A stretch of DNA of 63,123 bases, counting the filler, from Neolecta irregularis DAH-3 (Eukaryota): NCBI GenBank assembly GCA_001929475.1. It is 8 parts of 8 records of this genome, joined end to end, with 100 filler letters (N's around TTAATTAATTAA, not from the genome) between each part and the next. Parts side by side here need not be neighbours in the genome. Positions count along the whole stretch, not along the records: positions 20,721 to 24,202 come from LXFE01002642.1; 7 more parts are not named here. One strand, given 5' to 3'. The notes under the pieces are model-generated. The model was not told the origin of the DNA and made no database searches. It saw nothing but the letters and a program-made list of their open reading frames with translations. The translations under genes were made by a program, and so were the position numbers. Shown here piece after piece: positions 1-63,123 of the stretch (position 1 is its first letter; the number at the start of each line of letters is the position of its first letter).

Positions 1-343
1 CTCTCACAACTAATGCCTAACCAAACTTCTTGGTGAATTTAGTCAAGATTTTATCACCAAGTCCTGGAGCAGCTAGGGAAACTCCGGCAAATAAGAGAAA
101 TATTTTGAGATAGTGCATAGTGAAAAGATCAAAGGTCTAGAGATCAGTCTGATGGAGAGCCACTTATATAGCCCGACTTTCTAGCATGCCCGTTTCCGGC
201 AGCCAGCTCATATACGTTTTATTACCGTATCCAGATGAACGGAATTGTATCAGCCAACTCATGAACGTTTTATAGCTACATCCGGAAGAAAGGGACGGCA
301 TAACTGACGCTTGCGTATGTTTTCGTTTGAACTATTGAAACAT

Positions 344-651
344 TGTACGAAAGCAGCTCCTCTTTTCAAGGTATCTTACGGTTCCGGAATACTAACTCCA
401 CTATCGATATACCAACCTAAGCCTACGAGCGACAAAAGGGAAACTCCTGAGCGCTCACACTTACCCAATCACGTAGGTTAGGTATACCCAGTGGATACGT
501 CCTCGCCATGCCATAATAAGGGCAGTGGGTTATATAAGTGGGGGACTGCTATGGGTCCCCGTATACTTTGTATGTACAGTTGGAGATCCTCATATACTTG
601 AGCTAGAAATATAAACCTAGTCTTACTTAAAACTGAGGATCGCAGCTTACA
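344..651 (+). mobile_element. Probable degenerate solo LTR
   Basis: TG...CA termini (tgtacg...gcttaca) and a TATA-like tatataag at ~531. The 3' part (aaatataaacctagtcttactt...ttaca) resembles 20802-20891. No target-site duplication (TSD) found. Confidence 0.35.
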
Positions 652-1827
652 CCCTGTATATTAGGAGTTCGCAACCAAGTCTTATTTATTCCTCAGATGA
701 TCATTACATTTAGACTGTCTATACTGACGCAAGCTCTAGTCTAATCAGTCTAGAGGGCATCAATGGGCTGGTCTGGTCCATATAGACAGTCTGATTAGAC
801 CGTTGATTTGATCCAGTATATTTGGAATGCTAGATTTTCTTAGAAACACAAACCAGGTTCATCCATGATTTCATCCCCGGACTCAGTTTAAATGACATCA
901 TCGCCAGAGAACAAACTAGAAATCCTTCCGTAACCAAATCCTGATAAAAGACCTTATGAAGTTGCCTGGCGAAATATATAAGCCAGTGTCCAGCACCTAT
1001 AGTCTTATCTCGGTTCGAAAACTATCTTGAATTTTCAAGTAGACTGTACGACATGCAAATCATCCTTTTGCTCCTTGAGTTTTCCATTTTACGAGTCTTT
1101 GGTATGTCGGTATAAATGTTGACTGACGGTGCAATAGGATTTCCCATTGGTATTTACTGCTTCCAGTTCACTTGTCATCGTTGCGGCTTACCTGAAACAG
1201 ACAACAACGAGCTTCTTGGTAAAAGAGAAGGGAACCGGGAACCTGCGCCACCGCGTGTAGGCGGTGGATCCCCTCCCCAACACAACAAATGAGTAGGATG
1301 CAACTTTGAGAGGTTCGAGTGTATTCTCAATTACATTATTGATTGTGAGGTAGGTAGAAAAAGGGTTGGGATAACTGTATCCCATTGTTATAAGATTGAT
1401 ATTTCAATGCCCATGGACAAAAGTATTTCTGTATTAATAATCGCAATAGATCCTTATGTAGAGATTCTTACTGGTTGCGAATACTATGAGTTGCGAGGTC
1501 AGAGCACTGGAATCCCATGTTACGAGAAACCATCTGGCTGAGATCTATTTTTTCGCCTACTGTAACTGGAGTTTAGCTGCTTTTCGCAGATTTAATTTTT
1601 TATGGTTCAATAAAGATTCGAGAGCAATTCTACTTTAATCATTGTTTGAAAATGATTTGATTTTATATGTATGTATTTCATCATCGGTGAAATCTACCCT
1701 CCACTCCAATTCGCCCGTGACCTCGTAGACTAACGCGTTCACCGGTTACACAAATTTCAAAAACGCACTTGCCCTATTCCTGGTTCTTGTCGTTCAAACG
1801 TAGCCCTGTTGGCAGTCTAATGTCATC

Positions 1828-4800
1828 ATGGCCACGCTATATAACCCAGAACTGCTCGGCAAACTTTTCCAAGATCTAAGGAATAAGTACGTTGAATCCC
1901 ATGTTTATCTACGATATCTGAAATGTTCTGGTGCAGAAACGAAGATGTTCGAGAAAAAGCTGCAAGGGATCTTCGGGACTATGTATGGGGCTTTTTATCT
2001 TTACAATTGACGCTTTGATAGGTTTCTGCAGTTTCTCGTGAACCATCTGGAGGGGTAGTTACTTTCAACAATGATATCAACCGTCGTATCTTCGAACTCG
2101 TTCAAAGTAATGATAGTTCTGAGCGTCTTGGAGGAATTATGGCTATCGGTATGTGAGCTTCAGCAATATCATACTAATCTCTTTGAGATAAACTCATCGA
2201 TCTTCGAACGGACAGCAACGACACACAAATTACTCGGTTCGTCAATTACCTCAGAGCTGTGCTACCCGGGAATGACGCGCAAGCTGTGCAGCTTGCTGCA
2301 AAAGCTATGGGTATCGTTACTTCAAGGATTTACTTAATATAAAGGGAAATTGGCCACCTCATCCAGCTCTTTGGTAACCGATCTCGTTGAATTCGAAATC
2401 AGGAGAGCCTTGGAATGGCTTCAGGGAGATCGACACGAAGCTCGAAGGTACAGTGCGGTCCTTGTTTTAAGAGAACTGGCTCGAAACTCGACAACCATCA
2501 TCTACTCTCATATTAGCGAAGTATTAGATCTCATGTGGGTCGCATTACGTGATATACGCGTGACAATTCGAGAGGCTGCGGCAGAAGCATTAAGAGCCTG
2601 CTTGGATATCATTTATACTCGAGAAAGTCATCGAAGAGCTGATCACTACAATAAACTTCTCCTAGAAGCTCAGAATGGGCTCAAGATGGGCACTGTCGAA
2701 TGCATCCATGGAAGTTTTTTGACCTACAAAGAGCTTTTACATGGCGCTGGAATGGTAATTTCTCAGCTTTCTTCGTTTAACATCAGTTCATGCGAGACCG
2801 TTATAGAGAAGTTTGCGATGTCATCTTATATTACAAGGATCATCGAGACGCCCTCATTCGTCGTTCAGTTATCTCTCTGATCCCTACATTGGCCGAATAT
2901 AATCCTTCCGAATTTGTCGCTTCACGCCTTCATAAATGCATGTTGCACCTCATTGGCCAGCTGAAGAAAGAGCGGGATCGTTCCGCGGGTATTTGGATCT
3001 TGAAACTTGTGCTAATCTTAGCTTTTATCGCCATTGGAGAAGTTGCGCTGGCTGTAGGCAGCAATATGGAGTCCTATCTTGATCCCGTTATTCAAAATAT
3101 TAGGGATGGTCTTCAACTCAAAGGGTATTGACACTGATATTCATTCATTGACTTTACAGGAAAAATCGTACAAGCCAAGAGGTCCCAATCTTTCTTTGCA
3201 TTGGTATGTTAGCCAAAGCCGTAGGTCAATCTATCGTCAAATACATGCAAGACTTGCTCGATTTAATGTTCGCCTGTAGCTTGAGTAGACCTTTTGTTCA
3301 AACTCTTGATGATGTTGGACATGCAGTACCGCCGTTACTTCCACAAATACAAGAAAGATTACTTGATATGCTAAGCGTCATTCTAAGTGGTCAACCTTTC
3401 AGAGTCCCGGGAAGCCCGGAAAATTTCATGACCATAACCCCACTGGTCGCAAGAGAAATTAGAGATGCACAAGCGCTGGAGAATCGAGATACCGAGACTT
3501 TAATCCTAGCGCTTGATACACTTGGTAGCTTTGACTTTAAAAGTATACGATCCCAACTCTGTGCTTTTTACTAAGCATTAGATCATGCTCTTTGTGAATT
3601 TGTAAAGGATTGCGCTGTAACTTATCTTGAACAAGACGAACCTGGTGTTAGAAAATCGGCTGCTTTGACTTGCAGCAAGATTCTCGCGAATGATCACATC
3701 GTAAATCAAACAGCTAACCATGCTATTGCTGTAGTTAACGAAGTGCTCGAGAAACTACTCACTGTGGGAATTGCAGATCCAGATCCCACAATTCGATATA
3801 TTGTACTAAAATCATTAGTTGATAAATTTGATAGGCACCTTTCCCAAGCTGAAAACGTTCGATCTCTATTCATCGCCCTCAACGACGAAGTTTTTGTCAT
3901 ACGAGAGCTCGCTATATCAATCATCGGACGCCTGACGAGCCATAATCCAGCCTGCGTTATGCCGTCGTTGCGCAAGACTTTGATACAATTGCTCACAGAG
4001 CTTCAATATTCGGGGGCCAGGTACACAAGTGTGATTTTAAATCTCTCTTGACTGGGCTAGTCGAAGTAAAGAAGAATCTGCCATCTTGCTTAGTCTCCTT
4101 GTTCGGGCAGCTCAGACGCTATTCCGACCTTACATTGAACCGATGATGAAAGTTCTACTTCCAAAAGCGTGCGACAGTGCTCCCACTGTTGCAACGAGTG
4201 TTATTACATGTATCGGAGAACTCGCACAGATCGGAGGCTCTGACATGGTACCGTATCACAAGGACCTTGTTCCACTCATAATTGAAACTTTGCGAGATCA
4301 GAGTTTACCAGCTAAACGAGAGGCTGCCCTGCGAACCCTTTCACACTTGGCCGGAAATTCCGGATATGTTATGGACCCCTACCTCGATTATCCCGAGTTG
4401 CTGGACATACTTCTTGCTATCACTCAGTACGAACAAAACCCTTCCATTCGTCGAGAAACTGTCAAATTGATAGGTGTTCTCGGAGCAATTGATCCATACA
4501 GACATCATCAGGTATTTCTACCGATAAGAATATTTCAAATGTATAGCGAGGTGTACAACACGCTGCAGAACACAAAATTACCAGTTCTGATGTTTCCCTT
4601 ATCATGAGTGGATTGGGACCTTCTTCCGAAGAATTTTACCCTACCGTTGTGGTCAATACTTTGATGGGGATTTTACGGGATCCTTCCCTAGGAAATCATC
4701 ATACGGATGTGATCCAGGCAATCATGTACATTTTTAAAACGCTTGGCCTAAAATGTGTAACATTTCTACCGCAGGTATACCCTGTTTCAAGAATTACCTA

Positions 4801-7800
4801 ATCTTTAAAGATTATCCCTGGATTTCTCAGCGTCATGCGATCATGTGGCTCTAGTATGCTCGAATTTTATTTCCAACAACTTGGGATTCTAATTTCTATT
4901 GTCAAGCAACATATTCGAAATTTCCTTGATGATATCTTCCAGTTGATACAGGAATTTTGGTTCACTGGAGGAAATTTGATCGCAACGATCCTCACTTTGG
5001 TAGAGTCGATTGCTCGAGCGCTGGAAGGAGAGTTCAAAATTTATCTTCCTAAATTATTACCAAATCTTCTCGCTGTTTTTGATAACGATCCATCGCCAGG
5101 CCGATTGGCAACGCAGAAAACCCTCCACGCATTAATCACTTTTGGCTCTAATATCGAAGAATATATGCATCTAGTCCTCCCTGCAGTAGTCAAAATGTTT
5201 GAAAAACTTGATGCTCCAGTAGCAATCCGAAGATGTGCCATCCAGACCGTCGCACAGTTATCTAGAAAAGTCAACTTTGCTGACCACGTATCGCGTATTG
5301 TACATCCTCTATCCCGAGTCCTTACTACCGGGAACCACGAACTTCGCATGGCTGCAATGGATACTCTTTGTGCTTTGGTGTTTCAGTTGGGAAATGACTA
5401 TGCAATATTCATTCCGATGATTGCAAAGGTTTGTGGCATTAAGCCAAAGATTTGACATTGTAGTGTCTGAATCAAAACAAAATCAGTCATCCCAACTACG
5501 AGCTATTGGTATCTAAGCTTCTTAAAGGTGAGTCATTGCCTCAAGACTTGACATCAGATGAAAGGTAGAGCATATGAGATCAGGTTGCTAATATGCAAGC
5601 TACATTGATAGTCGTATTGATGAGGCAAGCTCTGCAGAAGCAACTTCGAAAAAGCTTCCTGTAAATCAGCAACATCTCAAAACTGCTTGGGAAGCATCAC
5701 AGCGCTCGACGAAAGAGGATTGGCAAGAATGGTTCAGACGTCTTAGCGTGGAACTACTCAAGGAATCTCCGTCGCACGCTCTTCGAGCTTGTGCCACTCT
5801 TGCAGGATCCTACAATCAGCTTGCAAAAGAACTCTTCAACGCCGCATTCTATTCTTGTTGGGCTGAACTCTATGACCAATATCAAGATGAATTTGTCCGG
5901 GCTCTCGAGACTGCTTTGCATGCAACACAAATACCCCCCGAGATCCTCCAAATGTTGTTGAATCTTGCGGAATTTATGGAACATGACGATAAGGCATTGC
6001 CAATCGATATCCGAACATTGGGATCTTATGCTGCAAAATGTCATGCGTACGCTAAAGCACTGCATTATAAAGAGTTAGAATTCATAACTGAACCAACCAC
6101 AAGCACGATTGAGAATCTGATAGCTGTCAACAACCACCTGCAGCAATTCGATGCAGCTATTGGGACATTAACTTATGCCCAACAACATCACAACCTAGAA
6201 CTAAAGGAAAGCTGGTACGAACGATTACACAGATGGGAAGACGCTCTTGTCGCCTACGAAAGACGTGCACAAGAGGATCCAAGTAGCACTGATGCAGTTC
6301 TTGGGAAAATGCGATGTCTACATGCTCTTGGTGAATGGGACCTGCTTTCACAACTTGCTCAAGAGAAGTGGTTGCTGGCGACTCCGGATGTCAAGCGATC
6401 CATTGCACAACTTGCTGTCGCAGCAGCATGGGGTCTTGGAAATTGGGATAAGGTGGATGATTACATCTCGGTTATCAAACAAGACTCGCCCGATTGTGCT
6501 TTCTTCAGAGCGATTTTGGCTTTGCACCAAGAGGAGTTTGTTAGTGCCTCAAGTTATATCGCAACAGCGCGCAATTTACTGGATACAGAACTTACAGCAC
6601 TTGTAGGTGAAAGCTATAACAGAGCTTATGGGTATTCTACACTTATTAGAAAGGCTTTTTGTCTAATTCTCTTAGCGTTGCTGTTAGAATCCAGATGCTT
6701 GCGGAGTTGGACGAGATAATTGCTTACAAAAAGGCGAAAGATCAACCCGAGAAGAAAGCAATTATTCAATTAACCTGGTCGAAAAGGTATCTTTAGGTAT
6801 CATAATTATCGCTCAATTTTCAGGCTTGAAGGGATTCAACGCGACGTCGATACGTGGCAGAGGATGCTAAAGCTCCGATCCCTGGTTATATCACCAAAGG
6901 AAAACATGGATGCCTGGATCAAGTTTGCCAATCTCTGCAGGAAATCGGGGAGACTTGGTCTCACCGAGAAATCCCTCAATTCGTTATTGGATGAAGACGA
7001 ACAGATCGACGATTTCCACGTAAGTCAAAATAGAAACGTCTGTTTCTAATTGATAGACCATTACCAAAGCTCCATCCCAAGTCGTTTACGCACATCTGAA
7101 ATATCTATGGGCAACTGGCCGTCGTGACGAAGCTTTTTCGCATTTGTGCGACTTTACAGCCAAAATGTCACAAAATCTCGGTGTTAGCATAATCCAAGAC
7201 GCACCACCTTATGCCGCTCCCGCAATAATTTCTCAACGTCATCCCTCCTCTTCAGATCAAACTAGGCTTCTAGCGCGCTGTTATCTCAAACAAGGAGAAT
7301 GGCACATTGCATTAACAAGAAACTGGACGACTGGAGATCATGCTGAGGACATTTTGCGTTCCTACCGATTGGCTACTCATTTCGACGATAGTTGGTATAA
7401 GGCATGGCATGCTTGGGCTCTAGCGAACTACGAAGTGGTTGCTGAGCAGGATAAGAATGGCGATCTGGACTATAATGCTCATATTGTTCCATCTGTCAAT
7501 GGTAATGAATTACATCACATATTGGCTAACTTGAAGGCTTCTTTCGATCGATTGCACTAAGCGCTGGTAATGCTCTTCAAGACACACTTCGTCTTCTCAC
7601 CTTGTGGTTTGATCACGGATTCCATCCAGATGTTCTAGCGGCACTTAATCAAGGATTTTCTACCGTGAGCATTGATACATGGCTTGAAGTTATTCCCCAA
7701 GTATCTTGTCATGGTTTTCACATCGTATTGACAGAAAGCTGATAGCTCGGATTCATGCACAGCATGGAGTTGTGCGCAGGACAATTCACCAACTTTTATC

Positions 7801-9701
7801 GGAAGTTGGCAGGGCACATCCTCAAGCTTTAGTTTACCCGCTAACGGTGGCAACGAAATCACAAAGTAAAGCTCGCAGATCCGCCGCAATGGCTGTCGTC
7901 GATAAGTTGAGAGAGCATAGCGCCACCTTAGTTGATCAAGCATTACTCGTTAGCCATGAACTAATTCGCGTCGCGATTCTTTGGCATGAACAATGGCACG
8001 AGGGGCTAGAAGAAGCTTCTCGGCTATACTTCACCGATCATAACATCCAAGCAATGTTTGATATTTTGAAGCCTTTGCATGATATGCTTGACAAAGTAAG
8101 TCACGCTTCAGTTCTTTCTCTCATAGATCAGGGCCCGGAGACCCTTCGCGAGGTATCTTTTAATCAAACTTATGGACGTGATCTTCAAGAAGCTCGTGAC
8201 TGGTGCATACGATACGAACGAACCCTCGAACTCGCCGACCTTAACCAAGCATGGGATCTTTATTATCAAGTCTTTCGAAAAATCAGCAAACAACTTCCTA
8301 GTTTGACCACCCTTGAACTACAATTCGTCTCACAAAAACTACTTAAAGCTACAGACCTTGATCTTGCTATGCCAGGAACGTATGTAAGTGGAAAACCGAT
8401 CGTGAAAATAGCCGGCTTTGCACCCACATTCACTGTCATCACTTCGAAACAAAGGCCGCGAAAATTAACAATTAAAGGAAGCGACGGTAAAGAGTACCAA
8501 TATGCTCTCAAAGGCATTCATTCATATTTTGCATTTTCTCATTTTTCTAGGACACGAAGATATTCGTCAGGATGAGCGGGTCATGCAATTGTTTGGCCTA
8601 GTAAATACCTTATTGTCGAATGACTCGGAATGTTATAAGCGTCATTTAAGCATACAACAATATCCCGTCATCCCTCTCTCCCAGTATTCTGGGCTTCTGG
8701 GATGGGTCCCGGATAGCGATACGCTCCATGTTTTGATCAAGGATTACCGAGAAACTCGAAAGATTTTACTTAACATTGAGCACCGACTGATGCTTCAAAT
8801 GGCACCGGACTACGACAATTTAACATTATTGCAGAAAGTTGAAGTTTTCGAATACGCACTAGACAATACAACAGGACAAGACCTTTATCGAGTGCTTTGG
8901 CTCAAGAGTAGAAGCTCTGAGGCTTGGTTAGATCGTAGGTCCAATTATACTCGTTCTTTGGCAACAATGTCCATGGTTGGCTACATTCTTGGATTGGGTG
9001 ATAGACACCCGAGTAACTTGATGCTTGATCGCTACACTGGTAAGGTTATTCACATAGATTTTGGAGACTGCTTCGAGGTATCTAAGTTCATTCACATGGT
9101 CTAATGCCAAGGTTGCGATGAATCGTGAAAAATTTCCCGAAAAAATACCATTCCGCCTTACCAGAATGCTCACAAATGCTATGGAAATAAGTGGGATAGA
9201 GGGAAGTTTCCGAATAACTGCGGAGGCTGTTATGCGTGTTCTACGCGATAATAAAGAATCTCTTATGGCTGTGCTGGAAGCATTCGTTTATGATCCTTTA
9301 CTTAACTGGCGCTTAATTACGAATCCGAGTCCTATAGACGGGGATAGGAGGAGATCGGATGGTAGTTCTTTATGTGTGACAAGATCACTCATGAGTATAG
9401 ATCTGGTGGATGAACGCGGCCTTGGTCGGCGGAGTAGAGCTGACGAAAATGAACTGGTTCAAAGTGAGATCTCTTGTTCTCTTGATATCTTATATTGAAA
9501 GGGGAAGTTCATCAAATGCCTGAAATGCTCAATCAACGGGCAGTCATCGTAATGAAGCGTGTTGCAGATAAATTACAGGGTACGGACTTCAAAGACAACG
9601 AGGAGCTCGATGTTCCACAACAGGTGCAACGACTCATTCTGCAGGCCACGTCTTTAGAGAACCTTTGCCAATGTTATATTGGCTGGTGCAGTTTCTGGTG
9701 A
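1828..9701 (+). CDS. TOR2: Serine/threonine kinase TOR (HEAT, FAT, FRB, PI3K-like kinase, FATC); multi-exon with many short introns
   Basis: [22 protein letters not shown]; kinase [31 protein letters not shown] and [11 protein letters not shown]-terminal [19 protein letters not shown] pieces are joined by GT-AG introns. TOR1 versus TOR2 assignment is uncertain. Confidence 0.97.
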
Positions 9702-9858
9702 TTAAAATATCTTAAATTTTGTTTTTGGGCGTTGGAGTTGCTGTAGGAAGGTTATAACAGATCGATAACTATATTCACTGCACTCATCATTGATAACGTG
9801 ACTCTTTCGCGCTTAGATTGTGATCACGGTACATTTATTTTACTTCGTATTCCTCATC

Positions 9859-12800
9859 ATGACTTCTCAAACAATCACACAGGATGTAGATAATTCATTT
9901 GTCGATAGTGAGATCAGGACACGAATTTCGAATGTTGTTTCTGCCATTGGAGGATTTAATCACGCCGATGAGTCATGTCCCTATGTACTTGGCGACGATG
10001 CTCTGAATTGTCTCAAGGATCTTAAGAAATGGTTGAGAGGTCATGATGATCGGCTAGGGGTCTGGGATGCAGCCCGGTGTATGGCAGAGGCTCAGATGGT
10101 TCAGAATGACATTTGTCCCACTCTTTCATTATGGGACGAAAGCAGCAGCAGCGACAGACAAAAGTCCCGACTCGCTCTTGCTTGTGGTATGTACGACCGG
10201 CGTGAACTATTCAACAAACGGCTGATAGGGGGTAGTCGAATTGCTGGTACCGTTGACCTGGCCTCTCGATCTCGATTCTGAACAAGCAACTGAGAATCAA
10301 TACTTTCACCTTCCTCACCTTCGTTTGGCACAGATAAACTATAAGCATGCTATCCTTAGCAATAACCCTGCAAACCTCCTTCGACATATTTCCCGAGTTG
10401 CATTTCCCTCGATGGTAGTTAATCGTCGCAATCGTACGGAGCGGGACGATGGAATCATTCGCTTAGTTCTATATGTTATCCGCAATCTAGCGATCATCGA
10501 AGGTAAGCTTCACGATTTCCACACGTCTAGATCAGCCACTATCGAAGCCTTTGAGAAGGCGCGAGTATTTGACATGTTATGTACTCTAGGGTCTAGTATG
10601 GGCGAAGATTTTGAGAAAGAGGATATTATTATTATCGAGACGTTATTTCATCTGATTAAAGGCATCAAGCCCGAGGCACTATACAGAAACACAAGGCGCG
10701 CAGATAGCACCTTGGTATAAAGGATTCTTGAGGCCGACTGATATTAGAAACCTATTAGCGATCTAAGTAATATGCTAAAACGAGAGAATGATCTAAAAAG
10801 ATTGAATGCACGTAATGCACCAACGCGACACAATCGATTCGGCACCCTTATATCTGTTGTAACTCGCGACGAGAAAAGGTTTACAGTATCAAGTCAGAGC
10901 GGTTTGACGGATACACACAGTACTTTGGACAAATTGGATAAAGCGAAGAAGTTCCGTGCCCCGAAACATCGCACAAAGGAACAACGACTTCCTGAAGATG
11001 TGAAATAGCCCGGCTTCTATCGAGACTTATTGTGAAGGTTGATCTTGAGAATGTTCCGATTATTATGCCGGGAGTTATTCCTATTCTCAGGAACTTTGTG
11101 GATCAATTTATGGACTATGCCTTTAATCGTACAGATCTTCCGACAATCACATTGAAACTTTAGCTCTACTCAAATCTATAAGGTCAGCACTGGAAAGGGA
11201 AGCTGCGCGGACGCTCAGAATACACAGAACTCATTATTGTTTTGTGGTGTCTTTCTTCCTCCTGTGCTTTAGATTACGAAACTTGGAAGTAGAAAACAAA
11301 ACAATTCTTAGTGAGGATGCGGATTATGGGCTTGTGGCTACTGTTCTGGACCGCCATGCTTTCATTCTCAGCATCAAGTTGATGCGTGAAGCTCTCGAAG
11401 AGAAGGTACCTAAATCATTTGAGACTAGCTTATCGTATAGCGGTGGACGGAATTACAGTGTGCGATGCAATGCTTTAAAGAAGTTTTGAGGACCATCGAC
11501 AGTATGACATTTTCATCGAATCCAGAGTATCAAGAGATCGCGGATAACATGCAAATGAATCTATTCGATGACGAATCCACTCTTGATTTAGTGGTACAAA
11601 TCCTCAAAGCATATAAAGCACAACCTTTGGGGTATATTCCTTCTACTAAAACCAACTCATTCAAGATATCTCGATGCATGCACTGATCTGACGCATTATT
11701 TCCTCAAAATACTGGAAAAGTATTCTTCAAGCAAATCTCATTTTTTCATTCGCTCAAAACGCCGGCAACAAAAGAAACCAAGAAAATCCTCGAACAACCC
11801 TACAGAGGGGTCTGACGAAGAAGCGAATGGAGAGCAATCTAAGAGTGTTTTTGTACAACGGGAGTTTGATTTCAAACGATACGAAGCGGTATGGAATGGC
11901 GATATCATTTTGACTTTATAGAAATTCGCTAGTGAAAGTTGCATTAAAACGTTTCAGGCTTTTTTGGAGTATTATGCCGAACTTAGTCCCGAACAAATTA
12001 AACGGCCAATCATTTTCTTCCATAGGATTTTCGTAAAACGAGGGCAAGAAGCTCTCATGTTTCGACTCGACTTTTGCGAGCTTTTGTACCGCGTTGTCGG
12101 AGATAAAGCAGGCTTCCCGAGCAGTAATCCGGCGCGCAAAGAGGTAGAAAAATTTGAACAGCATTATGTGAAGAAACTTGTGGGAAATCTCTCCAACTCT
12201 CCCGCCCTGATTACCGAGGTGATCCAAGGTTCTATGAGTTGATTTAACGGTCAGCTGTTATTCTCAAAATCGCGAAGCGATCTTTACTTTCTTCAACACG
12301 GGTACGATAGAACAGTCCAATCTAGAGCACCAAGGTACGACTTCTTGGCGACACATCTAGTAACTATTAGACATCCCGCAGAACTTGAAGTTCGTCCAAG
12401 TGTTCCAGAGGAGCAGCAATTAGCTGTCGCTATTGCTGTTCTCATTGAACTGAACAAGAACGATATTCTTGATTGGCTCAAAGGTGTCTTGTCGCGGGCT
12501 AAAGCTGAGCGTTTGAACTGGGAGTCTGCTGCTGCCGCTCAAAAACTACTTGATAATGAGACGACGGATTTGAATCCGGGAGTAAACCTTGTGCAATTGC
12601 CGCCATTCATTCGTAAGTTGCTTCTTTGGATGTTCCCAACATGCAGAAATTACACCTGAAACCGATGAACAGAAGCAATTGATTTTTCAGGATGCGAGGC
12701 TTTGTCTACTATTGAAATGTTTGGGCATGAAAAGGCTGGGGCTTGATGGTATGAATTGAATCAACACCCTTGCTTAAGCTAGATGATATAGACGCAATGT

Positions 12801-13402
12801 GGATAATACCGTCTGAAATGTCATCGGAGCGTATCGACGACAAGATGATCTCGCTCAAACAGTATACAGACAATCCTCCTGAATTTGAAGATGGAAAAAC
12901 GGCCGAGGATCTAATTCGGCGTAAACCACAAGCACGAGAATATGATACAAATAGCGAAGTAGACTATCCACTGCATCGGTCTGGAGTGGAAGAGTTTGAA
13001 GCAGACGATCCGATTCATTACAAGTCGAACAAGTACGAGCACGTAAAACCGCCTAGAAAGAGGGCCAAAAGGAAGTCATTTGATGATGTGGAGGCTGACG
13101 TGAGACGGAGAAAGAAAGAGGAGGAAAAGATCAGTGCTATAAAAAGTTCAAAATACGTTCGAGATTCCGATGAAGATTCCGATGCTGAAGCGGACCTGGA
13201 ATTCTTTCGGCGAGAAGAACAACTTCGCAAGCGGATTGCTTCATATGGTGCCATTCCAGCAAACCAAACTGAAACAACGATGGACCAGGATGATATTTCT
13301 GATCTGGATATTGAAATCGAAGGTGTGATCAGTACACAGCAGCTTACGCAGCAGAAAACTAAAGGAAAGCGGATTATTCTCAGTGATAGTGAGTCCGAAT
13401 GA
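9859..13402 (+). CDS. TOF1: Replication fork protection protein Tof1/Swi1 (Timeless family), multi-exon
   Basis: N-terminal SAIGG...YVLGDDALNCLKDLKKWLR, ELLVPLTWPL and PTRHNRFGT motifs, IIFFHRIFVK, and acidic C-terminal SSKYVRDSDEDSD...FFRREEQLRK. Confidence 0.92.
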
Positions 13403-13594
13403 ACATGGTAGAACACTTTTATGCATATGTAAATGACGTCGCTTTCCCCTGGGTTCTTTGGTTGTTGTAAGGTTATACCTGAAGGGGATACCTTACCAAT
13501 ACCATAACAAGGCGTAGGATAATATTACGGCCATTAAAGGACAGGCAGGCATAAAAAGTACAGATTATAATATAGTAATTTCTACCTCATTATT

Positions 13595-15196
13595 TCATTT
13601 TCTTGCAACTTTTACCGGATCCACCCATGAATTTCCACACAGCACATTCAGGCATTTCCTTGTAAATGAGTCATAAAAGCTTGATGGCGATGACCGAAAG
13701 AGCGACATCATAAGCCCAAGCGAAGTCATAAATAAATACACATCCACATGCTTCAAATTCATTCTGTTGTTGTTCCTCTTTTCAACAAGCTGCCATAACG
13801 ATGCAAGCGACAGCCGTACTGCAGAAAAGGTTCGTGAGCTCCCGTGCTCTCGATCTAAAAACGCAAACAGTCCACCAATAAACCCGCCTAAATAGAATCT
13901 CCAATCAGCAGCAAACACAATCAAACATACCTCCCACGAGGAAGAAAGTTTCTAGGCAGAATCCGCTGAAATGCGCAAATACAAGCCCAACATGTTCCAA
14001 TGCAAAATGTTACAAACGCAGAGGCCCCAGCAATCTTTTCCACAGTCATCACTATAAACGATAAAGGACTAGATTATTAGGTCCTTGAAACAAATGGAGC
14101 TATACTCTTTCTTGACTTTTTTATAGCGCAACAGTCCAAGACCAGCGTAGAACACGAACATAAACTTTGAAACAGACACTAGTTCCTTTGCACAAAATCC
14201 GAGTAAAACTTTCGTGCACGATGGGTTGTCTGGGTGTAGAAGAGCACAAGAGAGATATGGAATACTTGGGTGGGCCGAATTTAATATCGGAGAGACTTCC
14301 TGAAAAAACGGAGGTACAATAAATGCCCCAGGCCGCAATACAGGAGACTCAAACTTTGGATAATTCTTTCTTGAGATTTCGGCAATGTTGTTGATTATTG
14401 CATCGGTACCTGGCCATGCAAGATGTGTCGGATAATCAGTTGGCCGCTTCTTCAGATAAGAGTTCGAAAACCCCATTAGGAAACTCTTCAAGCTCTACAA
14501 TCAGAATGGTGGATGGCGAAGATTATACATTAGGGAAACAGTCGTCGTCATAAACCATCGCAAGAATCAACTGGCCCGAAGCAAATGGAAACATCATCCA
14601 CAAGCCAAACCACCATGGCAGATTAGGCAAATAACCCTCGTCGTCCATGAACCTGTAGAAAGCTTCAACAGTTCTGGTAAAGAGGTATATCGCAATACCT
14701 ACCCGGCGGTGACCCGGCGGATGGATCACAAGCGCTGTCCCAGAAAGGACTCCAGAGATAATAGGAGGGAAGTACTCGGTTGAGCAAAGAGACCGAAAGT
14801 ATCTCAAAGATTTACAAGGTGGAGGGTGTCCTAGTCTCTGAACCAGTTTCTGCCGAGTGCGAATAAGAAACGCGAGGATGAAAGCGTGGGAAAGAAAGAG
14901 TGCGGTAAAACTTAGTCCAGTCCGTATGGCTTTCTCTTGCGCTTTACGCAATAATTGCTTGATTCTTATGTTAGAATGAACCGTGAGAAAATCTACCCTT
15001 TTTTACCAATGGCAGCAGGGATAGCGACATCGATCGCCAAAATTAACGCATAAGTAGCGGTAAAAGAGCGGGACGCCCTGCGAAACGTAGCTGCCGAAAG
15101 AGAATCGCATTCTTGCACATGTTGTGATCGACCAGCCTTACAGATGGAGGCGTACTCCTTGGGAGAAACAAGATAAATTACAAGACTGGGGGCCAT
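13595..15196 (-). CDS. TMEM135/Pmp52-like integral membrane protein, multi-exon
   Basis: Hydrophobic exons: PPIISGVLSGTALVIHP, RVGIAIYLF, LPWWFGLWMMFPFASGQLI, LSCALLHPDNPSC, RFYLGGFIGGLFAFLD. Short GT-AG introns link the ORFs. Confidence 0.75.
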
Positions 15197-15989
15197 GGGG
15201 TAATTAGAAGGGGACAAGTCTTTTGGAACAATCTCCCCTAATCCCCGGCGAAGCACAGTGCCCCCTAAAGAGGACAACAATGATCAATGCACTCAAGGCT
15301 TACAAAATAGCCGGAATTGAAGTTCCAGTAAATGTCAAATTCATGACCACAATAAATTTTTTTAATAGGGTGCCGTGTTATAATGAGGGAGATATTGACG
15401 TATGATTAAATTTATAATATCTAACAAACTTTTACTTCTTTATGGTATACTCGCCAGTCGCTTGCATACAGATGACTGTGACTGACATCCTTGAGCTCTT
15501 TAGATACTTGATAACACAGTTGAATTGAAATTATGCCATTGACATTCTAGATGGTAGAATCAATTTATTTTTCTCTCCAATTCATTTGGTTTGGATTTGC
15601 TTGAATCTTGTTTATTTTCTATTTGGCTATCTCCATACTACGAATCCTCGTTATAACATCCTAACCCTAAAACGCTGCCAAGCCACATTCGTTATATCCA
15701 GGTTTGACTGTACAAGCCTGCTATTTAAAATGAAAAGAAATTCCTTTATTTCTCCTGTTAAATCTTGTCTGAGACTCTAAAGAAAAGCCTTTATTTCTCC
15801 TGTAAAATCATCTCTGGGACTGAGACATGCTGTAGCATTTGGCATCCTGGTCTTGGTGTCTTCACAGATGTTTGGAACATTTTTGGCCTAGAGACTTTTG
15901 GGTGTGCTTTCTACTCTTTCACTGACAAGTACATATGTTATTGCCTGTAAATTGCCCGACCTCTTCATCAATATTATATAGCAGGTCGC

Positions 15990-16338
15990 TGTGAGCGTTG
16001 GGTGTCCGGACTTACTGCTCAGGAGCCTTATGTTGAAGAATACGACAGTAAACCTTTGGATAAAGGCAACGATGGATAGTATTGCTTTGCCTGCTCACTA
16101 ATCAAGCTAGGCGCTACTTTTATACGATAACAAAAGGGCGATGCGCCTCCTGATCTCCGGTGCCTCCTCCTCAGACGATTGTGACAGCTCCCCTTTTGCT
16201 TATGGTACCGCTTGCCATCATCAGTCCACTTGGTCAGGTGTCTCCATCCCTGGGTCCTAAACCGATGGGAGAGCCTTGGTGGTTTCGGCTGGGGAACACC
16301 AGTGCATACTGACCCTGGGGCACTATTGAGTGCCCACA
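15990..16338 (-). mobile_element. Solo LTR (same family as the 44867-45178 LTR)
   Basis: TG...CA termini. Flanks gtcgc/gtctc form a 4/5 TSD. The first ~130 nt align with 44867 onward (tgtgagcgttgggtgtcc, gctcagga, aaggcaac, ctaatcaagc). Confidence 0.8.
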
Positions 16339-16683
16339 GTCTCCAAGCACATATTCAGCGCACACCTCCAATGCCTCTTTGTAATTTCCGCCAATACGTT
16401 CCCCGCCGTACAACTGCAACAAGAGAAATCCGCTATAGCTTTGGTAGGCACAATCCCATCACCAATTTCCAAACAGGTAACTCTGCCTACTGCCAATGTT
16501 GTCGTTTACGTTCCAGGGTTCGCCGAATTTACATACCGAATTGTTCCCGAGCAAGTCATTCTGGCTCTTTTGATTCTTGTGGTGCTGTGTCTATTCGTTA
16601 AACACAACATCAGTGAGAAAAAGGCTATTATGGCCGCTGAAATCGAGGCACAAGAAAAAGCACTAGTACGCAATTCGACATAA
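16339..16683 (+). CDS. Hypothetical membrane-protein exon immediately downstream of the solo LTR (possibly a disrupted gene)
   Basis: Open frame with one hydrophobic helix (VILALLILVVLCLFV). No recognisable family. Confidence 0.25.
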   Translation, partial: VSKHIFSAHLQCLFVISANTFPAVQLQQEKSAIALVGTIPSPISKQVTLPTANVVVYVPGFAEFTYRIVPEQVILALLILVVLCLFVKHNISEKKAIMAAEIEAQEKALVRNST

Positions 16684-16950
16684 TATTATTCCAACTATAC
16701 CAGGAAGAAGAAGCAACAGTGCGGAAAGCAGCTGAAAAAGTGAAAATGGACAGGCTTGTCACATGTAAACATTTAAAATGTAGATACACTTGTAAGAGAA
16801 TCAGGTGAATATGGATTACTTTACAAGACATATCTTTTGAAAATACTTGTACACAAAAATTGCATATAGATTGATTATACCTATTTCGTATCCTGATGTC
16901 GAAATGAGGAAGGCAACATTGTGTGGCGAAAGGTGGCAATTAATCTTTCA

Positions 16951-18840
16951 ATGGCAACCTATGATTTCGACCAGGACAACGGCGTCGATTTAGTTGTAGG
17001 AGCATTAGATAACGCTCTATATGATTCGGATATCCCTAAAGTGATACAATCTGAAGCGACTCAGCAGTTGGTACGTTTTTCCTCCCGCTCTTTTCTTCGC
17101 TAATCATGTAAACAGAGTCAGGATATCCCTACTGATGTCCGTGATTATATCTCATATTTTTACAGCGTCTTCTTGGCTAAGAAGAATCATGAGATGCATG
17201 CCTGCTACGAAAGCTCATTTAATAAACTTACCGACAAATATTACAGAAATTCAGCATGGCCTGAAGCAGAGACTATAGCTCCTTTAGTCAATCACGATCT
17301 CTTTTTCCTAGCAATTTACAAAGAACTTTATTTTCGACATTGTTATTCAAAACTTCAACCGACCAAGGAACAACGAGTCCAATCTTACGAAGTTTGTCAC
17401 CACTCTTCATCGCCTCTTTTTCGGTTTGCTTATTGTTCTTTTAGAATTACTGCGAGTTCTTCAGATTGGTGCTTAATTCAGACGATATTGCTCGGAACGA
17501 TGTTCAACTTCCGACACATTATATCTGGGACGTTATCGACGAATTCATCTACCAGTTTCAATCTTTCTGTACCTATCGGAACCGACTCTCTAAAAAAAGT
17601 GAACAAGAACTAAATTTTCTTAAGCAAAATTGTCAAGTTTGGAATTCGTATGATGTGTTGAACGTGTTATACTCGCTTATCCAGAAATCAAAAATGATTG
17701 ATCAGTTGAAAGCTGCTAAACAGGGACAAGATCCAAAGTATACATTCTTTAAAATAATTAGTTTTATTAACGAATAGTACTGTCGCAGGTGATTTTGGAA
17801 AATTGCAGATTTACCGAGCTTTGGGGTATTTCAGTATCATTGGATTACTACGAGTTCATTGTCTTTTGGGAGATTTTACACTAGCTCTTCAAATGCTTGA
17901 ACACGTCGACTCTGCAAAACAGGTAATTCATCAACCTAATTTTTATTTATAATAGCGGCTGATTTGTTTTGCTAGCTGTTTCTTCCTAGATTAACAGCTT
18001 GTTATTTGTCCAAGAATTATTATGTCGGATTCGCATATATGATGTTGCGTCGGTATTCGGATGCTATAAACACCTTTGTTCCTGCACTCGATGTCATCGC
18101 TCGAACCAAACAACTAAACAGTAAATCCTCGCAATTCGATCAAGTTTGTCCTAGTAATTTCTTCTCTCACCATTAGTTTTCTAAAAAAGTGGACCAAATT
18201 TACGCTTTGATGACGATTTGCTATGCGGTATGTCAAAAATCCGAATCGGCTTCTCAGAATTTACACAACACTATGCGAGAGAAATACGGTGAACAATTAG
18301 CTGTTATTTCTCACGGTGGTCCAGAAGCGTTGAGTGTCGTTGAAGAGTTGTTTGTCTTTGGATGCCCGAAATTTATTAATGCTTTGACGGATTATGAAGT
18401 AGAAGAAGAGCCTCAACTTCACCATCGCGAGATATTCATGCTCGATATCAAAAACCAGCTTGCTGCTCCTGTAGTGAGAAGTTACATGAAACTCTACACG
18501 ACAATGAGCATTGAAAAGCTGGGAACATTTTTACAAGTGGACACCGCTACTTTGAGGTATAATTTTCTGTTACCAGTTCCAATTGTCTAGGCGACAACTA
18601 ATTGTTGCAAAACAAAAGTCAAAGCAATATAGGAATACATCCGGTTCACTTCTCGAGGGAGAAATTACAAATTCATCAGATTTGGATTTCGCCCTGCATC
18701 GAGATGTTATTAAAATAGCTGAAGCAAAGACGAGCAGAAAGTATGCTGATTGGTTTGTAAGAAATACGTACAAGGTAATCATTTTTCGTGGATATTCTAA
18801 AGGGTAGTACCATTCGTTGCAAGATCAGTCAAGGACGTGA
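16951..18840 (+). CDS. EIF3L: Translation initiation factor 3 subunit L, multi-exon
   Basis: [86 protein letters not shown] and [10 protein letters not shown]. Confidence 0.95.
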
Positions 18841-18865
18841 TAGCTTAGATAGAGATATATGAAGA

Positions 18866-19847
18866 CTACCAATCTTGAATGAGAAATGTGAATTCTCGAT
18901 CACGTTCTTCTGGTGGTACCGGCGACCCATCTTCATACCAAAGATTTCTCTCAACAAAAGTAACGTGTCCATCATAGTCGACTAGGATTACAGTCTGTGT
19001 TCGAGTTCCGTAGAGCAGTGGTGAGGAGGCGACTTGGTCCGACTGCGAACCCAGATACTGGCTTGGAACGGAGAGGGGTGGGATGTAGATGCTGTGGCAT
19101 AGGTTGTCCAAACTGGGTGGTTTAGGAAAAGTATCGTGACCAAACTTAGCAGGACCACCAAGAAGCGTACCTTAGAATAGAAAAACATTCTTGCAAGAAT
19201 CTTTCATGTGTCCAATTTTCGGCTAAAGAACGAGAGACGATGTCATTTAAAAGAAGGGTTCCAGACTGAACTTTTGGCCACGGGTCTGAAAAGAGAGAGT
19301 TACTGAGACCAACCGAGTATTGCAAACAATGACCAGATGAATTGTCGACGGGATTAGACGGCGGAGACTTGAGGAGGCCAGACGATTGTGTCGAACAGAC
19401 GACTGTAGAAGCACGATTTGAAAAGCAGGCGAGTTTCTGTTTGCTAGCATCTCTTTTCAATTGCCCACAGAGCAAATTGAAACCGCCAATGTCTGCAGTA
19501 CTTGCTTGAACAGCTTGAACCCACTGTTCAGTATCATGGTCCGAGATGAGAAAGTCGGTGACCAAGCTGCCTCGACTAGTCTGAATGTCAGGATATAGTC
19601 GATATATGCATACATGAGAAAGAATGTGGGCGGATTCCCTGTAGTTTGTTAGCGACGCGAGCCTGCCGGAGCGGGATATTCCTAGCCAGGATCCGTGTTC
19701 TGGTCTTGCGAGGTCGGTGCTGGAGAGGATGGAGTCATTGTGCCAAAAAGAGGCCTGGGCAGTAGGACGGTTGAGGAACTCGTCTCTGTTGTTTAGCAGG
19801 ACGGAGTGGTAGCGGGGATTGTTGGTGGCGAGCAGGAGGATGCACAT
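18866..19847 (-). CDS. TANGO2/NRDE-family Ntn-hydrolase-like protein
   Basis: Start MCILL, NNRDEF motif, GSWLGISRSGRLASLTNYRE, SRGSLV, GGFNLLCG, GLSNS, WPKV and YGTRTQTVILVD. Confidence 0.92.
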
Positions 19848-20021
19848 GCCGATGCTTTGCAGACGAACCTGGTTATAGTGAATGTGGCGTGCATATAAAT
19901 ATATATGCAATATCATAGAGTACAGCACACGGCATGCCCAGTAGTATGCACTGTATATGCAATATATAAAACATGGTGGTATATTAACGGGCGGTGCCGA
20001 CTGCACTGCACTCCATCAGCA

Positions 20022-20620
20022 ATGCTGTCTCTGCTTGCGCGGCTTGTATAGTGCGCACCCCGCTGCCGCCGCGCTGCTGACTGCGGCAGCTCGTGCAGCG
20101 CATATGCGTACCCGGTGTTTGCGAGCTACAAGGCGCTCAAGGCGAACGATCCGACGCAGACGACGCCGTGGCTGATGTACTGGATTGTGCTTGCGTGCTT
20201 GCTGTTTGCGGAGAGCTTTACGCTGTGGCTGCTGCGATGGTATGTGTGCGGGCGGCGGGGCGCTGTGCTGATGCGAGGCTGCCGCTGTACTACGAGGCGC
20301 GGGCGGTGCTGCTGCTGTGGCTGGTGCTGCCGCAGACCCAGGTGCGTGGCTGGTGCTGCGCCACTCGGTGGCTGACGGCGGCAGGGCGCTGCAAAGATCT
20401 ACGTCGCCTACGTCCACCCGGCGCTGCTCCGCCACGAGCCCGACATCGACCGGCTGGTTAGCGCCGCCGCGGGCCATGCGCGCAGTGCAGGCATACACTA
20501 TGTGCACAAACTAGCCGCCGCCGTCAAGGCGTTGCTCTTCGGGCCGCGCACCGCCACCGCCACCGCCACCGTGCCGCGCACCGCCACGCCCGCAACCTTT
20601 GCGCAGTCGCTGTTTGCGCG
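20022..20620 (+). CDS. TB2/DP1/HVA22 (REEP/Yop1-like) protein, 3'-truncated by gap; GC-rich
   Basis: YAYPVFASYKALK, PWLMYWIV, LPLYYEAR, LWLVLPQTQG, IYVAYVHP. Three short GC-rich GT-AG introns. Confidence 0.88.
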
Positions 20621-20720
20621 NNNNNNNNNNNNNNNNNNNNNNNNNNNNNNNNNNNNNNNNNNNNTTAATTAATTAANNNNNNNNNNNNNNNNNNNNNNNN
20701 NNNNNNNNNNNNNNNNNNNN
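20621..20720. other. Artificial assembly linker (N-TTAATTAATTAA-N)
   Basis: 100-nt N block with a central six-frame stop cassette; the same design recurs seven times. Confidence 0.97.
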
Positions 20721-20891
20721 GTTAGATACTATTTTCCATTTACTCATATCCGTAACTTAGGCTAAGTATGACCCTTTGAAGTTCCCACAACTTAAGTTGG
20801 ACAATAAATCCTAGTCTTCTTTGTACTTGAGTGTTTTTTGACTTTCAGTATCTCTATTAGTTCTGCTTAGCGCATCTACTCTCTTTTTACA
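20721..20891 (+). mobile_element. 3' part of an LTR, cut by the gap
   Basis: aataaatcctagtcttc motif similar to 607-627; ends in ttaca. Confidence 0.35.
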
Positions 20892-21899
20892 TTGCCTATC
20901 GTTCCCAATGCATTTCCAAGCACCATACTCTAGCTTGCTCAATCATTGCCAATGCTCTATATCATCGATTCAAGTGAATGTGTCAAAACAAATCTGCTAA
21001 TATTTCTACTTATGGAGGTCTTTTAATTAACCCTATTGCTCATTATGGAAAGGCCTTTAATTAACCCAAGGCCAACAACAACACAGTACATTAGAATAGC
21101 ATAATAGCATAAATAGAAATAAAGATGTAAATTTGACACCAATTTGAAGCAAAGTACGCGCTATGCAATTTATTCCTCTGTTCCTTTTATCCGACCCGCC
21201 CAACTGCCCAACCGTTCGCCGGAGCAATCTCCGACGGGCGTTCGGCTTAGTAATCTGCCCAACCACCCGCCGGGTACCACACTCCTGACAATGTGTTCCT
21301 CATTATCGCAAATCAACTCTACAGTCCCTATCCAGGTAATATGGCTTTTCATCACCTCTTTTCTCAGACCACATTGGTCAGGATGTATGTTTAAATGCTT
21401 GACCCTTATTCTTTGGAAGCAGTTGATATATCCAACGCTCTATTGCATAAACATTCTATGACCCTTTTTCCTTTATCCAAACTATACAAATACTGCTTCG
21501 CCTTCTGAATTTCATCAACCCTCTCATTTTCAAAAATTCTTATTAACCTGCATCTGAATTGCACAGTTCTGTGAGCAAGTACAGCAAACCAACGAATCTC
21601 AAAACTCCAACTTCATGTCAAGCGACACCACCAATGACCATACTTTAGTAGAATGCGAATAATTACATCATAAAAGCATATTTAGACAACTTGTATTAAA
21701 CATCTATAATACAGATATGGGTACATTTCAAACAAAGAACACAATTTCTATTCAGTATACACGTACTATCCACTCCCTATCTGTGCAGACCAAAGAAAAC
21801 GAAAACGAAAAAAACAAAAAACAAACTTACAGACCATATCCATACCCAACAAGCCACAAAAAACAACAAAAGAAAAGAAAAGATATACCGTGTTTTGGA

Positions 21900-24202
21900 C
21901 TAATTTAGACACCAAGGATGAGATAATACTTGTTTCATTGTAGGCCGTTTAGCCACGTCTCGTTCCAACATCCATGAAATAAGTCCAATACCATCAAATT
22001 CCAAATCAAACGGGATCCTCAAATTCGCATCCATGATTTCATCAATCTGAAATCAGCGGGCTGAATTACCAAGGGAGTTTGTACATTGTAAAAAGGGTTT
22101 TCGCGGTATACGACTGTATACGCTAAAATACCCAACGCCCAAACATCTTGTTCTTTACCCGAGTACTATTGACAAATTAAAAAAAAACTAGGTTGGAGGG
22201 GTAAGAGGTACTTTCATGCCCTTTAATACTTCAGGAGCAGCATAATCCAATGTCCCGTGAAATGTATCGAAACCAGCGACACCAACACCACAAGGAGACC
22301 AAGCCGCGCTACCAAAATCAATCAACACGGCATTATTCTCGAAATCCAAAACTACATTTTCATCTTTAATATCTCGATGGACGATTCCATGATCATGTAA
22401 ATGTCCCACAGCCTTGGCAATTTGTCTGAATAATTTTCTCGATTCAGATTGAGAGATACAGCTGTTATGTTCAATGTAATCGAATAAATCTAGTCCTGGG
22501 CCAATAGGTAATGTCTCCAAATAATAATACGACGAATCTTCGAAAAAGTCGACTGTATTAAATTAGTTGGTGAACATTTGGAGGAAAGGGAGGGTACGGA
22601 GTTGCATTATGTGTGGATGGGGATATCGACTCATGTAGTCGAGGATATGTATTTCAAGAGGGATGGTGCCGAGGGTGCGATCACGGTGCCATGTATCAAC
22701 TAATATCCTCGATTTAGTCACATATTTCATCACGGCAACCTAACAATTAGCCCAAACTGTACAACTTTAAAAAGGTGCATACTTTTCCAGTGTGTTTGTT
22801 GCGGACTTTTTTGACGCGGCCGTAGGCTCCTTCGCCCATATTTTCAAGGATTTCGAAATCTTCAATGTTGCGTTTAGGATTTTGAGAGGGTTGGGATTCT
22901 AGAAGCTGGTCTATGGGGGGCGGTACCGGGGCAGGTGAGAGGTCTCGACTAAAAGTGACCCAAAGGGCATAATAATACTCTTCGGGTTTGTGTTTAGTAT
23001 TCAGCTCGTCGGGTTCGTGCTTATTCAACTCGATTGCTTCGTGTTTACCGTTCACTCTGTGTTTACCGTTCAATTCCTCTTTAGCATCCAATTCATCTAC
23101 TGGACCAATTTCAAAACAAGGTTTAGAAGGAACAGGTTTTTCGACTAACCGCATTTGAATATCGATCGGAATCTCTCCTGAATCGTAATGCCGGGCATAA
23201 ATTTTATTGCTACTGGAAATTGCTTTTGCGGCACGGGTAAAAGTGAGTTCTGAGATGACTTTACCCTTTTCAAAAGAGGAGTCAAGCGTCATTATGTATT
23301 CCAATAGTTGAGTGAATTTTGGGATGACCGCTGTTATTTTTGTAGAGTGTGGAGGGGGATGGAAGCCGAGCAAGAATTTTGCAAAGACGGGGTTGAGGGA
23401 GAGGATCGAGAGGTCCGCCGAGTCGATGAGGATGATGCCTGAGAGGTAGGGGAGATGGGTGATTGTGAGGGAGCGGGGGCAGGAGTGGGTGTTTACGGGG
23501 ATACGGCCTGCGGGGGTGGCCAGGGTGTAGTAGCCGTCCACGCCCGTCCAGGAAGGGATGACGTCGCTGATGGAAATGTTGTTGATGTGGGGGTAGGTAG
23601 TGATGGCTGCAACGTCACCGGTGGCGGAGAGGAGGCGGTGCGGGAGGGCGGGGTCGAGCTGGGCGTGGAGGACCTTGAGGTCGACCTGTTCCATGACCCA
23701 GATGAGCCATTCGTCGCGGCGTCTGAGCCAGAGGCTTGCGTGGGAGCGGGCGCCCGCGCGGGAGACGATGGAGAAGACGTCGCCGCAGAGGATGACTTCT
23801 GAGGGGACTTGCTTTATTTTGGCGAGGATGGTGGCTCTGGAGTCGTGGACGAACAGGTCGAGGATGGGGAGGATGCGGACGTGGGAGTGGGTGAGGGCAA
23901 AGAGGAGGGAGGCGACGTCGTTGAAGCTGAGGATTGTGTACGGATAGAAGGGCCGTGTGGAAAAGACGGCCTGGTGGGCGATGCAGCGGGCGGCGAGGTG
24001 GCAGGGGGGGAGGACAGACTGGTGGATGGAGCGGGCGGTGTCGTTTGTGCCTTGGGTGGTTGTGCGGCTGGGTGACTGGGAGGCGGCAGTCGTAGTGCTA
24101 GCGGTGGTCCTAGTACTAGGGGTGGTTGTAGTCGTAGTGCTAGCGGTGGTGGCAGTCGTAGTAGTCGCCGTCTCCGTCGCACTCTCAGCAGCAGCAGTCG
24201 CA
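21900..24202 (-). CDS. PAS-domain serine/threonine kinase (Psk1/Ppk6-like), 5'-truncated by gap
   Basis: PAS-like segments followed by a kinase domain: MGEGAYGRV, KSRILVDTWHRDRTLGTIPLEIHIL, HRDIKDENV, IDFGSA, FHGTLDYAAPE, QDVWALG and KRPTMKQVLSHPW. Confidence 0.88.
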
Positions 24203-24302
24203 NNNNNNNNNNNNNNNNNNNNNNNNNNNNNNNNNNNNNNNNNNNNTTAATTAATTAANNNNNNNNNNNNNNNNNNNNNNNNNNNNNNNNNNNNNNNNNN
24301 NN
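24203..24302. other. Artificial assembly linker
   Basis: N block with a TTAATTAATTAA core. Confidence 0.97.
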
Positions 24303-24730
24303 GCTGCTGACTCTTCTTCAAACCAAATGCTTCTGAATGCGGGCATTGTGGTTGGAATATTCTATTTGGGGCTTGTTGCAGAGCCGGTGAAATTGTCACT
24401 TCTGAATCTGATCCGTGTCTCACCCCAACCTCATAGATTCCTACTTTCGAGAGAGCTCTAGGACGCCTCCACGCCCACAACAGTAGCACGCCCAGCTCCC
24501 GGTGTGCTGCCGCTGCTCCCAACGCCGCCGCGTGCAGCAGGTGTGGCCATGCAAGCCCTGGCAGCGCTTCCACAAAGAACCCCAGCGGTAAGCAGTGCGT
24601 GCACCCCGTCACGCCCGCCTCACGCCCGTCTCCCGTCTCCCACCAGTCTCCCGCTTTTCTCCCACTTCGCCCGCCCGTCTCGCGCACCTGGCGCGTCTCT
24701 TCCGCCTCGCACTCCCATCTCGCTCGCCTC

Positions 24731-24743
24731 CAGTGTTGGCAAT
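24731..24743 (+). mobile_element. hAT-like terminal inverted repeat CAGTGTTGGCAAT
   Basis: The identical 13-mer occurs in reverse orientation at 55823-55835. A CAG-start terminus is typical of hAT elements. Confidence 0.5.
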
Positions 24744-24842
24744 GGGCTGTGGGCTTAGCCGACCCATTAAAAGGGGCATATGACTCAATGGGCCCAGATC
24801 GCCTGATTCTTCGATAGTATGAACAATGATATTAATTCTTAT

Positions 24843-25110
24843 TCTTCCACAATCAAAATCTACAATTGAATGGGACGAAGCCACATTCGTCTCTGTCTAT
24901 AGTCACGATAATCCGAATCTTCTGCTCGATATGGGTGGTTTCGAGGTCCGAATACTCCACAACGAGCACATTCAGAAGAATTCAATCAGAAACATGGCGT
25001 TTGGAGTCTCACGAATGAAGAAATGAAGGAACTAATTGCCTTTGCTTTCCTCAGGGTAAGCAAAGAAGACGAGAGAAATTTAACATGCGCGTTTGACAAA
25101 TCTTGATGTC
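24843..25110 (+). pseudogene. PRP8: Isolated degenerate fragment of spliceosomal PRP8
   Basis: [38 protein letters not shown], a frameshift, [28 protein letters not shown], another frameshift, then KFNMRV*QILMS. This matches the Prp8 SVYSKDNPNLLF.MCGFEVRILP...GVW.L...FLRV...RVRQILM region. Confidence 0.85.
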
Positions 25111-25349
25111 TGTCTATTTTTGAGCATGACTACGAGTAATAATTGTGAAATATCGCAGATAGATCTTTCACAAGGACCGCCGTAGATTAATCAAGTGATC
25201 GCAATAAGACTGTTCTATAATCTAACCATACAACCCTCGGCAGCGACCAGCTAAAATAATCTGAACCCCTGGCCCAAGCATTGTTTCTATTCGGGTAATT
25301 GATCAACATGTGAAATATCCTGTAAAATATCCCACCCAGGCTATCCTGT

Positions 25350-26418
25350 AAAGTGTTTCCAACCACCTGGTTATTGATAAGGCGTCAGTTAACATTCCTT
25401 GACACTAGCTACCCAAGTTGATCAACGGAGTACGGCCAATATCCTTCCGCATATTTTTCAATCACACTCCTTGTAGAGAATTCCTAGGGAAGATAATCTT
25501 GTATATCTCCATGGGAGTATTTTTTGCCTCCATGTGAGTATTTTCCGCGTGAGTATTTTTTGCTTGCTTTTTTCAGTGCATCTAAAACGGAGTTTGCGAT
25601 AAAAGCGACAAAGATAACATCCACAGCCTCGGGTTCTCCGTTCATAGGGAAACTTGCACTACCTTGAAGATATTTCGGAACGTGGTAACTGGGCCTTTTT
25701 CATGTTTGGTATCATCCCTGTCGACACCAAAATCATCGTTTGTAACATACCCTGGAGAAGTATCGTAAAACTGACTTGTTCCCAGAATCTACCTCCGGAT
25801 CTCGACGTTTTGCCAACTTTCCAGTATTAAGAATCGAAAGGGTGTACTAGCGAGTGAGAGTATGAACTGAAGAAAAAGTACCTTGGCAATATGATAAGGT
25901 ACAGATGGCAAGAACTGAAATGTATTTTGGAATGGCGCCTCAATGAATGAATCGTCGTCTGTGAATGGACCTAAGCTGTCACGAAAAAACACGTAATCAA
26001 TAGCCTACCCTTGAAAACGTCAAATCTGAGCTGTCCCGAGTTCATGAGGAATATTCTGGGGTTGCTTCTGCGAGCGTCTTGGAGGATAACGCTTGGAATG
26101 ACGTCTTGGATTATGAGACACGGAAAACTAGCTTTGTCATCATACGGAGCACCTAAAGACTTAGCGCGACCAAATACTATTGGTACGCGAAAGATAATAA
26201 TCCCGAGGAGAGCAGCCAAAAGTGGATGTCAGATCTAGTTCATGCCGTATCTGAGTAACTTGGTTGGAGATTTTTTCTGCCAAGAGGCGTATCAAATGAA
26301 TGCAAATTTGTATGGAAGGCGAACGTAAACCGATTAAAGTCCAGATATCTGAGGGAAATTCGCAGATCGTCTGTTGATTTGTTCAAAGCTGGACGACCAG
26401 TCCCCGAATCCAATGATA
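25350..26418 (-). CDS. Hypothetical multi-exon protein, 5'-truncated by gap; 3' end uncertain
   Basis: Consecutive minus-strand open frames are separated by short GT...AG segments with a branch-like gctaag. No family recognised. Confidence 0.35.
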
Positions 26419-26518
26419 NNNNNNNNNNNNNNNNNNNNNNNNNNNNNNNNNNNNNNNNNNNNTTAATTAATTAANNNNNNNNNNNNNNNNNNNNNNNNNN
26501 NNNNNNNNNNNNNNNNNN
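26419..26518. other. Artificial assembly linker
   Basis: N block with a TTAATTAATTAA core. Confidence 0.97.
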
Positions 26519-26679
26519 GGTGGTGGTGGTGGTGGCGCCGCCACAAGGGGTCGGTGGGCGGTCGGCGGGCATGGGGCGGCAGAGGAAGCCGCGAGGGCGG
26601 GAGGCGCGGGGTTATATGAAAATTTGCGGGTGGTTCGGGACGCCGCAGCCGAAAGTTGACGCCACCATTGCCCAACCAC

Positions 26680-27830
26680 ATGTCCCTCAGCCCAGACGCC
26701 CTCCAGGCCATCTTTGACGCGGCGGCAGCAAATACACCAGCCTCTTTTAATAACACCTCCCCAAAAAAGCACTCCAACCCCCGCAAAAGAAATAAACCGC
26801 AAAACTCATCCCGGCCTCTCTCGCCAAAAATTAGAAAACAATATCCCCATGACCGTGCTAACCGCGCTACCAAGATTCTTGCCCCCTCTGCACAATCGCG
26901 CCGCTTGTCTAGCTCGAATCACCCAAACGGGAATGACGCAGACATCCTCCTCGCAAACAATGTGCCCCCCAAATTGTCCGAGCTGAAATCACTCTCCCAC
27001 GTGGATCGCAAAAATCTGTCCTCTTTGCAGTCGAAAATGAAAAATAAATTGTCCGGCGCTCGGTTTCGCTGGATAAATGAAAAACTGTATACGACTACCG
27101 GCGATCAGGCCTATTCCCTCTTTAAATCAAATCCGGAAATGTTTGACGAGGTGAAAACTCGCGCCTTTGTTCCCTCTGATAGTATCAGTATCACCTAGGT
27201 TTCCGCCACCAAGTCCATTCCTGGCCTACAAACCCCGTCGACGTACTCTTATCTCGCTTGATAGACGTAAAAAGCCTAAATCACCGCAAAGAGCGCTTCC
27301 TCCTTGCCGATTTCGGCTGTGGCGAAGCTAAAATTGCAGACGCTTTTGCAAATGATCCTGCAGTTCGCGTATTGAGCTTTGATCTTGTCTCGTTTAATGA
27401 TCGAGTCATTGCATGCGACATCGCAAACGTGATCCCGAATCCTTCTTCTCACACTAATATCACAGTTACCCCTTCCCGACGATCTCATCGATATTGGAAT
27501 ATTCTGTCTCAGTCTCATGGGTACCAACTTTGTGCAGTTCCTCCGCGAGGCACATCGCGTGATTAGAATCGGGTATTTTTCGCTTATATCGCGTCCTGGC
27601 TGATGTCAAGTGGACAGCTGTGGATAGCAGAGATCCGCTCCAGATTCGAACCGCAAGGAATCGATCCATTTTTAATTCAACTCTCTGCTCTCGGGTTTGA
27701 ATTGATTAAACGAGATGACTCGAATAAAGTATTTGTCTCCTTTGAGTTTAAGAGGACCGGAAAGAAAATATCTATGCAGGACGTTGATTCATCGTCTGTA
27801 CTTAAACCCTGTTTATATAAAAAGAGATAA
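26680..27830 (+). CDS. RRP8: 25S rRNA m1A methyltransferase Rrp8
   Basis: KLSGARFRWINEKLYT, YHLGFRHQVHSWPTNPVD, LADFGCGEAKIA, IFCLSLMGTN, LWIAEIRSRF and terminal LKPCLYKKR. Confidence 0.96.
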
Positions 27831-27946
27831 ATATAATCTTCCGTATGAAGTAGTCTTTGTCCAGATGAAATAGTCTTCCGTATGAATCTTTGTCCGTATG
27901 AATCTTTGTCGCAAATAGTCTTCGCCGTATGCCAAAATATAATATC

Positions 27947-28594
27947 TTATTGCGCTCCGTATGCCTCTCTATAAGCTAGCAATAGCTCCACTTGTTCCTT
28001 GGACATCGCAACCCTCCCGTATTCAATGATATCGCCCAAACTAGCAATACTTTGAATGGGAACTCTAAACTCACTCTTCAATTTCCTAATCGCACTTTGT
28101 TCCCCTTCACTACCACGTTCCTGTCTATCCAAAGCAATAACAATCTCAACCAATTTGCCGCCCGCAGCGTCGATGATTTCAATGGCTTCCTTGATAGCTG
28201 TGCCTGCTGTAATAACATCATCAATAATCAAAACACGTCGACCATTCATGCTTGCTCCAACGATACTCCCGCCTTCCCCGTGATCTTTGGCCTCCTTTCG
28301 GTTATAGCAGTATCCCACGTCCCTGTTCGCAATCGTATACAACTTTTCTGCAACAACTGCAGCCAGAGCAATTCCTTTATATGCCGGACCAAAGATCACA
28401 TCAAACTCGACCCCTGAATCCAAGATCGTTTGGACATAGGATTCTGCCAAGGCAGAGAGAAGTTTTCCGGAATGAAAAAGGCCGCTGTTGAAAAAGTATG
28501 GTGATCGTCGGCCGGATTTAAGGGTAAAAGACCCAAATTTTAGGATTTTACAGGCAATAGAGGTCTCGATAAAGGTTTGTTGATGCGGCTTCAT
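27947..28594 (-). CDS. URA5: Orotate phosphoribosyltransferase, intronless
   Basis: LKFGSFTLKSGRRSPYFFN, FGPAYKGI, NRKEAKDHGEGG and the PRPP motif VLIIDDVITAGTA. Confidence 0.98.
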   Translation of the reverse strand: MKPHQQTFIETSIACKILKFGSFTLKSGRRSPYFFNSGLFHSGKLLSALAESYVQTILDSGVEFDVIFGPAYKGIALAAVVAEKLYTIANRDVGYCYNRKEAKDHGEGGSIVGASMNGRRVLIIDDVITAGTAIKEAIEIIDAAGGKLVEIVIALDRQERGSEGEQSAIRKLKSEFRVPIQSIASLGDIIEYGRVAMSKEQVELLLAYREAYGAQ

Positions 28595-28829
28595 TCGTGA
28601 GTATTTGGATGTAGCGACGTCATCTGCAGGGCGTCGGAGAAAGAACTCGGAAACACTACAACGCAGCTGCTACTGAAGAGTCGAATCTCCATCAGATTAC
28701 TACTAAATCCAGTTTCGATAGTAGACATAGCTTTTATGGTTCAAATTTCCGCCCTCGACGACGGAAAAATCAAATCACCAACAACCCCGAGACAGAAAAA
28801 TCAAATCTCTATCAGACCTGTTCCGAATA

Positions 28830-29315
28830 CCCCACACCGGGGTGAACCCCAATCAACCGCACCCCACTTTATCCACCCCATCCCGGGGGTATGGGGAGGG
28901 GTGGATAGGGTGTGCCGCGGGACTAAAAAGTAAAGAATATTTGGCTCAACAAAGAAATGATAACAGATCCTCGCAACTGCCTTGAGGACCATTGCGATCC
29001 GCGAAACTATGGACACTGTAAAATCAAGGGCACAGGTTTCGAGTAATATTACATCAATTTTGGAAGGGTCTGAAACTATTATATTGAACTTTCTCTCGAT
29101 ATTCAGCAAGCATGCAGTAAAAAATGTGATGACTTTTTACGATCCAACCTACAAAATGCTTTTCATAGACTTGGACCTGCTTATCGCTTACGAAATATTA
29201 CGGCACCCCAGATCAATAAACAATCTTGATCAAACTACAATAACAGCAGAACACTAATCCCTGCACCAGGAAATCCACCCTACCCCACTATATCCACTCC
29301 ACCCAGGGGCTACTA
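28830..29315. repeat. Direct and inverted GC-rich repeat blocks, MITE/DNA-transposon-end-like
   Basis: accccactttatccaccccatcccgggg (28861) resembles accccactatatccactccacccagggg (29282). The reverse complement of 28892-28925 resembles 29255-29287. Confidence 0.45.
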
Positions 29316-29569
29316 AATATTACAGCTAGCTAGCATAACTATCAACATAAATTTCCCATTTAATCTTTTAATGTGTGCGTGTCACCCATAGTGCTCCTTG
29401 CACCACAATATGACAGAGTTGAACTCTTTTCAATGCATTGCCAATTAATTAACAGCTCTCATTTGATTAACGTAGATGAAAGTAACTGGGGAATAAGCGT
29501 TTTACGCGAAACGTGACTGAACGCGATTTTCTTCGACTTGCTCCTCTTCGGCAAATTGAATAATCCATC

Positions 29570-30928
29570 ATGAATCGTCCCAAATTTGTAACACCATTCT
29601 TAAAGGGCCGTCCACCCCCTGCAAAATCATCGGCGGACTCACATGCCGAACCATTAGCTAAAAAACCTCGCTTAGAAGAACCCACAGTGCAATTGAAATC
29701 TTCAAAGGCAAAGAGCGGCTTCCGGAAGCCCTTGTTGGCTCTCGGATCCTTTAATACCCTTCCTACGCAGGAAGAGAGAATTACTCAAGTACCAGATTTT
29801 TTGGCGCGTATTTGATTTCTTAGGGATTCTACAATGTGCTATGGAGGAAGAAAACTAACAAAAAGAACAAAACGTGGGATGGAGATGGTATCCTAGTTAT
29901 TCAAGACGGATATTGTACATTGCAGGACTCAAATGGGAAGGAGTATATCTACATGATTAGTTTGAACTACATTAAACTCCTAGTCTGGGAAAGACGTTGT
30001 TCAAAGCAACGACAGTTAATATCGGAGACCTTTTCGCCGTTAGTGGAAAGGATGTGGAGGCACGAATCCTTACAACCTGTTGCTTATCGTTCAGATCGAT
30101 TCGTTACTGAAAAAGGAGGATTATATGTCTGGGAAGCCATTTCTCAGATCGTCTAGTAATGTCGAAACACCAATACTCCCACAACCCGCTTTTCCCGCAG
30201 CGACAAAATTCAAAAATCCAATCAAGGAATTCACCAAAGTCCAAAAGAACCCCACGACCTTTACTCCACGCCATGACCCGACAGCAGAAAACGCCTTGGT
30301 AATGCCTAGACCAAAGAGCAGCCAAGGGTATGTCAGTCACTGTCCCAAAGATTGAATTATAGGAAGCCAGTTGTTGATGTAGTTGTAGACCCATATTTGT
30401 CACAAAAGTTAAGACCTCACCAACGCGAAGGTGTAAAATTTCTCTACGAATGCATCATGGGCATGAAAGAGTACGATGGACGAGGGGCTGTTCTTGCAGA
30501 TGAAATGGGATTGGGTAAGACTCTCCAGACAATAGCCCTGCTTTGGACGTTATTGAGTATGTGTCCTTACCAAATTTCAATCAATGATTGAGAACAGAAT
30601 CCTTTTCCCAATCAAGGTCCCATTATCAAAAGAGCGCTTATCGTATGTCCTGTAACCCTTATAAACGTAAGCAGTTCATAGTGAGACTGACCTGAATTCT
30701 AGAACTGGAAGCGAGAATTCAGGAAATGGCTAGGGAACGAAAGACTTGGTATCTTTGCTGCAGATTTAAAAGCAAATGTCAATGATTTCAAGATCGGTAG
30801 GATATACCAAGTCATGATCATCGGCTATGAGAAGGTGTGTCGCGAATGTACCTCGCTTACTTATAGCTTCGTCTTGTTCAGGATGACTTGAAGAAAGCCA
30901 ATATCGACATCATCATATGCGACGAAGG
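29570..30928 (+). CDS. RDH54: SNF2-family translocase Rdh54/Rad54B, 3'-truncated by gap
   Basis: N-terminal [58 protein letters not shown] and ICDEG. Confidence 0.93.
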
Positions 30929-31028
30929 NNNNNNNNNNNNNNNNNNNNNNNNNNNNNNNNNNNNNNNNNNNNTTAATTAATTAANNNNNNNNNNNNNNNN
31001 NNNNNNNNNNNNNNNNNNNNNNNNNNNN
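30929..31028. other. Artificial assembly linker
   Basis: N block with a TTAATTAATTAA core, followed by an (AT)n run. Confidence 0.97.
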
Positions 31029-32160
31029 ATATATATATATATATGTTCAAAAGGAATAGTGGAATAGAGGATTACAAAAATATAAAGAATTGCATTATTC
31101 TCATCAACATCCCTCAAATCAGTTTGTCTATTGGATTTCTCTCTCTGCAGAGCAATAAAGAAAATGCCTTCATAAAATATGAAATGGTCGTAATTCTTGT
31201 TTTTTTATTTTTATATTTATGTTGGACATGGATATAGGTGTGTCTAATTTACGGCCTTTCCAGATGCCCTTTAACTTGAAAAAAGTTTGACTTTTGTCTT
31301 TCACCTTTCTCCATAACTAGTCGAATTCACTATATCAGGTTCGTATATTTCACTTCTCCCAATCAATGCATGATGATTGTTCTTTCCCGAATGTCTAGGA
31401 CTTGCGGACCAACTAATAAACTGGAATTCTTCGTTTCTGATCTTTGCATGGATATCATTTATCCTTTATTTCTTTGACCAGAACAAGACTAATTGTATAC
31501 AGGTATGTCAATCTTTTACTTCTCATATATGATGATCAAAACTTCCACATTGTCACAGGCGAATCCTGAGCCACGATAACATGCACTACCAGCTGACTTC
31601 TCTATCGCTTTCCTATACTCTACAGCCAAATACTGACAATCTCAAGGTATGCAGTCGCTTCGACGTCCATTTGGCTTAAGATGGTGTGTTCATTTTCATT
31701 TATCTTTTGCAAACACAGTATTTGATGATAAACCCTTTTCAGTTCTGCTTCTGAACCAAAATCTTCATGAAGTTAACAAAAATACCAAAACAATAACTGA
31801 CACTTGTTCCATTTTTTTATTTACTTTCTCCATTGCGACGGATGCTAATTAGCAGGTACGTTGCAGAAACCTTTTCTTTAAAGGCATCGTAATGATGACA
31901 CCCTCAAGTTGAATCCATTCTACGACCATGTAGATCCCGACGAGTGCTCCATTCCTCTACTCTTTAACCTACCTCCGTCGGTTTTCGTCCGGTAACCGGG
32001 TGGGGGTTCAGGATGGAGTGTTGGGTGAACTGGGTATACTTTGCTTGTCTGATCTATTTTCATTTTTCATATGTTCCGCCGTTGATACAGATTATGCTTA
32101 CAAAGAGTGTTAGGTATTGGTCAGGTATATAAAACCCGTTTCCCTCTTTGAACTTTCAGT

Positions 32161-33277
32161 TTACTTATCCCTGGGTTCTATATCAGGTATGGGACCAACG
32201 GGTGTGATTGAATGTGGATTGATCTGTGTATGACTTTTTGTGTAATGTTTCTACCAAATCAGAACACGGCCTGCTCGTGCATACCTTTATATGTTTGAAA
32301 TTTGTTGTCTCTTTGAATCCAGGTATGTCATAATAGAGATGCTTCATCCACCGGTTAATATTCGGATAACTACCATTATCAGCGATCCGAATAAAGTCGA
32401 GAATTCATACTTATAACGGATCATCCCAATGTTACATTTAAAATGTTGAACGTAAACCGGATCGAATCGGATAATTGTAGGGAACAATCGTATATCCGCC
32501 TCTGTCAGTTGATCACCAAGTAGATATTTTCCGCTTCCAAGGATCTTTTCAATCCTATCGAGACTTTTGAAGAGAAAGAGGACTTCTTTTTCATAAACCT
32601 CTTGCATAGTCGCGAATCCGGCTTTGTATACTCCGTTGTTGACTGTGTCGTAGATCCAATCATTCATCTCATCGATTTGCGAGCGCAGGGCTATTGGGTA
32701 ATAGTCCTTTTCCGTGTATTTTTTAGCTACAAGACAGTCGAATTCCGTATACATCATTCGAATAATCTCGCTAACCCATTAATTAGAGTAGAACCCCAAC
32801 GTACGAGGATTCATTGCTAACGATCGTTTCCGTTCTCTTGTCCCAAAGTGTCGGGACTGTATAACGGCCAACGTAATCCGCGTTGGCTTTGAAATATAAA
32901 TCTTTAAGGTATGTAAATCCATATAGTGAATCTCCCGTAGCGCCGTCTTCTTTTCGGAATTCCCAGCCTATCAAGTCGGAATGTGATCGTAAGCAACGGT
33001 GATTACCGTTTTCCTTGATATGCCAATGAACGATATCGACGCTAATAATATCTTTCAATCCCTTGAGTTCTCTCACGATCAAGGTTCTTGTCGCCCTATA
33101 TATCAGTGCAAAGACACCGACTGAATACCAAGGACACGCGTAAGAAATGTACAAGTGATACCGATTGTGCTCTGCAGGAAACTTGCTTTTCGGATCACTT
33201 GAAATCCAGTCTCGAAACCGCGAGACCTGACGATGAAATGAACCGTCTTTGCTTGCCCAATCAGTTATTTTAGACAT
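32161..33277 (-). CDS. ECM4: Omega/Xi-class glutathione transferase (glutathionyl-hydroquinone reductase, Ecm4-like)
   Basis: DGSFHRQVSRFRDWIS, RYHLYISYACPWATR (after splicing), RYTVPTLWDK, IVSNESS, NNGVYKAGFA, LTEADIRLFPTIIRFDPVY and INPHSITPVGP. Confidence 0.94.
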
Positions 33278-34103
33278 GTTTGAGGAAGATAATAATCGGA
33301 GAACGATAGAGGTTGTGATGATTATATTGTAGAGAATGAGGGGGATTACAAATCCCATCGCGTCAGCCGAATGACGTCATGAATGAATAGCACTACACGA
33401 GAAGAGAATACGAACGACACTAAAGATTGGAGTATGAATATTAAAATTTCTAGTATGTGGTCAGATAGTCCATCTAATATATAATTATATGCATAGAAAC
33501 AGATATTTCTAGACAGAAATGTGTATATTTATAATGTATACAACAGACAAGGGGATGTAGCATACTACATGCTCTCAATTGGCCTCTGCAAAAGGCTAAT
33601 TACTCCACATGATACTCCAAAAACTAGCATGATCCATTTCCTCAGGCACCAACACAAAAGAGACGATGGCGATTCCGTTATTCTCAAATTGCTTTTGACT
33701 TGACATTCCTATTGAAAATGTGACATATGTGCTTTGGGAAGGAAGTCGTCCGGTCCCATCTAACAGGCCCTGGATGTTTGGCGGCCCAGACCAAAAGTCT
33801 GGAAAAAGATGGTTTGTTGGATGTAACAAAGACAAGAGAACAGGGTGAGTCAATGGTAAAAGACTTAGTGCGGCGCTAATCTGTGTTTCCCCAGTCGCAG
33901 TGAAGCAACGAACCATAAACATAGCCTGCGCCTGCATAAAACATCGCTGCCTCGCTCAACTCACCGCCAGAACACAGTTTACGCTTTCTGCAACATCCAC
34001 CATCATCCACCATCATGGTTTTGTGCATGCCAGTGTTTTTAGTCCACCAGCTGCTCCTCCCGGTATAGTCAAGTACCTGGTTCTTCGACCGGAAAAACCT
34101 TCC

Positions 34104-34481
34104 ATGGCCTACCAAAGCACCCATTTTGATACAGTGTCGTCGTTTGTCCAGACTTGCACTTTGCTGCATGGCCTCGTCACCAAGTTTGAGTCATGTCTAC
34201 AAACTCCATGTCTCGACTTGCTGCGTCTTGCTCAAGAGCTGGTCGAGTTGCTGGACTGCTCTGCCGTCTTGGACCGCGATGACGAGATGCTCGCTCTTGC
34301 TCAGGCGGCCCAAGAATGCATGGAAGAAAGCGACGACATTCTTGATCGAATGTCTGAGACGCTGAAGACGAATATAAACACCAATGTTCAAATAGTAGGT
34401 GTTGAGTACTGCGAAATGGCCGAACGTGCTCTGGTCGACTTGATGTATGCTTGCTATCCTCCTGTAAAACTCAAACTCTAG
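34104..34481 (+). CDS. Hypothetical helical protein (~125 aa)
   Basis: Clean ORF from an ATG, with amphipathic-helix-like composition. No family recognised. Confidence 0.4.
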   Translation: MAYQSTHFDTVSSFVQTCTLLHGLVTKFESCLQTPCLDLLRLAQELVELLDCSAVLDRDDEMLALAQAAQECMEESDDILDRMSETLKTNINTNVQIVGVEYCEMAERALVDLMYACYPPVKLKL

Positions 34482-35025
34482 GTGTTTGCATCGTCAAGGC
34501 AGTCTTTTGGCTTACTGGGCCGAACGAGCCATAGTCGAGGTCAATTCTTCCTCAATGCCCATGTATATGCTTCTATTCCACAATCCTCAAAACATCAGGA
34601 AAAGAAGTTTCACATCAGACTCTGGCTGCTCAATGGGAACGGACTACGATGCTTCAGATACCTCAAGCTGTAGACGATCCTTCAGCCTACACGGACCGGC
34701 CTTGAGCCATCAAGAGGCTTCTATAATCTCATCCCCCGGTCTCCCTCTTGGTATTTGTTTCCTTGCGGCTTAAGCCTAACTAGTGCAAGTAATTAAATGG
34801 CGCAAACGGTTTGTCAAAGCGCTGAATTTTGCCAAAACAATGTAAAGTCCGATTGCTGCGTGTTGTTGGTGTCATCTTGTACAATAAAAGTTATGTTTGT
34901 TTACGGTTTGGAATAGTTTTGTACATAGGGAGTACCGTTATTTTTGAATGCGTAGTCATTCGCACGTGACTGGTAGTAAGAACTCGGGATTTTTTACTGT
35001 CCATCAGTCGCATTGGCTTATTTAA

Positions 35026-38000
35026 ATGGAGACGCCGGTCCACATAAATCCTCCTCCACGACACAAACTACAAGTAGCAGTATATTCAAATTCGACTGTT
35101 CCCTTCAGAAGATTTCTGCATCTTACAGATCCATCGAATTCTGTTGATACTTTGACCTCCCAAATCCAGGAACGCTTTCACAAGATATATCCTCTTGCAC
35201 CGTAAGTCTCAGATTAACGAACAAGCATGCTGATATTTAGTCCGCTAGCGATTGATCGGGTTCAAGATGGAAATGATTGTGATTTGGATCCCAGTTATAT
35301 CGTCGACGATGTATTTACCAATGGATCACAAGTTAAAATTTTTGTAAACGGAGAATACGAAGTGTCCATGAATGTATACTCCTGCCTCTGGATGCGTCTC
35401 TAATAATTGATAGAGGTCTCCACAAACTATTGCGACAGCTGCCGGCCCACAATTATTTCAAACCCATGGTTACCGAACATCGCCTTCGGGAGGTCTGGTC
35501 ACCCCTACTGAATCCGAATCTCGCAGGCGACAGAAAAGTTTGTCGTTGGGAGTTTCGCCCGGGACGTTGAAATCTGCTCATCCGCTCTTTCGAAAGAATG
35601 AATCAAACGTAAAGGGGTTGTACGACCAAAAGAAAAAGAAAAAAGGGATCAACGCGGATTCCATTAGGGTTGCATCAGAATCAAGATATGATACCGCTCG
35701 GCCGGTTAATATCTCTACAAAAGATCCGATTCAAACTCGAACGAATAATATTCCAAACAAAGTAGATTCTCAAGCAAAGCAAAGCCAGTCTGTAGAACCT
35801 CAAGCTACGCAACAAGTATTAAATACTCCAATAATAACCAACAAGTCTCAAACTATTTTATCAACAGTCAAAACCAAACCTATCAACGATGCTCCAATCT
35901 CGAAAAAGCGCAAACTGAACAATATGAAAGAAACTCTCGTCGTACTTGAGACTTCGCCTCCCCGCCCCGAATCACATCGATCAATTTTAAACGCCAGCGA
36001 ATCGCATCCTCAGGAATCCAATAATGCTCAACCTCTGGCAGGAACAATTCCAAAATTCAATGCAAGAAAGGTGTCTGGAAAATCTGGACTACCCAATAAG
36101 CCAATTTTTCAAAATCTAGTCAACTCGGGACAAGTCCAAGATATATCATCTACACTCCAAAAATATTCCCTGTTATCGACATCACATAACCCAACTGAAG
36201 ATATCGACCCTCCAGTTTCAAAAAAACGCAAAAAGACTAAAAAAGCGAAGAAAGAATCGCTTACTGTCCGTGAAACGTCTCCAGGAGAAGCCAAACAACA
36301 TAAAACGACGGTTAACTCTCATCCTTCGAGTGTGCCATCAGCTCATGAGGCCGCTAAACTTGCTGCAAAAGAATTATCAGCAGCCAGCGAGGCCGCTCTT
36401 GATGCTTTTAGGGCTTTCGATATGTCCTGTATACCTTCCCAACCAGCCAGGCCTCTCGTTAAACAGATTTCCGCTTCCACTGAGCGGAGAAATGTTTATT
36501 CAAAAGTTTCAGAGATGAAGAAAAGTACCAGGAAAAATTCAAATATTAAAAATAGCTGTACGATCAAAGGAAGTGATCATTTAAAGAATGTTGGGAATGG
36601 AACTGAATTGCGAGCTGTTGAGGAACCGCCAACACGTCATTTCGAGACTTCGCGTAATCCTTTTCTTTCTTCACAGACGGATCAACTTCATGTTCATAAC
36701 AGCGAGACGCAACTTACTGAAGATTCGAGTAGACCTGCTCTCAAGAATAAGAGACCGGCAAAGAGAAAAGCACCAGATCAATGTGAAACCCAAGGGCTTT
36801 CAGCAAATACAGAGACAGGATCGGAATTAAACATGAACCCTGAAAAGGGGAAGCAAGTTGAAAATGAAAATGAACTGATTGTTCCTATGGTGAACCAGTC
36901 GGAATTGATTACTGAGTCTGTGATGGTCGCAACTCTGACAACGGGGAAAAAGCCTAAAAAGAACCGTGCCGCAACCAAAAAGGATGGCAAAGAAGTGTTG
37001 AATGGTCTTGAAGATCCATCACATCATGAATCTCCCTTGCCAGAAATTGAAAAGACAGTAGGTCAAGCCAAGAAACAAAGATCAATGTCATCTTCGAAAG
37101 AGTTCGTTGTGCGTTCAGCAACACGATCATCTCGTTCTTCAAAAAGAAGAGACATTAAAGAAGTTGAAGTTCCACCGACTCCAGAAGCCCATGATGAGGA
37201 AATGGAAGACGCAGTTCCTTTGACTCAAATTGTTCTTCTTTCCCCAACTCAGCCTTCGTTCGATATTGACCAAATGATCGATAGCCAGCCACAAAACGTG
37301 TTTCCGTCTATGAGAATCTTGGAGCAAGATCAAAGGCAATATTCTCCCTCCAGCTCCTCTTTTTCTGACGAACACTGTAACTCTGTTCATATCGTCGAAC
37401 AAAGGGAGGAAGAAGGAAATGTCGAAATGCAGCAAATTTTGAAATCGCCACCTAGAACGAATAACTCCTCAGACAGTCAAGATGAGACGGTTTCTCCTGC
37501 CCCAAGTTCAAGAAACAGTTCGATTAGCGAGGACAACAGTGGAAGCGAGTCTCTCATTGATGATGATAATGACAGTACGGCAAGCGAGGATGAAGACGTC
37601 GAACCACTCGAAACAGATGTTGTGAATGGAATCATCGGTACACAAGAAATTCCCATCGACAAGGACGAAAACTTGCAAGAAGAACAAAATGAACTAAAAT
37701 CATTGTCTGCGGAAGCCGAAATTCTTCAGAGCTCTCAACCACGATCACAGTTCTACAAGTCTCTTTCAGAAATATCAAGAGCATTCACTCCAACGGTTCG
37801 AGACTCGCGAATCCCGTCACAGAAAATCATAAACAGAGAGGAAGAAGCTGAGAGTAGTGAGAATACTTCTTCATCCTCAGATTCAGATGATGAAAGCTCT
37901 AGTCCGAAAAAGAATAAACGGCACCCGTTACTGAGTTTATTCAAGGGAAGTAAGTTGTTTGGATGGCTTCGCAAGGGCTGATTGGATGGTAGAATTTTGA
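35026..38000 (+). CDS. Nucleolar Net1/Tof2/Dnt1-like protein (N-terminal Cdc14-binding domain, long disordered tail)
   Basis: Exons missed by the ORF track encode KLQVAV...RRFLHLTDPSNSVDTLTSQIQERFHKIYP...VQDGNDCDLDPSYIVDDVF, the Net1/Dnt1 N-terminal signature. A K/S/D/E-rich exon follows. A terminal intron at 37950-37992 gives a stop at 38000. Confidence 0.78.
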
Positions 38001-38891
38001 AATGGCGTTTATGGATTAAGAGATCGTGTGGTTCTTCGTTCTTTTGATGTGTAAATATGTCGGGCACGCATCAAATCCATTATGATTATAACTCGTAAGT
38101 ATGCCTCACACGTTGGGTACCTCTTCAATCTCAGAGCCATTCCCGCTGTTCCACTTTAAAAGCAAAGAGCAGGGAAGAGTGCTCGAAAGGAGAGCAAAAG
38201 CTGGAAAGCGATGAACAGAGGGGTTAGCGAAAAAGAAGAGCTAGCGAGAAATTTGAAAGGAAATAGACTAATACTGTGAAAGTATAGATTTTATTTCGTG
38301 CTGCAAGTCGCCCGTAGTTATGATTTAAGAGTTTGTATTACGAGCGGGAATGCCTTACACGCGATATCACCAGTTGATAAATTACAGGATTCTCTTTCAA
38401 TTCTTCAATGCTAATATCCTACATTTCCATCCACCTCTTGTCCATGAAGTAAATCATTATCAGTTTGGAAGACCTAGACCGTTTTCATACAGAGCTATAA
38501 TCGCTCGATTGTAAAAGATAGCACAGTCACTGATGTCGTGGGATTGTAGAATCTGTGGATATACTTGTGGATCTGTGTCGACTGTGATAACGATATGGAA
38601 TGCTTCGTTTGGTACCCTTGGATAGCCACAGGCTACAAGCCCATATTGTATGGATATGAATCATTGCTTGCTGTAGGTTCCCTCTAGGTTGATAACTAAT
38701 GTTATGTGTACTATATTTCACAGGGTGCAAGTATGGAAGAAAGTACAAGGACTCCTTGTATCTTTAATAGCCCGGAACCTTTCTTTGAGGTTCGTTCTGT
38801 ATCGAGGAGATGTATATTGGAAGAGAATGCAAAGAGCTATCCAAAATAAGTGAGAACCCGACGAAAAGAACATCCAATTAACAGAAATGCT

Positions 38892-40028
38892 TTACTTTCT
38901 TGTTAGCAGTTCTAATTGATCCTTTTTACCAAGAAGTATTCAGCAGCCGGTTTCTTCGCAGGCATTCCCCTGGAATCCTGAGGTGCAGCATCGAAAATCT
39001 TGAAATTTTCGTTCAAATTTCCATCTAATTCCAGGATCGCTGCAACATTCCCACAACTACAATCAGACGATGGAAAATGACAGTTTGTATACCGATAGCA
39101 ATAGTTCGGTGCGCTCCACACTGTGACTATTGCTCCATTAAACATTTCTTTGTATCCCTCCATTACAAGTTGATGAGCTCGAGCTATTAAAGTAATGTCG
39201 TTATGATGATTAAAGCTAGAAACCACATCCGAACCGAAGAGAAATCCAGCTCCTCGAGGTGAAAGTCCCCATCCATCAATATCTGCATGTTAGCCGAATT
39301 TTGAGAATTTTTGCACCATCTGGATCTGACCATAACAGATCGCACATGGCACCTTCATGAGGAACTTCTTGTTTCCGATAAATCATCCTAATCTTCAAAG
39401 TCAATAATAAATCCATGTGCCTTTAAAACCTGATCCAAATCTGTAATACTAGGCGATAACCCTCCATGAACGCAAAACACCTTTCCGTCTACTAACGCCC
39501 CTAAACTAAAATAATCGAAAATCTCACAGCAATATCTCCAGACGTTTGCACTCCCATATTTTCGGACACATTCGTCATAAAATCCATAGACTTGGGTTAT
39601 TTGGCGCGATTCGTGGTTTCCGCGGATTAGAGTTATACGATCTGGATATCGGACTTTGTAAGCAAGTAATAGTAAAAATGTTTCGACGCTGTAGAACCCC
39701 CGATCCACAAAGTCACCTAGAGGTTCAGTATACAACTAGAAAATGCTGTATACCCAGAAACAGATAATTTGTATCGGGACATAATCCACCTACTTTGAAA
39801 AGCTCCATCAAATCATGAAACTGGCCGTGAATATCCCCGCATATCTAAGTAACGTCAACACAAAATATAATATCCCGAGGTTGATACTGTCACAGGTGAG
39901 TCGACAAATTGAACGTTACTCTCTTCAATGAGAATTTCTCTGGCTTTGTGGCATAATTCGCGGACCTCGTGTTCCGAGACAATATTACAATCTCGCAATT
40001 GTTCGATTTGGCGATCTAAGTCGCTCAT
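38892..40028 (-). CDS. PPH3: Protein phosphatase 4 catalytic subunit
   Basis: [11 protein letters not shown]...[70 protein letters not shown] and terminal YFL. Confidence 0.95.
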
Positions 40029-40197
40029 TCGCGATGACTTGCCGAAAAATTCGAGTGTTCTCCTTCTTTTGCTTGCGAGTATTTCTGGATACTTAAGAAA
40101 GATTTTGGTGGTGAATGTATTACCACGAGTCTACAGAAAGCGGAGTTTTGAATTTCATATCAATTTACAGTTGGACGGACCATTATTGGGACGTTTT

Positions 40198-41044
40198 ATG
40201 CAATCTTCCAGCATGGTAAATAAATGATTTACGGCAAGATTAAAATCAAGTCATCGTCATCGTCATCGAACAAGAAACCTGCCTATTCTATTTCGGAATG
40301 GGAAGCTAAATTGGACCAGATCTGCGTGTCAAAACAGTGTGTCGTCGTTATGTCATTATCCTGTTTGACCTTTTAGAGACTTGAACACAATGATAATGAA
40401 CTATCTCGTTGTCGAGGGATACCAGGAAGCGGCATCGAAATTTGTACAGGAAGCTAATATCGAACTTCCCGTAGACCACTCACATATATACGAACGAGCA
40501 CAAATCCGCAATTCAATATACCAGGGAAAGATTCAAGAAGCAATCGAACGGATAAACGAACTTGAGCCACAGGTATGGGTATCCAAGAATGAAAAAAAAT
40601 TGTTCACTCGAAAAGCTACTGGATACAAATTCGGCCTTACATTTCACACTTCTTCGATTACATCTAATTGAATTAATTCGACAATCCGCGACTTCCTCTT
40701 CGAAAGATATTTTCACGGCGCTCACATTTGCTACCAGTCAACTCGCCCCGCGTGCTTCTGAAAATCCAAAATTTGTTGCCGATTTAGAACGAACGATGGC
40801 ATTGATTTGTTTTCCTTTGAATAATCTTCCATCTCAACTCAAGGATCTGATAGACCTCGATTTTCGAAAGGAGGTAGCTACGCAGGTCAATCAAGCGTTA
40901 TTGGAGACTCAAGAGTGTATCAAGGAGGCTAAAATTAGGACTTTGGTGAAGCTCTGGAGCTGGGGTGAAAATAAGTTGAAGCAAAACAAGATTGGATTCC
41001 CTGGACTGAACATTCTAACGGGCGACTTTGTCAAGTCTGAATAA
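40198..41044 (+). CDS. GID8: GID/CTLH complex subunit Gid8/TWA1 (LisH-CTLH-CRA)
   Basis: EWEAKL, LisH DLNTMIMNYLVVEGYQEAASKF, CTLH IQEAIERINELEPQLLDTN...LHLIELIR and DLERTMAL. The start could alternatively be 40224. Confidence 0.9.
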
Positions 41045-41188
41045 TTGCTTTCTGCTTTGGCACTGGTATCGATTGGCATTGTAGAGAAACATAAAGTTTG
41101 ACGAGATAGATGAAATCCTTGATAATTTCTCTTCTTCTCGATTATGACGAAGTCCATATTTCCAGAATGCAAGGAACTATATTTTTAA

Positions 41189-42605
41189 CTACTTTATATC
41201 GGCACCAACAAGGCTCTGTGCATGACATCTCTCACCATTAACTAGAAGCAATTTCATTTTCCCTTCGCTATCTTTCCACGCTACAGCCCTAGAGTCGGTC
41301 GATGTGAAATCAGGTTGAATTGTCTCCCAAATCTTCTTTTTAGGGTTGAGCACAGGTTCTGGGATTTCATCTTCAAAACCTTCAAACACCGCTCGGTCGC
41401 CTAGCTTTGAAGATGCAGGAGGATCGATGACTTCGACTTTTCCATCAGAATTGGAGGCGCAGAGTACCATTGCATAGGATTTTACTCCTCTCATTGCTGC
41501 GGGTTTCAGGTTACATACTAAAACGACCTAAGTGATTAGCGATGTATACAAATAGATTTACTTTTCGGCCTTGCATTTGTTCGATTGGAATATGTTTGAC
41601 AAGCCCAGAGACTACGGTCCGTAGTTCTGCTTCGCCTACGTCGATTGTTTCGACATATAACGAATCGGCATCGGGATGTTTTTCGACCTTGACGATATGA
41701 CCAACTCGGAGATCAATCATTCCAGGGGTAATTATTAATTCTCAAATGTTAATGAATATCTGAACGTGCGTACCTTGAGTCTTTGCTGGCTCTTTCGATT
41801 TCTTTTCTTTCTGCTTCTTTTCTTTCTTCGCACCACCACTTTTTCCCACATCAGCTTGTTGTTCTGTAGCTTCCATCTTGGAAGGTTGAAGCTCTTGGTT
41901 GTTTACAGTAGAGCGAACTTTGGTTTTTTGCAAATCTTGTTTCTTTTTGCCCTTGCGTTGATTCATCTTTTACAAGAATAGAGAAATACCTTTGCCGCAT
42001 TCAGATCAATTTGTATTTTTTCCAGTTGTTTAGCAAGGTCATTCTCGCATATTTCAGCCTGATGCTGAATGAAATCGAACCATCGAACAATGTGATTGTT
42101 GTTCAATCGATCTTCTCCTCTCCACGATTTCTATCGTCAACATGACCTTGATGAGATAGAATACGACGATAGGAATCATTCTCACATATACAGTAACATC
42201 CGTCAAAGACATTTTATTTCCAATCATCCATGTCCGGGTTTCCAAATGAGACTGCAACAACTAGTTCTTAGCACCTCGCCCAAGGTAACTCTACTTTCAA
42301 ACCCTCTGGATCGGACTCAAATCGATTTGAAAGGGTTAGCCATTGTTGTACTTCGGCTTTTTCCAGATCTGTGTCTCCGCAGTCTGAGGAGGCGATATAA
42401 GTGCAGATTGTGTTTTGACCAGTTAAGGTTGAGTTGTCGGCAAAAGTTAAATTGGATATCTTAAAGTCAGCAGGATATGAGAATATGTGTCTACCCGAGT
42501 CTCTGGAGATGAGATTATTTCAATAGATGGATTGGGAAAAATCTTTGCGACCAAAGAGGTTGTAATGTCGTTTCCTGCAATATTAAGTTTGGTAAGTTTG
42601 GTCAT
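41189..42605 (-). CDS. ARC1: tRNA-aminoacylation cofactor Arc1 (GST-like N-terminus, OB-fold tRNA-binding domain)
   Basis: [58 protein letters not shown] and [13 protein letters not shown]. Confidence 0.92.
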
Positions 42606-43262
42606 GGTGTTGAATCGCTTGATCACAAGATTCCGACCATGGGAATAATAATAGGTGAAAAGATTATATTAGTTCAGCACTGCTTTTTATCATAATAGAA
42701 AGCATTAGACGATCTAATTATTTCAGTGATTCTTTTAGCGATATAATCAGGTCCTGAATGGCAGCTTTGAGTACGATTGCTCTACGATGAGTTGGTTTCA
42801 TGAAATCTTTTAAAAAGAATTTTTTCTATTTTCATAGTAGTTCAAATCAAATGATAGCTCGGTTGGGAAGTAATTTCCCTTTATTCAAACCAAAGGTTTC
42901 TGGTTCTATTCATTGCACAAGTTAGAAGAAGATGAGTAATTAGTTTCTGTGGCGTGTCTCTTGGCTAATGAAACCTACAAGAATTTGAAAAACAAGAAAT
43001 AAATTAGAAGACAAGAATATATAACAAGAGCAATTCTCGGTCAGATCACGTCCCTGGAACCGGCTAGATAGCGTTAATGACACTTTGGACAAACTCTGTG
43101 TCCTCGACAAACGGAAACTGCTCAAGTGCGTCAATGTTTCTCAAAGCGGTAATATATATGAAACATCCCAGTTCTTGCAGTATATGAACGGCCTGGATCC
43201 ATGAGAAACAGACTTTATAGCAATACTAGTCTTCTCATACGCTAGCCAAGTTATCCTCCATT

Positions 43263-44628
43263 ATGCTGCCAAAGCTCTTATTTTGGATGCCGCTTTATGC
43301 GCATTTTTCCGCTGCTTCGTCTCTCGATAAATTTACAGATGTATCAAATTCTTTGCCTTCTAAGCCCAACGTTCGCATCATTGGTAAACTGAGCTCAGTT
43401 ACTCAGTTCAAAATGAGGTTGAATGACAACGAAGTACTAGAGGAGTGTGCACAGCAATGCCTCGATGCGGAGTATGTCTGCCGTTCGATTGTGATTATCA
43501 AGGTATCCGATTTTCAACTATGTGTAAAAGCCAGCACCCTTTCATCGGAATTGACAATTGAACCATCAGAACATAGTCATAACGAAGTGACCGCAAATTA
43601 TGAGTACGCTTTTATGACTGAATGGAAAATTCTGATATTTTAGTATCACTAAGCAACCAAGATTCGACTTCAGAACAGAATTTTCTCAGAATATTCGAAA
43701 GATATCAGGGGAAAAGTGGGCCAGTCAAATTTTGCGAGGATATGAGGTACCATCACCACCCGATCAACGTCAAGGACTATCTTTCTACTTGCCATTTTTA
43801 CTTCGTTGCAAGGAGATTATGATGCATGGCCAACCACCAGAAGGAGTCGATTTTATGAAATTAGGTGATGAGGGAGTTTCTCTGGAGAAAGATATTTCTC
43901 GTGGCTCGGAAGCACGAATAGCCCAATACCGCAAAATATCTCGGGAAGCAGTCCCAAAACATACGACATTTATCTTAGAATCTGACAGGGGCCTGGACTC
44001 TGGCAGGTACCTCGAGCCATTGAAAGATCCTTTTAATGGAGGTTCTTCGGAGATCCTTGACACCTTCATGTTGGATTTTCTTGATATATTCAGCAGAAAT
44101 ATTCGTCAAGGCATTACAACTATTTTCGATCCAAAGAGGAAATTGTTATATATTGAAGGAGAGGACCTGCACATGCTCGTTGCTTTATTTAGCTCTGGCG
44201 AGTATATTATAATACGGGACCATTCTAAACTAGCCGATACACATCACCCGTTGGCTAGCTCGACGGAGAAACGCTATCAGAAAACATTATCTGCCTTGGA
44301 AATGTTTGAAAGAGCTAGGAGGCATTTCGGCGGTACAGTTAATTTCTCGCGGCTTCAAGTTCTATATACCGCCTTTGAGGATGCGAAACAGGCAGCGATA
44401 AACCTTGTGATTGATGTGGCAAGCTTTGTCATGTCTCCTACTATAACCAGCGGCCGTAGCGATTCACAACTGTCGACTTCTATGCAATTAATTGGTGATC
44501 TCGCGGAGTTTGTCCTCTGGAAAGTATATGGCCGGCAATTTCAATCCCAACTTTCTGCTAGCCGCCATCGAAACGATTTCATCAAATCAAGTATAATTAC
44601 AGTCTTTACAATCCCTAAGAAAATTTGA
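43263..44628 (+). CDS. Secreted protein with PAN/apple-like Cys motif and unknown C-terminal domain (paralog A)
   Basis: Signal-peptide-like N-terminus and EECAQQCLDAEYVCRSI...C motif. One intron (43604-43643) joins to the 43732-44628 frame. Homologous to 46678-48055. Confidence 0.75.
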
Positions 44629-44866
44629 GAATATGTAATGGCAGCTAGATGAAGTTTGCGCTTTGTATACCCATTGAGAGTGTTCTATCAGTGGGGTATT
44701 CGGAACACTGCTCGCCCATTATCACCTGCCCACCTCCCCCGTTACTGCTCACCTCCTCGCCCTTTACCACTCCGCCCTCTCACCTGCTATCGCCTGCCGT
44801 CCTCGCCTGCCCTCCGTGCCTGCTATCACCCCGCCCAACTCGCCCGTTACTGCTCCCCTTCCTCGT

Positions 44867-45178
44867 TGTGAGCGTTGGGTGTCCTGCAGCTCAGGAGGCT
44901 TCCCTGAGAATACAAGATCGCGATTCGGGAAAGAAAGGCAACTTCATATATTATTGCTCCGGTTTGGCCTGTCTTGCTAATCAAGCCAGGGCCTACTTAT
45001 AGAAGAACTGGCACATGCGCTGTTGTCTCCCTGCCTACCTCTCGGGTGGCAAGGCTTGTGATCGTCCTGACTTGGCTCGGTGGTACTGTCTGCCGATCGG
45101 CGGCGCCTTCTGTGGCTCCTGAACCGTTGGGTGTCATGGTAGCTTGCGATGTAGGGCGCCGGTACTGTCGTCCCTACA
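44867..45178 (-). mobile_element. 3' LTR of a chromovirus-type Ty3/gypsy element
   Basis: On the minus strand a polypurine tract (agggaggg) directly precedes TGTAGG, and the LTR ends ...gctcaCA. Related to the solo LTR at 15990. Confidence 0.8.
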
Positions 45179-45720
45179 CCCTCCCTGTCTCAAAATTCTC
45201 ATGTTCGCTGGCTCCCCCTGCGTTACCTGCTCCTGTAACTCATAGAATCGTTGAATGGCTTCCTGAGCATTTGTCATATGCTCTGCTGGCTCCCAAGATG
45301 TTTCGTCCCCAGGGAAACCTCTCCACTTAACCAGATAATAATCTTGTTCTTCCCTCTGTTCGTGATCACGAATTTCTTCCACTTCTTGTTCTGGGAATCC
45401 ATCCTTGAAATGTATTGGGGGCAGGTAATATGGTGTGCAGTTTGGAGAGAGTTGATAATTATTTCCAGGGTATTTCTTGAGTAACAATATTTGGAACTGG
45501 TTGAAATTCCTCATGCCTTCTGGCAGCTTGAGCTTGTAGTTCTTGCTGCTGCCAATTTGGGTGATTGGGAATGGCCCAATCTGTCTAGGCATAAATTTCT
45601 TTGTTCCATCTTTTGGTATGAGATTCTTTGTTGATAGGAGCACCAAGTCTCCCAACTTGAATTTTTGGCTCTCTCATCTTCATTTGTTAGCTTGTAATGA
45701 ATGGTTAATTTTACCCCTAA
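45179..45720 (-). mobile_element. Integrase C-terminus (GPF/Y motif) and chromodomain of a Ty3/gypsy chromovirus remnant
   Basis: GDLVLLSTKNL, KFMPRQIGPFPI, YKLKLP, then the chromodomain EVEEIRDH...YLVKWRGFPGDETSWEPAEHM. Confidence 0.9.
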
Positions 45721-45858
45721 AGGCTGCATCTTCTGTGCGATTCTAATCGATTAGGAACACTGATAAGCTGGTAGCAAGGTAACTTGTGCCCTCCAATTAC
45801 CTGTAGCAAGAGTAGATGCTGCACTGTTCTGGTGGGGTTTAACGTTGGATAGTCTTTG

Positions 45859-46451
45859 TGTGAGCGTTCAGGTGTTCCTTTTGTCGCTCGTGGACTTGGG
45901 TTGGTTTGTTGATAGTGCGGCAGCTACTTTGAATGAAGGTAACTACGTTTATAATCAACTTACACGATTAAAGTCTCTCTGCTAGCCAGACGTGGACCTA
46001 CTTATATAGCAATTCCTTGAGGCGCGCTTCGCTGCTGCCTATTCGCTCTTTCCTCTACGGAGCCTCTAACATCTCCCCATTGAGCTCACTAGCTCTTCTT
46101 GCGGAGTATTCGATCGATCGCGCCGTGAGGATATTGCTGCTCTGTTTGTCAATGACGAGATTGACTTCCTCTTTGAGCAGCCGCGCTCCTCTTGCGGACA
46201 TTGCGCTCGATCGCGGGCCAACTATTGCCACTCCCTTTGATAAGGAAGCGGCTAATTTCCCTATTGAGCTTCCTAGCTCTACTTGCGGATGGAGAGGTCG
46301 GTCGCGCTTTGAGGTTTGTTGCCGTGGCGGCGGCTATCCGGTGGCTGTGGCGGTTCCGGGAATCCCCTCACTGAGCTTTCTGTTTCCGTCCATAACCTCA
46401 AATTCGGTATTGCCGCACCAGCGCCACCTGCTGTCTTTGTTCTGTCCCACA
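45859..46451 (-). mobile_element. Second, longer LTR-like segment with related termini
   Basis: Plus strand begins tgtgagcgttcaggtgt (compare tgtgagcgttgggtgt) and ends tcccaca (compare gcccaca, ccctaca). The interior is dissimilar. Confidence 0.5.
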
Positions 46452-46677
46452 TCTCTATGATTGAAAAGAGACAATGAAATGAAACACCACCGATCTTGTG
46501 ACATACTCACCTGACTTGACGTTAATAAAGGCAAGTTCCAAGCAACCATCCTATCACAATAGTTAGCGGTCCTGAAGCATCGCCTGCAAGCAGATCCAAC
46601 CTAAATTCAAAACGCTTATACGACAGCCAGTGTTGTATTACACGTTCCTCTAGTCAGTCATTCTACCCTCTATTATA

Positions 46678-48055
46678 ATGCCAAAACCCTTCTGGCTGAT
46701 CTTACTCTATTTGAATGTTACTTGCACTGCACTTTATCTCGAGAATTTCGCAGATTCATCGAATGATTGGCTCAAAGTCAATGTTGTTGCTCAGGGTGAC
46801 ATAAGCTCATATAGACGTCTGTATGGGCTCAACAACGAAGAAGCAGTAGAGAAGTGTGCGGGCGAATGCTTCTTAGCGCAGTATGTCTGCAATTCATTCG
46901 CCGTAATCCAGGAGTACAACTATAGAACATGTGTGAAAGTTAGCACCTCTTTATCAGGATTGAGGCTTATACCCTCAACGATGAGTAATGTGGTGGTAGG
47001 GGTATATAAGTAAACACCTTTGAGCTATTGGCAAGCTCTGATATTCTAGTATCCACAAACTACGAAAATTTAATGTTGGAACAGAATTTTCCAGTGATAT
47101 TGGGAAGAAATCAGGGAGACAGTGGGTAGATGGTATTTTACAAGGATATGGGTTACCTTCATCAGACGCACTTGGTCGAAGCAACTCTTTTTTCGTGCCT
47201 TTTTTGCTCGGCTGCAGGAGCTCTGTAATGTATGGTCAACCCCCGAAAGGAGTTGCCAAGATGGCTACTTTAGAGAATGACATTCTCTCTGTCCATGGTC
47301 CGGAAGGGCAAATACGCAAACATCGCAAAATATCTCAGGAATCAACCTTAGAAAGGACGACTCTTTCTACCGGAGGAATTATTACAAGCCTCGATTCATG
47401 GACAGATCCCTCAAAAATAAACCCCTCTTCAGACCCCTCTTCAGAGCATTTTGATACTATTGTGTTGGAGTTTCTCGATATATTCAGTCGGAATATTCGT
47501 CAAGGCATTACCACCACTTACGATCCAGCGAAGAAGTGTCTATTCGTTGAAGGAATGGACCTGCACCTACTCATTGTTTCACTCGGCTCCGGAGAATATA
47601 TTATAGTACGGGACGGTCCTGCTAAAAATGGGATCGAACATGTGCCATACATATATTCCATATATGATCCGAAAATTTCCACTTTGGGCCAACACTTTCC
47701 CGAGGAGTTATCTATCTTCAAAGGAGCTCTACGTAGTTCCGGCCACACAACTGACTATTTGAACCCTCGGGTTTTCCATATAGAGATTCAGGATGTGAAA
47801 ATGTCAGCGATAGACCTCGTTTTCAAGGTTGCAATGATCGTCATGACGCCTACCGACTACACCATTCCAAATTTTCTACCAGCTTCTAGACCATTAATCC
47901 GCGATCTCGTGGCATTCGTGCTTCTTGCCGTGTATGGGGAGAACCGTCAATCCAATCCATTTCAAACTCGATTATCCATAGCCAGATCTCAAAGACAGTT
48001 CAAAACGGATATGGTTACAATCATTACAACCCCAAGTATTGTTGAGGATGTATAA
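46678..48055 (+). CDS. Secreted protein with PAN/apple-like Cys motif and unknown C-terminal domain (paralog B)
   Basis: Signal peptide and EKCAGECFLAQYVCNSF...C motif. The intron is at the same position as in paralog A. Shares FLDIFSRNIRQGITT, GQPP and SGEYII. Confidence 0.75.
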
Positions 48056-48851
48056 TAGAGAAAGATGAGCTATGTTTTGGTAGAAAGGGTAAACTGGGTG
48101 AGTTCTCCTTTACGAAGTTTTTTGACAAGTTAGACACTCCCCCCTTTCTTATAATTTCCAAATTCTGAGAACCCTCTTTGCTCATTGTTTTATAATAGCT
48201 ATTGTTCCCTTTTAGAAAACAATCTTATTCTCACTTGTGTAAGCATTCATTTTTCTGACCAGCACTGTCGAAATTCGCTGTTTATTTATTCGTGTCTTTC
48301 TCCATTTTCAATGATATTCACGGAATCAAAACCATCTGCCTTCACGATTGCAACAGAAACTTGGGTCAAATGAGATCTTGCTTCCAGAGAATGAAAATGA
48401 AAGAAATGCATGCTTGCAAGACAGCTAGACTCAGAAAAGAAGATTATTTCCCATGATCTTTCAATACAGCCACCAAAAATGTATCTCGTGCTGAAAGTGT
48501 GCTTCCTGTTACAACATTTTGATGACGGTTAGCTTACTGGTAGCTAGCGTCGTCTCAATCCAAACATTATAGAAGCAATGTCATTTCATTCAATACCCTT
48601 ACATTATTTTTCGGCAAGGAAAAATACTTTATTACTTGAGATGCCAGAACAGGCTACCATGACTTTTCTCAATATTTCACTAATTACTCAATTGTAAGAC
48701 GGCACGTACTGTCGAAATTGTTCAGGTAAACTTTCTGTTTACATAGAGCAATTACAATGGCTAATCATATGCAAAAGTTTGCAAAATTTCTATGCAAGTC
48801 TGAATAGAACACCCAAATGCATTTAAACTGGGAAGAAAAACATCTTTATAT

Positions 48852-49654
48852 TCAAGGCATACAAGCTATTTCCTCCCAGTCCTTGCCCTCAGTAATAAAC
48901 CATTTCCGTCTTCTTCCAGGAGCAGGCTGTGAATGGAGCTCATCAACTTTTTCAATCTCCATTACAACCAAGTGGAATCGATTCAACCCTTCCTCCTCCA
49001 ATAACTTTTCAGATGGTGCTTTAGCTTCACTGTCCTTCAATTCAATTAGGTCCGGTGTTCGACCGTTTGCTTTTTCACCAGGGATCCAAGGGACCGCCAT
49101 AGAGCCACGAATCCACGCAGGTAATTTATTCCATTGACGAAGTCGTTCTTCTTTCCATGACCACTTTTTCCCATCCTCGACATGAAAATGAGCCAGCAAA
49201 TCTTCCGTATCTTCTTTGATCAAATGTGCCTTTCCATAAAACCGGTACTGCACAGCTGATTTGGAAAACCAGAAAACTGCTGTGAAATTTGGATTTTGTT
49301 TGATCTCTTCATATTTCGGCATTTTAGAATCAGTTGTGAAGACCAGAAGATCTGATTTGGCGGGAGGGTTCGAGGAATGATCACCTTTTGAGCGTATTTC
49401 TCCTGCAAACCCCCTAAAGACGCAGATTCGTGATTCCGGGTACTTTTTTCCAAAAGTAGAGAAGGTGAAATTCACTAGGGTTGTGTATCAGTGCCAGTTT
49501 ATATTTCTGACTGTTTACAAGCATCCTCGTTCTTGCTCTTTAGATCATGCTCTAGATTTTGGGAGAATCTGGGCTTCCAGGAAGGAAAGTTGGTCATATT
49601 TGGCGAATATCGGATGAGAGAAGACAATCGAGTGTAAGAGTGCGATCTCAACAT
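48852..49654 (-). CDS. Pyridoxamine 5'-phosphate oxidase-like FMN-binding protein
   Basis: PSWKPRF, PESRICVFRGF, LVFTTDSKMPK, AVFWF..SAVQYRFYGKA, WKEERLRQW and EKVDEL. Confidence 0.85.
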
Positions 49655-49729
49655 TTTGATAACACTATTGTTGGAATATACATAATCTACACTATGCTTG
49701 TTTTCTTTCACTGTTGATCCAAGTTGCTG

Positions 49730-50649
49730 TTATAATACCGTAGATGCAACGTTGAAGTTTTCGCTGTAAAATTAACAATATCGTTATAAAGTCTTATACC
49801 CAGTAATACTCTCATTCGCTGCCAGCATCGTATAAAGAGCTGCGACATCATCCAGATCAGTCATCTTTTGCAAAGCATTGCTTGCAACATGTTTTTTTAA
49901 TTTTTCTTCGCCAAATCGTGCAGACCAATCGGTGAGAATCATACTCGGCGAAACACTGTTTACTCGAATCTTGGGCGCCGAAGCTCTTGCTAAACAGCGA
50001 ACTAGATGGTTCGCAGAGGCTTTAGTAACTGAATAAGCCTGTTTTGGTTAATTTATACTTGGAATCAAAAATACCATTGATGATCCACTTGGCTTGACAC
50101 CAGCTACAGAAGAAGTAACTATGAATGATCCGCCATGTTCATTCACTTCCAAATATGGTTTTGCTGCTTGAAGTAACCAGAGATGCGCTTTTACATTGTA
50201 AATCCAAGTCTTGTCCCAGTCTTCATCTGCAAGTGCGTCTGCAAGTTAATTCGTTTGTTGTGCAATGAAGGCGTACAGATATCGTTAAACTGTGCTGGTT
50301 TTGTCCAACCTACATTCGAAACTAGAATGTCTAGGCCGCCGAGCTTTGCAACAGCAGTCTAATATCAGCAAGCGGGTTGAAATTGAGGAAATAACCTTTA
50401 CCAACGCTTCACAACCACCCTTTGTTCCAACATCTCCTTGGACTGCATAATTCCCTTCTCCCAGTGACTTTGCCAGCTCTTCCGCTCTGGGTGTATTCGA
50501 AGAATAATTTATAACACACTTGATCCCCTTTTCCACGAATTGCCGTGCAATTGTTGCACCTAGACCGGCGGATCCGCCTATAGATCAAAATTTAGTGCGG
50601 CGAACCAACTACCGGTAATTAAAGCTCGCTTTGCTGTTAGTGGCTGCAT
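49730..50649 (-). CDS. Short-chain dehydrogenase/reductase, multi-exon
   Basis: ALITGGSAGLG Rossmann motif, VINYSSN, GGSFIVTSSVAG, catalytic YSVTK and RVNSVSP. Confidence 0.92.
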
Positions 50650-50818
50650 TTCTTGTGAATCTTTTGTCCTCAAAATGATATCGCGTTTAGCAATCAACTT
50701 AATGGCGCTTATGAGTATGATCCGGAAAGCTCACATGATACTTGAACTGTTTAAGACCAACCCCACTCTCTGTTGGTCGACCCAAACGTTTTATAATTCT
50801 ATTCTTATTCGGTAAAAT

Positions 50819-52532
50819 ATGGCAGTTCTTGCTCTTTTAGGCACCATCTTGGTTGCTGTATTTGTTGGATATTTGCTACTGAATGAAGTTTGGAGAACAA
50901 ATGTTCGAGTTAAAGGCATCCCGGGTCCTCAAGGTTTGCCATTGGTAGGAAATCTCCACCAGGTATACATCTTTTTAGTTAGCTCTATTTATAGTCTGAA
51001 GATTCGGGGAAGAAATGCCGCTGAAGTTTATCGCAAATGGGCAAAGAAATTTGGTTCAGGTTGTCATTACCACCTGTAAAGTCGTATTAATCTTCAGTTT
51101 ATCAAATTCAACTTGGCAATGTCCCGGTCATCATCGTCTCTTCTGTCAAGGCTGCTCGAGAAATATTCATTGGACAAGGCAGTGCCCTGATTTCCCGTCC
51201 AATGTTTTATACTTTCCACAAGGTACGTCTATTACAGTTGATCTAACTGATGATGGGTTGTTTCTTCCACATCAGCATTCAGTATTGGTACTTCTCCGTG
51301 GGATGAGTCGGCCAAACGACGAAGAAAGGCGGCATCGACAGCTCTTAATCGTCCTGCAGTGCAATCTTATATTCCGTTCCTTGATCTCGAAACAAAAGAC
51401 TTTATCACAGATCTTTATGAACGAGGATTTAAAGGTGAGAGAGCAGTGGACTGCATGCCCATGGTTCAACGATTGTCTCTCAACATGAGCCTTACTCTCA
51501 ATTATGGTACTCGAATCTCATCTATCGATGATGCTCTTTTTGAAGAGATCACAGAAGTCGAAGAATGGATTTCCAAGTTTAGAAGTACCACGGGAAACCT
51601 TCAAGATTACATTCCTCTTGTCCGCTTGAATCCATTAAATGCACATTCAAAATTGGCCTCTGAAATGAGGGACCGCCGAGATATTTATCTTACTAGACTT
51701 AATCGAGAGCTCCAGGAACGTATTGGGAACGGCACGGACAAACCCTGTATTCAGGGCAATGTTCTCAAGGACCCTGAAGCACAGTTGGACGAAAAGGAAC
51801 TAATGAGTATCAGTATTACAATGATTTCAGGAGGCCTCGATACCATTACCACCACTCTCGGGTGGATTGTTGGATTCCTTGCTCGACACCCAGAGGTCCA
51901 AGAAAAAGCTTTTCAAGAAATAATCAGTGCCTATGATACCGACTTCTGGGGCGACGAAACCGAGGAGAAGATCCCGTACATCACGGCTTTCGTCAAAGAA
52001 ACTTTACGATATTTTACAGTTTTGAGATTAGCTTTGCCTAGAGAATCCTTCAAGGATATTGAATATGAAGGAATGAAAATTCCCAAAGGGACCTGTGTAT
52101 TCCTAAACGCTTGGGGATGTAATCGAGGTAAGCAACAAATTTGCAGAGGTACTGATTTCACATTAGATGATGAAGCATTCGAAGATCCATTTGAATTCCG
52201 ACCTGAACGATTCTTGACAGAATCTTCTGGGACGGCACATTTCGCTTATGGAGCGGGCACAAGAATGTGTGCTGGATCATTACTCGCAAACAGAGAGTTG
52301 TATATTGTATTCAGTAAGTTGAATAATTACTGACCGTGGCTAATTTTAAGTGCGAATGTTATGGGCTTTCAAGATTGAGCTATCAGAAGATCCGAAAGAA
52401 CGCGATTTCAATATTGATCCTGTCGAGGGTTCAGTTGATCCCACTAGTCTTGTCACTCTCCCACCGAGGTTCAAAGTTCGGTTTGTACCAAGAAATGAGC
52501 ATTATTTGTTGAAATTGATTAAAAAAGGATAG
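50819..52532 (+). CDS. Cytochrome P450, CYP504-like (phenylacetate/hydroxyphenylacetate hydroxylase family)
   Basis: N-terminal TM anchor, PGPQGLPLVGNL, SIGTSPWDES, FRSTTGNLQDYIPL, SGGLDT, KETLRYFTV, PERF and the heme motif FAYGAGTRMCAG. Confidence 0.9.
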
Positions 52533-53127
52533 TACAAGAGGACAGTTAAATACAGATAAAAGACATGCGTGGAAACTATAATCCTGGTCCTTCTCCAAAA
52601 TTCTCACCAACTTGTCAGCTTTGGGTTAGACCTTGGAACCATTCTTAGGATTGCAGCCGATCATATTCGGCACCCGGTCAATCGCAGGTTTGTTCTCCAG
52701 TCATATCTGAGATTGTTAAAAATTCAAACTAATTAAATCAGTCCTCAATCCCATCAGTCAAAGTTTGGGTTACCGGATTTGTGCAGGATAGATTAATGTG
52801 CTAACCTTTGATCTAGGGAACCCAAGGGTAAGTGGTTAGATCATCTTACCATATATGATTAGATCTGTTTCCTTACTTTTCTCCGGCCTTGCGCACTACT
52901 CAATACTTGCTTTGGCACTGTGAGACTAGAATAAGATAAGATGTTCGTATCATTATATTGTAATATATATACGCCTCCTATCCTTGATGAATAAGTGGTT
53001 AAGTGAAGAATCTGGCAACACTAGGTATCAATTAATTACAGCAGAACTTCTATTGCCTACCATAAACTCCTTCGAATAGAAAAACACTAAACGCAAAGCC
53101 AGGGAAATTGCATGAAAAATAATCTAC

Positions 53128-54048
53128 TCAACGAATTTCATTGTATGTAGCTGTCAAATAACCCTTGATTCGATCACACGCTGCTCGAAACTTTTCTTTA
53201 TCGATTCTACCACTCTCTTGGATCTCGGAAGATAGCGAATGCAGAAGCCTTTCAATTTTTCCGAACCGATAGAATACCCACTGAGTGTAAAGTTCGTTGG
53301 GATTGCTGAGTGGTCGAGCTAGATTTAAGGAAGAGTCGTCGAAAATCCTTGGATCAGATAGTGTGAATGCAGTAGACATAGTTATTCGCTCAGCCCCATT
53401 TTTTGATGCGACAGACATCATTTGGAGGAGTCGGCTTTGAATGAGGATTGCATAACCCTAAACTATCAACTCCTCAACACGGAGGGGTATTTACTTGTTT
53501 TGGAGGCTCTAGCGTGTATAACCTTCCGCGATTGTCCTGGATCAGAATTTCTCCGCCAATTTCAATATTCGGCGAAAGCATAATGATACAGAGAAAAGGG
53601 TATGGTTTACGATGCCACCCTTGGACAATGGAAGCATTAGGTTGCTGGATATGTGTTTCGCCAATTTCGTAATCGATAATCGGCTCCAAACCAATACCTG
53701 CAACAGACGAGAGGGCTTCAAGGACCAAGGGGTGTTTCCAGGCGGCAGTGATAAAAGGCGCAAGGTTTGGACACATTCCTCGAAGGTGCATTTGGGTTTT
53801 ATCAGCATTATACTTTTTGCAATGTTGCCAAACACCGGGACTCATTACTTCTCGTCTCCTGGATGCAGTCAACAATCAAGTCAAATATTGGGTGAATCAT
53901 ACATCTCTTCGAGTGCCTTGAGGGTGAACAGTGGAAAAGCCGATGAGTAGGCTATTGGTGACAATTCAGACGACATGCCGAAACTGCTTATAGGCGTCTT
54001 CGATTCTGGCGGCGAGAAACACAAGTGGGTATCGGGATTAAAAGACAT
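53128..54048 (-). CDS. Fungal Fe(II)/2OG-dioxygenase-like protein with degenerate metal ligands
   Basis: FNPDTHLCFSPP, SAFPLFT, LRGMCP...APFITAAWKHP, SVAGIGLEPIIDYEIG, WHRKPYPFLCIIMLS, GGE, ERITMSTAF and DDSSL. Two short introns. Confidence 0.75.
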
Positions 54049-54589
54049 GTTGGAAATTCAATGCAGTCAGTCCTCGTGAACGATAAGGCCACTACGGTAT
54101 GCAATTGATGGCGAATTTAAACTGCAAGGGTCTTATGGCAGATTTTGCTACTGCCAGCGATGACCAAATAAATTGGTCTAGAGTGTCTGTAAGTGGCAGC
54201 AGGTTTAATTTGAAAAAACCGGCCCGAGCTTCAGATGGGCCAAGCAAATTCTTAGAAGACAGGCAATTTCGCGAATCAGGGGAAGAAATATGGTCCTACT
54301 ACGTAATCTAGTGCGCTACTCTGTTGGGAGTAAGTACAGGGTTGATGACTATGACTTATACAAGAGTCATGCAGGTTGGTGCAGATTGAAGATTGGTAAA
54401 GTTGGCATATTTTTCTAGTTTTGAATAGAGAGCGTGATCTCGGAAGAGTTCTCGACCAACCATTGCGTGATGACTTGTCGGTGATTCGATAAAGCCCAGA
54501 ATTCAAGCCTGAGTAATTAAGATTCTAGAAACACCTGAACTCGGAGAGCTTCTAGATCCTTAATTGGCTTGCTGGTAGTATTTCGCCGG

Positions 54590-55120
54590 TGGAAAAGAAG
54601 GGGGCGGGCACAAGCGATTATAGATACGGCTAAAGAGTGCCAAGTTTGCGCTAGATTTCAACGGGTTAATGTGTGGGCGCAACTTTACCCCACCGTCGCA
54701 ACTATCGCCTCCCAGCAAAGCAATAGGATATGGCGGCAGCAGCCCATGTAGCGAGTCTGTATATAAGTAGTGCCCAGCCAGACTAGCTGGCTAGGCTTTC
54801 ACCTGATATTCTACATACGTAGTTACTCTTACTCATACTATCTACATCGGCATATCCAATCTAAGTCCACATCAGCACCCAACCTCAGGTCGTATGCTGA
54901 CAGTTAAACGAGTCTCGAGTTGGATCTACTACAGTTTCACTACATATTGCATCCGAGTCGAGACCGAACTGGTACCAGATAATAACCAAATGGAACTTAA
55001 CACTGAAAAGCTACTACCGATCGGGTTATGGCATTTATATATTAGCGCCAGAATGGCACTAGACGAGATCTTGATCATCCTCAGACGGAACAAGATTGAA
55101 AGATCTTTGCAACCACTTTT
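54590..55120 (+). mobile_element. Decayed retrotransposon integrase fragment, interrupted by a solo LTR
   Basis: Zn-finger half IIDTAKECQVCARFQR. After the LTR, a frameshifted HPQT..KIER motif (gatcatcctcagacggaacaagattgaaaga). Confidence 0.6.
54670..54902 (+). mobile_element. Solo LTR (233 bp) with perfect 5-bp TSD
   Basis: TG...CA termini flanked on both sides by GTTAA (54665-54669, 54903-54907). Internal tatataag. Confidence 0.85.
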
Positions 55121-55467
55121 ATGGTCAGAAGCACTGTTGAAGGTGAGATAAAGTTGGTAAAACCTTGTCTACTGAGCGACGCACAAATTCAATTCTCAAA
55201 GTCTTTGATTACCTACCTTTTACCTAGCATACAGTGGATGTTCAAGATAATTTCTATAGAACCACCAACTAACCCGATGCTGCAAGGCTTTTTAAATTGT
55301 TCTCAGAAGCATGATGTGGCAGTCTAGCCCAGGAATATCCACCTATATATAGTCTGAAACTCAAAAAGTTAATCCTGAAACACATACTAAGGCAATATAC
55401 TTGTCGCGCAGATTCCGGTTGTAGAGGTTTTCGGGGGAATTCCGATATATATCAGAATTGATTCTTA

Positions 55468-55567
55468 NNNNNNNNNNNNNNNNNNNNNNNNNNNNNNNNN
55501 NNNNNNNNNNNTTAATTAATTAANNNNNNNNNNNNNNNNNNNNNNNNNNNNNNNNNNNNNNNNNNNN
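55468..55567. other. Artificial assembly linker
   Basis: N block with a TTAATTAATTAA core. Confidence 0.97.
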
Positions 55568-55835
55568 TATATCACCAATTGCCAATACACAATATGATAT
55601 GAGAAAATTTTTATTGCATGATATGATATAATACAGACTTTTTGATATTGTGATAATATTTTGACATTTTCATATCATATTGCCATAATATAATGTGGAA
55701 TTTTTGATATTGTGATAATATTTTGACCTTTAAATATATATTGTAATGATATGATATGTACTTTTTGATATCACGATGATATTTTCACCTTTTTATATTG
55801 GGAATATCGTATCATTTATATTATTGCCAACACTG
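55568..55835 (-). mobile_element. AT-rich non-autonomous hAT-like element end with subterminal repeats
   Basis: Repeated ttttgatattgtgataatattttgac units, ending in attgccaacactg (reverse complement of CAGTGTTGGCAAT). Confidence 0.6.
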
Positions 55836-56007
55836 TGCATAGCATACTTACAATGATCAATCCATATAATTGGTCCAATCAATCTACCCTTATAGATTGG
55901 ATTGATAGTAGATATTTTTGGGATTGATAATCCAATTTATTGTTAAATATGCTGCTTGTTTTAACCTAAAATTAAGGGAAAATCTTATAACAAATATAGA
56001 AGAAAGT

Positions 56008-57688
56008 TTAAATTTTGCAAAACTTCTCTAGTACTACCATCAATCCACCAATTAAATGCATAGATCCACAAACAAAAATATCCTTAAACCCAGTTATTTG
56101 ATTAATTTCAAGAACTGCTTCCTCAATTGTAGATTTAATATGCACAAAACCCTTGCCACTTATTTTGGCCCATGTACAAGCAAGTTTGTGTTGCACTTGT
56201 AGAGACTCAACCTTGGTTTGGTCAACATTCATTGAACTTAAATCTAGACAGTCACAATGTTGTAGAAGAAAGAGAAAACCATCTTCATATCCTGTTGCTT
56301 TCCAAGTTATATTGGTACAAAAGATGACATGGTCAAACTGGACTTCAGAATCACAATGGCGATGTAAAATTTCCAGAAGGGTGGATGCATTTCGAACCGG
56401 TTGGTTGAATAGAAGAATTCTAGTTTTGCTTTGTGAACCTCTTGAGCATTAAAGCACAGATTAGGAGTAACAGGACGCACGATGAGGCTGTGCAAAACCA
56501 AGAAGCCGCTACTTCTATGCTTTCATGAGTATGAGCACCATCCAGATACCATGTTTCGGCGCCGCGGCGAATAATTTCACAACGGCCAGGGCATGAGGCT
56601 GATGCTACACCTGCAATGACTTCGGCCTGCTTGTGAAAAGGTAGATGATCATTGAGAAAACCTAATGTTTTGAAATGCTCTTTGACAAGAGCAATTGCAA
56701 GTGAAGCATTCTGCGGCTGAACGTGTCCAGAAAGACCGAGCTTCATATCCTGAGCGAGAGTAGGCTCGATTATGATGAGTGGTACCTTTAACATTGTTAA
56801 TCACGAAAACCCTAGGGGGAATAATTTACATGTTTCTCCTGAGCCCTTGCATGAATAACCTGCATAGCATCTGCAGGTTGTGGAACGGTTAGTGCTGGTC
56901 GGCCTGATTTCATGATTCCTGTTTTATGCCATGCAATTTCCTTTATACTGTTCCCCAGAATGGCAGTATGATCAAGCCCAAGATTGGTAATACCAATGCA
57001 TGTGGGTTTCTCAATCGCGTTCGTGCAATCATATTCACCTCCTATTCCAACTTCCAAAATCACTGTATCAACCTAATATGACTCAGCTCAGAACATTACA
57101 AAGATTCCAAATACTTTGAGTTCAGCAAAGACGTGCCATGCAAGAAGCGTAAGAAAACGGAAGTACCTCGGTTTTGGCAGCAGGCTGTCACTCTCGAACT
57201 GCTTTATTCGATCCCATACTTGAAAAAAGTAAAATGAAAATTCTTCTTCGCCGATCGGTTCGTTGTTGATTTGAATGCGTTCTCGCACTACTTTCAGGTG
57301 CGGCGAAGTAAAGAGACCGATTTTTGAGGGAAAGCCTCGACTGATGCGATATTTATTTAGTATCGATGAAATAAAAGCACATGTTGAGCCTTTGCCTTTA
57401 GTTCCTGACACGTGAATAACGTTCAACTTGTCCAGCTTAGAAGGCTCATAGCCTAGTCGCATAAGCCAGCCACGCATTTCTTGCATCGATGTCGCATTCA
57501 GAGCCGCCCCATCTTTGATCATTTGTTCGACGGCATCAGCATTACTCTGCAAAGAATTCAGAGCATCGATAGCGTTCTACTAGTAAGTAAACTTCACTCT
57601 GATGATCTACTTTGTATGACCTAGGACTTTCTAGTATTTTCATAGTGTGAAAGAATCTCGAGAACAAAATCGGCCGCAGGCAGTGCAT
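56008..57688 (-). CDS. MET7: Folylpolyglutamate synthase
   Basis: LNSLQSN, LNVIHVSGTKGKGSTCAF, GLFTSPHL..VRERIQIN, YFRFLTLLA, ILEVGIGGEYDCTN, WYLDGAHT and VCGSMHLIGG. Confidence 0.96.
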
Positions 57689-58190
57689 CAATAAGCAATT
57701 TTTTGCAAGGCGTTGTGGTATCAAAAGACCTGCGTCAGCTGATTATACGGTATGGTGTGGGAAGGCCGCTACGCGAGCGGTAGAAGTGTGTGAGGATGAT
57801 GGCGGGACAGCACAGGGGACCAGGGGGCAGTGCCGCGGGTGGAGAGGGCAGCTGGGATTGGAGATATCGGGTGGGAGCAGAGCCCCCGGTGCGGTGTGAG
57901 AACCTTGAATTGGCGCTCGTGATTCTCAACCCTCAGCCAAAACCTTCTCCTGCCCCAGCCCAAATCCTTTATTTTCCTACCCTTGCACAGCGGACGCATC
58001 GTCTGTTTCGGTTATCTGGCTATAACACCTCCACCCCGTATCTAGCTTATTCTCGTTTCTTCTACCGCGCGCCCCCGCCTACGTCGCTGTACTCTGCCTC
58101 GCTGGTTTCCCCGTCACCCCTGCCCTCTGTCGCACTCCACCCCCCGCCTCCTCCCGCGCCTTGCTCGTCTCTGCCCACGACGCCGGCCAT

Positions 58191-58290
58191 NNNNNNNNNN
58201 NNNNNNNNNNNNNNNNNNNNNNNNNNNNNNNNNNTTAATTAATTAANNNNNNNNNNNNNNNNNNNNNNNNNNNNNNNNNNNNNNNNNNNN
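58191..58290. other. Artificial assembly linker
   Basis: N block with a TTAATTAATTAA core. Confidence 0.97.
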
Positions 58291-58356
58291 GAACAGGACG
58301 GGAACAGGACGGGAACAGGACGGGAACAGGACGGGAACAGGACGGGAACAGGACGG
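58291..58356. repeat. Minisatellite (GAACAGGACGG)n, 6 copies visible, running into the gap
   Basis: Perfect 11-nt tandem repeat that decays to the right. Confidence 0.9.
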
Positions 58357-58583
58357 ATAACGGATGAAGAACAAACGGATAGATGTTGAGAACGGAACAA
58401 TGTTGATAAATGGGACTATCGTTTTACCCACGCAACCACCAGCATCTCGGATCTCACCACGACCACCGTTGCGCATGCTGATTGGCGTATATACATTTCT
58501 GAATGACGTCCCCCGTGCAGTCAGCTACTACCGCGCGCCGCCGATCGGCTCGTCTTTCGTTCATCAGTGGGGACACACAATAT

Positions 58584-59923
58584 ATGTCGATGCCGCCCAA
58601 GAAGCGCAAAGGGGATAATGAGACAGCAAAGGCAGCCAAGGTACGGCAATCATTTTCTGGGTGTTTACATTCAGAAAGCTAGTATTGTTGCGCGGTGGCT
58701 CGATCTGACATACAGAGGGGATAGCGGAGGACGATGACGGGTTTGTATTTACGCGTTCGAGGAATATGCAGGCGAGGAACCAGCAGGCGAGGAATCAGCA
58801 GGCGTCGTCGAGTGTCGCTCAATCTATGTGCCAGACAGCGGCAACGCGACACGGACGTACACCCGTTACTTCAAAGATATTTACATTTAGCGAAGGGGCC
58901 AAGGTATGTACTTTTGAGTGTAGAGTTGATTGCAGGTGAAAGCGGGGGTGTTTGATTCAGTGGTGCCGCTGGCGGTGGGCGAGATTTGCAGGAACAAGGA
59001 AGTGCGGAAACAGGGGCGAAGCAGTCTTGGGATGCGGGGGAAGCGGGCGAGTTCTATGGGCAATGGGTTTGTTGGTAAGGGAGAATGTGGACGAGGCTGA
59101 CGAGCAGCGCTGCCGCACCGTGATATCGGGGAGCAAGATTTTTTCAAGCACATATCTGTGGAGCTGCCTGGGCCGCTGCGGATGAAGCAGCTGCTTGCGT
59201 GGTGCGGGCGGCGGGCGCTTGACGAGATCAAGGGCGGGACGAGCGGGCACGCGGTGTCTATGGGTGAGGGAGCTGAGAGGACGCGGGTAACGGAGGCAGC
59301 GCGGGCTATTGGGGAAGAGATGCTGCGGGATCTTGTGGACAACAAGATTGGGACGAGCTGGTACAACCGGCGGGTATGGGGCGTGCCAGCGGGGCTGACG
59401 GCAGGCAGAGGCGGGCGAGCGGCCACGGCCGAGGAAGGCGCACCCGCAGAACGTGCGGTATTTGCAGCAGCTTGGGGAGTGCCGGGCGCAGCTGACGAGG
59501 TATTGCGTGAAAGGCGGGCGGGCTGACGGCAGGCTGCAGGCGGAGCACGGGGCATGGATGCGGCTGTTGGACGGGAAAGAGACGGACGAGACGGACGAGA
59601 CGGACAAGACAGACGGCGAGACGGACGGGATAACAGATCAGACAGATCGCAAAGAGACAGATCCGACAGATGGGGGCAGTAGCGGATCTGCAGAGCGGCG
59701 GGACTATCTGGCACAGGCGGGGCGCAGAGTGGAAACGCAGGTGGACCGGCTGCACGCGGCGCTGCACGCGGTCGACAACCTTGCGCGGGTGTCTGCGGCG
59801 TACGCCAGCGCGGCGGTGGAGCAGGCGGCGGCGGCGGCAGAGGCGCGCGGCACGAGAGCGCGGGCGGCGGCGGGGACGCTGGGCGTGGATGTCTGGGACG
59901 TGCTCAAGGGCATTGCGCGGTAG
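58584..59923 (+). CDS. DSN1: Kinetochore Mis12-complex subunit Dsn1/Mis13; GC-rich
   Basis: MPPKKRK start, EDDDGFVFTR, RGKRASS, DFFKHISVELPGPLRMKQLLAWCGRRAL, ARAIGEEMLRDL...SWYNR, VETQVDRLHAALH and DVLKGIAR*. Confidence 0.85.
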
Positions 59924-59930
59924 TCTGGAT

Positions 59931-60047
59931 GATAGCCGTCTGTCTGTAGTCTCTGGATGTCGTCTGTCTGTATCTCTTGAGATAGCCGTCTGTCTGTATC
60001 TCTTGAGATAGCCGTCTGTCTGTATCTCTTGAGATAGCCGTCTGTCT
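59931..60047. repeat. 26-nt tandem repeat (GATAGCCGTCTGTCTGTATCTCTTGA), about 4.5 copies
   Basis: Directly visible just after the DSN1 stop codon. Confidence 0.85.
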
Positions 60048-60090
60048 CAAGCTGGACGTGATCTCTCGCAAGCTCATCTTTGCTGGATCG

Positions 60091-60190
60091 NNNNNNNNNN
60101 NNNNNNNNNNNNNNNNNNNNNNNNNNNNNNNNNNTTAATTAATTAANNNNNNNNNNNNNNNNNNNNNNNNNNNNNNNNNNNNNNNNNNNN
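60091..60190. other. Artificial assembly linker
   Basis: N block with a TTAATTAATTAA core. Confidence 0.97.
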
Positions 60191-60294
60191 ACTTGGATAA
60201 CATCGGGGTAAACTGCGAAATGGCAGGAATACATGTGTCTGGTCAATATGATTGCCGAACTACATCGTCTGAAAGTGAACACCAGACTTACTGA
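60191..60294 (+). CDS. 3' end of a paralog of the 62468-62977 secreted protein (5' part in the gap)
   Basis: LDNIGVNCEMAGIHVSGQYD...HQTY* matches 62874-62977. The 3' flanks are also homologous (60295-60368 versus 62978-63051). Confidence 0.7.
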
Positions 60295-60709
60295 CATACT
60301 GATAATGGTACTCGCCATTGATCCATTTCAATTTTCAGAATCTACAGACGAAAGCTCGGACCCGGTGCAGGATAATTTGCCATCACCCACTCCAACTCCC
60401 AGGCCCGCTCCAGTGCCCTCACCCGCTCCAGCACCATTGCCCGCTCCAGCTCCATCTCCCACTCCAGCACCCTCCCTGCTCCAGCGCCCTTGCCAGCTCC
60501 AACTCTGTTGCCCGCTCCAACTGCCTAGTCTGCTGCAGCGCCCTCGCCAGTTTCAGGACCCCCGCCTGCTGAGACTCCCTCTCTGACTGCAACTCCCTCG
60601 CCCATGACCGCTGCAGCTCCCTCGCCTGTTGCAGCGCCCTTGACTGCCACAACACCCTCGCCTGCTGCAACGCCCTATCCCGCTGCAGCGCCCTCTCCAG
60701 TTGCAATTC

Positions 60710-61435
60710 GATGCGGCAAACTTTGGGAAGCGGTATATGGGCGAGGCCATGTACGACCAAGAGGGTACCGTACAAGATGGGTCTTCTGTTGATTTTGCAG
60801 ATGACATCTACTACCCGACTTTAACTGTTGAAGAGACTCTAAGTTTTACGTGAACATAAGTCCATGAAAGGTTTTGATGGCAAGACTCGATTGCAAAATC
60901 CTGCACAAACGTCCTAATGGCAGGTCTAAGAACGAGATCAAGTATATGATCATCGATACCCTGCTCAAAATGTTCAGTATTTCCCATACGAAGAATACCA
61001 TGGTCGGTAATGCACAAGTTCGGGGCGTATAGGGCGGAGAGCGAAAGCGAGTTAATATTGGCGAAGTGATGGTCTGCCAAACGATCTGTTCTTGGGACAA
61101 TACTACCGTGGACTGGGTATGCATCTCTTTTAATTTTGCTATTTTTACATCATAGATACTCCACTGCTCTCGATTATGCCAAATCTTTGCGAATTTTGAC
61201 CGATATACATCTACACATTACTGTGGTCTCTCTTTATCAAGCTTCGGAAAAGATTTACAAACTTTTTGACAAGGTTCTCATTGTTGACCTCAGAAAGCAA
61301 GTCTACTACGGCCCACCAAATGAAGCAAGAGTTTACTTTGAGGGCCTTGGATTTGCACCCAACCCTTGACAAACTACTGCAGATTACCTTACAGGTTGCA
61401 CCAACCCTTATGAATGGGATATCGCTGAGGGAATG
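60710..61435 (+). pseudogene. Isolated degenerate fragment of a PDR-type (ABCG) transporter NBD1
   Basis: FGKRYMGEAMYDQE, an intron, DDIYYPTLTVEETL, TKNTMVGNAQVRGV*GGERKRVNIGE, CSWDNTT, an intron, STALDYAKSLR, VSLYQASEKIYKLFDKVL, YFEGLGF and P*QTTADYLTGCT. Contains in-frame stops and frameshifts. Confidence 0.9.
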
Positions 61436-61847
61436 GATCCTTGCCAAATGGAACCCTGCTGAAGAAGTTGCTGCTTTAATCTGGTCATTCTGCCTCACTC
61501 GCTATTCCATCCATGGTGCTCCATCCTCAACTACCTCCCCCTCCCCTTCAGATCCGGCTGCATACCACACTGCCTGTTGCTTCTCCCTTAGCTTCCCCGC
61601 TGGGGCACCTGTGCTGGTATGATCTTATAAGTGCTGCAAACATCATGCTATGGATAAGAAAAGGGAATGTAGAGGGACACAAGTGCTAGAGAGCATATCA
61701 AATAGAAATCTTTGTTATCAATGCTTAGAGTCTGGGAACAATTACTATTCTACAATCTACTACTACAAAGTCTATGTAGTATCTCAATGTACAATACTTT
61801 GGCATTGGAAAGCTCAGATCAGGAAAATGGTAGTCACATGATATGTA

Positions 61848-61920
61848 TGGACCAGTCCATGGACTGGAACTGACCCTCAGAAAAGCCGATGGGCCGGACT
61901 TTGGTCCATGCCCACCACTG
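61848..61920 (-). mobile_element. Possible hAT/MITE end (reverse complement CAGTGGTGG) with subterminal palindromes
   Basis: ccagtccatggactgg palindrome and ggacc/ggtcc repeats, terminating in ccaccactg. Confidence 0.4.
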
Positions 61921-62467
61921 TCTCATCAAGAATCTTCTGATTTTTCGATTGGTTCTCAAGATAGTGCTGAAACGCCTGGATTGTAGACCGTGTAAAATAT
62001 CTCTACTGGGCTGTGTGGTTGTAAAGGATCATAGTCCTTAGCAACAGACATGATGGGGAGATGCAATTGAGAAGGTTGGTATATCTTGTAAGTGCGGAGT
62101 TGATGAGGCTGGTGGATTTGGTGGTGAGGCTGGGCGATTCCACAGGTGGGACAGAACATATTCAAATATAGCAAAAAACAAAAATGAGATAGGTAGAAGG
62201 ACATGAGGGAAGTGAGAAGCTACAGTCATTAATGTCTTTGATGGGTTGCTAGAATAGTTGAAGATCAGCCGTTGCATTTGGGAAAAAAGTCTAATTTCGG
62301 AGGTTTGGTACCGGTTCAAGACATGGTATAACATTGGCGTACACAGTTTGACTATATATCGCTGTCAAAGATATCTCAAGATAAATATATACTCATTTTG
62401 ATGCAACGAGACAAACGAAAAGCAAATTATATAAAAGGTGGTGGGATTCTTTCAATCCAAGGATCCA

Positions 62468-62977
62468 ATGAGAGCTGCGTTCTTGACAAATATTTTTGCG
62501 GTTGCAGTTGCAATCAACACATTTAGTAAGCCGCTGTATTGAACTTTTGAACCAACTTTAGCCTTGGAGGTTTTCTTCAATAAGCTCGTAGTTTCCGCGC
62601 CAATTTATTTGAGCTGCGACGATTCGTCAATCGTCATCGGTGACACTCCAACTACCTTCTCCTTGGAGGAAAACCGTCTTTGCAACCAGTTCCAGGAGTG
62701 TGTACGAATCACTCCTAACGGGGGTCTGGCGCTCTCCACAAACCACGAAGAAGCAGATGCATTTCAAGTTGATTATGTTGGAGAACTAGAAGTAATCACT
62801 TTTGATGAAAACAGGAACCGCAAGTTTTATGTATGCCAGGAGGAGGGTGGTGAAACGATACGTTCTCTCGGAGACTTGGATAACATCGGGGTAAACTGCG
62901 AAATGGCAGGAATATATGTGTCTGGTCAATATGGTCGCTACACTACACCGACTCAAAGTGATCACCATACTTATTGA
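62468..62977 (+). CDS. Small secreted protein (~157 aa), unknown family
   Basis: TATA-like tataaaa at ~62430 and signal peptide MRAAFLTNIFAVAVA. A short GT-AG intron joins the 62564-62977 frame. Acidic, with several Cys. Confidence 0.75.
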
Positions 62978-63123
62978 CATACTGATGATGGTAGTCACCA
63001 TTGATCCATTTCAACATTCAGAATCCACAGACGAAAGCTCGGACATGGTGCGTGGTGATTTGCCAGATCTACCCAATATCCTTTTTCAAGGAAAAACGAG
63101 ATTATCCAAAAGTATCAAAGCTC

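Follow-up and report, generated by a model that had tools for sequence, protein, structure and literature searches.

A compositional step within a PAS-kinase-like gene and strand-asymmetric GC-rich islands in a 63-kb window of the Neolecta irregularis genome

The PAS-kinase-like gene

The window analyzed here is a 63-kb stretch of DNA from Neolecta irregularis, in which eight contigs are joined by seven artificial linkers (N44 + TTAATTAATTAA + N44), and all statistics given below are from this one window. The assembly was made from field-collected fruiting bodies and is fragmented (Neolecta genome paper, PMC5309816). The features of the window are collected in Table 1.

The PAS-kinase-like gene lies on the minus strand, and no stop codon interrupts its reading frame between the contig end (24201) and the end of exon 1. 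The spliced translation is intact. A 2971-nt contig from run X1 skips all four introns, which have GT..AG ends. The C-terminal part of the protein contains a Ser/Thr kinase domain (Pkinase, PF00069, E=1.3e-23 on the exon at 22188-22520). A protein search for relatives gave only five matches, with 25-28% identity. The kinase domains of the five homologues are 43-51% identical to that of the PAS-kinase-like gene (tblastn). The gene is collinear with ascomycete PAS kinases in the alignment. Exon 1 itself aligns collinearly with the homologues (E 1e-33), of which all five contain PF25421, with PF13426/PF00989 present in P0005; exon 1, either whole or divided into its two halves, gave no Pfam match to a PAS family at E<=0.1. 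A Thr/Ala repeat takes up the first ~45 codons (24201-24065), and run X2 contains a variant of this region with a 21-nt insertion behind 24175.

Table 1. Coordinates of genes, islands and other features, counted along the whole window
Feature	Position	Strand	Remarks
PAS-kinase-like gene	21900..24201	-	CDS 5'-truncated by contig end
PAS-kinase-like exons	24201-22781, 22737-22598, 22552-22212, 22165-22085, 22046-21900	-	stop codon 21902-21900
18/24-nt tandem repeat, Thr/Ala-rich N-terminal part	24089..24163	.	TRF rows
GC-rich island arm in PAS-kinase-like gene	23386..24202	-	sense strand C-rich, + strand G-rich; reaches contig end
Change-point support interval	23346..23391	-	best estimate 23385; within second conserved PAS-like block
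Remaining exon 1, ordinary AT-type composition	22783..23385	-	GC3 0.41
Artificial contig linker	24203..24302	.	separates distinct contigs; one of 7
TB2/DP1/HVA22 island	19976..20620	+	exons 20091-20239, 20278-20341, 20385-20620+; reaches contig end
Island near start of contig 3	24383..24762	.	+ strand C-rich; no assigned gene; ORFs without Pfam match
Island at start of contig 4	26519..27018	.	G-rich to C-rich flip ~26619-26678
240-nt island next to Ty3/gypsy-like fragment	44669..44908	.	+ strand C-rich; among the islands of one scan, the sole one well inside a contig
Island in front of folC/FPGS gene (-)	57708..58187	.	G-rich to C-rich flip 57927-57988; reaches contig end
MIS13/DSN1 island	58691..59970	+	sense strand G-rich; PF08202 E=1.5e-22
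MIS13/DSN1 exons	58724-58903, 58936-59074, 59108-59373, 59405-59499, 59533-59923	+	model from 58724 onward
Island near start of contig 8	60311..60730	.	+ strand C-rich; mostly 18/36-nt tandem repeat; ORFs without Pfam match

A compositional step in exon 1

The initial annotation described a GC-rich 5' coding part with mostly C-ending codons that turns AT-rich within one exon. GC3 computed in sliding windows of 30 codons along the gene, a check that the annotation had proposed, and a likelihood scan agree with this description. Between ~24100 and 23450 GC3 is 0.80-0.97, C3 is 0.67-0.93 and T3 is 0-0.17, and from ~23390 to the end of exon 1 GC3 is 0.2-0.57. The GC-rich part was said to extend to ~24200; in the Thr/Ala repeat of the first ~45 codons GC3 is only 0.5-0.6. 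Furthermore, the change had been called a gradient, but the scan characterizes it as a step that is at most 45 nt wide. The scan compared two segments over third positions, with a 2-log support interval and 2000 permutations. It placed a single change point after codon 272, at window position 23385 (support 23391-23346), across which S3 falls from 0.86 to 0.41 and C3 from 0.76 to 0.28. The log-likelihood ratio is 50, compared to a maximum of 11.4 in the permutations.

The GC-rich arm has a GC content of 0.61-0.68 and a plus-strand GC skew of +0.28 to +0.61. The four-fold sites of 24051-23401 (n=129) are C.79, G.09, A.08 and T.05, whereas those of the AT part of exon 1 (n=84) are C.36, G.11, A.23 and T.31. 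The background, taken from coding sequence elsewhere in the window (nine segments, n=1270), is A.30, C.21, G.15 and T.33.

Continuity of the gene across the step

The change was originally assigned to a single continuous exon of a single host gene, and the open frame and the contigs that bridge the step confirm this assignment. The 2971-nt contig from run X1 covers 22781-24196 with no mismatches and therefore spans 23385. Contig 10 of run X2 corresponds to 21851-23422 and passes the step by 37 nt. Two stretches, 23423-23486 and 23888-23918, are covered by none of the listed contigs of run X2; their summed depth is higher (896 and 1011), which points to other overlapping contigs in that run. 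The AT part has a word depth of 375, and the GC part has values of 364 and 417. Runs X1 and X2 are from one study, possibly including the source sample, and are thus not fully independent evidence. The conserved block LTITHLPYLSGIILIDSADLSILSLNPVFAKFLLGF/HPPPHSTKITAVIPKFTQLLEYI spans the step and is aligned to the homologues without a break. When the two halves of exon 1 are compared with one set of five homologues, the identities are 0.29-0.35 for one half and 0.29-0.40 for the other. At 23385, therefore, the depth does not shift, a bridge is present and the relatives of the two halves do not differ.

These results agree with the earlier opinion that horizontal transfer or contamination can hardly explain the change, and they do not support a chimeric join. 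An assembly chimera, a contaminant or an introgression mosaic from a GC-rich relative is, in our view, highly improbable, because spliced and DNA contigs bridge the step at equal word depth, the frame is intact through one conserved block and neither half is closer than the other to the shared set of homologues. This is so in spite of the position of the gene, which abuts a contig end, and of the fragmented assembly, in which 7 of 14 contig ends, measured per contig, lie within 200 nt of a GC-rich island. The GC step is a genuine feature of the Neolecta irregularis genome.

GC-rich islands in the window

The 5' part of the PAS-kinase-like gene lies in one of about nine GC-rich islands, which recur every few kb in the window. 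The islands are 0.2-1.2 kb long, roughly 1 kb, cover introns and exons alike, and ignore both exon/intron borders and gene direction. GC reaches or exceeds 60% in 30 of 617 windows of 100 nt, compared to 1.7 expected. The GC content of four-fold sites (GC4) is.79-.93 in the islands and.36 in the background, and the protein composition within the islands is shifted. The islands do not match one another in sequence, and internal repeats were found in only two of them. Of 29 TRF rows, 13 fall inside the islands, which make up 6.2% of the bases. The CpG observed/expected ratio is 0.91 inside and 0.90 outside the islands, and thus gives no hint of methylation in either. A RIP-type AT-isochore genome was considered and rejected, since the AT-type sequence bears intact TOR, P450, kinase domain and TANGO2; the TpA observed/expected ratio is.74 outside and.76 inside the islands.

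Four of ten open reading frames tested from the islands had a Pfam match, namely HVA22 (PF03134, E=5.2e-11), MIS13, a weak Bestrophin-like match and a weak Methyltransf_8 match. The last of these belongs to the Rrp8-like gene of contig 4 (E=1.1e-5, under Pfam's cut-off). The folC/FPGS gene was identified by TIGR01499 (E=1.3e-34 on 57091-57576, minus strand). In MIS13 GC3 climbs toward the 3' end and falls just past the stop codon, resulting in a graded change over ~1.2 kb. In a protein search with TANGO2 the top match is the protein of N. irregularis itself, and all others have at most 40% identity. A search for further relatives in metagenomes matched 93 pattern stretches, of which none was confirmed as a locus.

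Five of the six introns inside islands have a GC content of.58-.74 (G.45-.53), and the sixth has.38. The two HVA22 introns have.71 and.74, and introns i3-i5 of MIS13 have.58-.74. The four introns of the PAS-kinase-like gene are outside islands and have.35-.47. The initial annotation had proposed a localized mutational or fixation bias, and the GC-rich introns of the other islands support a local, non-selective cause of this sort. Fungi often prefer codons that end in C, and an mRNA with a C-rich 5' part would form little structure, which might suggest that codon usage, mRNA structure or the composition of the protein has been under selection in these gene parts. Such selection is exceedingly improbable, because introns and untranslated spacers share the bias, NNC and NNG codons dominate in adjacent genes and the step lies within a domain. 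The intron data and the opposite-base data thus already contradict it.

Strand asymmetry

In every arm of an island almost all sites that are free to vary have shifted toward G on one DNA strand and accordingly toward C on the other. One base dominates the four-fold sites of the islands, but it is not the same base everywhere. In the PAS-kinase-like gene this base is C, whereas MIS13 has G.70 and C.09 (n=169), inverting the background order of C above G. In HVA22 the dominant base changes within the gene: exons a and b have G.88 and C.05 (n=40), and exon c has C.56 and G.33 (n=54), as the island is G-rich up to ~20400 and C-rich from there on. Where one base takes 70-88% of the four-fold sites, the other S base occupies 5-9%. 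Codon positions 1 and 2 move in the same direction as position 3. The mean absolute skew is 0.33 in windows with GC >= 0.6 (n=33) and 0.15-0.18 elsewhere. PAS kinase, TANGO2 and the Rrp8-like gene each have a C-rich sense strand in their 5' region, as does folC in its 5' flank. MIS13 is more G-rich toward its 3' end. The strand asymmetry is independent of the gene strand. Taken at face value, the opposite preferences at four-fold sites would exclude codon selection, a GC-rich donor genome and GC-biased gene conversion (gBGC) alone. In the case of a donor, preferences for C and for G cannot come from a single genome, and the island genes keep the intron style of this genome (31-43 nt, with a CTGAC/CTGAT-type motif near the 3' AG, which is GCTGAC/GCTGAT in 5 of 6).

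A symmetric AT to GC component is present besides the strand asymmetry, because both classes of two-fold sites exceed the background. C/(C+T) is.92 in the PAS kinase,.66 in MIS13 and.38 in the background, and G/(G+A) is.46,.82 and.35, respectively. This component and the GC rise, which is found in silent sites and non-coding DNA alike, are what gBGC at a recombination hotspot would produce, since heteroduplex repair favors G:C. The kilobase scale and the GC peaks at stable yeast hotspots (PMC2997560) fit as well. However, gBGC is blind to exchanges between C and G and is strand-symmetric. G should therefore be about equal to C, and it is not at the four-fold sites of PAS kinase, MIS13 and exons a and b of HVA22. 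The initial annotation suggested gBGC, and its reading holds for the local rise of GC at silent sites but not for the shift between C and G, nor for a dominant base that varies between islands and within HVA22. As the only cause gBGC is quite improbable. Whether or not it contributes, the asymmetry requires a process that is specific to one strand.

A scan for changes in the polarity of the asymmetry found two flips. Both run from G-rich to C-rich, across short spacers that resemble divergent promoters. The flip in contig 4 lies in the spacer between a minus-strand ATG (~26571) and the ATG of the Rrp8-like gene (plus strand, 26681), and the other precedes folC. A third flip would result if contigs 2 and 3 were adjacent, but tblastn with the N-termini of homologues gave a best E of 6.6, and the (CAG)n-like ends of the two contigs are too short to judge. 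The notion that the G-rich strand always points toward the contig end was dropped, since it holds for only 4 of 7 ends adjacent to islands.

Two other strand-specific processes should be considered at this point. Strand-asymmetric mutagenesis or repair linked to transcription (R-loops, lesions of the non-transcribed strand, transcription-coupled repair) could spread from bidirectional promoters and would require no meiotic breaks. The location of the flips and the shared polarity of several 5' regions, where the sense strand is C-rich, are in accord with such a process. The polarity, however, is opposite to the pattern usually reported: past the start sites it is the non-template strand that is G-rich, and bypass of abasic sites likewise enriches the non-transcribed strand in G. 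MIS13 and exons a and b of HVA22 have a G-rich sense strand and would need unseen antisense RNAs, although in MIS13 the pattern could be explained by antisense transcription that begins at a promoter downstream of the gene. Furthermore, most genes in the window, including TOR, P450, PRTase and ORF855, have no island. We regard transcription as an unlikely cause. An asymmetry linked to replication at fixed origins or termini is very improbable. The template of the lagging strand is single-stranded and yeast origins lie within intergenic nucleosome-free spacers, but a lagging-template model predicts a change from C-rich to G-rich at origins, opposite to both flips, and the skews of replication extend over many kb rather than 0.2-1.2 kb.

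Break hotspots as a possible origin of the islands

The reading that we favor, with a likelihood somewhat short of even, is that the islands are evolutionarily fixed break hotspots, at which gBGC is combined with strand-specific repair mutagenesis. Meiotic double-strand breaks would be centered on intergenic, promoter-like spacers whose positions have been fixed over evolution. Gene conversion would supply the symmetric AT to GC part. Resection would leave damaged single-stranded 3' tails, and these would be filled in by error-prone synthesis opposite the lesions. If C is inserted opposite lesions, as REV1 does, any base would be changed to G on the tail strand. As a result, the strand running 5' to 3' toward the break would become G-rich on both sides. 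The 5' part of the PAS-kinase-like gene, at least 0.8 kb, lies in one arm of a ~1-kb island. What the sequence shows is the islands with their regional extent, asymmetry and flips; breaks, resection, translesion synthesis and gBGC are inferred. The broader proposition, that the Neolecta genome is dotted with bipartite islands recording REV1-type break repair and gBGC at long-stable promoter-centered hotspots, is a tentative one and, on present evidence, rather doubtful.

The closest parallel is found in human hotspot flanks. Hinch et al. (2023, PMC7615360) describe C>N and A>N changes that are asymmetric between the strands and affect the one that is single-stranded, which is the forward strand to the left of the break and the reverse strand to the right. 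The peaks of C>G, A>G and C>A lie 700-800 bp away from the center, and C>G is a REV1 signature. Over time the human polarity predicts a flip from G-rich to C-rich. Loss of C and gain of G on the resected 3' tail strand, mirrored around the break, the scale of 0.7-2 kb and the instability of tandem repeats are common to both systems (PMC7615360). In Neolecta the strand with its 3' end at the flip gains G and loses C in both scanned flips and in HVA22, a small sample. The human signal consists of de novo and rare mutations, since PRDM9 hotspots are short-lived, whereas the Neolecta islands would be a fixed footprint.

Several observations do not agree well with break hotspots. Variable resection should give a graded decay, over ~1-2 kb, and a graded edge is seen only in MIS13. 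The PAS kinase has a plateau followed by a step of at most 45 nt, which the break model leaves without explanation. The HVA22 flip is inside the gene instead of in a spacer. Clean flips number only two, for which the same direction has a chance probability of 0.25-0.5. The presumed centers of the islands of PAS kinase, MIS13 and contigs 3 and 8 fall in assembly gaps. Moreover, transcripts that leave a bidirectional promoter are copied from the very strand that would form the resected 3' tail, so that geometry alone does not separate breaks from transcription.

Comparison with other GC-rich regions

In birds and dogs, which lack PRDM9, GC peaks occur at stable hotspots and have been attributed to gBGC. 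A fungus that lacks PRDM9 should likewise keep its hotspots in place. The Neolecta islands share with the GC3 peaks at stable hotspots of yeast (PMC2997560, PMC11703093) a silent-site rise on the kilobase scale and a promoter-like site. Such peaks are modest, however, and strand asymmetry is not reported for them, whereas the Neolecta islands have a GC4 of 0.79-0.93, a single base at 70-88% of four-fold sites and a step edge.

The CpG-island promoters of mammals that form R-loops are GC-skewed, the non-template strand being G-rich downstream of the start. They resemble the islands in having a GC-rich, skewed region of a few hundred bp at promoters. The sense strand of the Neolecta 5' regions is C-rich, however, and CpG observed/expected is 0.9 both in and out of the islands.

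The runaway GC islands of gerbils, whose GC-rich 'dark' DNA is hard to sequence (PMC7403616, PMC7574485), are similar in their extreme local GC content, non-adaptive bias, effect on proteins and failure to assemble. Those islands are large, contain many genes and are ascribed to gBGC, whereas the Neolecta islands are ~1 kb long and strand-skewed. The 5' to 3' GC3 gradient of grass genes (PMC4316631, PMC3762193) also changes within genes and has a GC-rich 5' end, as in the PAS kinase. Unlike grass genes, MIS13 rises toward its 3' end, HVA22 is GC-rich throughout, most genes of the window have no such change and the PAS-kinase change is a step.

Significance

Recombination hotspots with a local GC peak are familiar, whereas islands in which a single base at 70-88% of four-fold sites switches between neighboring genes, and even within one, are not known to have been described. 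A search of the literature on Neolecta and fungi found no report of islands with a single four-fold base, and the term "GC-rich" is absent from the main text of the Neolecta genome paper (PMC5309816). The islands may account for an N50 of only 16 kb in a 199-fold assembly of a 14.5-Mb genome (PMC5309816). Studies of codon usage, dN/dS or phylogeny that use Neolecta genes will be biased by the islands, because the protein composition shifts inside them.

If the break-repair reading is true, gBGC alone would not be the whole story of hotspot-associated GC, and the islands would be the first case in which strand-asymmetric mutagenesis of the human type has accumulated as a permanent genomic landscape. 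The positions of hotspots, their centers and the polarity and reach of resection would then be readable from sequence alone, through the GC skew in one genome of an unculturable fungus. The process would be strong enough to remodel the composition of proteins and to break short-read assemblies.

Contigs of the window and the PAS-kinase-like gene

Seven 100-nt linkers (N44 + TTAATTAATTAA + N44) join the eight contigs, so the window is a chain of separate contigs and not a single molecule. Features that seem to cross a linker are not real neighbors as far as is known, and contig order and orientation have no known meaning. According to the genome paper, DNA and RNA were taken from field-collected fruiting bodies, and the assembly has 14.5 Mb, 199-fold coverage, an N50 of 16 kb and 44% GC (PMC5309816). 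The first contig has a TANGO2 open reading frame that shares 96% identity with an N. irregularis DAH-3 protein; the next best match has 40% identity.

The minus-strand frame of the PAS-kinase-like gene is open downward from the contig end at 24201, which cuts off the 5' end of the gene. X1 and X2 are two sequencing runs of one study, and the source sample may be among them. A 2971-nt X1 contig skips four stretches of 38 - 46 nt with GT..AG ends, and the translation after splicing is intact. Because this contig lacks all four introns, we infer that X1 is transcript-derived. A protein kinase domain (PF00069, E=1.3e-23) lies in the 3' exons. A Pfam search with exon 1 gave no match at E<=0.1, and this exon aligns collinearly with kinases of 1017 - 1483 residues from ascomycete and mucoralean fungi. 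Five matches with E<=0.001 were found among 8000 candidate proteins (25 - 28% identity), one of which contains Pfam PAS families. Given the kinase domain, the collinear exon 1 and the PAS families of that match, the name 'PAS-kinase-like' is reasonable.

Two local variations were noticed on this contig. In X2 the Thr/Ala-rich 5' repeat of the gene is longer by a 21-nt insertion at 24175, a length polymorphism at the contig end. Downstream of the gene, at 21069-21170, a contig in both runs skips exactly 100 nt (ends GG..AT), and several contigs stop at 21073/21074 and 21106/21107, their loose ends being unrelated. This points to a dispersed repeat or a small insertion/deletion.

Features of the window and base use at four-fold degenerate sites of the sense strand
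Feature	Position	Strand	Sites (n)	Remarks
Artificial linkers	20621-20720, 24203-24302, 26419-26518, 30929-31028, 55468-55567, 58191-58290, 60091-60190
PAS-kinase-like gene, contig	20721-24202			3,482 nt
PAS-kinase-like gene, exons	24201-22781, 22737-22598, 22552-22212, 22165-22085, 22046-21900	minus		X1 contig joints
PAS-kinase island core, four-fold sites		minus	129	C.79, G.09, A.08, T.05
MIS13/DSN1 (PF08202) island, four-fold sites		plus	169	G.70, C.09
TB2/DP1/HVA22 (PF03134) island, four-fold sites, exons a+b		plus	40	G.88, C.05
TB2/DP1/HVA22 island, four-fold sites, last exon		plus	54	C.56, G.33
Nine ordinary coding segments, four-fold sites			1270	A.30, C.21, G.15, T.33
Skew flip	26619-26678			~110-nt spacer; minus-strand ATG followed by (ACC)n-like codons versus plus-strand ATG of Rrp8-like gene
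Skew flip	57927-57988			about 300-400 nt upstream of folC/FPGS gene (minus)

The compositional step in exon 1

The initial annotation described a steep GC gradient inside this gene. The shift is real, but it is a single step. The GC fraction at third positions (30-codon windows) is 0.80 - 0.97 from about 24100 to 23450, and 0.2 - 0.57 from about 23390 on. A change-point scan of third positions places one break after codon 272, at 23385 (support 23391-23346), with a logLR of 50 versus a maximum of 11.4 in 2000 permutations. Across this point the G+C fraction of third positions falls from 0.86 to 0.41 and that of C from 0.76 to 0.28. A convenient background for codon statistics is the large TOR kinase gene (4802-8572, plus strand; mTOR_dom, FAT and FRB domains), which has ordinary AT-type composition.

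The step is not a chimera, and contamination had rightly been considered unlikely. The X1 contig covers 22781-24196 with 0 mismatches and extends about 210 nt further, and X2 contig 10 spans 21851-23422, thus passing the step by 37 nt. X2 word depth is similar on both flanks of the step (AT 375; GC 364 and 417). The step lies inside a block conserved in all homologs, and, measured against the same five proteins, neither half is the more distant one (identity 0.29 - 0.35 and 0.29 - 0.40). A chimera or introgression is therefore very improbable.

GC-rich islands

The GC-rich part of exon 1 is one of about nine such patches, or islands, of 0.2 - 1.2 kb each, which occupy 6.2% of the bases. They are made up of the 100-nt windows with GC >= 60%, of which there are 30 among 617 non-overlapping ones, compared to 1.7 expected from a normal background. 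Comparison of the islands with each other found no sequence likeness; 13 of 29 tandem-repeat rows lie inside them. Five of the six introns within the HVA22 and MIS13 islands have a GC content of.58 -.74 and a G content of.45 -.53 (the sixth has GC.38), compared to GC.35 -.47 in the four PAS-kinase introns outside the island. The island introns keep the tiny size usual in this genome (31 - 43 nt), with GCTGAC or GCTGAT close to the 3' AG in five of six. From the spread of the islands and their GC-rich introns it follows that the bias is regional and acts on DNA rather than on codons.

All ten introns examined (22047-22780, 20240-20384, 58904-59532) are 31 - 46 nt long; in nine, a CTRAY-like branch motif precedes the AG by a few bases, and a spliced contig proves four of the ten. 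Most of the C-rich island of contig 8 consists of an 18/36-nt tandem repeat (60379-60706, up to 16 copies, 68 - 73% matches); this repeat is Pro/Ala/Ser-rich in one frame, and a family search with it found none. The only island of the GC-window scan well inside a contig, 44669-44908, adjoins a minus-strand open reading frame (45137-45673) in which a chromodomain (PF00385, E=3.8e-15) occurs together with a Tf2-type SH3 domain (PF24626); this frame is a fragment of a Ty3/gypsy-like retroelement integrase.

Seven of the 14 contig ends have an island within 200 nt on their own contig (background fraction 0.10, binomial P 1.8e-4). Very AT-rich DNA (20 - 32% GC) is found at three ends (55568-55900, 31029-31300 and 20721-20900), and thus the assembly breaks at both compositional extremes. 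The first of these contains a 61-62-nt tandem repeat of 2.8 copies (55623-55798). Contig 7 starts with six copies of an 11-nt unit (58291-58356, 100% matches) and ends with a 26-nt minisatellite of 4.6 copies (59931-60047), directly past the MIS13 stop codon.

Strand asymmetry

The key result of the island analysis is strand asymmetry. The mean |skew| is 0.33 in GC-rich windows versus 0.15 - 0.18 elsewhere, and the favored base differs between genes (table). At two-fold sites, C/(C+T) rises from.38 in the background to.66 in the MIS13 island and.92 in the PAS-kinase island; G/(G+A) rises from.35 to.82 and.46, respectively. The AT-to-GC change is thus raised in both directions, with one direction dominating within every island. 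The first two codon positions move the same way as the third, with a G-C skew at positions 1/2 of -0.07/-0.35 (PAS-kinase island) and +0.29/+0.05 (MIS13), compared to +0.17/-0.24 in the background. Relative to its homologs, the PAS-kinase island is shifted toward amino acids with C-containing codons (-0.16 versus +0.03).

Because neighboring genes favor opposite endings, neither translational selection nor a single GC-rich donor genome can be the source; selection of any kind, which would also have to account for the introns, is hardly credible. The localized mutational or fixation bias proposed earlier for the 5' part of the gene is thus retained and extended to a region, introns included. 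The proposed cause, GC-biased gene conversion (gBGC), fares less well. It does not act on C<->G, so it cannot raise one S base at the other's expense, and gBGC alone is a doubtful explanation.

Geometry of the skew flips and possible origin

A scan for adjoining arms (island parts of one skew) of opposite sign found two flips in the window, each of which passes from G-rich to C-rich along one strand; it found none in the reverse direction. The match of the Rrp8-like gene beside one of them is below the Pfam cut-off. At their 5' ends, the PAS kinase, TANGO2 (19621-19900) and Rrp8-like coding sequences have a C-rich sense strand, as does the 5' flank of folC. In MIS13, G-richness climbs steadily toward the 3' end (GC3 from about.45 -.7 to.9), and the island ends within about 50 nt past the stop codon, beside the minisatellite and the contig end. 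In every case the G-rich strand is the one running 5'->3' toward the presumed center, which for four islands falls in an assembly gap.

Transcription from bidirectional promoters could give the same geometry, since its template strand is the strand that would survive resection of a break. However, the usual polarity of transcription-linked asymmetry is the reverse of that observed, and most genes of the window have no island; this origin is unlikely. An asymmetry linked to replication is improbable.

We tentatively favor, at somewhat less than even probability, the reading that the islands are footprints of break hotspots, left by strand-specific repair plus gBGC. At a double-strand break the 5' strands would be resected, leaving single-stranded the strand that ends 3' at the break. 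The resection tract in budding yeast is about 0.8 kb, and the arms, 0.16 to 1.2 kb or more long, are within the range of such tracts. According to Hinch et al. 2023 (PMC7615360), changes in the flanks of human meiotic hotspots are strand-asymmetric, with C>N and A>N on the single-stranded strand; C>G, a REV1 signature, peaks off-center at 700 - 800 bp, as do A>G and C>A. Such pressure on either side of a hotspot fixed over evolutionary time would enrich the tail strand in G and deplete it of C, and a G-rich to C-rich flip would be read along either single strand; gBGC would supply the symmetric AT-to-GC component. In organisms that lack PRDM9, promoter-type hotspots are regarded as fixed in position. 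Against this reading, the PAS-kinase edge is a step and not a decay, the HVA22 flip lies within the gene, the sample has only two clean flips, four centers lie in assembly gaps, and the contigs have no order or orientation of known meaning.

Titles and abstracts on Neolecta and GC content describe no such islands, nothing comparable was found in those on fungal GC islands, skew and hotspots, and 'GC-rich' does not occur in the main text of the genome paper (PMC5309816). The nearest known systems are gBGC peaks at stable hotspots, the GC islands of gerbils and the mutation asymmetry of human hotspots.
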